Shown here one piece after another: positions 1 to 64,000 of a stretch of 64,000 bases of DNA (positions within the stretch are counted from its first letter, which is position 1; each line of letters begins with the position of its first letter). Below the pieces are notes generated by a model, which worked only from the letters and a program-made list of their open reading frames with translations, ran no database searches and had not been told where the DNA came from. Made by a program: the position numbers and the translations under genes. Location: NCBI RefSeq assembly GCF_056746865.1, contig NZ_CM163382.1. One strand, 5' to 3'.

Positions 1-8900: not shown

Positions 8901-11192
8901 TTACCCTTCACGTTCCACAACTTTAATTTCCACCATGCCGATCCCGAGCTTACGCGGCGAGTGTCCGAGGATATTCCCTTCGTTGGTTGAGACAGGTTCC
9001 GGCGGCACAATTACCAGTGTGTCGGCATCGGTTGGGTTATCGAAATGCAGTGTGGTGGTGGTCACTTCATTGCCCAGCACAAGAGTTTGTTCTTCATTGC
9101 CTACGCGTACCGGAATAGGACGGCTGGCGTTATTGCCGTATGCTTTGGCGGTAATCACCAGGTCAAATTTCTTCGGCAGCGGATGCTTGTACTCGATTTT
9201 TACTTCATCGCCCAGCTGCGCGTTGGACCAGCGGCCCCACGACTCTGGACGGGAAATCCCACTAAACTGTTTCACCTCTTCTGGCGCACCGGCGACGTTG
9301 AAGATGAAACTGTCGGCTTTGTAGCGAATATCGTTATCAACAATTTTCAGCGTATCGACATTGCCTTTATAACGCGCCATGTCGATGACCGTATCTTTAA
9401 ATGCCGTTTTGCCCTTCCATGTTGTTTTATCAACATGCTGGACAATTTGCTGACCGCCAAGCTGCCCTTGCGAGACACACCAGTCGGTGGAAAGTGCCAG
9501 TTCCGGAGCCCAGAGTTGTGCCATCTTATAGCAACGGTCAACCCAGACGAAATTGTCGCGTGGAGCGAAATCGGCCAGCTGGAAACGCAGCGGTGCTGAG
9601 TATTCACTTTCCGGCAGCGGTTCTACGCGCTTGTCTGAAACCCGCAACAGCAGCGGCAAACGGAAATGGCTACCCGAGAAGGCAATCATGTTTTTCTGCT
9701 GGTCGATGGTGAACTCTTTCATCTCTTTAGGGAATTTCCACAGGCGGATGATATCCGGCTTCCACGCCAATGTTTTCTCTTTGATATTGAGGAAGATTTC
9801 CGACATCGACTGCCCGGATAAACTGCTACGACCAAGTCCGAGATAGTTATCGCCACCGAGAATGTCCAGCACCGTCGCGCCGTTATCCATCGTGTTACGC
9901 TTCACTGCCAGCGTCTCTTGCTGCGGCTTGTCGCCACGGATGACAAAAAACAGGTTATTGCGATCCTGTTTATTAAGGTATTTCCACGCCGTGTTGTTCA
10001 TCGCTAAATGGTCAGAAGAGACGACGATGACGGTATCTTTAAACCACGGTGACGCTTTGATTTTGTTGATAAACGTCGCGATATTCTCCTGGCTGCAACT
10101 TACCGCGCTGAATGACTGATTCGGCTTACCGTCAAAATCATATTTTTTGCGGTTACAGGTACGCGAGATAAAACCATCCGGGTGATGGGTATCGACTGTC
10201 AGGGTAAACAGTGAGAATCGCTGACCTGAGCGGGAAAGCTCTTCAAACTTTTTCCACGCTTCATCGAGAACGGTATCGTCGTAGAATCCCCAGTCGTTGC
10301 GATAGTGCGGGTCGGCTACCACGCTTTTCAGCTCTTCTGAGCCGTATAAGTGGTCGAAGCCATGCGACTTCAGGAACACATCTTTACCGGCAAAACGCAG
10401 ATTCGCGCCCTGCACGAAATAGTTCTGATAACCCGAGTTTTTCAGGATATCGCCCAGACAGATGTTCTGCGGGAAGAAGCTGGAAACAGAAGCGGAGGCG
10501 TTACCTTCAAATGGGGCAAAAAGCGGAATGCCGCACTGAGAAGCCACCATACCCGCAATCGTGTAATCCGTTCCCGGCAGCTGCTGCGTGTGGCTGAAAT
10601 CCAGGCCTTCATTTTTCAACGCGCCCAGTTCAGGCGTGAGATCCGGGAAAGCTTCGTTATCAAAATAGGTCCGCTCGAGACTTTCGCCGTAGATATAAAC
10701 CAGGTTGAGTTTCGGGTCAGGGATAGTTTTCGACGGCTCTTTATAATAAGCCGCAAAGTCCGGGTCGCCGTCGCGTGACTGGGACTTCACCAGTTCCGTT
10801 ATCTGACGAAATGCCGGGCTGGCATCCACTGAACCCAACGCCAGTAAGAGTGCCAGCAGGCTGTAACCAAAATGGTGCGGATGATGACGACGACGGCGCA
10901 GGATCCAGCCCAGCGCACCGAACACCGCCGTCAGCCCCAGCACAATGCCGATACCCGGAAGAATGTATTTGCTGACACCAGCACCGGTCAGGCTGTTGGT
11001 TAAGGTATAGAGAACCGCGTCGTTAATACCATCACCAGTAAAATAGTCGCTGGCAAACAGGGTGATATTTAAAACGACAAATAGCCCCAGCACCGTTAAC
11101 GTGGCTGCAAACCACCAGGTGTTACGTCCCGCTTTCCATGCGTAAATCAGCACAGAGGCGAGAAAAAGGGCGAAAGAGAGTAGTTCTGACAA
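8901..11192 (-). CDS. opgB: phosphoglycerol transferase I (osmoregulated periplasmic glucan biosynthesis)
   Basis: 763-aa ORF with N-terminal TM segments and sulfatase-like domain; matches OpgB/MdoB. Confidence 0.9.
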
Positions 11193-11445
11193 CGGGCGAT
11201 CCTCACTAAACCGGGCCGTTTAGCCAACGTTTAAGCTTTTTGAGAAGCACAATGTAATGGCGTGGCCATATTGCTGCAATTCTAGTGTCAAAAAAATGCG
11301 ATGTTGTTAGGAATTAGTTTATAAACAGACTTTTTTGATTACGGTCGCTTCCCGTGTAACAGGGGGAAAACCGTCCAGGAGCAGGGAAAAGGGCAGGAGA
11401 GAGCCGCGTCAGCCGGGTAACAGCTAAAACGCGGCGTTTCGCGGT

Positions 11446-11943
11446 TCAGGAAATGAAGTTCAGCCCCTGCTTTAACACCAGATCGCAGGCTTTGGTTTTC
11501 ACCTTTTCTGCCAGCGGAGTCGTTCCGATATTATCCAGATTGAGTTGCTGACCATCTTTAGTTTTCAGCAAACCCTGAATGCCATCCAGATAGTTGGTGT
11601 CTTCTTTTTGCTCTTCACTGTTCAGGCCCAGTTTTTCCAGTACCTGATTCTTGATGTTTTCGGCATCGGTTACCGAAGCCAGCTTTTGCTTCGCGCAGTA
11701 TTGCAGAATGCCTGCGGCATTGTTCATGTTATCTGCGCTTAAGGCCTGGTTCCCGCTGCTAAGCAAGTTAGTTAATGACGCGAGCGACCAACCGCCTTCC
11801 TGTGTCGTGTTGTTTTGGTTGCCAAGTTCGCTGGCGGCGCTGGAGAGCGCATCTTTCCATGACGCAGCATGTGCCCCGGTGGAAATTAATGCGCTGGCGG
11901 CAATGGCACAGCACAGAAGATGTTTAACAGTTTTCATCATCAT
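11446..11943 (-). CDS. yjjA: DUF2501 family periplasmic protein YjjA
   Basis: 165-aa ORF with signal peptide (ASALISTGAHA); exact start among the MMMK methionines uncertain. Confidence 0.8.
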   Translation of the reverse strand: MMMKTVKHLLCCAIAASALISTGAHAASWKDALSSAASELGNQNNTTQEGGWSLASLTNLLSSGNQALSADNMNNAAGILQYCAKQKLASVTDAENIKNQVLEKLGLNSEEQKEDTNYLDGIQGLLKTKDGQQLNLDNIGTTPLAEKVKTKACDLVLKQGLNFIS

Positions 11944-11988
11944 TACTCAAGGTGGAATTGTGTCGCAGTATACCGCCAGAAACGGGGA

Positions 11989-12726
11989 TTAATACTCTTT
12001 ACCCGTTACCCGGCTACGGTAGCTATCCCAGTTGAAGATCACCCACAAACTGTTACCCAGGCGCATACGGTCCATCACGCGTTCGCCCAGCAACTTGGTC
12101 ATCTCTTCCATATTACTGTTGGTCAGCATCCCGGTTGGGCGTTTGGAAGAAGAGCGGCGATCGACGATCTGGTTGATGATCACTTTTTCGTATTTCGATT
12201 CGGTTTGCACGCCGATCTCATCGATCACCAGCAGATCAACATTGCTCAGATCGTTAAGCAGTTGTTCTTCGCTGGTACCGCTATTCCTGAAGGTATCTTT
12301 CATCGCCGACATAATATCGGCCACGGTGATGATCAATACGGATTTACCGCGTAGCAGCAGCTCGTTGCAGATTGCCGCCGCCAGATGGTTTTTGCCGGTT
12401 CCTGGCTTACCAGAAAAGATGAAGCTGGCGATGTTGCCGTCAAACTCTTCGACATACTGGCGCGCTTTGCTTAACGCATTCATCTGCCCTTCACACTCAA
12501 CGCGATAGTTCTCAAAGGAGCAGTTCTGATGCAGTGGACGAATACCGGAGCGGTTAAAGGTGCGCTGCATTTTCATCGCCCGATTTTCACGTTCGAGAGC
12601 GGCGGAGCGGATCGCCCCTTGTTCTTTCTGCCAGGCCAGTAGTTCTTCACCCGTTTTGAAAGCAGGTTTGATATGGGCAGGCATCATTTTTTGCAGGCGT
12701 TGCATCAGGTCGCCAACGTTTTTCAT
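11989..12726 (-). CDS. dnaC: DNA replication protein DnaC (helicase loader, AAA+)
   Basis: 245-aa ORF; Walker A GKPGTGKNHLA. Confidence 0.92.
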   Translation of the reverse strand: MKNVGDLMQRLQKMMPAHIKPAFKTGEELLAWQKEQGAIRSAALERENRAMKMQRTFNRSGIRPLHQNCSFENYRVECEGQMNALSKARQYVEEFDGNIASFIFSGKPGTGKNHLAAAICNELLLRGKSVLIITVADIMSAMKDTFRNSGTSEEQLLNDLSNVDLLVIDEIGVQTESKYEKVIINQIVDRRSSSKRPTGMLTNSNMEEMTKLLGERVMDRMRLGNSLWVIFNWDSYRSRVTGKEY

Positions 12727-12728
12727 CG

Positions 12729-13268
12729 TTACCCTCTGAATCCTGGTGGAATTTGGCTGTCAGGTTCACTGACCGTATTCACATCTCGTTTAGGCAGTCC
12801 GCCGTTGCTGGCACGACCGATTTGCAGGCTGCGCGCCAGTTTTTGTTGCCACTGCACATGGTGAAAGACTTTACCTTCCGCCTGCCAGTAGGCAATGAAT
12901 GAGGCCAGTTCTTCGGTGGTCACCGGCGCTCTTAGTGCCACGCCCCATAGCGCCGCCAGGCGGATAAAGTCGGCATCGGGTTGCCAGTCCGGATACATGG
13001 CGAATTTCCCCATGGGTACAGCAACGGGAGCAGCTTGCGGTTCCTGATAGAGTTGATCGTCCAGAGCGACATCGCTTCCCGGACGCGCCAGCTTTTCTTC
13101 CAGCGCTAGCAGTTCAGCCAGGCGTGCAGGCGTGACGGCATAAAACGCCGGGGCATTGTTAGCAAATACGGCAACCACACCGCCTTCAGCTTTTGCCAGA
13201 ACGGTTTGGTGATCGTGTACCAGGGCGTCAATACCAACGACGTCCGGGGTCAAAACTCTGGAAGACAT
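12729..13268 (-). CDS. dnaT: primosomal protein DnaT
   Basis: ORF-track frame 12729..13280; start trimmed to ATG 13268 ([12 protein letters not shown], 179 aa); immediately upstream of dnaC. Confidence 0.88.
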
Positions 13269-13374
13269 ACTGTTTCTCAAATATGGAACGATGAACGAGA
13301 AGGGAGATAACTTTTATAGTAACACACGGAGGAGAGGAGGCTGTCTCTCATCCGTGTGCTTAAGCGAGGCAATT

Positions 13375-13848
13375 TTATACGCGAGGGCGCTTGCGGTACA
13401 ACCATAATCCAGGAATGGAAAGACCGATGGATAACGCACCAACAATTGATGAAGCTGTAAGAAAGTTGGTTAACAGGGTAATCATCAACGGTTCGCTGTA
13501 ACCTAGCTGGCTGATTTTTACCGCCGAAATCATTGCGGTATAAGCCGATATGCCAGGGAACATAGGAATAACAGCCGCCACGGTAAACACTTTCGGATGC
13601 GCCAGATACCAGCGCGACCATTGAATACCAATGGTGCCGACCAGCATAGAAGCCATAAAAGTTGACCACTCAATATTCAGCCCGCTGGTCATTAAGATCA
13701 TTCGGGAACCATGACCTATCGAGCCAAGCAGCGCACACCAGCGTAACGCCCGCACGGGAACGTTGAACACCATCGCAAAGCCGACCGCAGGAATGGCGGC
13801 GAGGATCATATCCTGCGCCAACGCTAACAGAAATTCGATCACACCCAT
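13375..13848 (-). CDS. yjjB: inner membrane protein YjjB (putative succinate exporter subunit, ThrE family)
   Basis: ORF-track frame 13375..13863; start trimmed to 13848 (MGVIEF..., 157 aa); hydrophobic throughout. Confidence 0.82.
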
Positions 13849-14609
13849 CCGCGTAGCCCCCAAATCGTCAGTGCCATTACTACGCCGACGCAGGTAGCCA
13901 GTGTCAGCAGACTGGCGATCGCCCAGCGTGCCAGTCCGGTATTGATGTGGCCTTTAAACATATCGGCGACGGCATTAATCAACGGAAAACCCGGCACCAG
14001 CAGCAGAACGCTGGCGGCCATCGCGATAGTGGGTGTATTGCTGAAAGTGGGAAGTTGCAAAAGCAAACCGGAAATGGTGGTGGCGGCGAAAGCGGTGAGG
14101 CAAAAGTTGATCTGTGGATGAAGATGACGTTGTGCCAGCAGCTGGCGGATATACATCGCGACCGTACTGGCAAAGAAGGTGATGACGGCACCATCCCAGC
14201 CACCTTTATTGAGTTTACAGAAACAGGCGCAAGAAAGGCCGACCATTAAGGCTACCAGCCATCTCGGGTAACGTAATGGCTGAATTTGGCTAAATCGTTT
14301 CTCTACACCTTTGTAATCCAGCAGATGATGCTCCGCCAGAATCACAATGTGCTGGACTTCAGTCACCACATGCATATTAATGCCGCGATCTTGATTTTTT
14401 CGTGTCGATGTCAGGCATTGCCCATCTTTAATAGTTGTCAGCACTATGGCGTTCGAAGAGATAGAACTTTCGACGCTGTCCATTCCCAGCGCCCGACCCA
14501 GTCGTGAGGAAAGCTCATCAACCAACGCGCTTTCCGCACCATGTTGCAAAAGAAATAATCCACACTGGATACAAAGCCGTGTTACGGCTCGCTGTTGCTC
14601 AGTTTGCAT
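13839..14609 (-). CDS. yjjP: inner membrane protein YjjP (putative succinate exporter subunit)
   Basis: ORF-track frame 13839..14672; start trimmed to 14609 ([12 protein letters not shown], 256 aa); overlaps yjjB start by 10 bp. Confidence 0.82.
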
Positions 14610-14672
14610 AACTCGCCCTTTGTCATAGACGTGCTGCGTATTGTTCAGATAATGAGAATCCATTTGTATCAT

Positions 14673-15227
14673 GAAGCACGGTTGTTTTGCGGTAGGTTAA
14701 GATCAAAATTGCGCTGATTAATCCTGGTTATCGGGAGAAGCTCGGTGATAAAAAGCGAATTATCTCTCGTCGCAAATAAATTATCACATGAATATTATCA
14801 CTATAATGAATTTATTGTTTAGCCTTTACGAATCAGGATAAAAGATAACTGGGCGCGTTTTTTAATTTTTACAAGTTAAAACTATCAGATTTTATTGAAT
14901 AAATATTGATTGTGTGATTTTGCATTCTACTGGAAGGGATATCAGTTAATTATAAATTAAATGAATGAGAATTCTGTTTTTCATTAAGTATTTCTAACAA
15001 CTTAATGTAGATATTTTAAATGTCTCCAGGCTATTTCACCAGGTTATCATTTGATGCTAACCTTCTGACACATGCAGTGGAGTTGTTGTGCAGCAGGAGT
15101 ATGCTGATATGAAAGTGAATGCTAAGGATAATTTATTCGCTTAATCTATTAATTTGCTGGAAACATTTAAGGAATGAATATCCTGAATAAACCATCATAA
15201 TTTTTAGACAGTGGATGTGGAGGAAAT
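14673..15227. promoter_or_regulatory. long AT-rich intergenic region upstream of yjjQ-bglJ (and yjjP on the opposite strand); expected H-NS-silenced promoter region
   Basis: Visibly AT-rich 555 bp with many A/T tracts; H-NS silencing and LeuO activation of yjjQ-bglJ is established knowledge, not read from sequence. Confidence 0.45.
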
Positions 15228-15953
15228 ATGTTGCCAGGATGCTGCAAAAATGGAATTGTTATCAGTAAAATACCTGTTATGCAAGCAGGGTTAAAAGAGG
15301 TCATGAGGACTCACTTCCCTGAATATGAAATAATATCCAGCGCCTCTGCGGAGGACCTTACCTTATTACAATTACGTCGTTCCGGATTAGTCATTGCTGA
15401 TTTAGCCGGTGAAAGTGAAGATCCACGTTCTGTTTGTGAACATTATTATTCTTTAATCTCACAATATCGGGAAATTCACTGGGTTTTCATGGTGTCACGC
15501 TCCTGGTATTCCCAGGCAGTAGAACTGCTTATGTGCCCTACGGCGACGTTATTGTCTGATGTTGAACCCATTGAGAATCTGGTCAAGACCGTACGTTCCG
15601 GCAATACGCACGCAGAGCGTATCAGCGCCATGCTGACCTCTCCGGCAATGACTGAAACTCATGATTTTAGCTATCGCTCCGTCATTCTCACTCTTTCAGA
15701 GCGCAAGGTACTGCGGCTATTAGGTAAAGGATGGGGCATCAACCAGATAGCTTCATTGCTTAAGAAAAGTAATAAAACTATCAGCGCCCAAAAAAACAGT
15801 GCGATGCGTCGACTGGCAATTCACAGCAACGCTGAAATGTATGCATGGATAAATAGCGCACAGGGTGCAAGAGAACTTAACTTGCCTTCTGTTTATGGAG
15901 ATGCCGCAGAATGGAACACAGCCGAATTAAGAAGAGAAATGTCGCACTCATAG
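15228..15953 (+). CDS. yjjQ: LuxR/FixJ-type transcriptional regulator YjjQ
   Basis: 241-aa ORF with C-terminal LuxR-type HTH ([23 protein letters not shown]). Confidence 0.88.
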
Positions 15954-16588
15954 AAAAATGCGTCATGAGTAGTATCGGTATTGAGAGTTTATTCAGAAAG
16001 TTTGCGGGTAACCCTTATAAGCTCCATACCTATACCAGTCAGGAGTCATTTCAGGATGCCATGTCGCGGATCTCGTTTGCGGCGGTCATTTTTTCTTTTT
16101 CTGCCATGAGAGGTGAGCGTAGAGAGGGATTATCTTGCCTGACTGAACTGGCGATTAAGTTTCCGCGTACCCGGCGTTTAGTTATTGCGGATGATGATAT
16201 TGAAGCTCGGCTGATCGGCTCATTGTCGCCATCACCGCTGGACGGTGTATTAAGTAAAGCGTCAACGCTGGAGATTTTTCATCAGGAACTCTTTTTGTCA
16301 TTAAATGGTGTACGTCAGGCGACCGACCGACTGAACAATCAGTGGTACATTAATCAAAGCCGAACGCTAAGCCCGACGGAGAGAGAAATATTGCGCTTTA
16401 TGTCGCGTGGCTACTCAATGACACAAATTGCCGAGCAGCTTAAACGCAATATCAAAACGATCCGTGCACATAAATTTAATGTGATGTCGAAACTGGGCGT
16501 AAGTTCTGATGCAGGGTTGTTGGAGGCCGCAGATATTCTGTTATGTATGCGGCATTGCGAAGCAAGTAATGTGTTGCATCCCTATTAA
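15911..16588 (+). CDS. bglJ: LuxR/FixJ-type transcriptional activator BglJ
   Basis: 225-aa ORF with C-terminal LuxR HTH ([25 protein letters not shown]); overlaps yjjQ 3' end by 43 bp in a different frame. Confidence 0.88.
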
Positions 16589-16625
16589 TCCGCATGATGC
16601 CGGGTTTACTTCCCCGGCAGTGCTT

Positions 16626-17414
16626 TCATTTCAGCATACAATCGCCACATTGCTGCACATCCGGTAAGCGATAACGCTGGCAGCAAGTGCGGCGCACCAG
16701 CAGGCCGTCGCGCAGTACCACGGTACGCCAGAGTGGATTATCTTCACCGTTCGTGAGCATTTTCTCAAAAAAGAGGGCATGGCGCAGCGATTCAACCGTC
16801 GCCTCGCCAAGCAGCTGTTTCATCTCAGTCAGATACCAGTTGATCAAATAACCGGTATTGCTCCAGATAAGTTTGCCGTTGATCTCTCCCGTTGCTTCTA
16901 ATGCCTGCACTACCGGAACCAGCGCCTGACTGATTAACGTTTCCATTCGCTGCTGCGGCGAATGTAGTGTTGCGTTTTTATCTTCACACACATCGACCCA
17001 GAAACAGGCGGCGCGTCCGGTTTCGTGAAACTCAACGTGGAAATGTTCCGGCGACACATCTAATGCTTTTTCCTGCGTCAGCAGCGCCAACATTAATGGT
17101 GGCACCATCAGGCCGATATACCATTGCGCCCATAGTGAGATCAGCGGTTTGTTCTCGCGGATCATCGTTGGTTGGTTGCGATAGATATGATCGGAATAGA
17201 CCACCAGTAGAGAACTTAGCGCATTCGTTGATGACCATTGCGCCAGCGTCATGGCGTTAAGCGGAGCGGGTTCATCCAGGCGGATAAACTCGAGCAAATG
17301 TTCACGATGTTCGGCGATCGTCGCCCGTATGGCTTGTGCAAGCCCAGCATCCTGCGGCTGGAGATGCGTTCGCCAGATAACATCTTCATAGAGCGGTGCG
17401 GAACGATAGGCCAT
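16626..17414 (-). CDS. fhuF: ferric-siderophore reductase FhuF (2Fe-2S)
   Basis: 262-aa ORF ending with C-terminal cysteine cluster C-C-x10-C-x2-C (CCQRYRLPDVQQCGDC). Confidence 0.9.
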   Translation of the reverse strand: MAYRSAPLYEDVIWRTHLQPQDAGLAQAIRATIAEHREHLLEFIRLDEPAPLNAMTLAQWSSTNALSSLLVVYSDHIYRNQPTMIRENKPLISLWAQWYIGLMVPPLMLALLTQEKALDVSPEHFHVEFHETGRAACFWVDVCEDKNATLHSPQQRMETLISQALVPVVQALEATGEINGKLIWSNTGYLINWYLTEMKQLLGEATVESLRHALFFEKMLTNGEDNPLWRTVVLRDGLLVRRTCCQRYRLPDVQQCGDCMLK

Positions 17415-17432
17415 AATCGGGATAGTAATCTA

Positions 17433-17540
17433 AATGATAATGATTGCTAATCCTAGCGATAGGTTTACCCGATAGCAAGGGATTTCTCTGGCTTGCAAAT
17501 GATAAAAATTATCATATGATATTAGTTATCATTATCAATG
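17433..17540. promoter_or_regulatory. Fur-box-like repeats in the fhuF/yjjZ divergent promoter region
   Basis: AATGATAATGATTGC at 17433..17451 and GATAAAAATTATCAT / GTTATCATTATC at 17498..17540 resemble the GATAATGATAATCATTATC Fur consensus. Confidence 0.6.
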
Positions 17541-17554
17541 AAAGAGATGAAACC

Positions 17555-17791
17555 ATGTTGCAACGTACGCTGGGCAGTGGCTGGGGAGTGTTGCTGCCGG
17601 GATTGCTGATTGCAGGGCTGATGTATGCGGATTTATCGCCGGATCAGTGGCGGATTGTCATTCTGATGGGATTAATATTGACGCCGGTGATGCTGTATCA
17701 CAAACAGTTGCGGCATTACGTTTTGCTGCCATCGTGCCTGGCGCTTATTGCTGGCATCATGCTGATGATAATGAATTTGAATCAGGGATGA
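17555..17791 (+). CDS. yjjZ: small inner membrane protein YjjZ (DUF1435)
   Basis: ORF-track frame 17444..17791; start trimmed to ATG 17555 (MLQRTLGSGWGV, 78 aa); hydrophobic. Confidence 0.75.
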   Translation: MLQRTLGSGWGVLLPGLLIAGLMYADLSPDQWRIVILMGLILTPVMLYHKQLRHYVLLPSCLALIAGIMLMIMNLNQG

Positions 17792-17829
17792 AAAATCAGG
17801 GAAGAAACAAGAAAGGAAGTAAAGATAAT

Positions 17830-17916
17830 TGGTGCGAGGGGGGGGACTTGAACCCCCACGTCCGTAAGGACACTAACACCTGAAGCTAGCGCGTCTACCA
17901 ATTCCGCCACCTTCGC
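17830..17916 (-). tRNA. leuV: tRNA-Leu (anticodon CAG), copy 1 of 3
   Basis: Reverse complement reads GCGAAGGTGGCGGAATTGGTAGACGCGCTAGCTTCAGGTGTTAGTGTCCTTACGGACGTGGGGGTTCAAGTCCCCCCCCTCGCACCA, 87 nt with long variable arm and CCA end. Confidence 0.93.
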
Positions 17917-17950
17917 ACAGTCATCTTACTTTTTTTGATATCGCCTCGTT

Positions 17951-18037
17951 TGGTGCGAGGGGGGGGACTTGAACCCCCACGTCCGTAAGAACACTAACAC
18001 CTGAAGCTAGCGCGTCTACCAATTCCGCCACCTTCGC
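17951..18037 (-). tRNA. leuP: tRNA-Leu (anticodon CAG), copy 2 of 3; differs from the other two copies at one position in the variable arm
   Basis: Same 87-nt sequence except plus-strand A instead of G in GTCCGTAAG[A]ACAC, a C-to-U change in the tRNA variable-arm stem. Confidence 0.93.
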
Positions 18038-18065
18038 CCAGTGCGAGCAATATCAACGTGGTTTT

Positions 18066-18152
18066 TGGTGCGAGGGGGGGGACTTGAACCCCCACGTCCG
18101 TAAGGACACTAACACCTGAAGCTAGCGCGTCTACCAATTCCGCCACCTTCGC
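18066..18152 (-). tRNA. leuQ: tRNA-Leu (anticodon CAG), copy 3 of 3 (promoter-proximal)
   Basis: Identical to copy 1. Confidence 0.93.
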
Positions 18153-18261
18153 ATACCATCAATTCTTAAAAAGAATTGCTACCACGGAGGCGCATTCTAG
18201 TGGTTTTCAGCTTTTCGTCAATAGTTAATTATCGCCGGAGGTGTAATTGCTGGAAAAATGG

Positions 18262-18525
<264 letters not shown>

Positions 18526-18530
18526 GATAC

Positions 18531-19562
18531 TTAACCTTTCTTCGCCTGGCGGGTCATAATGGCGCGATACACCTTGAAGCGCCCGGTTTGCGCGATCACT
18601 TCGTGGAAGCCAAATGTCTCATCCAGCACGTCCGGGTAAGGCAGGAAGGCGTTCGCTACAATTCGCAGCTCGCCGCCGCTATTAAGATGACGCACCGCGC
18701 CGCGAATCAGCGTTTGCGCCGCATCGAGGCTGGTTTGCATCCCATCGTGGAACGGCGGGTTGGAGATGATCATATCAAAACGACCTTTCACCTCGGAAAA
18801 GACGTTACTGGCAAAGACTTCACCTTCAACACCGTTGGCCGCAAGTGTTGCGCGGCTGGCTTCTACCGCTGGCGCAGAGACATCGCACAGAGTGAGACGA
18901 ATTTTCGGTGAATGGCGCGCAAAGGCAACAGAAAGCACGCCCGCGCCACAGCCGACATCCAGTACTTTACCTTTCGTGTGCGGAGTTAACGTCGAGAGCA
19001 GTAACTGGCTACCGACATCCAGACCGTCGCGGCTAAACACGCCAGGCAGCGTTTTGACTGTCAGGCCATCGACGCTGTATTCGCCCCAGAATTTATCGGC
19101 ATCAAATTCCGGCTGTTTTTCCAGACGACCAAAATAGAGGCCACAGCGACGGGCGCTGTCGACTTTATTCAACGGCGCATAATCTGCCAGCATCTGTTCG
19201 GCGCTGCGCACGCCGCTGCGGTTCTCGCCAACGACAAAAATATCCGTGCCCACCGGCAGTAGAGAAAGTAAATTCATCAACTGGAACTGGGCTTCCGGTT
19301 TGTTCTTCGGCCAGTAGTAAATCAGCGTATTGCAATCTGCGACATCATCCGCCGTGGCGACCAGACTGAAACGGGCGTTATCCCCCATCTGGCGGCTTAA
19401 CACCTGCCAATGGTGGAATTGCTGGGTATGAGCACGGCTGGCCGCGGTATCTAAACGCGCGGGCAGGTCATCCTGTAAGTCTCCGGCAAAAAGAATACGG
19501 CTTTGTTCGAAATCATCACTGTGACGCAGCAAGACTTCACTTGCCGGGGTAAATGCAGACAT
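18531..19562 (-). CDS. rsmC: 16S rRNA (guanine1207-N2)-methyltransferase
   Basis: 343-aa ORF; SAM-binding motif [11 protein letters not shown]. Confidence 0.9.
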
Positions 19563-19664
19563 GGAATGCTCCTCAATTGATACTGGCGGCGATTATAGCC
19601 ATATGTTGGCGCGGTATCGACGAATTTGCTATATTTGCGCCCCTGACAACAGGAGCGATTCGCT

Positions 19665-20078
19665 ATGACATCCCGACGAGACTGGCAGTTACAGCAACTG
19701 GGCATTACCCAGTGGTCGCTGCGTCGCCCTGGCGCGTTGCAGGGGGAGATTGCGATTGCGATCCCGGCACACGTCCGTCTGGTGATGGTGGCAAACGATC
19801 TTCCCGCCCTGACCGATCCTCTGGTGAGCGATGTTCTGCGCGCATTAACCGTCAGCCCCGATCAAGTGCTGCAACTGACGCCAGAAAAAATCGCGATGCT
19901 GCCGCAAGGCAGTCGCTGCAACAGCTGGCGGTTGGGTACTGACGAACCGCTATCACTGGAAGGCGCTCAGGTGGCATCACCGGCGCTCACCGAATTACGG
20001 GCAAACCCAACGGCACGCGCCGCGTTATGGCAACAAATTTGCACATATGAACACGATTTCTTCCCTCGAAACGACTGA
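19665..20078 (+). CDS. holD: DNA polymerase III psi subunit
   Basis: 137-aa ORF MTSRRDWQLQQLGITQW... Confidence 0.9.
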   Translation: MTSRRDWQLQQLGITQWSLRRPGALQGEIAIAIPAHVRLVMVANDLPALTDPLVSDVLRALTVSPDQVLQLTPEKIAMLPQGSRCNSWRLGTDEPLSLEGAQVASPALTELRANPTARAALWQQICTYEHDFFPRND

Positions 20079-20493
20079 TTTACCAGCGGCTTACCACATT
20101 GAACAACGCGCCCACGCCTTTCCGTGGAGTGAAAAAACCTTTGCCAGCAACCAGGGCGAGCGTTATCTCAACTTTCAGTTAACGCAAAACGGCAAAATGG
20201 CGGCGTTTGCGATTACGCAAGTGGTGCTGGATGAAGCTACATTGTTCAATATTGCGGTCGATCCTGACTATCAGCGTCAGGGATTGGGAAGGGCGCTGCT
20301 GGAACATCTGATCGACGAACTGGAAAAACGCGGCGTGGCGACGCTATGGCTGGAAGTCCGTGCCTCAAACGCTGCCGCCATTGCACTGTACGAAAGTTTA
20401 GGCTTTAACGAGGCGACGATTCGCCGCAATTACTACCCCACCACGGACGGTCGCGAAGACGCCATCATCATGGCGTTGCCAATCAGTATGTAA
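20047..20493 (+). CDS. rimI: ribosomal protein S18 alanine N-acetyltransferase (GNAT)
   Basis: 148-aa ORF with GNAT motif ([13 protein letters not shown]); overlaps holD 3' end by 32 bp. Confidence 0.9.
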
Positions 20494-20507
20494 GACAAGG
20501 TGGAATA

Positions 20508-21185
20508 ATGAAGTGGGACTGGATTTTCTTTGATGCCGATGAAACGCTGTTTACCTTTGACTCATTCACCGGCCTGCAGCGGATGTTTCTTGATTACAGC
20601 GTCACCTTTACCGCTGAAGATTTTCAGGACTATCAGGCCGTTAACAAGCCACTGTGGGTGGATTATCAAAACGGCGCGATCACTTCATTACAGCTTCAGC
20701 ACGGGCGGTTTGAGAGCTGGGCCGAACGACTGAACGTCGAGCCGGGTAAACTCAACGAAGCCTTTATTAATGCGATGGCGGAAATCTGTACGCCGCTGCC
20801 GGGCGCGGTTTCTCTGCTTAACGCCATTCGTGGCAACGCCAAAATCGGCATCATCACCAACGGCTTTAGCGCCTTGCAGCAAGTGCGTCTGGAACGCACG
20901 GGCCTGCGTGATTATTTCGATTTGTTGGTGATTTCCGAAGAAGTTGGCGTAGCCAAACCGAATAAGAAAATTTTCGATTATGCGCTGGAACAGGCGGGCA
21001 ATCCTGACCGTTCACGCGTGCTGATGGTTGGCGACACTGCCGAGTCCGATATTCTCGGTGGCATCAACGCCGGGCTTGCGACCTGCTGGCTGAATGCGCA
21101 CAATCGCGAGCAACCAGAAGGCATCGCGCCTACCTGGACCGTTTCTTCGTTGCACGAACTGGAGCAGCTCCTGTGTAAACACTGA
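20508..21185 (+). CDS. yjjG: HAD-family pyrimidine 5'-nucleotidase YjjG
   Basis: 225-aa ORF with HAD motif [10 protein letters not shown] and motif [10 protein letters not shown]. Confidence 0.9.
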
Positions 21186-21275
21186 TTGCCTCCCCCCCGT
21201 TGATGGGTAAAATAGCCGCAATTTTTCGTTTTCAACAAGCGCGGCGCGATGCCGCTTACTCAAGAAGAAAGAATT

Positions 21276-22865
21276 ATGACGTTGTCTCCTTATTTGCAAG
21301 AGGTGGCGAAGCGCCGCACTTTTGCCATTATTTCTCACCCGGACGCCGGTAAGACTACCATCACCGAGAAGGTGCTGCTGTTCGGACAGGCCATTCAGAC
21401 CGCCGGTACAGTAAAAGGCCGTGGTTCCAACCAGCACGCTAAGTCGGACTGGATGGAGATGGAAAAGCAGCGTGGGATCTCCATTACTACTTCTGTGATG
21501 CAGTTTCCGTATCACGATTGCCTGGTTAACCTGCTCGACACCCCGGGGCACGAAGACTTCTCGGAAGATACCTATCGTACCCTGACGGCGGTGGACTGCT
21601 GCCTGATGGTTATCGACGCTGCAAAAGGTGTTGAAGATCGTACCCGTAAGCTGATGGAAGTTACCCGTCTGCGCGACACGCCGATCCTCACCTTTATGAA
21701 CAAACTTGACCGTGATATCCGCGACCCGATGGAGCTGCTCGATGAAGTTGAGAACGAGCTGAAAATCGGCTGCGCACCGATCACCTGGCCGATTGGCTGC
21801 GGCAAGCTGTTTAAAGGCGTTTACCACCTTTATAAAGATGAAACCTATCTCTATCAGAGCGGTAAAGGCCACACGATTCAGGAAGTCCGCATTGTTAAAG
21901 GGCTGAATAACCCGGATCTCGACGCTGCGGTTGGTGAAGATCTGGCACAGCAGCTACGTGACGAACTGGAACTGGTGAAAGGCGCGTCTAACGAGTTCGA
22001 CAAAGAGCTGTTCCTTGCGGGCGAAATCACTCCGGTATTCTTCGGTACTGCGCTGGGTAACTTTGGCGTTGATCATATGCTGGATGGCCTGGTGGAGTGG
22101 GCCCCTGCGCCGATGCCGCGTCAGACTGATACCCGTACCGTAGAGGCGAGCGAAGACAAATTTACAGGCTTCGTATTTAAAATTCAGGCCAACATGGACC
22201 CGAAACACCGCGACCGCGTGGCGTTTATGCGTGTGGTGTCCGGTAAATATGAAAAAGGCATGAAGCTGCGCCAGGTGCGTACTGCGAAAGATGTGGTGAT
22301 CTCCGACGCGCTGACCTTTATGGCGGGTGACCGTTCGCACGTTGAAGAAGCGTATCCGGGCGATATCCTCGGCCTGCATAACCACGGCACTATTCAGATC
22401 GGCGACACCTTTACCCAGGGTGAGATGATGAAGTTCACCGGTATTCCGAACTTCGCGCCGGAACTGTTCCGTCGTATCCGCCTGAAAGATCCGCTGAAGC
22501 AAAAACAGCTGCTTAAAGGGCTGGTACAGCTTTCCGAAGAGGGCGCAGTGCAGGTGTTCCGTCCGATCTCCAACAACGATCTGATCGTTGGTGCGGTTGG
22601 TGTGCTGCAGTTTGATGTGGTGGTAGCGCGTCTGAAGAGCGAATACAACGTTGAAGCAGTGTATGAGTCAGTCAACGTTGCCACTGCCCGCTGGGTAGAA
22701 TGTGCGGACGCGAAGAAATTCGAAGAGTTCAAGCGTAAGAACGAAAGCCAACTGGCGCTTGATGGCGGCGATAACCTCGCTTACATCGCTACCAGCATGG
22801 TCAACCTGCGCCTGGCGCAGGAACGTTATCCGGACGTTCAGTTCCACCAGACCCGCGAGCATTAA
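21276..22865 (+). CDS. prfC: peptide chain release factor 3 (GTPase)
   Basis: ORF-track frame 21249..22865; start trimmed to ATG 21276 ([10 protein letters not shown], 529 aa); G1 motif SHPDAGKTT. Confidence 0.9.
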
Positions 22866-23257
22866 TTCTTGCCTCCAGGGCGCGGTAGCCGCTGCGCCCT
22901 GTCAATTTCCCTTCCTTATTAGCCGCTTACGGAATGTTCTTAAAACATTCACTTTTGCTTATGTTTTAGCTGATATCCCGAGCGGTTTCAAAATTGTGAT
23001 CTATATTTAACAAAGTAATGACATTTCTGACGGCGTTAAATACCGTTCAATGCGTAGATATCAGTATCTAAAGCCGTCGATTGTCATTCTACCGATATTA
23101 ATAACTGATTCAGAGGCTGTAATGGTCGTTATTCATCACCCATCGCTTTTGTGATGGCGACCATTGACTTCTGTAGAGGGTGAAGTCTCTCCCTATTCAG
23201 CAATGCAACCTCGTGTTGCCAGGCTCAAATTACGAGCAAACATACAGGAATAAATCG

Positions 23258-23863
23258 ATGACTATGACAAGACTGAAGATTTCGAAAACTCTGCTGGCTG
23301 TAATGTTGACCTCTGCCGTCGCGACCGGCTCTGCCTACGCGGAAAACAACGCGCAGACTACCAATGAAAGCGCAGGGCAAAAAGTCGATAGCTCTATGAA
23401 TAAAGTCGGTAATTTCATGGATGACAGCGCCATCACCGCGAAAGTGAAGGCGGCCCTGGTGGATCATGACAACATCAAGAGCACCGATATCTCTGTCAAA
23501 ACCGATCAAAAAGTCGTGACCCTGAGCGGTTTCGTTGAAAGCCAGGCCCAGGCCGAAGAGGCAGTGAAAGTGGCGAAAGGCGTTGAAGGGGTGACCTCTG
23601 TCAGCGACAAACTGCACGTTCGCGACGCTAAAGAAGGCTCTGTGAAGGGCTACGCGGGTGACACCGCCACCACCAGTGAAATCAAAGCCAAACTGCTGGC
23701 GGACGATATCGTCCCTTCCCGTCATGTGAAAGTTGAAACCACCGACGGCGTGGTTCAGCTCTCCGGTACCGTCGATTCCCAGGCACAGAGCGACCGTGCT
23801 GAAAGTATCGCCAAAGCGGTAGATGGTGTGAAAAGCGTTAAAAATGATCTGAAAACTAAGTAA
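23258..23863 (+). CDS. osmY: osmotically inducible periplasmic protein OsmY (two BON domains)
   Basis: ORF-track frame begins at GTG 23180; start trimmed to ATG 23258 ([15 protein letters not shown], 201 aa); signal peptide plus duplicated BON repeats. Confidence 0.88.
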
Positions 23864-23989
23864 TTCGTCGTAATTCGTCCTCCCGAACTTTGTCGGGAGG
23901 CGCGATGTGCACCACACTAAAAATATCGCATTGAGTGATTTTCACGCTCATATCAAGCGGTGACATTAACTATGGTAAAGGAGACGCTT

Positions 23990-24151
23990 ATGTTTCGTTG
24001 GGGCATCATATTTCTGGTTATCGCGTTAATCGCCGCCGCACTTGGGTTTGGTGGTCTGGCCGGTACCGCTGCAGGCGCAGCTAAAATTGTCTTTGTCGTC
24101 GGGATTATTCTGTTCCTGGTGAGTTTGTTCATGGGCCGAAAACGACCCTAG
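23990..24151 (+). CDS. ytjA: small membrane protein YtjA (DUF1328)
   Basis: ORF-track frame 23960..24151; start trimmed to ATG 23990 ([22 protein letters not shown], 53 aa). Confidence 0.7.
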
Positions 24152-24272
24152 ATTTCAGACCATTAAGAAAATTTTATCCAAAGCCAGTCCAGCGGACTGG
24201 CTTTTGCGGTTTTAGCGAATAATAAATTGCGTTACTTTGTCATTCTTTCACAACAAAAACAGGAAGGCAGAG

Positions 24273-25342
24273 GTGGGGCAGCGAATACCTGTAACGCTTG
24301 GTAATATTGCGCCGTTGTCGCTAAGGCCGTTCCAGCCTGGACGAATAGCTCTGGTGTGCGAAGGCGGCGGACAGCGTGGAATTTTCACGGCTGGCGTGCT
24401 GGATGAGTTTATGCGCGCGCAGTTTAATCCTTTCGATCTTTATCTCGGCACATCTGCCGGGGCGCAGAACCTCTCGGCGTATATCTGCAATCAGCCCGGT
24501 TACGCGCGCAAAGTCATCATGCGCTATACCACAAAACGCGAATTTTTCGATCCATTGCGCTTTGTCCGTGGAGGAAATCTTATCGATCTCGACTGGCTGG
24601 TGGAGGCCACTGCAAGCCAGATGCCGTTGCAAATGGATACCGCCGCGCGGTTGTTTGACAGCGGCAAATCGTTTTATATGTGCGCCTGTCGTCAGGATGA
24701 CTATGCGCCGAATTACTTTTTACCAACCAAACAAAACTGGCTGGATGTGATTCGCGCCTCCAGTGCGATACCTGGCTTTTATCGTAGCGGAGTGTCGCTG
24801 GAAGGCATTAACTACCTGGATGGCGGGATCAGTGATGCGATTCCGGTTAAAGAGGCGGCAAGGCAGGGAGCAAAAACGTTGGTCGTCATCCGCACCGTGC
24901 CGTCGCAAATGTACTACACGCCGCAGTGGTTCAAACGCATGGAACGCTGGCTGGGTGACAGTAGCCTGCAGCCGCTGGTCAATCTGGTGCAGCATCATGA
25001 AACCAGCTATCGTGACATTCAGCAATTTATTGAGAAACCACCGGGCAAACTGCGGATATTCGAAATTTATCCGCCGAAGCCATTGCATAGTATCGCGCTT
25101 GGCAGTCGGATTCCGGCGCTGCGTGAAGACTATAAACTTGGGCGTTTATGCGGTCGTTATTTCCTGGCAACGGTTGGCAAGCTATTAACTGAAAAAGCGC
25201 CGCTAACCCGCCATCTGGTGCCAGTGGTGACGCCGGAATCGATTGTCATTCCGCCTGCGCCAGTCGCCAACGATACGCTGGTTGCCGAAGTGAGCGACGC
25301 TCCGCAGGCGAACGACCCGACATTTAACAATGAGGATCTGGC

Positions 25343-25346
<4 letters not shown>
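24273..25346 (+). CDS. yjjU: patatin-like phospholipase YjjU
   Basis: ORF-track frame begins at TTG 24237; likely GTG start 24273 (GQRIPVTLGN, 357 aa); GGGQRG oxyanion motif and GTSAG serine motif. Confidence 0.82.
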
Positions 25347-26640
<1,294 letters not shown>

Positions 26641-27504
26641 TCACAAATATAGCGCCGGAAATATTAACCGGCTCACCCCGCGCACCTTTAACGCATCAGC
26701 CAATGGCTCAACGTCTTCCGGCGTGGCACTCGGCCAGCTTTGCGCCTCGCCATACACGCCGTGGGCATGAAACGCGTTCAGGCGTACCGGAACATCGCCA
26801 AGTCCCTTGATAAACGCCGCCAGCTCATCGATGTGTTGCAAATAATCCACCTGGCCTGGGATTACCAGCAAACGCAGTTCCGCCAGCTTGCCGCGCTCGG
26901 CAAGCAAACAGATGCTGCGCTTAATCTGCTGATTATCGCGTCCGGTTAATTGCTGATGACATTCGCTCCCCCACGCTTTGAGATCGAGCATTGCGCCGTC
27001 GCACACCGGGAGTAATTTTTCCCAGCCGGTTTCGCTCAACATACCGTTACTGTCCACCAGACAGGTGAGATGGCACAGTTGCGGATCGTTTTTGATGGCA
27101 GTAAACAACGCCACCACAAACGGCAGCTGGGTCGTGGCTTCGCCGCCGCTTACCGTTATCCCTTCAATAAACAGCACCGCTTTGCGGATATGGCTAAGCA
27201 CCTCGTCCACGCTCATGGATTGCGCCATCGGCGTGGCATGTTGTGGACACATCTTCAGGCAGGTATCACATTGCTCGCAAACCACAGCGTTCCACACCAC
27301 TTTGCCGTTAACAATCTGCAACGCCTGATGCGGACACTGCGGCACGCACTCTCCGCAGTCATTGCAGCGTCCCATCGTCCACGGATTGTGACAGTTTTTG
27401 CAGCGCAGATTGCAGCCCTGCAAAAACAGAGCCAGACGACTGCCTGGCCCGTCAACGCAGGAGAAGGGGATAATCTTACTGACTAAAGCGCATCTGCTGT
27501 TCAT
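26641..27504 (-). CDS. yjjW: glycyl-radical enzyme activating enzyme (radical SAM plus two ferredoxin-like 4Fe-4S motifs)
   Basis: 287-aa [11 protein letters not shown] radical-SAM cluster motif, plus [12 protein letters not shown] and [12 protein letters not shown]. Confidence 0.88.
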
Positions 27505-29026
27505 GGCTTATCACGCGCGGCTGGCGTTCCAGAATACGAGTGTTGCGTGCGGCTTCTTCTCCCAGCCAGGTGGTGTTGGTGCGTGAACCTTCGGCGCGAT
27601 ATTTTTCTAAATCCGACAAACGCACCATATAACCGGTAACGCGAACCAGATCGTTACCGCTGACATTGGCGGTAAATTCACGCATTCCGGCTTTAAAGGC
27701 ACCGAGGCAAAGCTGTACCAGTGCCTGCGGGTTACGTTTGATGGTTTCGTCGAGCGTCAGAATGTCGCTGATGCCGGAATAATAATAAGCATGATGCGGG
27801 GCGACAGTTTGCAGATGAGTAATCGGATCTGGCTCATCACCATACGGCAAACGCGCGCCCGGCGTGGTGCCGATATCAGAACTGATCCCCGACTGTGCGT
27901 GTAACATGGCGCGTTTTTGCCAGCCATATTTCACGGGGGTATTGGCGACAAACTCCGCCAGTTGTGCGCTGATGCGATAACCCACTTCATTTGCGGCGGC
28001 TTCTTTACCGTAGCGCGCGGCAATCCCATCTTTCTCGCACAGCAAGTTAACTGCTTCCGCCAGCCCATACATGCCAAACATTGGCACAAAACGTTCAGGG
28101 TTAATCAGCCCTTCTTTCACCAGGAAGCTATTCTCAAAGAAGTGTGATTGTTGATAGAGGAATTCACACCGCGCATCGATGATGGCGATCTGCTGCTGGC
28201 AGTAGTGCGGTAGAGTGCGCGTAAAGAAGTCATCCAGCGATTCACTGCGCTCGGCAATGGCTTTCAGGTTAAGGCGTACCAGCGTGCTGCCACCACCCGC
28301 CAGCGGCAGTGAGTTGTAACAGCTCACAATCCCGTAGCCCCCTTTTGTGAAAATTTTATCATGCACCGGACCGTTGGCGATGTGCGGTTTGCTACATTCG
28401 CAGATGTTTTTCGCCACTTCCAGCAGCAGATCATCAGGGGTGATTTCAGGATCGTAGATAAAGGTCAGGTTCGGTGAAACCTGCTTCAGCTCTGCATCTG
28501 CACGTAAGATTGCACGGGTGATGGGCGAATCAGACGGGCCGATATTGGCGTGCATAAAGGCGTCTGGCAGGGTTCTGTCGAGGTAACGCCAGAAACGTTT
28601 TATTCGAATATCGATCTCGTCCTGTGTTAGAATTCTAACATACGGCTGCAACAACGCATCCAGTTGCCCCAGGTAGACCGGCATCGATGTGACCGATGGT
28701 ACGTGGTGGTAAAGAATGGTCAGCAGAGAGAGTGCATCATCAAGATCTTTCGCGCCTTCCAGCTCCAGCCATTCGGAACCGTTCGCCAGAAAACGGGCGT
28801 AATCGGGTAAGACATAGCGCGGTTTGTACGGCGCATGACCTTCAAACATATCGCAGATTACACCCTCATCCAGCGCGCGGCGGGCTTCGGCAGGAAGCTG
28901 CGGATAAGGCAGATTGTTTTCTGCTTCCAGCGCCAGAAAATGGCGCTTCTGCTCCGGGCTAAGTACCGGGCTGGTGACAATTTGCTGGCAACGTTGTTGC
29001 AGTGCAATTTCATGAGAAGTGGGCAT
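27476..29026 (-). CDS. yjjI: glycyl radical enzyme-like protein YjjI (DUF3029), substrate unknown
   Basis: 516-aa ORF; C-terminal RVTGY resembles the glycyl radical RVSGY motif; 29-bp overlap with yjjW. Confidence 0.85.
28625..28640. promoter_or_regulatory. DeoR operator (perfect palindrome TGTTAGAATTCTAACA), deo O1-like, located inside the yjjI coding sequence
   Basis: Perfect 16-bp palindrome read from sequence; 599 bp upstream of the second site, matching the known O1-O2 spacing. Confidence 0.75.
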
Positions 29027-29223
29027 CTTCTTTTCCTTTTATGCCGAAGGTGATGCGCCATTGTAAGAAGTTTCGTGATGTTCACTTTGATCCTGATGCG
29101 TTTGCCACCACTGACGCATTCATTTGAAAGTGAATTATTTGAACCAGATCGCATTACAGTGATGCAAACTTGTAAGTAGATTTCCTTAATTGTGATGTAT
29201 ATCGAAGTGTGTTGCGGAGTAGA

Positions 29224-29239
29224 TGTTAGAATACTAACA
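29224..29239. promoter_or_regulatory. DeoR operator (TGTTAGAATACTAACA), deo O2-like, about 45 bp upstream of deoC start
   Basis: 15/16 palindrome read from sequence. Confidence 0.75.
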
Positions 29240-29283
29240 AACTCGCAAGGTGAATTTTATTGGCGACAAGCCAGGAGAATGAA

Positions 29284-30063
29284 ATGACTGATCTGAAAGC
29301 AAGCAGCCTGCGTGCACTGAAATTGATGGACCTGACCACCCTGAATGACGACGACACCGACGAGAAAGTGATCGCCCTGTGTCATCAGGCCAAAACTCCG
29401 GTCGGCAATACCGCCGCTATCTGTATCTATCCTCGCTTTATCCCGATTGCTCGCAAAACGCTGAAAGAGCAGGGTACCCCGGAAATCCGTATCGCTACGG
29501 TAACCAACTTCCCACACGGTAACGACGACATCGACATCGCGCTGGCAGAAACCCGTGCGGCAATCGCCTACGGTGCCGATGAAGTTGACGTGGTGTTCCC
29601 GTACCGCGCGCTGATGGCGGGTAACGAGCAGGTTGGTTTTGACCTGGTGAAAGCCTGTAAAGAGGCTTGCGCAGCGGCTAACGTACTGCTGAAAGTGATC
29701 ATCGAAACCGGCGAACTGAAAGACGAAGCGCTGATCCGCAAAGCGTCTGAAATCTCTATCAAAGCGGGTGCTGACTTCATCAAAACCTCTACCGGTAAAG
29801 TGGCAGTGAACGCGACGCCGGAAAGCGCGCGCATCATGATGGAAGTGATCCGCGACATGGGCGTAGAAAAAACCGTTGGTTTCAAACCGGCGGGCGGCGT
29901 GCGTACTGCGGAAGATGCGCAGAAATATCTCGCCATCGCAGATGAACTGTTCGGCGCTGACTGGGCTGATGCGCGTCACTACCGCTTTGGCGCTTCCAGC
30001 CTGCTGGCAAGCCTGCTGAAAGCGCTGGGCCACGGCGACGGTAAGAGCGCAAGCAGCTACTAA
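29284..30063 (+). CDS. deoC: deoxyribose-phosphate aldolase
   Basis: ORF-track frame begins at TTG 29260; start trimmed to ATG 29284 ([20 protein letters not shown], 259 aa). Confidence 0.92.
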
Positions 30064-30084
30064 GCTGCCTTTTGCCAGAGGGTG

Positions 30085-30235
30085 GATGCCGGATGCCCCC
30101 AGTAGGCCTGATAAGACGCGTCAGCGTCGCATCAGGCAGTCAGCAGTGCTGCCTGATGCGGCGCGAACGCCTTATCCGGCCTACGGGCGAGTGCCGTGTA
30201 GGCATGATAAGAATCGGTCAGCATCAGGCAATAAC
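30085..30235. repeat. REP/BIME elements between deoC and deoA
   Basis: GTAGGCCTGATAAGACGCGTCAGCGTCGCATCAGGCA and GCCTGATGCGGCGCGAACGCCTTATCCGGCCTAC palindromic units. Confidence 0.8.
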
Positions 30236-30288
30236 AACATCCGCCATCTGGCAACAACACCTTCAAACTTATTCCACGGGAGGTTACC

Positions 30289-31611
30289 TTGTTTCTCGCA
30301 CAAGAAATTATTCGTAAAAAACGTGATGGTCATGCGCTGAGCGATGAAGAAATTCGTTTCTTTATCAACGGCATTCGCGACAACACTATCTCCGAAGGGC
30401 AGATTGCCGCCCTCGCGATGACCATTTTCTTCCACGATATGACAATGCCTGAGCGTGTCTCGCTGACCATGGCGATGCGAGATTCAGGAACCGTTCTCGA
30501 CTGGAAAAGCCTGCATCTGAATGGCCCAATTGTTGATAAACACTCCACCGGTGGCGTCGGCGATGTGACTTCGCTGATGTTGGGGCCGATGGTCGCAGCC
30601 TGCGGCGGCTATATTCCGATGATCTCCGGTCGCGGCCTCGGTCATACTGGCGGTACGCTCGACAAACTGGAATCCATTCCTGGCTTCGACATTTTCCCGG
30701 ATGACAACCGTTTCCGCGAAATTATTAAAGACGTCGGCGTGGCGATTATCGGTCAGACCAGCTCACTGGCTCCGGCGGATAAACGTTTCTACGCGACCCG
30801 TGATATTACCGCAACCGTGGACTCCATCCCGCTGATCACTGCCTCGATTCTGGCGAAGAAACTGGCGGAAGGTCTGGACGCGCTGGTGATGGACGTGAAA
30901 GTGGGTAGCGGCGCGTTTATGCCGACCTACGAACTCTCTGAAGCCCTTGCCGAAGCGATTGTTGGCGTGGCTAACGGCGCTGGCGTGCGCACCACCGCGC
31001 TGCTCACCGACATGAATCAGGTACTGGCCTCCAGTGCAGGTAACGCGGTTGAGGTTCGTGAAGCAGTGCAGTTCCTGACGGGAGAATATCGTAACCCGCG
31101 TCTGTTTGATGTCACGATGGCGCTGTGCGTGGAGATGCTGATCTCCGGCAAACTGGCGAAAGATGACGCCGAAGCACGCGCGAAATTGCAGGCGGTGCTG
31201 GACAACGGTAAAGCGGCAGAAGTCTTTGGTCGTATGGTAGCGGCACAAAAAGGCCCAACCGACTTCGTTGAGAACTACGCGAAGTATCTGCCGACAGCGA
31301 TGCTGACGAAAGCAGTCTATGCTGATACCGAAGGTTTTGTCAGTGAAATGGATACCCGCGCGCTGGGGATGGCAGTGGTTGCAATGGGCGGCGGACGCCG
31401 TCAGGCATCTGACACCATCGATTACAGCGTCGGCTTTACTGATATGGCGCGTCTGGGCGACCAGGTAGACGGTCAGCGTCCGCTGGCGGTTATCCACGCG
31501 AAAGACGAAAACAGCTGGCAGGAAGCGGCGAAAGCGGTGAAAGCGGCAATTAAACTTGCCGATAAAGCACCGGAAAGCACACCAACTGTCTATCGCCGTA
31601 TCAGCGAATAA
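30289..31611 (+). CDS. deoA: thymidine phosphorylase
   Basis: 440-aa ORF (TTG start) [22 protein letters not shown]... Confidence 0.92.
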
Positions 31612-31641
31612 CGGTATACTGATCTGATCATTTAAATTTGA

Positions 31642-32886
<1,245 letters not shown>

Positions 32887-32942
32887 TGGATTTGGGCGGA
32901 GCGTTGACTCCGCCTTTGTTATGTCACAAAAAGGATAAAACA

Positions 32943-33662
32943 ATGGCTACCCCACACATTAATGCAGAAATGGGCGATTTCGCTGACGTAGTTTTGATGC
33001 CAGGCGACCCGCTGCGTGCGAAGTATATTGCTGAAACTTTCCTTGAAGATGCCCGTGAAGTGAACAACGTTCGCGGTATGCTGGGCTTCACCGGTACTTA
33101 CAAAGGCCGCAAAATTTCCGTAATGGGTCACGGTATGGGTATCCCGTCCTGCTCCATCTACACCAAAGAACTGATCACCGATTTCGGCGTGAAGAAAATT
33201 ATCCGCGTAGGCTCCTGTGGCGCTGTTCTGCCACACGTAAAACTGCGCGACGTCGTTATCGGTATGGGTGCCTGCACCGATTCCAAAGTTAACCGCATCC
33301 GTTTTAAAGACCATGACTTTGCCGCTATCGCTGACTTTGACATGGTGCGTAACGCAGTAGATGCAGCTAAAGCACTGGGCATTGATGCTCGCGTTGGTAA
33401 CCTGTTCTCCGCTGACCTGTTCTACTCTCCGGACGGCGAAATGTTCGACGTGATGGAAAAATACGGCATCCTCGGCGTGGAAATGGAAGCGGCTGGTATC
33501 TACGGCGTCGCTGCAGAATTTGGCGCGAAAGCCCTGACCATCTGCACCGTGTCTGACCACATCCGTACTCACGAGCAGACCACTGCCGCTGAGCGTCAGA
33601 CCACCTTCAACGACATGATCAAAATCGCACTGGAATCCGTTCTGCTGGGCGATAAAGAGTAA
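32943..33662 (+). CDS. deoD: purine nucleoside phosphorylase
   Basis: ORF-track frame 32886..33662; start trimmed to ATG 32943 ([31 protein letters not shown], 239 aa). Confidence 0.92.
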
Positions 33663-33694
33663 TTGTGTTTCGCTGAAAGGCGATTGCCTTGTGA

Positions 33695-33725
33695 AGCCGG
33701 AACGGGAGACTGCTCCGGCTTTTTA
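33695..33725 (+). terminator. intrinsic terminator after deoD (AGCCGGA-N12-TCCGGCT followed by T5)
   Basis: Hairpin plus T-run read from sequence. Confidence 0.6.
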
Positions 33726-33845
33726 GTATCTATTCATCAATAGCGACTGATTTATAGATTTACTATTATTTTTCATATGGATAGAAAATAAAATCCATTC
33801 ATGAATCTATTCATTTATGTTCAGCCGTCATCCAGTAAGGGTATA

Positions 33846-34073
33846 TCAGCAACTCTGGTGGACAACCATAAATTCCTGCCATTTTCTTTTGATGTTTGAG
33901 CTAAGCCGTTCCGTCTTTTCGATCCGTTTTAGAGAATTAATCGAGATACCTAACATTTTACTTACTTCAGCAAGCGATAATTTATGCCTGATACGCACGG
34001 CGGCTAGCCAGGATATACCCTGGCTGAACATTAAATTGATAACCTCCCGTTCCTGGTTTTCCAGATCGATCAT
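33846..34073 (-). CDS. small XRE-family helix-turn-helix protein (75 aa), orphan; occupies the deoD-lplA gap
   Basis: ORF-track frame; residues RIRHKLSLAEVSKMLGISINSLKRIEKTER fit the XRE/Cro-type HTH pattern; no partner gene in the 442-bp deoD-lplA gap. Confidence 0.45.
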   Translation of the reverse strand: MIDLENQEREVINLMFSQGISWLAAVRIRHKLSLAEVSKMLGISINSLKRIEKTERLSSNIKRKWQEFMVVHQSC

Positions 34074-34104
34074 ATTTCCTTCCCTGGATATTTTAATGAG
34101 CGAG

Positions 34105-35121
34105 TTACCGTACCGCCCCCGCTATCCATGCCGATAACTCCCGTAGCTCTTTTTCCTGTTCCGGGAAGTCAACCAACAGCGCTTCACACTCCTGTTGCAG
34201 CATGTCAGCGCGGTACAGGCAGCCTTGCAGCCGTCCTGCGAGGGCTTCCAGTGGTGCTGGGTTAAGGCTGTCGGTAAATACCTGGGCGCGGGTGATATGG
34301 CCTTTTTCAACGTCGAAATGCAGTTCCACGCCGCCCCAGGTAAAGCGTTCATCCAGCAGATGCGAGAATGCCGGAGCCTGACCGAAGTTCCACTCCCAGC
34401 TACTCTGACGGGCAAAGGTTTCGGCGAAGTTCGGCAAGTCTGGCGTTTTGTCCGGGGAGATGATTTCCGCTTCCACGTGCTCGCCATAATGGGCGAAAAA
34501 GGCCTCGGTTATGGCCTCGCAAACCTGCTCATGGGTGATCCCCGGCAGCAATTCGGTCAGATTGGTCACGCGGGAACGTACCGACGTAATGCCTTTCGCC
34601 GCCAGTTTCTTTTTATCCGGATTGAGATAGTTTGCCAGGCGGCTAAGGTCGGCATTGAGCAGCAAGGTGCCGTGGTGGAAGCCGCGATCTTTGGTTTCGC
34701 GATAGGCCGAGCCTGAGACTTTGCGGTCGCCTTCGGCGGTTTTCACCACCAGATCGTTACGTCCGGACGCTTCGGCGCTGACGCCGAGCGCGTTCAGCGC
34801 ATTGAGCACAATCGACGTGGAGATGGTTTTATCGTACTCCGGCTTGCCAGCCATAAAGGTAAAGCAGGTATTGCCGAGATCGTGGAACACTGCGCCGCCA
34901 CCGCTGCTGCGCCGCGCCAGGCGGACGTTATCTTCTTCCATCCGCCGGGTATTACACTCTTTCCACGGGTTCTGTGCGCGACCAATCACTACCGTGTCGG
35001 CATTGCGCCAGAGAAACAGAACGCGCTGCGTGGCGGGCATCTGGCGAAAAATACACTCTTCCACCGCCAGGTTAAACCACGGGTCGTAAGAGTCAGAGAT
35101 GAGCAGGCGTAATGTGGACAT
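34105..35121 (-). CDS. lplA: lipoate-protein ligase A
   Basis: 338-aa [28 protein letters not shown]... Confidence 0.92.
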
Positions 35122-35148
35122 AACGATTTCCTTTCTTGTAGTAATGGG

Positions 35149-35793
35149 TCACTCTTTTTTCTCGCTTTCTTCCTCTTCCGGCACCGGTTTGCTGGCGGTT
35201 AACAGGAAGGGCGATTGCTGCCAGCGGGTGCGTTTACCCTGTAGCAGCGTGCGGGTCAGCACTACGCCGATTGCCAGCGAGAGCAGCAACATCAGGCGTA
35301 AAATGTTAGTGGTGTTATCCACCTGTTGGGCTTCGGTGGCGAGCGTATGGGTGTCGAGCGTCAGGCGCAGATAGCCGAGCGGTCCGTTTTTACCCGCAAT
35401 GGGTTCGACAATCTGCTGGTTAAAATAGCCGCCCGCTTTTTTGCCGTCGAGCGCCAGCCGGTCGCGCACGTCGACGCTTTCACCAGAACGGGCGATAAGA
35501 TCGCCTTGTTCATCATATACGCCTGCGTCGAGAATGCGGCTTTCATCCGTTAACTGATCGAGGATCGCCTGAATACGTTTTTCATCCGGTGAGTCGGTAC
35601 GCATCAGCGGTGCAACGTTCAGCGTTACCTGACGCGCCAGGGTGCGGGCTAGTTCTTCCAGCTGTGGATTACGCTGTCGCTGGTGGTTTTGACTAAACCA
35701 TGACGCCCCCTGCATCAGCGCCACTAACAAGGCAAGACAGAACAGGACAATCACTGCCCGATGCAGCCGGAATTTCAGTTTTGTGCGAGCCAT
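35149..35793 (-). CDS. ytjB: inner membrane protein YtjB (Smp)
   Basis: 214-aa ORF with N-terminal TM segment and acidic C-terminal tail (EEEESEKKE). Confidence 0.85.
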   Translation of the reverse strand: MARTKLKFRLHRAVIVLFCLALLVALMQGASWFSQNHQRQRNPQLEELARTLARQVTLNVAPLMRTDSPDEKRIQAILDQLTDESRILDAGVYDEQGDLIARSGESVDVRDRLALDGKKAGGYFNQQIVEPIAGKNGPLGYLRLTLDTHTLATEAQQVDNTTNILRLMLLLSLAIGVVLTRTLLQGKRTRWQQSPFLLTASKPVPEEEESEKKE

Positions 35794-35898
35794 CTTCCAC
35801 CCTTTGAAAATTTGAGACTTAATGTTGCCAGAAGCAATGGATACAAGGTAGCCTCATGCGTTATTTTCCCTGCTTCGAACGATTTTACAGGAGCCTTA

Positions 35899-36867
35899 AT
35901 GCCTAACATTACCTGGTGCGACCTGCCTGAAGATGTCTCTTTATGGCCGGGTCTGCCTCTTTCATTAAGTGGTGATGAAGTGATGCCACTGGATTACCAC
36001 GCAGGTCGTAGCGGCTGGCTGCTGTATGGTCGTGGGCTGGATAAACAACGTCTGACCCAATACCAGAGCAAACTGGGCGCGGCGATGGTGATTGTTGCCG
36101 CCTGGTGCGTGGAAGATTATCAGGTGATTCGTCTGGCAGGTTCACTCACCGCGCGGGCTACGCGCCTGGCCCATGAAGCGCAACTGGATGTCGCGCCGCT
36201 GGGGAAAATCCCACACCTGCGCACGCCGGGTTTGCTGGTGATGGACATGGATTCCACCGCCATCCAGATTGAATGTATTGATGAAATTGCCAAACTGGCC
36301 GGAACGGGCGAGATGGTGGCGGAGGTAACCGAACGGGCGATGCGCGGCGAACTCGATTTTACCGCCAGCCTGCGCAGCCGCGTGGCGACGCTGAAAGGCG
36401 CTGACGCCAATATTCTGCAACAGGTGCGTGAAAATCTGCCGCTGATGCCAGGCTTAACGCAGCTGGTACTCAAGCTGGAAACGCTGGGCTGGAAAGTGGC
36501 GATTGCCTCCGGTGGCTTTACTTTCTTTGCTGAATACCTGCGCGACAAGCTGCGCCTGACAGCCGTGGTAGCCAATGAACTGGAGATCATGGACGGTAAA
36601 TTTACCGGCAATGTGATCGGCGACATCGTTGACGCGCAATATAAAGCGAAAACCCTGACCCGCCTCGCGCAGGAGTATGAAATCCCGCTGGCGCAGACCG
36701 TGGCGATTGGCGATGGAGCCAATGACCTGCCGATGATCAAAGCGGCAGGGCTGGGGATTGCCTACCATGCCAAGCCAAAAGTGAATGAAAAGACGGAAGT
36801 CACCATCCGTCACGCTGACCTGATGGGGGTATTCTGCATCCTCTCCGGCAGCCTGAATCAGAAGTAA
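35899..36867 (+). CDS. serB: phosphoserine phosphatase
   Basis: ORF-track frame 35761..36867; start trimmed to ATG 35899 (MPNITWCDLPEDV, 322 aa); HAD motif DMDST. Confidence 0.9.
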   Translation: MPNITWCDLPEDVSLWPGLPLSLSGDEVMPLDYHAGRSGWLLYGRGLDKQRLTQYQSKLGAAMVIVAAWCVEDYQVIRLAGSLTARATRLAHEAQLDVAPLGKIPHLRTPGLLVMDMDSTAIQIECIDEIAKLAGTGEMVAEVTERAMRGELDFTASLRSRVATLKGADANILQQVRENLPLMPGLTQLVLKLETLGWKVAIASGGFTFFAEYLRDKLRLTAVVANELEIMDGKFTGNVIGDIVDAQYKAKTLTRLAQEYEIPLAQTVAIGDGANDLPMIKAAGLGIAYHAKPKVNEKTEVTIRHADLMGVFCILSGSLNQK

Positions 36868-36915
36868 TTGCCCGCCCGTCATCCTGCGGGCGGCACAGCA
36901 TTAACGAGGTACATC

Positions 36916-38298
36916 GTGGCAAAAGCTCCAAAACGCGCCTTTGTTTGTAATGAATGCGGGGCCGATTATCCGCGCTGGCAGGGGCAGTGCAGTGCCTGTC
37001 ATGCCTGGAACACCATCACCGAGGTGCGTCTTGCAGCGTCGCCAACGGTGGCGCGTAACGAGCGTCTCAGCGGCTATGCCGGTAGCGCCGGGGTGGCAAA
37101 AGTCCAGAAACTTTCCGACATCAGCCTTGAAGAGCTGCCGCGTTTTTCCACCGGATTTAAAGAGTTCGACCGCGTATTAGGCGGCGGCGTGGTGCCGGGA
37201 AGTGCCATTCTGATTGGCGGTAACCCTGGTGCGGGGAAATCCACGTTGCTACTGCAAACGCTGTGCAAACTGGCGCAGCAGATGAAAACGCTGTATGTCA
37301 CCGGCGAAGAGTCGCTGCAACAGGTGGCAATGCGCGCTCATCGCCTTGGCCTGCCGACTGACAATCTTAATATGCTGTCGGAAACCAGCATCGAGCAGAT
37401 CTGCCTGATTGCCGAAGAAGAGCAACCGAAGCTGATGGTAATTGACTCGATCCAGGTGATGCATATGGCGGATGTACAATCATCGCCTGGTAGCGTGGCG
37501 CAGGTGCGTGAAACGGCGGCTTATCTGACGCGCTTCGCCAAAACGCGCGGCGTGGCGATTGTCATGGTCGGGCACGTAACCAAAGATGGCTCGCTGGCTG
37601 GCCCTAAAGTGCTGGAACACTGTATCGACTGTTCGGTGCTTTTGGATGGCGATGCCGACTCCCGTTTTCGCACCTTGCGCAGCCATAAAAACCGCTTCGG
37701 CGCGGTGAATGAGCTGGGCGTCTTCGCGATGACCGAACAGGGGCTGCGTGAAGTTAGCAACCCTTCCGCCATCTTTTTAAGCCGCGGTGATGAAGTGACC
37801 TCCGGTAGCTCAGTGATGGTGGTATGGGAAGGAACGCGTCCACTGCTGGTGGAGATCCAGGCGCTGGTCGATCACTCGATGATGGCGAATCCACGCCGCG
37901 TCGCAGTAGGGCTGGAGCAAAACCGTCTGGCAATCCTGCTGGCTGTCTTGCACCGTCACGGTGGTCTGCAAATGGCCGATCAGGATGTGTTTGTGAACGT
38001 GGTCGGCGGCGTGAAGGTAACCGAAACCAGCGCCGACTTAGCGTTACTGCTGGCGATGGTTTCCAGCCTGCGTGACAGACCGCTGCCACAGGATCTGGTG
38101 GTGTTTGGTGAAGTCGGGCTGGCAGGGGAGATCCGCCCGGTGCCCAGCGGCCAGGAACGAATCTCTGAAGCGGCGAAACACGGTTTTCGGCGGGCGATTG
38201 TTCCGGCGGCTAATGTGCCGAAAAAAGCGCCGGAAGGGATGCAGATTTTTGGCGTTAAAAAACTCTCCGACGCGCTTAGCGTGTTCGACGACTTATAA
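36916..38298 (+). CDS. radA: DNA repair protein RadA/Sms
   Basis: ORF-track frame 36868..38298; start at GTG 36916 (AKAPKRAFVCNECG, 460 aa); zinc finger CNECG..CSAC, Walker A GGNPGAGKST. Confidence 0.9.
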   Translation: MAKAPKRAFVCNECGADYPRWQGQCSACHAWNTITEVRLAASPTVARNERLSGYAGSAGVAKVQKLSDISLEELPRFSTGFKEFDRVLGGGVVPGSAILIGGNPGAGKSTLLLQTLCKLAQQMKTLYVTGEESLQQVAMRAHRLGLPTDNLNMLSETSIEQICLIAEEEQPKLMVIDSIQVMHMADVQSSPGSVAQVRETAAYLTRFAKTRGVAIVMVGHVTKDGSLAGPKVLEHCIDCSVLLDGDADSRFRTLRSHKNRFGAVNELGVFAMTEQGLREVSNPSAIFLSRGDEVTSGSSVMVVWEGTRPLLVEIQALVDHSMMANPRRVAVGLEQNRLAILLAVLHRHGGLQMADQDVFVNVVGGVKVTETSADLALLLAMVSSLRDRPLPQDLVVFGEVGLAGEIRPVPSGQERISEAAKHGFRRAIVPAANVPKKAPEGMQIFGVKKLSDALSVFDDL

Positions 38299-38318
38299 TG
38301 AGAGATACGGAGGGAGAT

Positions 38319-39551
38319 ATGTCGTCATTTGATTACCTGAAAACTGCCATCAAGCAACAGGGCTGCACGCTACAGCAGGTAGCTGATGCCAGCGGTATGA
38401 CCAAAGGGTATTTAAGCCAGTTACTGAATGCCAAAATTAAAAGCCCCAGCGCGCAAAAACTGGAGGCATTGCACCGTTTTTTGGGGCTTGAGTTTCCCCG
38501 CCAAAAGAAAACCATTGGCGTGGTATTCGGTAAGTTCTACCCGTTGCATACCGGACATATCTACCTTATCCAGCGCGCCTGTAGCCAGGTTGACGAGTTG
38601 CATATCATTATGGGCTTTGACGATACCCGTGACCGTGCGTTGTTTGAAGACAGCGCCATGTCGCAGCAGCCCACGGTGCCGGATCGTCTGCGCTGGTTAT
38701 TGCAAACCTTTAAATATCAGAAAAATATCCGTATTCATGCTTTCAATGAAGAGGGCATGGAGCCATATCCGCACGGCTGGGATGTATGGAGCAACGGCAT
38801 CAAAAAGTTTATGGCTGAAAAGGGGATCCAGCCGGACCTGATCTACACCTCGGAAGAAGCCGATGCGCCACAGTATATGGAACATCTGGGGATCGAAACG
38901 GTGCTGGTCGATCCGAAACGCACCTTTATGAGTATCAGCGGTGCGCAGATCCGCGAAAACCCGTTCCGCTACTGGGAATATATTCCCACCGAAGTGAAGC
39001 CGTTCTTTGTGCGTACCGTGGCGATCCTTGGCGGCGAGTCGAGCGGTAAATCCACCCTGGTAAACAAACTTGCCAATATCTTCAATACCACCAGTGCGTG
39101 GGAATATGGTCGCGATTATGTCTTTTCACACCTTGGCGGTGATGAGATCGCATTGCAGTATTCCGACTACGATAAAATCGCGCTAGGACACGCGCAATAT
39201 ATTGATTTTGCAGTGAAATACGCCAATAAAGTGGCGTTTATCGACACTGATTTTGTCACTACCCAGGCGTTCTGCAAAAAGTACGAAGGGCGTGAGCATC
39301 CGTTCGTGCAGGCGCTGATTGATGAATACCGTTTTGATCTGGTTATCTTGCTGGAGAACAACACGCCGTGGGTGGCGGATGGTTTACGCAGCCTCGGTAG
39401 TTCGGTGGATCGCAAAGAGTTCCAGAACTTGCTGGTGGAGATGCTGGAAGAGAACAATATCGAATTTGTGCGTGTTGAAGAGGACGATTACGACAGCCGT
39501 TTCCTGCGCTGTGTGGAGCTGGTGCGGGAGATGATGGGCGAGCAGAGATAA
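38319..39551 (+). CDS. nadR: trifunctional NAD biosynthesis regulator NadR (HTH / NMN adenylyltransferase / ribosylnicotinamide kinase)
   Basis: ORF-track frame 38298..39551; start trimmed to ATG 38319 (MSSFDYLKTAIKQQG, 410 aa); GKFYPLHTGH and GGESSGKST motifs. Confidence 0.9.
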   Translation: MSSFDYLKTAIKQQGCTLQQVADASGMTKGYLSQLLNAKIKSPSAQKLEALHRFLGLEFPRQKKTIGVVFGKFYPLHTGHIYLIQRACSQVDELHIIMGFDDTRDRALFEDSAMSQQPTVPDRLRWLLQTFKYQKNIRIHAFNEEGMEPYPHGWDVWSNGIKKFMAEKGIQPDLIYTSEEADAPQYMEHLGIETVLVDPKRTFMSISGAQIRENPFRYWEYIPTEVKPFFVRTVAILGGESSGKSTLVNKLANIFNTTSAWEYGRDYVFSHLGGDEIALQYSDYDKIALGHAQYIDFAVKYANKVAFIDTDFVTTQAFCKKYEGREHPFVQALIDEYRFDLVILLENNTPWVADGLRSLGSSVDRKEFQNLLVEMLEENNIEFVRVEEDDYDSRFLRCVELVREMMGEQR

Positions 39552-39777
39552 CCGTGACGAAACGGCTCAAAGGCGAGGTATAAATTGAGTTTTTTTGATG
39601 AGTTGAAAAACTCTCTGGAAGAGGCTGTTGAGATTAGAAAGAACCTGCACGGGTGACCCGCTACGAAATTGCAGATGCTAAGGCTATTCGTGAGCAACTT
39701 CATACTCCAACCGACCAGTTGCGTAGCCAGAATGCAATCAAATCTGACAGTCCGCTTCGGCGCGCGCTTTGGTGTAT

Positions 39778-39963
39778 TTACCGGAGTAAATCAGCGTGCC
39801 GTGGAAAATTATGCGCAGCGCTTCTGCTGATTTGCGTACCTTCGCTGATGATAAGTCCTGCACTAGCGTGCTGCGCGTAATAGTCCGCCATTATGTCAGT
39901 CGCAACGTCACCCGCGCGGGAACGCGTCATCGGTGGCATTACAATACGGTTTTTTAATGGCAA
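39778..39963 (-). pseudogene. decayed 5' fragment of an old-yellow-enzyme family NADH:flavin oxidoreductase
   Basis: 61-aa frame PLKNRIVMPPMTRSRA...YYAQHASAGLIISEGTQIS resembles the OYE/NemA N-terminal barrel start, then diverges to a stop; only a TTG start, with an in-frame stop just upstream. Confidence 0.5.
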
Positions 39964-40011
39964 CGCATTCAGCGCATATTTAGCAAATTACGTAATGGGT
40001 CCCTTGCGCGG

Positions 40012-40224
40012 TTATTTGTACAGTTCGGCACTCATGGTGACGGTATTGCCCATGCGAGCGCTGGTGATTTTGTATTCAGAGGCGTTTATCTCTTTCGCTT
40101 TCTGCGCAATAACTGCTTCCGCAGAATCCAGTGTTGTACCGGTTGCTGTTACGCTTTGCGCCGATGCGTTAAACGCCGCGACAGAGAAAAGAGAAGCTGT
40201 AAAAATTGCGATGATCGTTTTCAT
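40012..40224 (-). CDS. small secreted DUF1471 (YdgH/BhsA/McbA-family) protein
   Basis: ORF-track frame 40012..40392; start trimmed to ATG 40224 (MKTIIAIFTASLFSVAAFNASAQ, 70 aa); signal peptide and C-terminal TVTMSAELYK as in BhsA-like proteins. Confidence 0.65.
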   Translation of the reverse strand: MKTIIAIFTASLFSVAAFNASAQSVTATGTTLDSAEAVIAQKAKEINASEYKITSARMGNTVTMSAELYK

Positions 40225-40381
40225 GTTTATATTCCAGAGTGTCTTAATTGTTTGGCGTTTATTAACGCGATGGGGATAGAATACGCCTGCTGCCTGATAA
40301 CATAAATGATACAAATGACAATAGACTATTCTGATTTTGTTAATAATCAGACGCCGGACGTTCCGACGCCTGTCGATTGCA

Positions 40382-40798
40382 TCAGGCAACAAAGTTGTCC
40401 TTCAGCGCCTTGAGACCATCCCGATAGATGCCGGTAAACAGCGCTTCGGCCTCTTCGTTCGTCACATTCACCGGGGTGAATTCACCGAACCATTCCACAC
40501 GAGAAACCTGGCTGTCGGCGGTTTCATGAACGGTAATGGTGGAGAGGTAATCCACCACCGGGAACGGTGCCTGAATAATGGAATAGGTATAACTGCGTTG
40601 ACGGTTATCAAACGCTTCCAGACGTTCAACCACAGTGCCGCCGTCAGAGGTTGTCAGCGAACGAACGCGACCGCCTTCTGTCACTACGCTTTTCGGGATG
40701 AACGGCAGCCAGTCTGGCAGCGCATCAAAGCCGCCCATCAATTGCCATACGGCGTCGGCAGAAGCCGGAATTTCGATCGATACAGTTGTTTTAGCCAT
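40382..40798 (-). CDS. SRPBCC-superfamily (polyketide cyclase/dehydrase-like, Bet v1 fold) protein
   Basis: 138-aa ORF; family assignment by overall resemblance, no catalytic motif verified. Confidence 0.6.
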   Translation of the reverse strand: MAKTTVSIEIPASADAVWQLMGGFDALPDWLPFIPKSVVTEGGRVRSLTTSDGGTVVERLEAFDNRQRSYTYSIIQAPFPVVDYLSTITVHETADSQVSRVEWFGEFTPVNVTNEEAEALFTGIYRDGLKALKDNFVA

Positions 40799-40823
40799 GA
40801 TAATTTTCTCTTAATTTATAGGG

Positions 40824-41621
40824 TTACATTGTTAGGGTGTCGACGACGCCGCCATCGACGCGCAGGGCTGCCCCTGTGGTTGCCGAGGAAAGCGGTGACG
40901 CGAGATAAACCGCCAGATTCGCCACTTCTTCCACATCTGCCGCACGCTGGATGATGGAGCTCGGACGCGAGGTTTTAACAAACTCATCGGCCTGTTCACG
41001 CGCACTGCGTCCCGACTGCGCAGCGGCATCCGCCAGCATCTCTTTCAGGCCATCGGTAAAGGTTGGCCCTGGCAGAATGGCGTTGACGGTCACACCGGTC
41101 CCCGCCAGTCGTTTCGCCAGACCATGAGAGACCGCCAGATTCGCGGCTTTGGTGACGCCGTAGTTGATCATGTCGCCAGGGATTGCCACGCCGGATTCGG
41201 ACGAGACAAAGATAATCCGCCCCCAGCCCTGTTCCGTCATGCCTGGCGCATAGTGACGCGCCAGACGAACGCCGGAAAGGACGTTGACGTTATAGAAGTG
41301 CATCCACTCATCATCCGGAACGCTAAAGAAATCTTTATCGTTGAAAATGCCCAGATTATTGACCAGCACATCAGCCGTTGGGACTGCAGCGATCAGCGCA
41401 GTCACGCCGTCTTCGGTGCTGAGATCGGCCACCACGCCGCGCAGTGACGCCGTGGGAGTTTGTGCCGCAATCGCAGCCATGGCGTCATCAACGCCGCTCT
41501 GTTTACGGCCGACGACAACCACCGTTGCGCCTGCTTTTGCCAGTCCGGCGGCGATACCCTGCCCAATGCCGGAGGTTGAGCCGCTGACCACCGCGACTTT
41601 ACCTGTCAGATCCAGTTTCAT
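40824..41621 (-). CDS. short-chain dehydrogenase/reductase (SDR) family oxidoreductase
   Basis: ORF-track frame 40824..41723; start trimmed to ATG 41621 (MKLDLTGKVAVVSGSTSGIGQGIA, 266 aa); TGxxxGIG cofactor motif and YGVTK catalytic YxxxK. Confidence 0.75.
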   Translation of the reverse strand: MKLDLTGKVAVVSGSTSGIGQGIAAGLAKAGATVVVVGRKQSGVDDAMAAIAAQTPTASLRGVVADLSTEDGVTALIAAVPTADVLVNNLGIFNDKDFFSVPDDEWMHFYNVNVLSGVRLARHYAPGMTEQGWGRIIFVSSESGVAIPGDMINYGVTKAANLAVSHGLAKRLAGTGVTVNAILPGPTFTDGLKEMLADAAAQSGRSAREQADEFVKTSRPSSIIQRAADVEEVANLAVYLASPLSSATTGAALRVDGGVVDTLTM

Positions 41622-41640
41622 CGTTTTCTCACCAGGTTGA

Positions 41641-42651
41641 TTAACGGGTCGGCAGCGGAGCGTTTTCCGCAACCAGATTTTGACGGCGCATTTCTGCCCA
41701 GAATTCAGCCGGAACAGGCGCATTCAGTGCAGCCAGATCTTCTGCCATACGGCCAGGACGGCTGGAGCCAGGAATAACCGCCGCAACGGCCGGGTTTGCC
41801 AGCGCGAACTGCAGCGCAGCTGCTTTAACGTTCACATTGAAACGTGTGGCAATGGTGTTAATTTGCGCCACTTTCTGCTGGATGGCCGCAGAAGCTTTCT
41901 GATATTCAAAGTGCTCGCCGCCTGCCAGTACGCCAGAGCTGTACGGACCGCCCACAACAATATCCACGTTCTGTTCCAGTGCTTCTGGCATCAGGCGTTG
42001 CAGCGCACGTTCGTGATCCAGCAGGGAATAACGCCCCGCCAGCAGGAACGCATCCGGCTTCGGTTCGTCCAGCGCCAGCGTCAGTTCGCAAGGTTCGACG
42101 CGATTCACACCCAGTCCCCAGGCTTTAATCACACCTTCGTCACGCAAACGCGTCAGCGCACGAAACGCACCGGTACGGGCTATGTTGAACTGTTCCAGCC
42201 AGCTGTCACCGTAGAAGTCCTGTGCCGGGTCGTGGATCCAGACAATATCCAGACGGTCTGTTTTCAGGCGTTTCAGGCTGTCTTCAATCGAGCGCAGCGT
42301 GGCGTCAGCAGAGTAGTCATTCAGAATTTTGTTTTTCAGGCCGTGTTCGAACAGGCCACCTTTTTCACCGAAATCACGTTTTGCCGGATCTTCCATTTCG
42401 TCCAGCATGATGCGACCGACTTTGCTGCTCAGAACGTATTCATCGCGTGGATACTGAGACAGCGCTTCACCCATGCGGATTTCAGAAAGGCCAGAGCCAT
42501 ACAGCGGCGCGGTATCAAAGTAACGCACGCCCAGGTTCCAGGCTTCGCTCACGGTGGCGTGGGCCTCGTCTTCCGGAATGGCACGGAACATGTTGCCGAG
42601 TGGTGCGCCACCTAAGCCAATTTTGCCGGGAAGTAAATTTTTGATGCTCAT
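41641..42651 (-). CDS. aldo-keto reductase family oxidoreductase
   Basis: 336-aa ORF; AKR-like N-terminus GLGGAPLG...FDTAPLYGSGLSE; GAGGA ribosome-binding site upstream. Confidence 0.75.
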   Translation of the reverse strand: MSIKNLLPGKIGLGGAPLGNMFRAIPEDEAHATVSEAWNLGVRYFDTAPLYGSGLSEIRMGEALSQYPRDEYVLSSKVGRIMLDEMEDPAKRDFGEKGGLFEHGLKNKILNDYSADATLRSIEDSLKRLKTDRLDIVWIHDPAQDFYGDSWLEQFNIARTGAFRALTRLRDEGVIKAWGLGVNRVEPCELTLALDEPKPDAFLLAGRYSLLDHERALQRLMPEALEQNVDIVVGGPYSSGVLAGGEHFEYQKASAAIQQKVAQINTIATRFNVNVKAAALQFALANPAVAAVIPGSSRPGRMAEDLAALNAPVPAEFWAEMRRQNLVAENAPLPTR

Positions 42652-42693
42652 AAGATGTCCTCAATTATTCGGTTTGGGTTAGGGCGTTTTTTT

Positions 42694-42709
42694 GCTATCG
42701 CCCTGTGAC
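42694..42709. promoter_or_regulatory. perfect CRP-consensus-like palindrome TGTGA-N6-TCACA in the divergent promoter between the AKR operon and the LysR gene
   Basis: TGTGACGTGGATCACA read from sequence. Confidence 0.45.
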
Positions 42710-42784
42710 GTGGATCACAATACCTTGCGAGGTTGTGACTTGATAGGACATAATTCGTCTGACTTAAGTCCTTTGAGGTCTAAC

Positions 42785-43672
42785 ATGATTGATTTACGCC
42801 AACTGAAGTACTTCGTGGTGGTCGCAGAAGAAGAGCACGTGGGACGCGCAGCCGAGCGATTACATATCTCGCAATCACCGCTGAGCCGCCAGATTGCACA
42901 ACTGGAAGAACGGCTGGGGCTGACGCTGTTTGAGCGTAATCAGCAGCGCATTCGCCTGACCGCTGATGGACAGACATTCCTTGCCGAAACACGTTCGTTG
43001 CTGACACACGCCAACCGCCTGGAGTCGTTAGGCAAACGCCTGGGACGGGGGGAAGATGGTGGCTTGTGTATTGGCTATATCGAAAACGCCATGCATTCCG
43101 GTGTGCTTTCTACGGCGCTACGTACGTTACGTGTATCGCGTCCGAATGTGCATATCGCACTTTACAGCCAACCACCGGCTACCCAGATTGAAGGCCTGCG
43201 CCAGCGCAGTCTCGATTTTTCTCTGGTCGACACGCCGCCCACCGACAGCGAGCAGGATCTGGAATATATTCAGGTTCTGGATGATCGAATGTTGTTGGCC
43301 TTACCGCAAAATCATCCTCTGGCGCAGGAGGAAAACCTTGTCGCGTCACAACTTGGCGATGAGCAGTGGATTGCGGTGATTCATAACGACGATGCGCATT
43401 CTCGCGATCATTTTGTCGCCGCCTGTGTTAACGCCGGGTTTAATCCTGATATTCGCCTGGAAGCGGGTGAACCCCTCACGGCATTAGGTTTGGTCGCTGC
43501 GGGATTAGGTCTGGCCTTAATTCAACATAGTCTGCGTCATAATGCGCCGGAAGGGGTGGTATTACGTGAATTGCCGTGGATGAATTATTCAACGCAATTA
43601 TGGGCAGCCTGGCATAAAGCCAACCAACGTCCGCTGGTTTCCCATTTCCGCCAGATCCTGCGCGGTGAATAA
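42785..43672 (+). CDS. LysR-family transcriptional regulator
   Basis: ORF-track frame 42692..43672; start trimmed to ATG 42785 (MIDLRQLKYFVVVAEEEHVGRAAERLHISQSPLSRQIAQLEERLG, 295 aa); LysR N-terminal HTH and C-terminal substrate-binding domain. Confidence 0.8.
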   Translation: MIDLRQLKYFVVVAEEEHVGRAAERLHISQSPLSRQIAQLEERLGLTLFERNQQRIRLTADGQTFLAETRSLLTHANRLESLGKRLGRGEDGGLCIGYIENAMHSGVLSTALRTLRVSRPNVHIALYSQPPATQIEGLRQRSLDFSLVDTPPTDSEQDLEYIQVLDDRMLLALPQNHPLAQEENLVASQLGDEQWIAVIHNDDAHSRDHFVAACVNAGFNPDIRLEAGEPLTALGLVAAGLGLALIQHSLRHNAPEGVVLRELPWMNYSTQLWAAWHKANQRPLVSHFRQILRGE

Positions 43673-43677
43673 AACGT

Positions 43678-43702
43678 TAAGCGGGAACCATGAGTTCCCG
43701 CT
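43678..43702 (+). terminator. hairpin AAGCGGGAAC-N5-GTTCCCGCTT after the LysR gene
   Basis: 10-bp perfect stem read from sequence; T-run weak. Confidence 0.4.
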
Positions 43703-43827
43703 TGATTTGAGGTGTCAGTCCGCATCTGAGCTAATACGCTTAAAGAAAATTCTGCCTTTTTCCGGGGACTAATCATTTAACTAATACCGGATGCGATGCT
43801 GGCGCGCCGCACCCGGCATTTTACGCA

Positions 43828-45495
43828 TTACTTCGCAATACGCTTGTACTTGATACGCTTCGGCTCCAGCGCGTCTGCGCCCAGCGTGCGTTTTTTGTAC
43901 TCTTCGTACTCGGTAAAGTTACCTTCGAAGAACTCAACTTTACCTTCATCCTGGTAGTCCAGGATGTGCGTGGCGATACGGTCGAGGAACCAACGGTCGT
44001 GCGAGATAACCATCGCACAGCCCGGGAACTCCAGCAGGGCGTTTTCCAGCGCGCGCAGGGTTTCGATATCCAGGTCGTTGGTTGGTTCGTCGAGCAGCAG
44101 CATGTTGCCGCCAACCTGCAGCAGCTTCGCCAGATGCAGACGACCGCGCTCACCGCCGGAGAGTTCGCCAACGCGTTTACCCTGATCAACCCCTTTAAAG
44201 TTAAAGCGGCCAACGTAGGCACGGCTTGGCATCTCGGTGTTGCCGATCTTCATGATATCCAGCCCGCCGGAAACTTCTTCCCAAACGGTTTTGCTGTTAT
44301 CCATTGAGTCACGGAACTGATCAACCGATGCCAGTTTCACCGTTTCACCCAAAGTGATGGTGCCGCTGTCCGGCTGTTCCTGACCAGAGATCATACGGAA
44401 CAGCGTCGATTTACCCGCACCGTTCGAACCGATGATCCCGACGATCGCTCCTTTCGGGATCGAGAAGCTCAGGTCATCAATCAGCAGACGATCGCCATAG
44501 GATTTACGCAGATTGCTGACTTCCAGCACTTTGTCGCCAAGACGCGGTCCCGGTGGAATAAACAGTTCGTTGGTTTCGTTACGTTTCTGATATTCGGTGC
44601 TGTTCAGCTCTTCAAAACGCGCCAGACGTGCTTTACCTTTCGACTGACGGCCTTTAGTACCTTGACGTACCCACTCCAGCTCTTTCTCAATCGACTTACG
44701 ACGCGCAGCTTCTTGTGAAGCTTCCTGCGCCAGGCGCTGATCTTTCTGCTCCAGCCAGGAGGAGTAGTTGCCTTCCCACGGAATACCTTCACCGCGGTCC
44801 AGTTCGAGGATCCAGCCTGCAACGTTATCGAGGAAGTAACGGTCGTGGGTAATCGCCACCACGGTGCCCTCGAAGTCGTGCAGGAAGCGTTCCAGCCAGG
44901 CCACGGATTCGGCATCCAGGTGGTTGGTCGGTTCGTCGAGCAGCAGCATGTCTGGTTTTTCCAGCAGCAGGCGGCACAACGCTACGCGACGACGCTCACC
45001 ACCGGAGAGGTTAGCGATTTTCGCGTCCCAGTCCGGCAGACGCAGCGCATCCGCCGCACGCTCCAGCTGAACGTTCAGGTTGTGACCGTCGTGAGCCTGA
45101 ATGATCTCTTCCAGACGGCCTTGTTCAGCGGCCAGCTTGTCAAAATCGGCATCCGGATCGGCGTACAGTGCATACACTTCATCCAGGCGTTTCAGGGCGT
45201 TAACCACTTCAGAAACCGCTTCTTCAATGGACTCACGCACGGTGTGTTCCGGGTTCAGCTGCGGTTCCTGCGGCAGATAACCAATCTTGATATCCGGTTG
45301 CGGACGCGCTTCGCCTTCGATGTCTTTATCAATGCCCGCCATAATGCGCAGCAGGGTGGACTTACCCGCGCCGTTCAGACCCAGGACACCAATTTTTGCC
45401 CCAGGGAAGAAACTCAGAGAGATGTTTTTCAAAATATGACGTTTCGGCGGAACAACTTTGCCGACACGATGCATGGTATAAACGAATTGAGCCAC
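43828..45495 (-). CDS. ettA: energy-dependent translational throttle protein EttA (ABC-F ATPase)
   Basis: 555-aa ORF with two ABC domains (Walker A GLNGAGKST and GSNGAGKST). Confidence 0.92.
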   Translation of the reverse strand: MAQFVYTMHRVGKVVPPKRHILKNISLSFFPGAKIGVLGLNGAGKSTLLRIMAGIDKDIEGEARPQPDIKIGYLPQEPQLNPEHTVRESIEEAVSEVVNALKRLDEVYALYADPDADFDKLAAEQGRLEEIIQAHDGHNLNVQLERAADALRLPDWDAKIANLSGGERRRVALCRLLLEKPDMLLLDEPTNHLDAESVAWLERFLHDFEGTVVAITHDRYFLDNVAGWILELDRGEGIPWEGNYSSWLEQKDQRLAQEASQEAARRKSIEKELEWVRQGTKGRQSKGKARLARFEELNSTEYQKRNETNELFIPPGPRLGDKVLEVSNLRKSYGDRLLIDDLSFSIPKGAIVGIIGSNGAGKSTLFRMISGQEQPDSGTITLGETVKLASVDQFRDSMDNSKTVWEEVSGGLDIMKIGNTEMPSRAYVGRFNFKGVDQGKRVGELSGGERGRLHLAKLLQVGGNMLLLDEPTNDLDIETLRALENALLEFPGCAMVISHDRWFLDRIATHILDYQDEGKVEFFEGNFTEYEEYKKRTLGADALEPKRIKYKRIAK

Positions 45496-45705
45496 GTTGG
45501 ACTTCGCCTCTATGTTTATCGTGATGATGAGTTTTCAAAGGCGAAGTGTAGCCTGTTTCCTTATCTAATCCCAGCCGGTCGATCACCCTCGCAGTAAAAG
45601 TAAAAAAGTGTCCGTAACGTGGCGTAAACGGCAATGACTGGTTAGCATAAATCTATTACGTGGCATGACGCTGCATTGATGTATTTACACTTAGAGGATG
45701 CGCTT

Positions 45706-47643
45706 GTGGAAAAAGCCAAACACGTTACCTGGCGGCTGTTGGCTGCCGGTGTCTGTCTGCTGACGGTCAGCAGTGTGGCGCGAGCCGACTCACTGGATGA
45801 GCAGCGTAGTCGTTACGCGCAAATCAAGCAGGCCTGGGATAATCGACAAATGGACGTGGTCGAACAAATGATGCCTGGACTGAAGGATTATCCGCTTTAT
45901 CCCTACCTGGAATACCGCCAGATCACCGATGACCTGATGAATCAACCGGCGGTGACGGTCACTAACTTTGTTCGCGCTAACCCCACGCTTCCTCCCGCTC
46001 GCACGCTGCAATCTCGTTTCGTCAATGAACTGGCGCGGCGTGAAGACTGGCGTGGCTTGTTAGCCTTTAGTCCGGAAAAGCCCGGAACTACCGAAGCGCA
46101 ATGTAATTACTACTATGCGAAATGGAACACCGGGCAGAGTGAAGAAGCCTGGCAAGGGGCGAAAGAGCTGTGGCTAACCGGCAAGAGCCAGCCTAACGCC
46201 TGTGACAAGTTATTTAGCGTCTGGCGTGCGTCAGGTAAACAAGATCCGCTGGCGTATTTAGAGCGTATCCGTCTGGCGATGAAAGCGGGTAACACTGGCC
46301 TGGTAACAGTGCTGGCAGGGCAGATGCCTGCCGATTACCAGACTATCGCTTCGGCAATCATTTCACTGGCAAACAATCCTAATACGGTACTGACCTTCGC
46401 GCGTACAACCGGAGCGACCGATTTTACCCGTCAAATGGCGGCGGTGGCGTTTGCCAGTGTGGCGCGGCAGGATGCTGAAAATGCACGGCTGATGATCCCG
46501 TCGCTTGCCCAGGCGCAGCAGCTTAATGAAGATCAGATTCAGGAGCTGCGCGATATCGTCGCCTGGCGTTTGATGGGCAACGATGTCACCGACGAACAGG
46601 CGAAATGGCGTGATGACGCCATTATGCGTTCGCAATCTACTTCGCTTATTGAACGCCGTGTGCGAATGGCGCTTGGCACCGGCGATCGTCGCGGCCTGAA
46701 TACCTGGCTGGCGCGTTTGCCGATGGAGGCGAAAGAGAAAGATGAATGGCGTTACTGGCAGGCGGATTTACTGCTGGAACGCGGACGTGAAGCTGAAGCA
46801 AAAGAGATTTTGCATCAACTCATGCAACAGCGTGGTTTCTACCCGATGGTTGCAGCACAACGCATCGGCGAAGAGTATGAGCTGAAGATTGATAAAGCGC
46901 CGCAGAATGTTGACAGCGCCCTGACTCAGGGGCCGGAGATGGCGCGCGTGCGCGAGTTGATGTACTGGAATCTCGATAATACCGCGCGTAGCGAGTGGGC
47001 CAATCTGGTGAAGAGCAAGTCAAAAACAGAGCAGGCTCAACTGGCTCGGTATGCTTTCAATAACCAATGGTGGGATCTTAGCGTTCAGGCAACGATCGCC
47101 GGGAAGCTATGGGATCATCTGGAAGAGCGATTCCCGCTGGCTTACAACGATCTTTTCAAACGTTACACCAGTGGGAAGGAGATCCCGCAAAGCTATGCGA
47201 TGGCGATTGCCCGTCAGGAGAGCGCCTGGAATCCGAAAGTGAAATCACCGGTAGGGGCCAGCGGCCTGATGCAGATTATGCCGGGTACAGCGACCCATAC
47301 GGTGAAGATGTTCTCTATTCCCGGTTATAGCAGCCCTGGGCAATTGCTGGATCCGGAAACAAACATCAACATTGGCACCAGTTACCTGCAATATGTTTAT
47401 CAGCAGTTTGGTAATAACCGTATTTTCTCCTCAGCAGCTTATAACGCCGGACCAGGACGGGTGCGAACCTGGCTTGGCAACAGCGCCGGGCGTATCGACG
47501 CAGTGGCATTTGTCGAGAGTATTCCGTTCTCCGAGACGCGCGGTTATGTGAAGAACGTGCTGGCTTATGACGCTTACTACCGCTATTTCATGGGGGATAA
47601 ACCGACATTGATGAGCGCCACGGAATGGGGACGTCGTTACTGA
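45706..47643 (+). CDS. slt: soluble lytic murein transglycosylase Slt70
   Basis: ORF-track frame 45676..47643; likely GTG start 45706 (EKAKHVTWRLLAAGVCLL, 645 aa); signal peptide, superhelical repeats, C-terminal lysozyme-like domain (ESAWNP). Confidence 0.9.
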   Translation: MEKAKHVTWRLLAAGVCLLTVSSVARADSLDEQRSRYAQIKQAWDNRQMDVVEQMMPGLKDYPLYPYLEYRQITDDLMNQPAVTVTNFVRANPTLPPARTLQSRFVNELARREDWRGLLAFSPEKPGTTEAQCNYYYAKWNTGQSEEAWQGAKELWLTGKSQPNACDKLFSVWRASGKQDPLAYLERIRLAMKAGNTGLVTVLAGQMPADYQTIASAIISLANNPNTVLTFARTTGATDFTRQMAAVAFASVARQDAENARLMIPSLAQAQQLNEDQIQELRDIVAWRLMGNDVTDEQAKWRDDAIMRSQSTSLIERRVRMALGTGDRRGLNTWLARLPMEAKEKDEWRYWQADLLLERGREAEAKEILHQLMQQRGFYPMVAAQRIGEEYELKIDKAPQNVDSALTQGPEMARVRELMYWNLDNTARSEWANLVKSKSKTEQAQLARYAFNNQWWDLSVQATIAGKLWDHLEERFPLAYNDLFKRYTSGKEIPQSYAMAIARQESAWNPKVKSPVGASGLMQIMPGTATHTVKMFSIPGYSSPGQLLDPETNINIGTSYLQYVYQQFGNNRIFSSAAYNAGPGRVRTWLGNSAGRIDAVAFVESIPFSETRGYVKNVLAYDAYYRYFMGDKPTLMSATEWGRRY

Positions 47644-47667
47644 TCCGCACGTTTATGATATGCTATC

Positions 47668-47685
47668 GTACTCTTTAGCGAGTAC
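47668..47685. promoter_or_regulatory. trp repressor operator (GTACTCTTTAGCGAGTAC) in the trpR promoter
   Basis: Palindrome GTACTC-N6-GAGTAC read from sequence about 48 bp upstream of trpR start. Confidence 0.7.
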
Positions 47686-47717
47686 AACCGGGGGAGGCAT
47701 TTTGCTTCCCCCGCTAA

Positions 47718-48580
<863 letters not shown>

Positions 48581-48619
48581 TCAGAAAATTAACGTTACAG
48601 CAGTATACGGAAAAAAAGC

Positions 48620-49267
48620 ATGTTACAGGTATACCTAGTCCGCCACGGTGAAACGCAGTGGAACGCCGAGCGACGTATTCAGGGCCAGTCTGACAGCCCG
48701 CTGACCGCCAAAGGTGAGCAACAGGCGATGCAGGTGGCAACCCGTGCCAAAGAGCTTGGCATTACGCATATCATCAGTAGCGATTTAGGGCGCACCCGGC
48801 GTACGGCGGAAATCATCGCCCAGGCCTGCGGCTGTGACATCATCTTTGATTCTCGCCTGCGTGAATTAAACATGGGTGTGCTGGAAAAAAGACATATCGA
48901 TTCTCTGACCGAAGAAGAAGAGAACTGGCGTCGGCAGCTGGTCAATGGCACCGTTGACGGGCGTATTCCTGAAGGCGAGTCAATGCAGGAGCTCAGCGAT
49001 CGCGTCAATGCGGCACTGGAATCTTGCCGGGACTTACCGCAGGGAAGCCGACCGCTGCTGGTGAGCCACGGTATTGCACTGGGATGCCTGGTGAGTACGA
49101 TTCTCGGATTACCAGCATGGGCAGAGCGTCGCTTACGTCTGCGTAACTGTTCTATTTCGCGCGTGGATTATCAGGAAAGCCTGTGGCTGGCGTCTGGCTG
49201 GGTCGTTGAAACCGCAGGGGACATCTCGCATCTGGACGCCCCTGCATTAGATGAGCTGCAGCGTTAA
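48620..49267 (+). CDS. gpmB: probable phosphoglycerate mutase GpmB (histidine phosphatase family)
   Basis: 215-aa ORF with RHGETQWN catalytic motif. Confidence 0.9.
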   Translation: MLQVYLVRHGETQWNAERRIQGQSDSPLTAKGEQQAMQVATRAKELGITHIISSDLGRTRRTAEIIAQACGCDIIFDSRLRELNMGVLEKRHIDSLTEEEENWRRQLVNGTVDGRIPEGESMQELSDRVNAALESCRDLPQGSRPLLVSHGIALGCLVSTILGLPAWAERRLRLRNCSISRVDYQESLWLASGWVVETAGDISHLDAPALDELQR

Positions 49268-50133
49268 CGACGGATCGGAATCAGTAGTTCACAGCGCAGA
49301 TTAATTGGGCGATCTCCCGCTTTGGCATCTTCTGCCGGGTAGTATCGCTCAATATCCTGACCTTTACGGCGCGTCAGGTTGAGCATTGGCATGCACGTCC
49401 CGTATACCGTCAGGATAAACTCCTGCACGCCGGTTCCCAGACCTTCATAGGTAAACATCACATATTCGCCGCCCTGCAGCATCACCGGATGCCCCGTCAG
49501 TACATAGCCATCTGCCTGATCCTGGGCTAACGCGGTGGTATAGAATACTTCTTGTTCGTCGTCTTTATCCTGACTCGGACGCGTTTCATTCAGGCCGTAG
49601 AGCACCGGCGGAATGGTCGGCGCGTTGCCGAGAAAATCGTGCCAGAACTGATAACGCATTTCATGGCGGAAATCAGAGATTTGCTCCAGCGAACAGGAGT
49701 AGCTCTGGGTAACACCAATCAGCGGCGTATCTTCCAGGGTGACAAATTTGTGCTCTGGCATAGTGAATTCACCCAGACGTAGCGGCGGGCGAATACCAAA
49801 GGCGCTCCATTCAGGAGAACGGCGGTAAAGTGCAGGAGTCTGGGCAAACTGCTTCTTGAATGCGCGGGTAAATGTCTGTTGAGAGTCGAAGCGGTATTGC
49901 AGCGCGATGTCCAGAATCGGACGCGCAGTCAGGCGTAGTGCGACCGCCGATTTCGACAAACGACGAGCACGAATATACGCGCCAATAGCATGGCCAGTGA
50001 CATCTTTAAACATTCTCTGTAAGTGCCACTTGGAATAACCTGCTTTCGCCGCTACATTGTCGAGCGACAGGGGCTGATCCAGATGACCTTCCAGCCAGAT
50101 TAAAAGGTCGCGAATAATGCCGGCCTGATCCAT
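49264..50133 (-). CDS. rob: AraC/XylS-family regulator Rob (right origin-binding protein)
   Basis: 289-aa ORF with N-terminal AraC-type double HTH and C-terminal GyrI-like domain. Confidence 0.92.
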   Translation of the reverse strand: MDQAGIIRDLLIWLEGHLDQPLSLDNVAAKAGYSKWHLQRMFKDVTGHAIGAYIRARRLSKSAVALRLTARPILDIALQYRFDSQQTFTRAFKKQFAQTPALYRRSPEWSAFGIRPPLRLGEFTMPEHKFVTLEDTPLIGVTQSYSCSLEQISDFRHEMRYQFWHDFLGNAPTIPPVLYGLNETRPSQDKDDEQEVFYTTALAQDQADGYVLTGHPVMLQGGEYVMFTYEGLGTGVQEFILTVYGTCMPMLNLTRRKGQDIERYYPAEDAKAGDRPINLRCELLIPIRR

Positions 50134-50343
50134 AAAATATCCTCATCCTTTCAACAACGAGCACCTGACATCAGGTAATTGGATAATAGCATTTTTTGCT
50201 GTTTTAGCATTCAGTGTTTTTTTCTTAGTAGAGTATGTTTTAGGGCTTGACGGAAATAAAAGTATTGAGATTTTGTTCTTAATCAATATGTTATTTACCG
50301 TAACGAACTAATTGCTCGTGTAATAGATAAAAATGGTAACAAT

Positions 50344-50817
50344 ATGAAATACAAGCATTTGATCCTGTCTTTAAGCCTGATAATGCTGGGGCCATTGGCT
50401 CATGCAGAAGAGATTGGTTCGGTCGACACCGTATTTAAAATGATCGGCCCGGATCACAAAATTGTTGTGGAAGCCTTTGACGATCCCGATGTGAAAAATG
50501 TCACCTGTTATGTGAGCCGGGCGAAAACCGGTGGTATTAAAGGGGGATTGGGCCTGGCAGAAGATACCTCCGATGCGGCCATTTCTTGTCAGCAAGTCGG
50601 GCCGATTGAACTGTCGGATCGTATTAAAAACGGCAAAGCTCAGGGCGAGGTAGTATTCAAAAAACGCACGTCCCTGGTCTTTAAGTCGTTACAGGTCGTG
50701 CGCTTTTATGACGCCAAACGAAACGCGCTCGCTTATCTGGCTTACTCCGACAAAGTTGTAGAAGGTTCGCCGAAAAACGCGATTAGCGCGGTTCCTGTCA
50801 TGCCGTGGCGGCAATAA
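50344..50817 (+). CDS. creA: periplasmic protein CreA
   Basis: 157-aa ORF with signal peptide. Confidence 0.9.
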
Positions 50818-50829
50818 CAGAGGCGATTT

Positions 50830-51519
50830 ATGCAACGGGAAACGGTCTGGTTAGTGGAAGATGAGCAAGGGATAGCCGACACGCTGGTCTACATGTTGCA
50901 GCAGGAAGGTTTTGCCGTCGAGGTCTTTGAGCGAGGCTTGCCGGTGCTGGATAAAGCTCGCCAGCAGGTACCCGACGTCATGATTCTCGATGTTGGTCTG
51001 CCGGATATTAGCGGCTTTGAATTGTGCCGCCAGTTACTGGCGCTCCATCCGGCGTTACCTGTACTGTTCCTGACGGCCCGAAGTGAAGAGGTCGATCGCC
51101 TGCTTGGGCTGGAAATAGGCGCTGACGACTACGTGGCTAAACCGTTTTCACCCCGCGAAGTGTGCGCCAGGGTGCGCACCTTACTGCGTCGGGTGAAGAA
51201 GTTCTCGACGCCGTCTCCCGTCATCCGTATTGGTCATTTTGAATTGAATGAACCCGCGGCGCAGATCAGCTGGTTTGACACGCCATTAACGCTGACGCGG
51301 TATGAGTTTTTATTGCTGAAGACGTTACTCAAGTCGCCAGGCCGCGTCTGGTCCCGCCAGCAACTGATGGATAGCGTGTGGGAAGATGCGCAGGACACCT
51401 ACGATCGCACCGTCGATACCCACATTAAAACGCTGCGTGCCAAGCTGCGCGCCATCAACCCCGATCTTTCACCGATTAATACTCATCGCGGCATGGGATA
51501 TAGCCTGAGGGGCCTGTAA
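50830..51519 (+). CDS. creB: two-component response regulator CreB (OmpR family)
   Basis: 229-aa ORF with receiver domain and winged-helix output domain. Confidence 0.92.
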   Translation: MQRETVWLVEDEQGIADTLVYMLQQEGFAVEVFERGLPVLDKARQQVPDVMILDVGLPDISGFELCRQLLALHPALPVLFLTARSEEVDRLLGLEIGADDYVAKPFSPREVCARVRTLLRRVKKFSTPSPVIRIGHFELNEPAAQISWFDTPLTLTRYEFLLLKTLLKSPGRVWSRQQLMDSVWEDAQDTYDRTVDTHIKTLRAKLRAINPDLSPINTHRGMGYSLRGL

Positions 51520-52943
51520 TGCGTATCGGCATGCGGTTGTTGCTGGGCTATTTTTTACTGGTGGCGGTGGCGGCCTGGTTCGTACTGGCTATTTTTGTCA
51601 AAGAAGTTAAACCGGGCGTGCGAAGAGCAACGGAGGGGACGTTAATCGACACCGCAACGTTGCTGGCGGAGCTGGCGCGTCCCGATTTGCTCTCTGGGGA
51701 CCCAACGCATGGGCAACTGGCGCAGGCGTTTAATCAGCTACAACATCGCCCGTTTCGCGCCAATATCGGTGGCATTAACAAAGTGCGCAATGAATATCAT
51801 GTCTATATGACCGATGCGCAGGGCAAAGTATTGTTCGATTCGGCAAATAAAGCCGTTGGACAGGATTATTCGCGCTGGAATGACGTCTGGCTAACGTTGC
51901 GTGGTCAGTATGGTGCGCGCAGCACGTTGCAAAATCCTGCCGATCCCGAAAGTTCTGTGATGTATGTTGCCGCGCCGATTATGGACGGCTCGCGGCTTAT
52001 TGGCGTTTTGAGCGTAGGCAAACCGAACGCGGCGATGGCTCCGGTCATTAAGCGCAGCGAGCGGCGAATTTTATGGGCCAGCGCCATTTTGTTGGGGATT
52101 GCACTGGTGATTGGCGCATGCATGGTTTGGTGGATCAACCGCTCCATTGCCCGGCTCACTCGCTATGCTGATTCCGTCACTGACAATAAGCCCGTTCCTC
52201 TTCCCGATCTCGGTAGTAGCGAGCTGCGTAAACTCGCGCAGGCGCTGGAAAGTATGCGCGTGAAGCTGGAAGGGAAAAACTATATTGAGCAGTATGTTTA
52301 CGCGTTAACTCATGAGCTAAAAAGCCCACTGGCGGCGATTCGTGGAGCGGCGGAAATTTTACGCGAAGGTCCGCCGCCGGAAGTGGTGGCTCGTTTTACT
52401 GACAACATTCTGACGCAAAATGCGCGTATGCAGGCGCTGGTGGAAACGTTACTACGCCAGGCAAGACTGGAGAATTGTCAGGAAGTCGTTCTGACTGCTG
52501 TTGATGTGGCGGCATTATTCCGCCGCGTCAGCGAAGCGCGCACCGTGCAGTTGGCAGAAAAAAAAATCACTCTGCATGTTACGCCCACCGAGGTTAACGT
52601 TGCTGCTGAACCGGCGTTACTGGAGCAGGCGCTGGGAAATTTACTGGATAACGCCATCGATTTTACCCCCGAGAGCGGTTCCATCATGCTAAGCGCCGAA
52701 GTGGAGCAGGAACACGTCACGCTTAAGGTGCTGGATACCGGTAGTGGTATTCCTGACTACGCGCTTTCACGTATTTTTGAACGCTTTTACTCTTTGCCGC
52801 GTGCAAATGGGCAAAAAAGCAGCGGTCTGGGGTTGGCGTTCGTCAGTGAGGTCGCCCGTTTGTTTAACGGCGAAGTCACGCTGCGCAACGTGCAAGAAGG
52901 TGGCGTGCTGGCTTCGCTTCGACTTCACCGTCACTTCACATAG
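51519..52943 (+). CDS. creC: two-component sensor histidine kinase CreC
   Basis: 474-aa ORF; H-box LTHELKSPLAAIRG; start overlaps creB stop by 1 bp. Confidence 0.92.
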   Translation: MRIGMRLLLGYFLLVAVAAWFVLAIFVKEVKPGVRRATEGTLIDTATLLAELARPDLLSGDPTHGQLAQAFNQLQHRPFRANIGGINKVRNEYHVYMTDAQGKVLFDSANKAVGQDYSRWNDVWLTLRGQYGARSTLQNPADPESSVMYVAAPIMDGSRLIGVLSVGKPNAAMAPVIKRSERRILWASAILLGIALVIGACMVWWINRSIARLTRYADSVTDNKPVPLPDLGSSELRKLAQALESMRVKLEGKNYIEQYVYALTHELKSPLAAIRGAAEILREGPPPEVVARFTDNILTQNARMQALVETLLRQARLENCQEVVLTAVDVAALFRRVSEARTVQLAEKKITLHVTPTEVNVAAEPALLEQALGNLLDNAIDFTPESGSIMLSAEVEQEHVTLKVLDTGSGIPDYALSRIFERFYSLPRANGQKSSGLGLAFVSEVARLFNGEVTLRNVQEGGVLASLRLHRHFT

Positions 52944-53000
52944 CTTCAAATTCTTCCCACATAGCCTTCGTATCCTGCTGCCATTGCAAAGGAGAAGACT

Positions 53001-54353
53001 ATGTTGAAATCCCCCCTGTTCTGGAAAATGACCACCCTGTTTGGTGCAGTATTGCTGTTGTTGATTCCGATAATGCTGATTCGGCAGGTGATTGTCGAAC
53101 GTGCTGATTACCGTAGCGATGTGGAAGATGCGATTCGCCAAAGTACCAGCGGGCCGCAAAAACTCGTTGGGCCGCTCATCGCTATTCCTGTGACCGAGCT
53201 TTATACGGTGCAGGAAGAGGATAAAACCGTGGAGCGGAAACGAAGTTTTATCCATTTTTGGTTACCTGAGTCATTGATGGTTGATGGCAATCAGAACGTG
53301 GAAGAACGCAAGATAGGGATTTATACCGGTCAGGTCTGGCACAGTGATTTAACGCTAAAAGCCGATTTCGATGTTTCGCGTCTTAGCGAACTCAACGCGC
53401 CAAATATCACCTTAGGCAAGCCCTTTATTGTGATTAGCGTCGGGGATGCGCGTGGTATTGGTGTGGTGAAAGCGCCTGAAGTTAACGGAACGGCGCTGAC
53501 CATTGAACCTGGCACCGGCTTAGAGCAAGGCGGGCAGGGCGTGCATATCCCTTTACCCGAAGGGGACTGGCGGAAGCAGAACCTGAAGCTGAATATGGCA
53601 CTGAATTTAAGCGGTACCGGCGATCTTTCTGTGGTGCCTGCCGGGCGTAATAGCGAAATGACCTTAACCAGCAACTGGCCGCATCCCAGTTTTTTAGGTG
53701 ATTTTCTACCAGCCAAACGGGAAGTTAGCGAGTCAGGTTTTCAGGCGCAATGGCAAAGCAGCTGGTTTGCTAATAATCTCGGTGAGCGTTTTGCTTCAGG
53801 CAATGATACCGGCTGGGAAAACTTCCCCGCGTTTAGCGTCGCAGTGACGACGCCAGCCGATCAATACCAATTAACGGACCGGGCGACTAAGTACGCCATT
53901 CTGCTGATTGCACTGACTTTTATGGCGTTCTTTGTTTTTGAAACGCTCACCGCGCAACGTTTACACCCAATGCAATATTTGCTGGTGGGGCTTTCATTGG
54001 TGATGTTTTATTTGCTCTTGCTGGCGCTTTCTGAACATATCGGTTTTACCGTGGCATGGATAATCGCCAGTCTGATTGGGGCGTTAATGAACGGTATTTA
54101 TTTGCAGGCGGTATTGAAAGGCTGGCGCAATAGCATGTTGTTTACCCTCGCGCTGTTGTTGCTGGATGGTGTGATGTGGGGACTGCTCAACTCTGCCGAT
54201 AGCGCGCTGTTGTTGGGAACCAGTGTGCTGGTGGTGGCGCTGGCCGGCATGATGTTTGTGACCCGTAATATCGACTGGTATGCGTTTTCACTGCCGAAAA
54301 TGAAAGCCAGTAAAGAAGTTACAACGGACGATGAATTACGTATCTGGAAATAA
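53001..54353 (+). CDS. creD: inner membrane protein CreD
   Basis: 450-aa ORF, multi-pass membrane C-terminal half. Confidence 0.9.
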   Translation: MLKSPLFWKMTTLFGAVLLLLIPIMLIRQVIVERADYRSDVEDAIRQSTSGPQKLVGPLIAIPVTELYTVQEEDKTVERKRSFIHFWLPESLMVDGNQNVEERKIGIYTGQVWHSDLTLKADFDVSRLSELNAPNITLGKPFIVISVGDARGIGVVKAPEVNGTALTIEPGTGLEQGGQGVHIPLPEGDWRKQNLKLNMALNLSGTGDLSVVPAGRNSEMTLTSNWPHPSFLGDFLPAKREVSESGFQAQWQSSWFANNLGERFASGNDTGWENFPAFSVAVTTPADQYQLTDRATKYAILLIALTFMAFFVFETLTAQRLHPMQYLLVGLSLVMFYLLLLALSEHIGFTVAWIIASLIGALMNGIYLQAVLKGWRNSMLFTLALLLLDGVMWGLLNSADSALLLGTSVLVVALAGMMFVTRNIDWYAFSLPKMKASKEVTTDDELRIWK

Positions 54354-54365
54354 GGTTGAAAAATA

Positions 54366-54395
54366 AAAACGGCGCTAAAAAGCGCCGTTTTTTTT
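54366..54395. terminator. bidirectional intrinsic terminator between creD and arcA (AAAACGGCGC-N6-GCGCCGTTTTTTTT)
   Basis: Perfect stem flanked by A-run and T-run read from sequence. Confidence 0.7.
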
Positions 54396-54412
54396 GACGG
54401 TGGTAAAGCCGA

Positions 54413-55129
54413 TTAATCTTCCAGATCACCACAGAAGCGATAACCTTCACCGTGAATGGTGGCGATGATTTCCGGCGTATCCGGCGTAGATTCGAAATGT
54501 TTACGAATACGGCGGATCGTCACGTCTACAGTACGGTCGTGCGGTTTCAGCTCACGGCCGGTCATTTTCTTCAGCAGTTCAGCACGGGACTGAATTTTGC
54601 CTGGGTTTTCACAGAAGTGAAGCATGGCGCGGAACTCGCTGCGCGGCAGCTTGTACTGCTCGCCATCAGGGCCGATCAACGAACGGCTGTTGATGTCCAG
54701 TTCCCAACCATTGAACTTGTAGCTTTCAACGCTACGACGTTCTTCGCTGACAGTACCCAGATTCATGGTACGGGACAGCAGGTTGCGTGCACGAATAGTC
54801 AGTTCACGTGGGTTGAACGGTTTGGTGATGTAGTCATCTGCACCGATTTCGAGGCCGAGAATTTTATCGACTTCGTTGTCACGGCCAGTCAGGAACATCA
54901 ACGCAACATTCGCCTGCTCGCGCAGTTCACGCGCTAACAGAAGACCGTTCTTACCCGGCAGATTGATATCCATGATCACCAGGTTGATGTCATATTCAGA
55001 GAGGATCTGATGCATTTCCGCGCCATCTGTCGCTTCGAAAACATCATAGCCTTCCGCTTCGAAAATACTTTTCAACGTGTTGCGTGTTACCAACTCGTCT
55101 TCAACGATAAGAATGTGCGGGGTCTGCAT
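54413..55129 (-). CDS. arcA: aerobic respiration control response regulator ArcA
   Basis: 238-aa [33 protein letters not shown]... Confidence 0.95.
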
Positions 55130-55224
55130 GTTTGCTACCTAAATTGCCAACTAAATCGAAACAGGAAGTACAAAAGTCCCTGACCTGCCTGATGCATGCT
55201 GCAAATTAACATGATCGGCGTAAC

Positions 55225-55365
55225 ATGACTAAAGTACGTAATTGCGTTCTTGATGCACTTTCCATCAACGTCAACAACATCATTAGCTTGGTCGTGGGTA
55301 CTTTCCCTCAGGACCCGACAGTGTCAAAAACGGCTGTCATCCTAACCATTTTAACAGCAACATAA
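55225..55365 (+). CDS. yjjY: small protein YjjY (46 aa)
   Basis: ATG 55225 to TAA 55363..55365 reads MTKVRNCVLDALSINVNNIISLVVGTFPQDPTVSKTAVILTILTAT; below the ORF-track length cut-off. Confidence 0.55.
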   Translation: MTKVRNCVLDALSINVNNIISLVVGTFPQDPTVSKTAVILTILTAT

Positions 55366-55764
55366 CAGGCTAAGAGGGGCCGGACACCCAATAAAACTAC
55401 GCTTCGTTGACATATATCAAGTTCAATTGTAGCACGTTAACAGTTTGATGAAATCATCGTATCTAAATGCTAGCTTTCGTCACATTATTTTAATAATCCA
55501 ACTAGTTGCATCATACAACTAATAAACGTGGTGAATCCAATTGTCGAGATTTATTTTTTATAAAATTATCCTAAGTAAACAGAAGGATATGTAGCATTTT
55601 TTAACAATTAAACCGTTAGTACAGTCAGGAAATAGTTTAGCCTTTTTTAAGCTAAGTAAAGGGCTTTTTCTGCGACTTACGTTAAGAATTTGTAAATTCG
55701 CACCGCATAATAAGTTGACAGTGATCACCCTGTTCGCGGTTATTTGGTCAAGAAGAGTGGCAAT

Positions 55765-56451
55765 ATGCGTATAACGATTATTCTGGTCGCACCCGCCAGA
55801 GCAGAAAATATTGGGGCAGCGGCGCGGGCTATGAAAACGATGGGGTTTAGCGAACTGCGGATTGTCGATAGTCAGGCACATCTGGAGCCAGCTACTCGCT
55901 GGGTCGCACATGGATCTGGTGATATTATTGATAATATTAAAGTTTTCCCGACACTGGCTGAATCGTTACACGATGTCGATTTCACTGTTGCCACCACTGC
56001 GCGCAGTCGGGCGAAATATCATTACTACGCTACGCCAGTAGAACTGGTGCCGCTGTTAGAGGAAAAATCTTCATGGATGAGCCATGCCGCGCTGGTGTTT
56101 GGTCGCGAAGATTCCGGGTTGACTAACGAAGAGTTAGCGTTGGCTGACGTTCTTACTGGTGTGCCGATGGTGGCGGATTATCCTTCGCTCAATCTGGGGC
56201 AGGCGGTGATGGTCTATTGCTATCAATTAGCAACATTAATACAACAACCGGCGAAAAGTGACACAACGGCAGACAAACATCAACTGCAAGCTTTACGCGA
56301 ACGAGCCATGGCACTGCTGACGACTCTGGCAGTGGCAGATGACATAAAACTGGTCGACTGGTTACAACAACGCCTGGGGCTTTTAGAGCAACGAGACACG
56401 GCAATGTTGCACCGTTTGCTGCATGATATTGAAAAAAATATCACCAAATAA
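55765..56451 (+). CDS. yjtD: SpoU/TrmH-family RNA methyltransferase YjtD (LasT)
   Basis: ORF-track frame 55744..56451; start trimmed to ATG 55765 (MRITIILVAPARAENIGAAARAMKTMGF, 228 aa). Confidence 0.85.
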   Translation: MRITIILVAPARAENIGAAARAMKTMGFSELRIVDSQAHLEPATRWVAHGSGDIIDNIKVFPTLAESLHDVDFTVATTARSRAKYHYYATPVELVPLLEEKSSWMSHAALVFGREDSGLTNEELALADVLTGVPMVADYPSLNLGQAVMVYCYQLATLIQQPAKSDTTADKHQLQALRERAMALLTTLAVADDIKLVDWLQQRLGLLEQRDTAMLHRLLHDIEKNITK

Positions 56452-56661
56452 AAAACGCCTTAGTAAGTATTTTTCAGCTTTTCATTCTGACTGCAACGGG
56501 CAATATGTCTCTGTGTGGATTAAAAAAAGAGTGTCTGATAGCAGCTTCTGAACTGGTTACCTGCCGTGAGTAAATTAAAATTTTATTGACTTAGGTCACT
56601 AAATACTTTAACCAATATAGGCATAGCGCACAGACAGATAAAAATTACAGAGTACACAACA

Positions 56662-56730
<69 letters not shown>

Positions 56731-56752
56731 CGCGTACAGGAAACACAGAAAA

Positions 56753-56784
56753 AAGCCCGCACCTGACAGTGCGGGCTTTTTTTT
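56753..56784 (+). terminator. thr attenuator terminator hairpin (AAGCCCGCACCTGACAGTGCGGGCTTTTTTTT)
   Basis: GC-rich stem plus T8 run between thrL and thrA, read from sequence. Confidence 0.9.
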
Positions 56785-56810
56785 CGACCAAAGGTAACGA
56801 GGTAACAACC

Positions 56811-59273
56811 ATGCGAGTGTTGAAGTTCGGCGGTACATCAGTGGCAAATGCAGAACGTTTTCTGCGGGTTGCCGATATTCTGGAAAGCAATGCCAGGCAG
56901 GGGCAGGTGGCCACCGTCCTCTCTGCCCCCGCCAAAATCACCAACCACCTGGTGGCGATGATTGAAAAAACCATTAGCGGCCAGGATGCTTTACCCAATA
57001 TCAGCGATGCCGAACGTATTTTTGCCGAACTTCTGACGGGACTCGCCGCCGCCCAGCCGGGATTCCCGCTGGCGCAACTGAAAACTTTCGTCGACCAGGA
57101 ATTTGCCCAAATAAAACATGTCCTGCATGGCATTAGTTTGTTGGGGCAGTGCCCGGATAGCATCAACGCTGCGCTGATTTGCCGTGGCGAGAAAATGTCG
57201 ATCGCCATTATGGCCGGCGTATTAGAAGCGCGCGGTCACAACGTTACCGTTATCGATCCGGTCGAAAAACTGCTGGCAGTGGGGCATTACCTCGAATCTA
57301 CCGTCGATATTGCTGAGTCCACCCGCCGTATTGCGGCAAGTCGTATTCCGGCTGATCACATGGTGCTGATGGCAGGTTTCACCGCCGGTAATGAAAAAGG
57401 CGAACTGGTGGTGCTTGGACGCAACGGTTCCGACTACTCTGCTGCGGTGCTGGCTGCCTGTTTACGCGCCGATTGTTGCGAGATTTGGACAGACGTTGAC
57501 GGGGTCTATACCTGCGACCCGCGTCAGGTGCCCGATGCGAGGTTGTTGAAGTCGATGTCCTACCAGGAAGCGATGGAGCTTTCCTACTTCGGCGCTAAAG
57601 TTCTTCACCCCCGCACCATTACCCCCATCGCCCAGTTCCAGATCCCTTGCCTGATTAAAAATACCGGAAATCCTCAAGCACCAGGTACGCTCATTGGTGC
57701 CAGCCGTGATGAAGACGAATTACCGGTCAAGGGCATTTCCAATCTGAATAACATGGCAATGTTCAGCGTTTCCGGCCCGGGGATGAAAGGAATGGTTGGC
57801 ATGGCGGCGCGCGTCTTTGCAGCGATGTCACGCGCCCGTATTTCCGTGGTGCTGATTACGCAATCATCTTCCGAATACAGTATCAGTTTCTGCGTTCCAC
57901 AAAGCGACTGTGTGCGAGCTGAACGGGCAATGCAGGAAGAGTTCTACCTGGAACTGAAAGAAGGCTTACTGGAGCCGCTGGCAGTGACGGAACGGCTGGC
58001 CATTATCTCGGTGGTAGGTGATGGTATGCGCACCTTGCGTGGGATCTCGGCGAAATTCTTTGCCGCGCTGGCCCGCGCCAATATCAACATTGTCGCCATT
58101 GCTCAGGGATCTTCTGAACGCTCAATCTCTGTCGTGGTAAATAACGATGATGCGACCACTGGCGTGCGCGTTACTCATCAGATGCTGTTCAATACCGATC
58201 AGGTTATCGAAGTGTTTGTGATTGGCGTCGGTGGCGTTGGCGGTGCGCTGCTGGAGCAACTGAAGCGTCAGCAAAGCTGGCTGAAGAATAAACATATCGA
58301 CTTACGTGTCTGTGGTGTTGCCAACTCGAAGGCTCTGCTCACCAATGTACATGGCCTTAATCTGGAAAACTGGCAGGAAGAACTGGCGCAAGCCAAAGAG
58401 CCGTTTAATCTCGGGCGCTTAATTCGCCTCGTGAAAGAATATCATCTGCTGAACCCGGTCATTGTTGACTGCACCTCCAGCCAGGCAGTGGCGGATCAAT
58501 ATGCCGACTTCCTGCGCGAAGGTTTCCACGTTGTTACGCCGAACAAAAAGGCTAACACCTCGTCGATGGATTACTACCATCTGTTGCGTCATGCGGCGGA
58601 AAAATCGCGGCGTAAATTCCTCTATGACACCAACGTTGGGGCTGGATTACCGGTTATTGAGAACCTGCAAAATCTACTCAATGCAGGTGATGAATTGATG
58701 AAGTTCTCCGGCATTCTTTCTGGTTCGCTTTCTTATATCTTCGGCAAGTTAGACGAAGGCATGAGTTTCTCCGAGGCGACCACGCTGGCGCGGGAAATGG
58801 GTTATACCGAACCGGACCCGCGAGATGATCTTTCTGGTATGGATGTGGCGCGTAAACTATTGATTCTCGCTCGTGAAACGGGACGTGAACTGGAGCTGGC
58901 GGATATTGAAATTGAACCTGTGCTGCCCGCAGAGTTTAACGCCGAGGGTGATGTTGCCGCTTTTATGGCGAATCTGTCACAGCTCGACGATCTCTTTGCC
59001 GCGCGCGTGGCGAAGGCCCGTGATGAAGGAAAAGTTTTGCGCTATGTTGGCAATATTGATGAAGATGGCGTCTGCCGCGTGAAGATTGCTGAAGTGGATG
59101 GCAACGATCCGCTGTTCAAAGTGAAAAACGGCGAAAACGCCCTGGCCTTCTATAGCCACTATTATCAGCCGCTGCCGTTGGTGCTGCGCGGATATGGTGC
59201 GGGCAATGACGTTACAGCTGCCGGTGTTTTTGCCGATCTGCTACGTACCCTCTCATGGAAGTTAGGAGTCTGA
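56811..59273 (+). CDS. thrA: bifunctional aspartokinase I / homoserine dehydrogenase I
   Basis: ORF-track frame 56769..59273; start trimmed to ATG 56811 ([20 protein letters not shown], 820 aa). Confidence 0.95.
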
Positions 59274-59274
59274 C

Positions 59275-60207
59275 ATGGTTAAAGTTTATGCCCCGGCTTC
59301 CAGTGCCAATATGAGCGTCGGGTTTGATGTGCTCGGGGCGGCGGTGACACCCGTTGATGGTGCATTGCTCGGAGATGTAGTCACGGTTGAGGCGGCAGAG
59401 ACATTCAGTCTCAATAACCTCGGACGCTTTGCCGATAAGCTGCCGTCAGAACCTCGGGAAAATATCGTTTATCAGTGTTGGGAGCGTTTTTGCCAGGAGC
59501 TGGGTAAGCAAATTCCAGTGGCGATGGCCCTGGAAAAGAATATGCCGATCGGCTCGGGCTTAGGCTCCAGCGCCTGCTCAGTGGTCGCGGCGCTGATGGC
59601 GATGAATGAACACTGCGGCAAGCCGCTTAATGACACCCGTTTGCTGGCTTTGATGGGCGAGCTGGAAGGGCGTATCTCCGGCAGCATTCATTACGACAAC
59701 GTGGCACCGTGTTTTCTTGGTGGTATGCAGTTGATGATCGAAGAAAACGACATCATCAGCCAGCAAGTGCCAGGGTTTGATGAGTGGCTGTGGGTGCTGG
59801 CGTATCCGGGGATTAAAGTCTCGACGGCAGAAGCCAGGGCTATTTTACCGGCGCAGTATCGCCGCCAGGATTGCATTGCGCACGGGCGACATCTGGCAGG
59901 CTTTATTCACGCCTGCTATTCCCGTCAGCCTGAGCTTGCCGCGAAGCTGATGAAAGATGTTATCGCTGAACCCTACCGTGAACGGTTACTGCCAGGCTTC
60001 CGGCAGGCGCGGCAGGCGGTCGCGGAAATCGGCGCGGTAGCGAGCGGTATCTCCGGCTCCGGCCCGACTTTGTTCGCTCTGTGTGACAAGCCGGATACCG
60101 CCCAGCGCGTTGCCGACTGGTTGGGTAAGAACTACCTGCAAAATCAGGAAGGTTTTGTTCATATTTGCCGGCTGGATACGGCGGGCGCACGAGTACTGGA
60201 AAACTAA
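59275..60207 (+). CDS. thrB: homoserine kinase
   Basis: 310-aa [27 protein letters not shown]...; GHMP kinase motif [10 protein letters not shown]. Confidence 0.95.
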
Positions 60208-61494
60208 ATGAAACTCTACAATCTTAAAGATCACAATGAGCAGGTCAGCTTTGCGCAAGCCGTAACCCAGGGGTTGGGCAAAAATCAGGGGCTGTTTTTC
60301 CCGCACGACCTGCCGGAATTCAGCCTGACTGAAATTGATGAGATGCTGAAGCTGGATTTTGTCACCCGCAGTGCGAAGATCCTCTCGGCGTTTATTGGTG
60401 ATGAAATCCCGCAGGAAATCCTGGAAGAGCGCGTACGCGCGGCGTTTGCCTTCCCGGCTCCGGTCGCCAATGTTGAAAGCGATGTCGGTTGTCTGGAGTT
60501 GTTCCACGGGCCAACGCTTGCATTTAAAGATTTCGGCGGTCGCTTTATGGCACAAATGCTGACCCATATTGCGGGCGATAAGCCAGTGACCATTCTGACC
60601 GCGACCTCCGGTGATACCGGAGCGGCAGTGGCTCATGCTTTCTACGGTTTGCCGAATGTGAAAGTGGTTATCCTCTATCCACGAGGCAAAATCAGTCCAC
60701 TGCAAGAAAAACTGTTCTGTACATTGGGCGGCAATATTGAAACTGTTGCCATCGACGGCGATTTCGATGCCTGTCAGGCGCTGGTGAAGCAGGCGTTTGA
60801 TGATGAAGAACTGAAAGTGGCGCTGGGGTTAAACTCAGCTAACTCGATTAACATCAGCCGTTTGCTGGCGCAGATTTGCTACTACTTTGAAGCCGTGGCG
60901 CAGTTGCCGCAGGAAGCGCGCAACCAGCTGGTTGTCTCGGTGCCAAGCGGAAACTTCGGCGATTTGACGGCGGGTCTGCTGGCGAAGTCACTCGGTCTGC
61001 CGGTGAAACGTTTTATTGCTGCGACCAACGTGAACGATACCGTGCCACGTTTCCTGCACGACGGTCAGTGGTTACCCAAAGCGACTCAGGCGACGTTATC
61101 CAACGCGATGGACGTGAGTCAGCCGAACAACTGGCCGCGTGTGGAAGAGTTGTTCCGCCGCAAAATCTGGCAACTGAAAGAGCTGGGTTATGCAGCCGTG
61201 GATGATGAAACCACGCAACAGACAATGCGTGAGTTAAAAGAACTGGGCTACACCTCGGAGCCGCACGCTGCCGTAGCTTATCGTGCGCTGCGTGACCAGT
61301 TGCATCCAGGCGAATATGGCTTGTTCCTCGGCACCGCGCATCCGGCGAAATTTAAAGAGAGCGTGGAAGCGATTCTCGGTGAAACGTTGGATCTGCCAAA
61401 AGAGCTGGCAGAACGTGCTGATTTACCCTTGCTTTCGCATAACCTGCCCGCCGATTTTGCTGCGTTGCGTAAATTGATGATGAATCATCAGTAA
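60208..61494 (+). CDS. thrC: threonine synthase
   Basis: 428-aa ORF MKLYNLKDHNEQVSFAQAVTQGLG...; PLP lysine motif FKDFGG. Confidence 0.95.
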   Translation: MKLYNLKDHNEQVSFAQAVTQGLGKNQGLFFPHDLPEFSLTEIDEMLKLDFVTRSAKILSAFIGDEIPQEILEERVRAAFAFPAPVANVESDVGCLELFHGPTLAFKDFGGRFMAQMLTHIAGDKPVTILTATSGDTGAAVAHAFYGLPNVKVVILYPRGKISPLQEKLFCTLGGNIETVAIDGDFDACQALVKQAFDDEELKVALGLNSANSINISRLLAQICYYFEAVAQLPQEARNQLVVSVPSGNFGDLTAGLLAKSLGLPVKRFIAATNVNDTVPRFLHDGQWLPKATQATLSNAMDVSQPNNWPRVEELFRRKIWQLKELGYAAVDDETTQQTMRELKELGYTSEPHAAVAYRALRDQLHPGEYGLFLGTAHPAKFKESVEAILGETLDLPKELAERADLPLLSHNLPADFAALRKLMMNHQ

Positions 61495-61517
61495 CATCTA
61501 TTCATTATCTCAATCAG

Positions 61518-61550
61518 GCCGGGTTTGCTTTTATGCAGCCCGGCTTTTTT
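61518..61550 (+). terminator. intrinsic terminator after thrC (GCCGGG-N15-CCCGGC followed by T6)
   Basis: Hairpin plus T-run read from sequence. Confidence 0.7.
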
Positions 61551-61707
61551 ATGAAGAAAATATGGAGAAAAACGACAGGGAAAAAGGAGAAATTCTCAAT
61601 AAATGCGGTAACTTAGAGATTAGGATTGCGGAGAATAACAACTGCCGTTCTCATCGCGTAATCTCCGGATATCGACCCATAACGGGCAATGATAAAAGGA
61701 GTAACCT

Positions 61708-62004
61708 GTGAAAAAGATGCAATCTATCGTACTCGCACTTTCCCTGGTTCTGGTCGCTCCCATGGCAGCGCAGGCTGCGGAAATTACGCTAGTCCCGTCA
61801 GTAAAATTACAGATAGGCGATCGTGATAATCGTGGCTATTACTGGGATGGCGGTCACTGGCGCGACCACGGCTGGTGGAAACAACATTATGAATGGCGAG
61901 GCAATCGCTGGCACCCATATGGACCGCCGCCACCGCCGCGCCACCATAAGAAAGCTCCTCATGATCATCACGGCGGTCATGGTCCAGGCAAACATCACCG
62001 CTAA
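61708..62004 (+). CDS. yaaX: DUF2502 family secreted protein YaaX
   Basis: 98-aa ORF with signal peptide and W/H/R-rich repeats. Confidence 0.85.
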
Positions 62005-62040
62005 ATGACAAATGCCGGGTAACAATCCGGCATTCAGCGC

Positions 62041-62146
62041 CTGATGCGACGCTGGCGCGTCTTATCAGGCCTACGTTAATTCTGCAATATATTGAATCTG
62101 CATGCTTTTGTAGGCCGGATAAGGCGTTCACGCCGCATCCGGCATT
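62041..62146. repeat. REP element pair (BIME) between yaaX and yaaA
   Basis: GCCTGATGCGACGCTGGCGCGTCTTATCAGGCCTAC and GTAGGCCGGATAAGGCGTTCACGCCGCATCCGGCA. Confidence 0.85.
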
Positions 62147-62156
62147 TACTGCAAAC

Positions 62157-62933
62157 TTAACGCTGCTCGTAGCGTTTAAACACCAGTTCACCATTGCTGG
62201 AGGAAGCTTCATCAAAGAAGTAACCTTCGCTATTAAAACCAGTCAGTTGCTCTGGTTTGGTCAGCCGATTTTCAATAATGAAACGACTCATCAGACCGCG
62301 TGCTTTCTTAGCGTAGAAGCTGATGATCTTAAATTTGCCGTTCTTCTCATCGAGGAACACTGGCTTGATAATCTCGGCATTCAATTTCTTCGGCTTCACC
62401 GATTTAAAATACTCATCTGACGCCAGATTTATCACCACATTATCGCCTTGTGCTGCGAGCGCCTCGTTCAGCTTGTTGGTGATGATATCTCCCCAGAATT
62501 GATACAGATCTTTCCCTCGGGCATTCTCAAGACGGATCCCCATTTCCAGACGATAAGGCTGCATTAAATCGAGCGGGCGTAGTACGCCATACAAGCCGGA
62601 AAGCATTCGCAAATGCTGTTGGGCAAAATCGAAATCGTCTTCGCTGAAGGTTTCGGCCTGCAAGCCGGTGTAGACATCACCTTTAAACGCCAGAATCGCC
62701 TGGCGGGCATTCTCCGGCGTGAAATCTGGCTGCCAGTCATTAAAGCGAGCGGCGTTGATACCCGCCAGTTTGTCGCTGATGCGCATCAGCGTGCTAATCT
62801 GCGGAGGCGTCAGTTTCCGCGCTTCATGGATCAACTGCTGGGAATTGTCTAACAGCTCCGGCAGCGTATAGCGCGTGGTGGGCAATGGGCTTTGGTAATC
62901 GAGCGTTTTTGCAGGTGAAATAAGAATCAGCAT
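62157..62933 (-). CDS. yaaA: peroxide stress protein YaaA (DUF328)
   Basis: 258-aa [20 protein letters not shown]... Confidence 0.9.
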
Positions 62934-63002
62934 ATCCAGTCCTTGCAGGAAATTTATGCCGACTTTAGCAAAAAAAGAGAATGAGTTGATCGATAGTTGT
63001 GA

Positions 63003-64000
63003 TTACTCCTGCGAAACATCATCCCACGCGTCCGGAGAAAGCTGGCGACCGATATCCGGATAACGCAACGGATCAAACACCGGGCGCACGCCGAGTTTAC
63101 GCTGGCGTAGATAATCACTGGCAATGGTATGAACCACAGGCGAGAGCAGTAATATGGCGGTCAAATTGGTAATAGCCATGCAGGCCATAATGATATCTGC
63201 CAGTTGCCACATCAGCGGAAGACTTAGCAAGGTGCCGCCGATGACCGTTGCGAAGGTGCAGATTCGCAGACACCAGATCGCTTTAGGGTTGTTCAGGCGT
63301 AAGAAGAAGAGATTGTTTTCGGCATAAATGTAGTTGGCAACGATGGAGCTGAAGGCAAACAGAATAACCACGAGGGTAACAAACTCCGCACCCCAGGAAC
63401 CCATTAACACCCGCATCGCCTTCTGGATAAGCTGAATACCTTCCAGCGGCATGTAGGTTGTGCCGTTACCCGCCAGTAATATCAGCATGGCGCTTGCCGT
63501 ACAGATGACCAGGGTGTCGATAAAAATGCCAATCATCTGGACAATTCCTTGCGCTGCGGGATGCGGAGGCCAGGACGCAGCCGCCGCTGCCGCGTTTGGC
63601 GTCGACCCCATTCCTGCCTCATTGGAAAACATACTGCGCTGAAAACCGTTAGTAATCGCCTGGCTTAAGGTATATCCCGCCGCGCCGCCTGCCGCTTCCT
63701 GCCAGCCAAAAGCACTCTCAAAAATAGACCAAATGACGTGGGGAAGTTGCCCGATATTCATTACGCAAATTACCAGGCTGGTCAGTACCCAGATTAACGC
63801 CATCAACGGGACAAACCCCTGCATGAGCCGGGCGACGCCATGAAGACCGCGAGTGATTGCCAGCAGAGCAAAGACAGCAAGAATAATGCCTGTCACCAGC
63901 GGGGGAAAATCAAAAGAAAAACTCAGGGCTCGGGCAACGGCGTTCGCCTGAACTCCGCTGAAAATTATGCCGTAGGCGATGAGCAAAAAGAGGGCGAACA
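63003..64000 (-). CDS. yaaJ: alanine/glycine:cation symporter family transporter, 5' end beyond window end
   Basis: Minus-strand open frame from stop at 63003 to window edge (at least 327 aa of multi-pass membrane protein); matches the C-terminal part of YaaJ. Confidence 0.85.
   Translation of the reverse strand, partial: FALFLLIAYGIIFSGVQANAVARALSFSFDFPPLVTGIILAVFALLAITRGLHGVARLMQGFVPLMALIWVLTSLVICVMNIGQLPHVIWSIFESAFGWQEAAGGAAGYTLSQAITNGFQRSMFSNEAGMGSTPNAAAAAASWPPHPAAQGIVQMIGIFIDTLVICTASAMLILLAGNGTTYMPLEGIQLIQKAMRVLMGSWGAEFVTLVVILFAFSSIVANYIYAENNLFFLRLNNPKAIWCLRICTFATVIGGTLLSLPLMWQLADIIMACMAITNLTAILLLSPVVHTIASDYLRQRKLGVRPVFDPLRYPDIGRQLSPDAWDDVSQE

Follow-up and report, generated by a model that had tools for sequence, protein, structure and literature searches.

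What is the DNA that lies between nadR and the last intact gene of a small reductase cassette in some Escherichia coli genomes? The stretch concerned, positions 39,552 to 40,011, belongs to a 64,000-nucleotide piece of contig NZ_CM163382.1 (assembly GCF_056746865.1), hereafter called the window. The original prediction, made from the letters and their open reading frames, saw here the stump of a gene of the old yellow enzyme (OYE) family, removed by a deletion whose other end lies near nadR. Is this a single truncated gene, a short gene kept for another purpose, or something with a longer history? Our alignments favor the last: genes at the edge of an acquired cassette have decayed step by step, and the region is very probably their non-functional residue. 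The cassette sits inside nadS in about 9% of E. coli. Decay of this sort is ordinary, and the case is already known, as RefSeq annotates both of the pseudogenes involved.

The island and its intact genes

The window comes from an E. coli chromosome; over the 901 bp tested it is 100% identical to E. coli FDAARGOS_497. Its genes run lplA-ytjB-serB-radA-nadR, a 4.2-kb insert, and ettA-slt; in K-12, nadS alone stands between nadR and ettA. The insert is present in 493 of the 5,426 complete E. coli genomes (~9%). It contains a divergent LysR regulator and minus-strand aldo/keto reductase, SDR, SRPBCC and YdgH/BhsA-like genes, as follows (E69 is an Escherichia genome with the same cassette, discussed below):

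40012..40224, minus strand: ydgH/bhsA-like (DUF1471) gene, intact, at present the last gene of the cassette (Pfam PF07338, E 3e-10; PGAP CDS)
40382-40798, minus strand: SRPBCC gene, intact (Pfam; PGAP; 98-99% DNA identity to E69)
40824-41621, minus strand: SDR gene, intact (Pfam; PGAP; 98-99% DNA identity to E69)
41641-42651, minus strand: aldo/keto reductase gene, intact (Pfam; PGAP; 98-99% DNA identity to E69)
42785..43672, plus strand: divergent LysR-family regulator gene (Pfam PF00126 and PF03466; PGAP)

Directly 3' of the LysR stop codon, at 43674-43703, there is a perfect hairpin with a 10-bp stem, AAGCGGGAAC CATGA GTTCCCGCTT, which is probably the terminator of the regulator. It is also found in E69, where it is the final island sequence before homology stops. 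A direct repeat of 14-20 nt occurs at both island ends, at 39745-39763 (TGACAGTCCGCTTCG..) and 43713-43731 (TGTCAGTCCGCATCTGAGC); this candidate was set aside because it is comparable to many chance families in the same scan, and the repeat may be due to chance. Its right-hand copy (43713-43731) resembles the first half of the P2-like hairpin motif described below.

An OYE gene in two pieces

The 61-aa open reading frame at 39778..39963 on the minus strand, with its TTG start, is present as originally described, and its assignment to the OYE N-terminus held up against Pfam, PDB and tblastn over the first ~47 residues. The match to Pfam PF00724 scores 36.4 bits (cut-off 27; E 4.7e-9) and covers profile positions 11-65 of 342, so that it establishes homology of a fragment only. 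The best structural matches are SYE1 of Shewanella (PDB 2gou, E 3e-16) and the NemA/PETN reductases (E 1e-11 to 1e-9). When the intact C. farmeri OYE protein was used as the tblastn query the stump was likewise significant, aa 3-59 of this ortholog aligning at 88% identity (E 1.4e-28); an intact version of the gene was found and the endpoints could be mapped. The in-frame TAA noted just upstream of the TTG is also real (39990-39988) and turns out to be the former codon 2 of the gene. The claim that no other frame continues the OYE protein was wrong, however: 39825..39755, in another frame, corresponds to OYE codons 288-310. Reading from the ydgH-like gene towards nadR, the features of the remnant are:

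39994..40011, minus strand: 18-nt spacer from the ydgH-like stop to the former OYE start, with a Shine-Dalgarno-like AAGGGA inside
39993-39991, minus strand: former OYE start, ACG where intact genes have ATG (ortholog alignment)
39990-39988, minus strand: former OYE codon 2, TAA where intact genes have TTA (ortholog alignment)
39826..39993, minus strand: OYE pseudogene, N-terminal fragment, nt 1-174, codons 1-58 (DNA alignments to C. farmeri and E69)
39778..39963, minus strand: the mechanical 61-aa reading frame, made of 47 OYE codons (12-58) and 14 out-of-frame codons of the C-terminal fragment
Between 39916 and 39915, minus strand: 6-bp slippage deletion in the N-terminal fragment (alignments)
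Between 39826 and 39825, minus strand: junction of an internal 686-bp deletion, OYE nt 175-860 missing (alignments)
39755..39825, minus strand: OYE pseudogene, C-terminal fragment, nt 861 to ~931, codons 288-310 (blastn, tblastn)

The C-terminal fragment encodes EALRIIFHGTLIYSGKYTKARAE in a frame different from that of the N-terminal fragment; it is 97.3% identical to nt 861-934 of the E69 OYE gene (blastn, E 5e-31) and was also found with the C. farmeri OYE protein (tblastn, E 3e-12). The 6-bp deletion rests on a GCGGGT GCGGGT tandem that is intact in strain ETEC4068 and of which one unit is left in the window. The 686-bp deletion takes out codons 59-287, and with them the HGANGY segment, and puts the two fragments out of frame. 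HGANGY holds the active-site His/Asn pair and the proton-donor Tyr, roles established in studies of PETN reductase and NemA. The motif is absent from all frames of 39552-40011 and falls within the deleted codons 59-287 (E69 numbering). In all, 81 of 365 codons survive, in two frames and without a start codon, and OYE nucleotides beyond ~931 are missing from the window; a complete (beta/alpha)8 barrel, with ~340-370 residues in one frame behind a start codon, is not there. In a 100%-identical genome PGAP places an incomplete pseudogene at 39823-39939, called 'alkene reductase' in newer annotations.

Would one deletion suffice to explain this, as first proposed? Such a deletion would run from about OYE codon 58 to near nadR and remove the rest of the gene, so that nothing downstream is OYE-derived. 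The N-terminal match does end abruptly at codon 58, with nadR 275 bp further on, but what directly adjoins codon 58 is the 71-bp piece carrying codons 288-310, and sister strains add to the difficulty (see below).

Intact relatives of the lost gene

When the 46-aa N-terminal fragment was used as a database query, the matches were all short proteins of at most 81 aa, with no full-length relative; one was reached through orthologs of the neighboring SRPBCC gene. In C. farmeri (L004) the same cassette has a 365-aa OYE gene 18 nt past the ydgH-like gene, and a scan of species representatives found an intact OYE gene as the fifth cassette gene in Yokenella regensburgei (L013) and Escherichia E69 (L022) as well. 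The proposal that the stump is what remains of a dead fifth operon gene is thereby borne out, the intact gene lying 18-21 nt past the ydgH-like gene in these three organisms. The spacer measures 18 nt in C. farmeri; in E69 it measures 21 nt and contains GAGGAA; the remnant in the window is co-directional with the ydgH-like gene and begins 18 nt past its stop, and thus shares the layout of L004, L013 and L022. On the strength of these alignments, the ancestral gene is identified as a 365-aa NemA-like alkene reductase of the OYE family.

The cassettes of E69 and the window are 97.6% identical in DNA over 3.9 kb, and they occupy different sites: inside nadS in the window, in the uspA/pitA vicinity in E69. 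The E69 record (CP089930.1) is titled E. coli; its core genes pitA, uspA, dtpB, yhiM and yhiN are ~91% identical to those of all 5,425 E. coli genomes, and from this divergence E69 is probably a non-coli, divergent Escherichia lineage. The presence of the island at another locus in such a lineage implies that it moved horizontally. In E69 a 1,965-aa helicase-like gene follows the intact cassette, inserted in the uspA-pitA region.

How common is the intact gene in E. coli itself? No intact copy was found in any of 5,426 complete genomes. A high-identity OYE remnant is present in 482 of them, and the others match only through the paralog nemA, at ~67% identity, which nearly all E. coli have. In Klebsiella the cassette lacks OYE, and in Enterobacter it lacks both the YdgH-like and the OYE gene; a search for OYE remnants downstream of these two cassettes found none. 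An adjacent YdgH-like-OYE pair without AKR, SDR, SRPBCC or LysR genes occurs in Citrobacter amalonaticus, Kluyvera and Pseudocitrobacter (loci inspected: L012, L014, L016, L018, L019 and L091). Since the pair is found alone, it is a semi-independent module of two genes, appended to the operon in some cases only.

A second pseudogene, nadS

On the plus strand, next to nadR, is a pseudogene that the first reading of the sequence had missed; its other end lies beyond the island:

39585..39699, plus strand: nadS pseudogene, 5' fragment, with TTG for ATG, a 10-bp frameshifting deletion, and the 3' part cut off by the island
43740..43783, plus strand: nadS 3' remnant on the far side of the island (L003 3319-3690 aligns with window 43740-44100 at 93.5%)

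The 5' fragment is 87.7% identical in DNA over 155 nt to the full-length nadS of Iso00225 (L003 3048-3202); full-length NadS scores 182.6 bits against NCBIfam NF041265. Directly after nadR there is thus not a gene for the 94-aa antitoxin-like HTH protein NadS but a homologous pseudogene, of which the first ~38 codons remain, frameshifted. Its 10-bp deletion is shared with ETEC4068. In a 100%-identical genome PGAP annotates 'NadS family protein; frameshifted; incomplete' at this position; that PGAP marks both this feature and the OYE remnant as pseudogenes independently supports the decay reading. L003 3319-3690 takes in the final 44 bp of nadS together with the spacer and the end of ettA. The nadS 3' end thus stands on the far side of the island, and the island therefore interrupts nadS, 116 bp of mid-nadS having been replaced by the 4-kb island.

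The gene is variable elsewhere. Some strains, Iso00225 (L003 2744-3362) among them, have a 94-aa nadS with an upstream RelE/ParE toxin gene, and K-12 (L002 2686-2853) has a 55-aa nadS with a different C-terminus and without a toxin gene. nadS is translated in K-12 according to PIRT-seq (PMC12350097). This polymorphism suggests a decaying toxin-antitoxin module downstream of nadR.

A 1.58-kb deletion and a polymorphic cargo slot

Comparison with sister strains bears on what separates the two pseudogenes. Two further features are needed here:

39755..39759, no strand assigned: junction of a 1.58-kb deletion with 5-bp microhomology, CTTCG on the plus strand and CGAAG in gene orientation
39700..39759, no strand assigned: P2-family intergenic fragment of 60 bp, from between the Z/fun moron slot and the P_F activator site

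TUM14759 and 20 further genomes retain OYE nt 861-989, and beyond this piece they have, in order, a ModE-like wHTH gene, a TauE/SafE gene and a 77-bp segment adjoining the truncated nadS; in isolate AF4 and 19 further genomes a GNAT gene is in that slot. Counted over E. coli, the slot is TauE-type in 21 genomes, GNAT-type in 20 and window-type (deleted) in ~450. The cargo occupies L010 3437-4938 (TauE/SafE and ModE-like wHTH) and L092 3078-3724 (GNAT), and the slot between OYE remnant and P2-like fragment has exactly the same boundary nucleotides at either end. The counterpart of window 39450-39759 is L010 3100-3419 and that of window 39756-40055 is L010 5001-5300, the two alignments overlapping by 4 bp (TTCG); when the E69 sequence GCCGAAGAGG is included the run shared at the junction is CGAAG. 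Since the sister types retain extra OYE-homologous sequence, the window type derives from them by deletion. This deletion took OYE nt ~931/935-989 together with the TauE/SafE and wHTH genes, and its far end, ~205 bp from the nadR stop, lies within the P2-like 60-bp fragment.

These comparisons bear directly on the single-deletion account. Sister strains have OYE nt 861-989 and, beyond it, 0.65-1.5 kb occupied by other genes, so that at least two separate deletions are needed, and the distal endpoint is in the P2-like fragment beyond the nadS remnant rather than at nadR. The account has next to no probability left; by the alignments it may be regarded as already refuted. What survives of it is that a deletion reaches towards nadR, though its endpoint is in the P2-like fragment; and in place of one event there are the internal 686-bp deletion and the later 1.58-kb deletion, besides the loss of the start codon and the nonsense codon 2.

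ACG, TAA and the 686-bp deletion are found in all of four E. coli variants that differ in structure, and truncation at OYE nt 989 is likewise common to all E. coli variants. The 6-bp and 1.58-kb deletions are distributed incongruently among strains, which requires either recurrent slippage at the GCGGGT tandem or recombination within the island. Three lesions clearly arose within E. coli: the 6-bp slippage, the 10-bp deletion in nadS and the 1.58-kb deletion.

A P2-like fragment at the island edge

Window 39700-39759 is neither nadS nor OYE, and it adjoins the truncated nadS. Its 77-bp version (L010 3360-3436) aligns with P2-like prophages (79-83% identity, 70-73 nt, E 4e-13 to 7e-16), and in all it matches 46 Peduovirus-type phage records as well as E. 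coli prophages (77-83%, 70-85 nt, E 6e-9 to 7e-16). In P2 itself (NC_001895) the match is at 17426-17505, between fun(Z) and the annotated P_F activator-binding site, beside the P_F late promoter. The P2-like segment forms a hairpin, TCCGCTTC-GAGCGA-GAAGCGGA, of which the window keeps the first arm only; the 1.58-kb deletion halved it. TUM14759 has an inverted copy of the hairpin motif at the OYE/cargo junction, and in E69 the motif occurs 450 bp downstream of the intact OYE gene. In P2-like prophages the motif flanks variable cargo, for example a Lit-family exclusion gene. Besides the window and P2, the loci compared for segment and motif were L010 3360-3443 and 4924-4957 and L093 2471-2540 and 4099-4138.

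An early candidate for a continuation of the OYE protein fell in this stretch. The peptide SDLIAFWLRN (minus strand, 39720-39755) was first taken to continue the OYE strand ADLIGFGRP; it was rejected because the stretch is P2-like DNA and the true ADLIGFGRP-coding piece is found elsewhere in sister strains.

What is a phage boundary doing here? One unlikely but not negligible reading is that the nadS-side edge of the island is a transplanted P2 Z/fun hot-spot boundary that still works as a cargo-exchange site. The hairpin repeats (AAGCGGAAGTT..TAGTT) would then flank interchangeable cargo (TauE/SafE plus wHTH, GNAT, or none), and the OYE 3' loss and the 1.58-kb deletion would be by-products of cargo turnover, not random decay. 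No phage genes were found between nadR and ettA in the window, L010, L011 or L092; in the phage collection the GNAT cargo has only distant matches, in unrelated phages, and the TauE/SafE cargo has no match.

Coding potential and constraint

Could the 61-aa reading frame, or an RNA, nonetheless have been kept for a role of its own, serving as a leader or small protein, or buffering transcription between the cassette operon and nadR-nadS, which converge? The remnant is found in ~480 genomes at 93-100% identity and many genome annotations call the frame a hypothetical protein. That the lesions are recent and the neighboring genes, to which the remnant is linked, are intact explains this persistence, however. 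The length and frame of the reading frame vary: E. coli alleles are 50, 53, 55, 58, 61, 63 and 77 aa, the frame is not conserved, and one allele is fused to the other OYE frame. The TTG start has no Shine-Dalgarno sequence. No Rfam family, terminator-like site or promoter-like site was detected in the decay zone (39400-40400 being scanned for promoters); the sole promoter-like match in that interval, at 40206-40233 on the plus strand, is inside the ydgH-like gene and within shuffled expectation.

Substitutions tell the same way. Over the 81 retained codons, synonymous to nonsynonymous changes between intact orthologs number 25:3, 24:3 and 22:6, and between E. coli remnants, where nonsynonymous changes predominate, 2:8 and 3:9 (Fisher p ~1e-4), the tests resting on 8-12 substitutions per pair and on four E. 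coli sequences that are non-independent samples. Mismatches are also 3.0-3.7 times as dense in the stump as in the five intact cassette genes (p 0.001, 0.02). These patterns fit relaxed constraint and neutral decay. Retention for a function is accordingly most improbable, and from its sequence 39552-40011 is expected to encode nothing functional and no working protein.

Course and timing of the decay

Stepwise decay of an acquired cassette, our preferred reading, runs as follows. A LysR-controlled reductase cassette (AKR, SDR, SRPBCC, YdgH-like, OYE) was acquired horizontally, and all E. coli copies examined have an OYE gene disabled by more than one lesion. The shared lesions (ATG to ACG, TTA to TAA, the 686-bp internal deletion) mark all copies, with foreign cargo replacing the OYE 3' end past nt 989. 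In the window lineage a further 1.58-kb deletion between two CGAAG pentamers then removed the TauE/SafE and ModE-like wHTH cargo, together with more of the OYE C-terminal piece, and fused OYE nt ~931 to the 60-bp P2-like fragment. The cassette has lost its C=C-reducing enzyme; that loss was likely tolerated, we infer, through redundancy with the chromosomal paralog nemA.

Did the OYE gene ever function in E. coli? The order of the early lesions, and whether they preceded or followed the entry of the island into E. coli, we infer rather than observe. Perhaps the island arrived already broken, possibly with its P2-like flank, having decayed in a donor. Start loss, nonsense codon, 686-bp deletion and nt 989 truncation are common to every E. 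coli variant, no E. coli has an intact copy, and the hairpin motif downstream of the intact E69 gene indicates that the association of cassette and motif is older than the insertion in E. coli. Set against this, no donor with the shared lesions turned up among 80 species-representative loci. A broken arrival is a real contender, though on balance we doubt it; it departs from our preferred reading only in the timing of the early lesions, the three later ones having arisen in E. coli.

What is gained is the exact anatomy and history of two pseudogenes flagged by RefSeq, with a correction of the single-deletion reading. The locus shows clearly how an accessory gene may decay through repeated hits, in a case where the core paralog nemA probably does the same job. 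The 686-bp, 1.58-kb and nadS 10-bp deletions and the cargo type can serve as markers for tracing the island in E. coli. The P2-phage hot-spot flank at the edge of a metabolic island is flagged here, unexplained.

Comparison with known systems

The five-gene cassette of C. farmeri, Yokenella and E69, a LysR gene divergent from AKR-SDR-SRPBCC-YdgH-like-OYE, has the same order and spacing as that of the window, and the E69 proteins are 97-100% identical to the products of the window's five intact genes. The difference is in the fifth gene, a remnant in the window and intact in the other three. The setting differs too: the C. farmeri cassette adjoins a GNAT gene plus GntR-family and sugar-utilization genes, whereas that of the window lies inside nadS.

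With respect to the NemA/OYE family (PF00724, NF007899, SYE1 2gou), remnant codons 1-58, including the NRIVMPPMTRSRA FMN-site strand, and codons 288-310 align, but the HGANGY catalytic segment and the FGRP strand are lacking. The intact ortholog is a paralog distinct from E. coli nemA, at ~67% DNA identity over nt 42-363, and the E69 protein scores 396 bits against NF007899 (the N-ethylmaleimide reductase subfamily), just below the 403-bit cut-off.

Compared with NadS (NF041265), the window keeps the first ~125 nt of the gene at 39585-39699 and its end at 43740-43783; NadS systems of some E. coli have a RelE/ParE toxin gene as partner, and the window does not. Lastly, the P2 Z/fun slot has variable cargo beside the segment, as does the E. 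coli island; in the P2 hot-spot, however, the phage tail genes FI and G adjoin it, whereas the E. coli locus is without phage genes.

Follow-up and report, generated by a model that had tools for sequence, protein, structure and literature searches.

A conserved CRP-type palindrome overlaps the predicted core promoter of a LysR-linked aldo/keto reductase operon in Escherichia coli

Introduction

LysR-type activators share a canonical layout, with an RBS near -65 and an ABS near -35 of the target promoter, and members of the BenM/CatM subfamily use three binding sites. CRP operators that overlap the core promoter and repress are known from osmY (around -12.5), cyaA P2 and gal P2. The best positions for CRP activation of sigma-70 promoters are -41.5 and -61.5, and activation from sites in between is very weak (PMC2859248). 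A curated set of 169 CRP sites comprises 133 activators and 36 repressors; sites of this set that lie within -31..+23 and contain neither TTAC nor GAGC are repressors in 7 of 7 cases (PMC5772556). Here we describe a CRP-type palindrome in the spacer between a LysR-family regulator gene and a divergent operon headed by an aldo/keto reductase (AKR) gene, and compare it with these systems. The locus lies in a 64-kb stretch of E. coli chromosome, the whole of which is referred to below as the window.

Results

The cassette and its LysR-AKR module

The window has the gene order hpa ... osmY ... deoCABD-lplA-serB-radA-nadR-cassette-ettA-slt-trpR. The cassette consists of genes for a DUF1471 protein, an SRPBCC protein, an SDR oxidoreductase and the AKR on the minus strand and of the LysR gene on the plus strand (Table 1). 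Of 5426 complete E. coli genomes, 482 carry it, in every case on the chromosome between nadR and ettA; we take it to be absent from K-12, the strain behind published CRP maps. At its left border (39585..39939), RefSeq annotates a frameshifted partial NadS-family gene and a truncated hypothetical gene, which may be remnants of the insertion between nadR and ettA. Elsewhere in the window, lgoT (L-galactonate transporter; 5110..6471) is a pseudogene with an internal stop in the annotation of the matching reference strain.

The SDR and SRPBCC genes follow the AKR gene in the same orientation, and this synteny is kept in more than 20 loci. The ORF list gives the SDR 299 amino acids from an ATG at 41723, overlapping the 3' end of the AKR gene; the shorter start at 41621 is backed by RefSeq and by all orthologues (264-266 amino acids). 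In orthologous loci the AKR matches Pfam Aldo_ket_red. Its nearest solved relatives are plant L-galactose dehydrogenases, but this match is too weak and partial to assign a substrate from it. A literature search found no paper naming AKR, SDR, SRPBCC and LysR together.

Orthologues of the LysR protein with 61-93% identity were found in Klebsiella, Serratia, Pseudomonas, Janthinobacterium, Variovorax, Caballeronia, Paraburkholderia, Stenotrophomonas and Streptomyces. Its nearest solved relatives are 7w06 and BenM/CatM, and between genera its N-terminal DNA-binding region hardly changes. In 24 of 26 orthologous loci (L002-L027), lysR and the AKR gene are divergent neighbors, the latter usually followed by an SRPBCC gene with or without an SDR gene, and the divergent arrangement also occurs in enteric-type loci and on an Ewingella plasmid; altogether, the regulator-target synteny is kept in more than 30 loci. 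The module is rearranged in the Burkholderia loci L014 and L018, where the AKR gene is on the opposite strand, about 1-2 kb downstream of lysR. Adjoining the lysR start, some 50 bp of non-coding sequence (42733..42784) are recognizably conserved in E. coli, Pseudomonas, Burkholderiales, Stenotrophomonas and Streptomyces, with the consensus GAC.GTCCAAGACATAAT...ACTTGAGTCC....AGGTCT (L002-L027; for example L021, 3940..4000). Over the E. coli-to-Streptomyces range the LysR and AKR proteins are 61-75% identical. The whole regulator-operator-operon unit thus seems to have moved horizontally across phyla.

Table 1. Features of the LysR-AKR locus, in window coordinates
Feature	Sequence	Position	Strand	Remarks
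SRPBCC protein gene		40382..40798	minus	RefSeq annotation converted to window coordinates
SDR oxidoreductase gene		40824..41621	minus	RefSeq annotation converted to window coordinates
AKR gene		41641..42651	minus	First gene of the operon
Stem-loop	AGGGCG-N12-CGCCCT	42681..42704	minus	Around +8 in the predicted leader of the AKR mRNA
CRP-type palindrome	TGTGACGTGGATCACA	42704..42719	no strand	22-bp site 42701..42722, centre 42711.5
Predicted AKR-operon -10	TATTGT	42717..42722	minus	Invariant TAnnnT; predicted start ~42711/42710
Predicted sigma-70 lysR promoter	TTGCGA-N18-CATAAT	42725..42754	plus	Predicted start ~42761
Candidate LysR ABS''	TGACTTGATAGGACA	within 42736..42760		Centre 42743, about -32 of AKR promoter
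Candidate LysR ABS'	GGACATAATTCGTCT	within 42736..42760		Centre 42753, about -42 of AKR promoter
Candidate LysR RBS dyad	AGTCC-N5-GGTCT	42767..42781		Centre 42774, about -63 from predicted AKR start
LysR-family regulator gene		42785..43672	plus

Sequence and statistics of the palindrome

The initial annotation described a 133-bp spacer between the AKR start (42651, minus strand) and the LysR start (42785, plus strand), containing a perfect match to both half-sites of the CRP consensus TGTGA-N6-TCACA. We confirmed this layout, and the palindrome has the reported sequence, agreeing with the consensus at 10 of 10 core positions; it had been placed at 42694..42709, and its true place is 10 nt to the right. 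It is the only perfect TGTGA-N6-TCACA core in the whole window, where 0.04 would be expected, and at least one such core occurred in 4 of 100 dinucleotide-preserving shuffles of the window. By our arithmetic, the chance of a perfect core in a given spacer of 133 bp is about 1e-4. Matches to the core with up to two mismatches are not in excess (25 in the window versus 24 expected).

A scan with a CRP weight matrix, as the initial annotation had proposed, was less telling. The 22-bp matrix is an approximate one, with 19 classic CRP sites as its training set; on it, the palindrome scored 13.0 bits and ranked fifth in the window, whereas the training sites had a median of 13.8 and a minimum of 4.0 bits and the maximum in shuffled windows averaged 13.4 bits. 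By this score the palindrome resembles an ordinary real CRP site, but the score alone is not significant; because it does not exceed the shuffled maximum, we dropped it as evidence of non-randomness. The score is lowered by a G+C-rich left flank (CCC), which is atypical of CRP sites. Two known CRP sites of deoP2 (29135..29156 and 29188..29209, upstream of deoC), each with two core mismatches, served as positive controls within the window.

Other CRP-like sites were seen in the window. The sequence AAATGTGATCTAATTAACAAAC in the hpaG-hpaR intergenic region (2652..2673; one core mismatch, 17.2 bits) probably belongs to the promoter of the catabolite-controlled hpa meta-cleavage operon. Another, AATTGTGATCTATATTTAACAA (22992..23013; 14.0 bits), precedes the start codon of osmY, a gene reported to be CRP-repressed, by about 250 bp. 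A core with one mismatch, TGTGAAAAATGTCACC, is found at 50490..50505.

Conservation and distribution of the palindrome

The palindrome occurs in 14 distinct sequences from four lineages (E. coli-type, Klebsiella-type, L087 and L113/L115). The E. coli-type sample, 11 distinct spacers drawn from three divergent complete genomes and about 20 metagenome contigs, carries it in every variant examined. Across the 14 sequences, positions 1-7 and 11-16 (13 of 16) are invariant, and variation is confined to positions 8-10, which read GTG, GGA, GAA or GCT; the Klebsiella-type, L087 and L113/L115 versions are TGTGACGGAGATCACA, TGTGACGGAAATCACA and TGTGACGCTGATCACA, respectively. Among the same four lineages, the flanking lysR and AKR genes vary at 80% of their 4-fold degenerate sites, and at a rate of 0.80 the probability that all 10 core columns stay invariant is about 8e-8. 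This conservation, the strongest evidence that the palindrome exceeds chance, argues that it is maintained by selection. Fixed half-sites around a free centre are the signature expected of a symmetric dimeric protein contacting two half-sites. A LacI/GalR-type operator was rejected, since a central CG is missing and the middle 3 nt of the palindrome are free to vary.

Outside these lineages, the palindrome was not found in the Serratia, Ewingella, Pseudomonas, Burkholderiales, Stenotrophomonas or Streptomyces copies of the module, nor in three further enteric-type lineages; at the homologous place, Serratia reads CGTCACGAGGCTAAAG. The palindrome-bearing type was found on no plasmid, and the nearest plasmid copy, on Ewingella pB61a (74% identity), lacks the palindrome. 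Matrix scoring revealed no substitute CRP-like site in the Serratia, Ewingella, Pseudomonas, Burkholderiales or Streptomyces spacers, and the best scores in palindrome-less spacers were below 6 bits, except for one of 9.2 bits with 6 of 10 core matches. Turnover of the CRP site was thereby ruled out. Absence from all other copies of the module indicates that the palindrome is a derived, lineage-specific addition in one branch. At least two members of this branch, E. coli and Klebsiella, live in hosts with CRP. CRP is present in Serratia and Ewingella too, and that their copies lack the palindrome although the hosts have CRP counts against reading it as a CRP operator.

The conservation extends to the whole block CCCTGTGACG...ATCACAATACCTTGC, for which -10 and -35 elements account in part. 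At the place of the palindrome, Pseudomonas copies conserve a sequence of their own that is not CRP-like, GACCGTTGAGCAGATCC (L002-L012, L020 and L027; columns ~42703..42720), so some constraint acts there independently of CRP. The Pseudomonas sequence may be the site of a different, lineage-specific regulator or reflect a constraint on the initial transcribed sequence.

Predicted promoters and LysR boxes of the module

To locate the promoters, we used a footprint of 28 distinct, gaplessly alignable spacers ranging from E. coli to Streptomyces. All 28 have A at 42722, T at 42721 and A at 42717, and columns 42718-42720 vary freely. On the minus strand this amounts to an invariant TAnnnT, which we interpret as the -10 hexamer of an AKR-operon promoter with an implied start at about 42711. 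The predicted lysR promoter was the sole promoter-like match of a promoter scan, and Pseudomonas loci have identical hexamers at identical spacing. Its -35 element is separated by just 2 bp from the AKR -10 (42722..42717), giving two back-to-back predicted promoters.

The TA at 42721-42722 is common to TAnnnT motifs on both strands, TATTGT on the minus and TACCTT on the plus strand (42717..42726), and T42726 is kept in 27 of the 28 sequences. This stretch may hold two overlapping -10 elements that face in opposite directions. Streptomyces has TAGGAT as its plus-strand hexamer and lacks the CATAAT element; the lysR promoter may use the upstream plus-strand -10 there.

The position of the stem-loop in the AKR leader fits a transcript that starts upstream of it. 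The hairpin recurs with other sequences in Klebsiella (GGGCGAC/GTCGCCC), Serratia (GGGGC/GCCCC) and Pseudomonas (GGTCA/TGACC), and also as GGCAG/CTGCC, which suggests a structural 5'-UTR element. No Rfam family matched within 42500..42900. The palindrome itself was rejected as an RNA element: it has no Rfam match, and with the predicted start at its centre only half of it would be transcribed.

A LysR box could not be placed by eye in the initial annotation; the 28-sequence footprint now offers candidates at 42736..42781. The RBS dyad is the best dyad in every lineage group and overlaps the lysR leader and Shine-Dalgarno sequence; its pairs are A42767:T42781 (27/28), G42768:C42780 (28/28), C42770:G42778 (28/28) and C42771:G42777 (27/28). 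In the ABS'' dyad GAC-N7-GAC (42737..42749), the pairs G42737:C42749 and C42739:G42747 are complementary in all 28 sequences. The ABS' dyad GAC-N7-GTC is partly kept, with C42749:G42757 complementary in 28 and G42747:C42759 in 17 of 28. We assign these boxes, all of the form GNC-N7-GNC, to the LysR protein by inference. With the RBS at -63 and the ABS dyads at -42 and -32 of the predicted AKR start, the arrangement is that of a LysR-type divergent activator module, and the invariant TAnnnT and the geometry of the LysR boxes, as two independent lines, agree on the AKR start. The boxes also cover the regulator's own promoter, which predicts autorepression.

Position of the palindrome relative to the promoters

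The centre of the palindrome coincides with about +1 of the predicted AKR promoter, so that it spans about -8..+8, and its right half-site overlaps the predicted -10 by 3 nt. Relative to the predicted lysR start, the centre is at -49.5. Class I/II spacing for sigma-70 activation, with a centre near -41.5, near -61.5 or whole helical turns farther upstream, is thus found at neither predicted promoter. Instead, the palindrome lies on the predicted AKR start, within the -35 to +20 region that operators of CRP-repressed promoters overlap, and occupancy by CRP at this position should exclude RNA polymerase. The 22-mer contains neither TTAC nor GAGC. The E. coli variants L096 and L108, however, read CACATTACC and contain TTAC, which puts them outside the PredCRP repression rule and counts against repression.

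At the class II distance of 22-27 nt downstream, the four lineages with the palindrome have no conserved -10; they read CTAACC, GCACAG, ACCTGA and TAACTG there, and E. coli variants lose the TA of the best class II -10 candidate. Indels shift the AKR ATG relative to the palindrome by up to 19 nt among lineages. A class II AKR promoter was rejected on account of the missing shared -10 and of these indels. Class I or II activation at lysR was rejected as well, since the alternative -10 elements that would put the centre at -41.5 or -61.5 (TGATAG and TTAAGT) are poor or would remove the Shine-Dalgarno sequence.

The initial annotation took the motif to suggest catabolite control layered on the LysR regulator and to favor a catabolic role for the cassette. 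Input from cAMP-CRP is plausible, as the motif is maintained in a divergent control region. The step from the motif to activation and hence to a catabolic role is unsupported, given a centre near +1 of the AKR promoter and at -49.5 of lysR (predicted starts) and a control predicted to be of negative sign.

Discussion

The palindrome is best read as a genuine, selectively maintained operator for a symmetric dimer, most probably cAMP-CRP. The account we favor, with a probability of roughly one half, is that of a real CRP operator which represses the LysR-activated AKR operon by occlusion at high cAMP. The LysR-AKR control module, with its two putative back-to-back promoters, one for lysR and one, LysR-activated, for the AKR operon, would be much older and horizontally spread, and only the E. 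coli/Klebsiella-type branch would have gained the CRP site. Bound CRP would compete with RNA polymerase at the AKR core promoter and lower expression of AKR, SDR and SRPBCC at high cAMP; negative catabolite control by promoter occlusion would thus come on top of inducer-dependent activation by LysR. What the sequences show directly is the motif and the way it is conserved, together with the geometry of the conserved elements of promoter and operator; the transcription start sites, the identity of the binding protein as CRP and the sign of regulation are inferred.

More tentatively, cAMP-CRP and a LysR tetramer may form a composite switch, in which the CRP site, gained when this module for detoxification or metabolism entered Enterobacteriaceae, sits exactly over the LysR-activated start and three helical turns from the LysR activation site. 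The operon would then fire only with inducer and at low cAMP, the reverse of classical catabolite control. If true, such logic would suit the removal of glycolysis-derived reactive carbonyls.

Positive catabolite control, with CRP binding and activating one of the divergent promoters, appears unlikely. A perfect consensus core in a divergent promoter region would suit it, the majority of known CRP sites activate (133 versus 36 repressors; PMC5772556), and a site at -49.5 does activate the sigma-28 promoter aer (PMC2859248). For activation, however, the AKR transcript would have to start near 42670 (class II, -41.5), or CRP would have to act on the lysR promoter in an unconventional way. The former is opposed by the lack of a conserved -10 downstream of the palindrome, by the variable distance to the AKR ATG and by the TAnnnT and LysR-box geometry, which indicate a start at ~42711; an AKR start giving -61.5 would land in the start codon. 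As for the latter, the lysR promoter looks like a sigma-70 promoter, for which -49.5 is a poor position.

We also give little credence to a different protein binding the palindrome, be it another dimeric regulator or the cassette LysR at a third, promoter-proximal site comparable to BenM site 3. The cassette regulator is BenM/CatM-like, the centre of the palindrome lies 31.5 bp (three helical turns) from that of ABS'', and TGTGACGTG at 42704 recurs as TGTGACTTG at 42734. The second TGTGAC, however, is TATGAC in the remaining palindrome-bearing lineages, and other genera have no counterpart of the palindrome despite their nearly invariant LysR DNA-binding region. The conserved boxes, moreover, are odd-length GNC-N7-GNC elements centred on a base (42743, 42753 and 42774), unlike the palindrome, an even-length 16-mer that fits neither G-N11-C nor T-N11-A pairing; it was rejected as a LysR box.

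It is similarly improbable that the sequence is held by constraint on the promoter and transcript (-10, discriminator, initial transcribed sequence or foot of the stem-loop), with a coincidental likeness to CRP sites and no regulatory consequence. The palindrome does share bases with the -10 on its right and border on the stem-loop on its left, Pseudomonas conserves a different sequence at this place, and the matrix score is not above the shuffled maximum. Against this, a derived sequence is unlikely to match all 10 core positions by coincidence (about 1e-4 for this spacer), or to restrict its variation to the symmetric centre; in addition, high-affinity CRP binding is expected of any site with a perfect core, whatever its origin. 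Chance occurrence without function can be set aside as very improbable, since the half-sites are invariant across lineages near synonymous-site saturation, even though a perfect core turned up in 4 of 100 shuffled windows.

If confirmed, repression through the CRP-type site would be a clean natural case of a global regulator wired, in a repressing position, onto a horizontally acquired regulator-operon module. The analysis also corrects a functional inference, as the motif alone is no argument for a catabolic role of the cassette. Beyond the palindrome, the comparative work yields candidate operator and promoter assignments (the RBS AGTCC-N5-GGTCT and back-to-back promoters) for the LysR-AKR-SDR-SRPBCC module, which ranges from E. 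coli to Streptomyces. In practical terms, the impact is modest.

Comparison with known systems

As a DNA motif, the palindrome is of the same kind as the two known CRP sites of deoP2 in the window. It differs from sites of CRP activation in its spacing, at about +1 of AKR and -49.5 of lysR, which is not that of activated sigma-70 promoters (PMC2859248). The predicted lysR promoter shares the CRP-to-start distance of -49.5 with the sigma-28 promoter aer (PMC2859248), but its hexamers are of the sigma-70 type, and no sigma-28 -10 of the GCCGATAA type was seen by eye.

The module itself resembles BenM-benA, CatM and CbnR, for which a sliding-dimer model applies: here too, the regulator is divergent, with a dyad near -63 and weaker dyads near -42 and -32. 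The candidate box is of the form GNC-N7-GNC (AGTCC-N5-GGTCT), in contrast to the ATAC-N7-GTAT or strict T-N11-A boxes of those systems, and the CRP-type palindrome is an extra element outside the conserved module.

The closest likeness of the palindrome is to the class of core-promoter CRP repressor sites (PMC5772556): it is of the TGTGA-N6-TCACA type, lies within -31..+23 of the predicted start and overlaps the predicted -10. It differs from described CRP-repressed promoters in its target, a LysR-type activator-dependent promoter in a horizontally acquired cassette, with both the start and the binding predicted. The palindrome would thus act like known core-promoter CRP operators, inside an otherwise textbook LysR-type divergent module.

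Follow-up and report, generated by a model that had tools for sequence, protein, structure and literature searches.

Conservation of the yjjY reading frame in Enterobacteriaceae probably reflects nucleotide constraint on the arcA promoter and 5′ leader of the opposite strand

The arcA–thrL interval and its short open reading frames

The window, i.e. the whole 64000-nt stretch of DNA analysed here, is part of an E. coli chromosome and runs across the point from which numbering conventionally starts. Compared with E. coli NZ_CP071073.1 (603684–667683), it has only 4 differences in 64000 positions, and its creB–yjtD stretch displays 98.7% identity with K-12 in an ungapped comparison. The genes lie in the order creD, arcA (minus strand), yjjY (plus strand), yjtD (plus strand), thrL and thrABC, and the 1.7 kb arcA–thrL stretch was present in 5424 of 5426 complete E. 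coli genomes. From a manual reading of the sequence, the initial annotation had placed two short ORFs (open reading frames) in this region, namely yjjY in the arcA–yjtD gap and the thr leader peptide gene thrL, and both are borne out by the ORF list and by RefSeq. The yjjY frame runs from an ATG to a TAA codon and encodes 46 amino acids (MTKVRNCVLDALSINVNNIISLVVGTFPQDPTVSKTAVILTILTAT), thrL runs from an ATG to a TGA codon and encodes 21 amino acids, the annotation of NZ_CP071073.1 has both at identical co-ordinates, and the gene names agree with RefSeq and with the K-12 annotation, where yjjY is b4402. Both are real, long-annotated and already known features of E. coli, and were concealed merely by the 60-amino-acid display cut-off of the ORF track. 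Recovery of the short ORFs by eye was incomplete in one respect, as ytjE, a 17-amino-acid entry of the curated K-12 annotation, lies in the same interval and had been overlooked. The features discussed in the present study are collected in Table 1.

The initial annotation had also named three gaps, 11193..11445, 22866..23257 and 56452..56664, as places where further small proteins or sRNAs might lie, while stating that none could be identified convincingly. These are the opgB–yjjA, prfC–osmY and yjtD–thrL intergenic regions respectively, with co-ordinates that match the gene boundaries in NZ_CP071073.1, and the caution was justified: the three gaps hold no feature in the curated K-12 annotation and gave zero Rfam matches, and the promoter and terminator scan that had been proposed as a check, once run, returned no sites within them. 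Over the scanned regions, the counts of promoter-like and terminator-like sites were close to the means obtained with shuffled sequences.

Table 1 Co-ordinates in the window of the genes, motifs and predicted structures considered
Feature	Position	Strand	Basis or remark
arcA coding sequence (response regulator ArcA)	54413..55129	-	RefSeq; served as coding control
Conserved block: arcA promoters and 5′ leader, enclosing all of yjjY (plus strand)	55130..55445	-	Eight-genus alignment
Candidate sigma-70 promoter TTGCCA-19-TACAAA, yjjY-sense/arcA-antisense	55144..55174	+	Shimada et al. 2014; located in the window
Variable-sequence hairpin in arcA leader (predicted), immediately before the ATG of yjjY (opposite strand)	55187..55219	-	RNAalifold helix
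yjjY ORF, ‘protein YjjY’ (b4402)	55225..55365	+	ORF list, RefSeq, NCBIfam NF052365; K-12 4640402..4640542
Inverted repeat UUGAUG-N7-CAUCAA inside yjjY; candidate arcA-sense hairpin or protein-binding palindrome	55250..55268	-	Fold and alignment
T/C run ACTTTCCC, site of +1 insertions that shift the yjjY frame	55301..55307	+	Alignment
Second extended −10-like element TGTTAAAAT, putative	55348..55356	-	Motif position
Direct repeat TGTTA-N6-TGTTA, ArcA-box-like, predicted	55352..55367	-	Overlaps yjjY codons 43–46 and stop
FNR-type palindrome TTGAC-ATAT-ATCAA (TTGACATATATCAA), predicted	55407..55420	.	Motif position
Extended −10-like element TGCTACAAT, putative	55426..55434	-	Adjoins FNR palindrome
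ytjE (b4824), 17 amino acids, TTG start	55541..55594	+	K-12 4640718..4640771 maps without indels
thrL, thr operon leader peptide	56665..56730	+	21 amino acids, 8 Thr and 4 Ile; RefSeq, Pfam, NCBIfam
Attenuator RNA of the thr leader, with the terminator hairpin GCCCGCAC...GTGCGGGC followed by a U-run	56666..56785	+	Rfam RF00506

The thrL attenuator

The thrL gene certainly encodes the leader peptide of the classic thr attenuator. In thr attenuation, a ribosome stalled at threonine and isoleucine codons decides whether the terminator hairpin in front of thrA forms, and classical work on E. coli K-12 established that read-through depends on how much charged tRNA-Thr and tRNA-Ile is available. The window holds the same system, with a full-length covariance-model match, a Thr/Ile-rich ORF of 21 codons, a terminator hairpin followed by a U-run, and a site directly upstream of thrABC. 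The Rfam model RF00506 (Thr_leader) matched over its full length, terminator stem included, with a score of 121 bits (gathering threshold 55) and an E-value of 8e-24, which is far above chance expectation. The peptide itself scored 38.4 against Pfam PF08254 (Leader_Thr; cut-off 25) and, in NCBIfam, 48.6 against NF007329 (cut-off 27) and 34.9 against TIGR02077 (cut-off 22.95). The terminator stem and U-run occupy approx. 56749..56785 and end 25 nt before the thrA start at 56811, with thrB and thrC following; our pattern scan recovered the same inverted repeat as the Rfam terminator stem, and a ‘Thr leader region’ is annotated at this site in RefSeq. The thrL peptide of the window is one that we take to be the K-12 sequence. 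In one other E. coli assembly, a thrL variant of 27 residues was observed.

Family membership and chance expectation of the yjjY frame

The yjjY product matched the NCBIfam ‘YjjY’ equivalog model NF052365 with 96.5 bits (cut-off 70), residues 2–46 aligning to profile positions 1–45, and a Pfam search of the same sequence gave no match. ORFs with 83–100% identity to yjjY are annotated in Escherichia, Salmonella, Klebsiella, Raoultella, Enterobacter and Siccibacter, and the arcA–yjjY–yjtD order was conserved in all Enterobacteriaceae examined, with yjjY approx. 95 nt from the arcA start. As a bare ORF, however, yjjY is no more than chance yields, since dinucleotide-preserving shuffling of the 635-nt arcA–yjtD spacer produced an ATG-initiated frame of at least 46 codons 51% of the time, and shuffling of its 316-nt conserved part 26% of the time. 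The predicted duplex of the yjjY start region with the anti-Shine–Dalgarno sequence (−1.7 kcal/mol) was the weakest among seven genes, although those of thrL (−2.4 kcal/mol) and arcA (−3.7 kcal/mol) were also weak.

Substitution pattern and extent of conservation

Two samples of the locus were compared. The arcA-to-yjtD region was first aligned from eight genera. Metagenome contigs were then scanned with the core formed by the FNR box and the extended −10 element (55407..55437), which lies beyond yjjY, and this yielded 73 loci with a complete arcA gene and 56 distinct leaders; counts relating to the reading frame refer to the 47 distinct leaders, reference genomes included, that were at least 85% identical with that of E. 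coli. In addition, genome contigs were searched with the ArcA protein, and among the matches listed the only true arcA loci were those of Citrobacter, Photorhabdus, Vibrio, Shewanella and Haemophilus, the rest being generic OmpR-family regulators; an exact look-up of E. coli ArcA returned only loci with an E. coli-like gene order and added no diversity.

Across the eight genera, variable columns at codon positions 1, 2 and 3 numbered 22, 3 and 170 in arcA (pS 0.51, pN/pS 0.026) and 107, 59 and 213 in yjtD (pS 0.72, pN/pS 0.225), compared with 9, 7 and 4 in yjjY (pS 0.055, pN/pS 0.73). These data clearly show that synonymous divergence in yjjY is approx. 10-fold below that in the flanking genes. 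The third-position excess and codon periodicity that we sought in yjjY were absent both from the eight genera and from the intact yjjY ORFs of the larger metagenome sample, in which 11, 10 and 6 columns varied at the three codon positions, although tests of pN/pS and periodicity are weak when all positions are nucleotide-constrained and just 27–30 columns vary. Overlapping protein-level selection in the Escherichia–Salmonella–Klebsiella group is accordingly possible, because total nucleotide constraint leaves such tests little power.

The conservation is not confined to the frame. The arcA start codon is preceded by approx. 315 nt of near-invariant DNA, comprising the 95-nt spacer, all of yjjY and approx. 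80 nt past its stop codon, and ordinary divergence sets in beyond approx. 55445. Conservation passes both ends of yjjY without a break, except for a short variable patch (approx. 55372..55385) after the stop codon. In the 47 leaders, variable columns made up a fraction of 0.28 of the spacer and 0.21 of yjjY, rising to 0.54 after the stop codon, mostly within the patch, and to 0.87 beyond 55438.

Breakage of the yjjY frame across lineages

A yjjY frame of 46 or 48 codons was kept in 38 of the 47 leaders, several of them with GTG starts, and most close lineages retain either ATG or GTG; in Salmonella, a 6-nt tandem duplication leaves the frame intact. In eight leaders, a +1 insertion at the T/C run near codon 27 leaves the N-terminal 27 residues intact and rewrites the C-terminal 19, with the downstream DNA conserved base for base, and in one further leader the start codon is replaced by AAG. 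Exact look-ups of the adjacent YjtD protein assigned the frameshifted contigs to Kluyvera intermedia, K. georgiana, Cronobacter dublinensis, Buttiauxella (three contigs), a Cedecea/Dryocola-like lineage and Enterobacter, the last being a single metagenome contig with the change in a homopolymer run, which could be an assembly error. The Buttiauxella contigs carry a second indel. As the inserted sequences differ between groups (TACTCTTCCC, TACTTTTCCC and TTTCCCC), there must have been at least three such events.

At greater distances the ORF is lost altogether. Serratia fonticola has ACG at the position of the yjjY start, S. odorifera has a stub of 20 codons, and Pantoea and Photorhabdus have no yjjY ORF, yet blocks of the DNA persist in Serratia, Pantoea and Photorhabdus, namely GTACGTAA, TTGATGCAC..ATCAACGTCAACAA, ATCCTAACC..TTAACAGCAA.ATAACAG and the promoter core. 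The frame and its start codon were thus not maintained wherever the yjjY DNA is kept. As a null model, we followed the remaining ORFs of 12 or more codons in the block, on either strand, and found them intact in 27–45 of the 47 leaders, with one exception that was intact in eight. Arbitrary ORFs of the block therefore survive as often as yjjY does, and the low substitution rate alone predicts ORF survival. The suggestion, implicit in the initial annotation, that yjjY is a small protein is left unsupported, as its substitution pattern is that of constrained non-coding DNA and several genera have retained the DNA with the frame disrupted.

The arcA control region

The block upstream of arcA, read on the minus strand, contains several recognizable elements. 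The FNR consensus is TTGAT-N4-ATCAA, and TTGACATATATCAA matches it at nine of ten positions; this predicted FNR palindrome is conserved in Photorhabdus and in Vibrio (TTGATATAAATCAA). The putative extended −10 element beside it, TGCTACAAT, is invariant in Enterobacterales and reads TGTTACATT in Vibrio, its invariance within the metagenome set being by construction, as it was part of the pattern with which the loci were fetched. The predicted ArcA-box-like repeat is kept across Enterobacterales, including Serratia, Pantoea and Photorhabdus, where the yjjY ORF has been lost. Sites for phosphorylated ArcA are said to consist of direct repeats 11 bp apart, the ArcA consensus and this architecture reportedly having been described by Park and co-workers in 2013 and by Park and Kiley in 2014. 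Compan and Touati are said to have mapped, in 1994, arcA start sites upstream of yjjY, so that the region would lie in the arcA mRNA.

Independently, Reg-Seq assigns to the arcA promoter an FNR site as well as binding of CpxR (PMC7567609), and a comparative study has arcA under the control of Fnr and of its own product (PMC1805755). Placing the FNR box by eye relative to the candidate −10 elements, we found no fit to the classical −41.5 arrangement, and have therefore given the box no specific promoter; any allotment of an individual motif to a particular arcA promoter would be provisional. The locus resembles an FNR- and ArcA-controlled promoter in having the FNR palindrome and the TGTTA-N6-TGTTA repeat upstream of arcA, with the FNR box and the extended −10 element kept as far as Vibrio, but the extreme conservation of the approx. 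250-nt transcribed leader in Enterobacteriaceae exceeds what these sites explain.

Predicted RNA structure in the leader was examined with the same sequences. The inverted repeat inside yjjY displayed one G–C to A–U double change in 13 distant sequences, those of the Pantoea type among them (TTGATA...TATCAA). At the RNAalifold hairpin just upstream of the yjjY start, the Serratia and Pantoea sequences differ yet would also form a hairpin, and 96% of its pairs were canonical in the arcA sense compared with 83% in the yjjY sense, with covariation that was not clearly above controls. Taken over all predicted helices of the block, the corresponding values were 91 and 78%. The arcA-sense value of 91% compares with 88% in shuffles, none of 300 of which reached it, whereas in 34 of these 300 the number of pairs with double changes was at least the observed 16, and the slid controls gave 9–14. 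RNA structure in the arcA leader is thus no more than suggestive, because covariation is not clearly above that of the controls and the single-sequence fold is unremarkable. A single stable leader structure was rejected (minimum free energy −70.5 kcal/mol, z = −0.75 compared with shuffles), and we do not claim a structured RNA family, as the RNAalifold covariation was not clearly above slid and shuffled controls. Rfam gave no match in the arcA–yjtD spacer at gathering and E-value thresholds, and the sRNA literature examined contained nothing on the arcA leader.

Transcription of both strands and the ytjE comparison

According to Shimada et al. (2014), RNA polymerase holoenzyme binds the arcA/yjjY spacer, and the promoter TTGCCA-19-TACAAA is named there (PMC3946193); we located this candidate upstream of yjjY on the plus strand. 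A cluster of RNase III-dependent dsRNA captured with p19, S-383, spans the full yjjY coding sequence and was also found by Lybecker et al. (PMC7373196). Converted from U00096.2 numbering, S-383 corresponds to approx. 55170..55591 of the window. The presence of dsRNA over the whole yjjY coding sequence implies that the yjjY region is transcribed within the arcA mRNA. Given a plus-strand promoter candidate and a transcript, translation of yjjY is possible. In the literature surveyed, as far as its accessible text goes, there was no report of YjjY translation in the form of footprints, tagged protein or peptides; a ribosome-profiling tool applied to Salmonella called a small ORF upstream of arcA on the strand opposite yjjY; and a term search of the supplement of Stringer et al. 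returned neither yjjY nor its K-12 start co-ordinate.

The neighbouring ytjE provides a useful comparison. It is supported by start- and stop-codon ribosome footprints and by Western blotting (Stringer et al. 2021, bioRxiv 10.1101/2021.07.02.450978), and in the eight-genus alignment its sequence was unconserved outside E. coli. It belongs with the small ORFs detected by Ribo-RET and Ribo-Api, which are translated but not conserved, and lies in the same intergenic region as yjjY, showing that short ORFs of the arcA–yjtD region can be translated without conservation. The yjjY ORF is the opposite of ytjE, with a highly conserved sequence and a non-coding pattern.

Discussion

The published genetics of yjjY point to arcA. 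In one study, transposon insertions in yjjY were enriched in serial transfer, mainly in the arcA-sense orientation, and deletion of yjjY leaving an FRT scar increased fitness, which its authors attribute to altered arcA regulation and not to the loss of yjjY (PMC12956098). In a chloramphenicol-survival screen, disruption of yjjY resembled that of arcA and arcB (PMC1929150), and a Dub-seq study describes an arcA phenotype that needed fragments also bearing yjjY, the authors suspecting the intergenic region (PMC6338753). Taken with the non-coding substitution pattern, these phenotypes indicate that the conserved unit is the minus-strand arcA promoter and 5′ leader.

We therefore consider it probable that the YjjY ‘family’ reflects nucleotide constraint on the arcA promoter and leader of the opposite strand. 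As we envisage it, yjjY would be an open frame lying antisense within the approx. 315-nt arcA promoter and 5′ leader, and selection would preserve the nucleotides of this control region, i.e. the FNR box, the ArcA-type repeat, the promoter elements and the leader hairpins, so that the near-invariance of YjjY most likely arises as a side effect of that constraint. Should YjjY be translated, selection probably does not act on it at the protein level. On this evidence the motifs presumably bind FNR and ArcA, the hairpins would matter to the leader, and a YjjY protein would be functionless. The NF052365 family is matched above its cut-off and in the same synteny, but several genera have frameshifted or start-less versions, and the family appears, from sequence comparison, to owe its definition to the conserved nucleotides of the arcA leader, with no detectable protein-level selection. 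The main limits on this reading of yjjY are the small number of substitutions and possible overlapping selection in the Escherichia–Klebsiella group.

Two other readings of the locus were weighed against the data. YjjY might be a genuine small, possibly membrane-associated protein of the Enterobacteriaceae, encoded by dual-use DNA in which the constraint on the arcA leader hides selection on the protein. The 96.5-bit family match and the annotated ORFs of 83–100% identity in six genera would fit such a protein, as would the in-frame Salmonella duplication, the ATG or GTG starts of most lineages, the 38 intact frames among 47, and both the RNA polymerase binding with its promoter candidate upstream of yjjY and the plus-strand transcript that the dsRNA implies. 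We nevertheless regard it as unlikely, as the variable columns lack a third-position excess (11/10/6), pN/pS is 0.73 and synonymous sites evolve approx. 10 times more slowly than those of the neighbours; moreover, +1 frameshifts have been fixed in whole genera that retained the DNA, other lineages have lost the start codon, conservation is indifferent to the ORF boundaries, arbitrary ORFs survive equally well, the Shine–Dalgarno signal is weak (as are those of thrL and arcA), there is no Pfam family, and the genetic phenotypes are ascribed to arcA. Alternatively, the plus-strand transcript could be a non-coding cis-antisense RNA that tunes ArcA by pairing with the arcA leader and being cut by RNase III, and/or by promoter interference, the ORF being incidental. 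The S-383 cluster over the full yjjY coding sequence, the divergent promoter candidate and the fact that the selected insertions are those oriented with arcA are in keeping with this. On the other hand, the accessible text of the experiments surveyed gives no effect of an antisense transcript on arcA expression, dsRNA from overlapping divergent transcripts is common in E. coli and often has no known function according to the dsRNA study (PMC7373196), and the helices pair better in the arcA sense (91%) than in the yjjY sense (78%), which fits selection on the arcA leader and not on an antisense RNA; we find this reading quite improbable. An antisense RNA of this kind would be compatible with constraint on the arcA control region, being then one of its mechanisms.

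Constraint on the arcA promoter and leader thus being the reading that we prefer, the leader itself deserves comment. It is among the most constrained non-coding stretches of the neighbourhood, and a candidate upstream ORF in the arcA sense (55206..55283) was intact in 45 of 47 lineages. We suggest, tentatively and with more doubt than confidence, that the approx. 250–300-nt arcA leader might be an undescribed module for post-transcriptional control of ArcA, with hairpins, a possible upstream ORF and an antisense partner, the YjjY family then being an annotation artefact.

Since the YjjY family can be explained by nucleotide conservation, ‘yjjY’ mutant phenotypes in Keio, TraDIS and Dub-seq screens should be read as cis-effects on arcA. 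The YjjY family (NF052365) has been spread through thousands of genomes, yet can be explained by nucleotide conservation of regulatory DNA that serves a global regulator encoded by the opposite strand, and as such it calls for caution in annotation. In addition, the unusual constraint on the arcA leader justifies a focused study of how ArcA synthesis may be controlled after the start of transcription.

Small ORFs around arcA and yjtD

On the strand of arcA, and opposite the annotated 46-aa ORF yjjY, the arcA leader contains an ATG-initiated ORF, which is intact in 45 of the 47 close lineages (distinct arcA leaders at least 85% identical to that of E. coli) and thus in more of them than yjjY. 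Its variable columns are distributed 6/7/4 by codon position, i.e. with no codon periodicity, and in Salmonella a 6-nt duplication lies immediately upstream of its start. Because a ribosome-profiling study in Salmonella called a sORF upstream of arcA and opposite yjjY, this reading frame could be a regulatory upstream ORF. Directly past the yjjY stop, a short patch (55372..55385) varies freely within an otherwise invariant arcA upstream block, and this may represent either a stretch in which transcription starts or a spacer separating regulatory elements.

Another small ORF, ytjE (b4824 in K-12), is supported at the level of translation by Ribo-RET/Ribo-Api footprints and Western blotting (Stringer et al. 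2021, bioRxiv 10.1101/2021.07.02.450978). It is too short even for an ORF list with a 20-aa minimum, is absent from the RefSeq automatic annotation of the near-identical E. coli record NZ_CP071073.1 and showed no conservation beyond E. coli. For yjtD, an upstream extension of the open frame offers an alternative start, and alignment across genera supports the annotated ATG, because conservation begins there.

Small ORFs, alternative starts and Rfam matches in the window
Feature	Position	Strand	Description	Source
ORF in arcA leader	55206..55283	- (arcA strand)	ATG start, 25 codons, MMLLTLMESASRTQLRTLVMLRRSC	
ytjE	55541..55594	+	17 aa, TTG start	curated K-12 annotation
yjtD, alternative start	55744	+	TTG, 235 aa	upstream extension of open frame
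yjtD, annotated start	55765	+	ATG, 228 aa	annotation
naRNA4 (CssrE)	18292..18485	+	two copies upstream of leuQPV tRNA operon, opposite strand to operon	Rfam
naRNA4 (CssrE)	26122..26602	+	five tandem copies, period ~100 nt, between yjjV and yjjW	Rfam
naRNA4 (CssrE)	30105..30181	-	one copy between deoC and deoA	Rfam
ES036 (CssrF) sRNA	62067..62109	-	yaaX–yaaA spacer	Rfam, borderline

Leader peptide position in a second assembly

In another E. coli assembly (L093), the ORF called at the thrL position (882..965) encodes 27 residues, compared with 21 in the thrL of other loci, with which it shares its end coordinate. No Leader_Thr match is recorded for this ORF, which could represent the Thr/Ile-codon leader in a form of different length.

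Rfam matches and differences from K-12

The naRNA4 matches in the window are presumably REP/BIME-type repeat arrays, and the ES036 match, at 38.7 bits, lies just above the gathering score of 37.6. Between nadR and ettA lies an insertion of approximately 4.3 kb (39552..43827) that K-12 does not have, carrying pseudogene fragments (NadS-family and hypothetical) together with genes for DUF1471, SRPBCC, SDR oxidoreductase and aldo/keto reductase proteins and a LysR-family regulator. Within the deoD–lplA interval (33663..34104), which in K-12 contains the HipH (YjjJ) kinase-toxin gene, solely a frameshifted helix-turn-helix pseudogene (33811..34073) remains. At 1..3278, the 4-hydroxyphenylacetate genes hpaE, hpaG and hpaR adjoin tsr where K-12 has btsT, and the window therefore belongs to a non-K-12 lineage.
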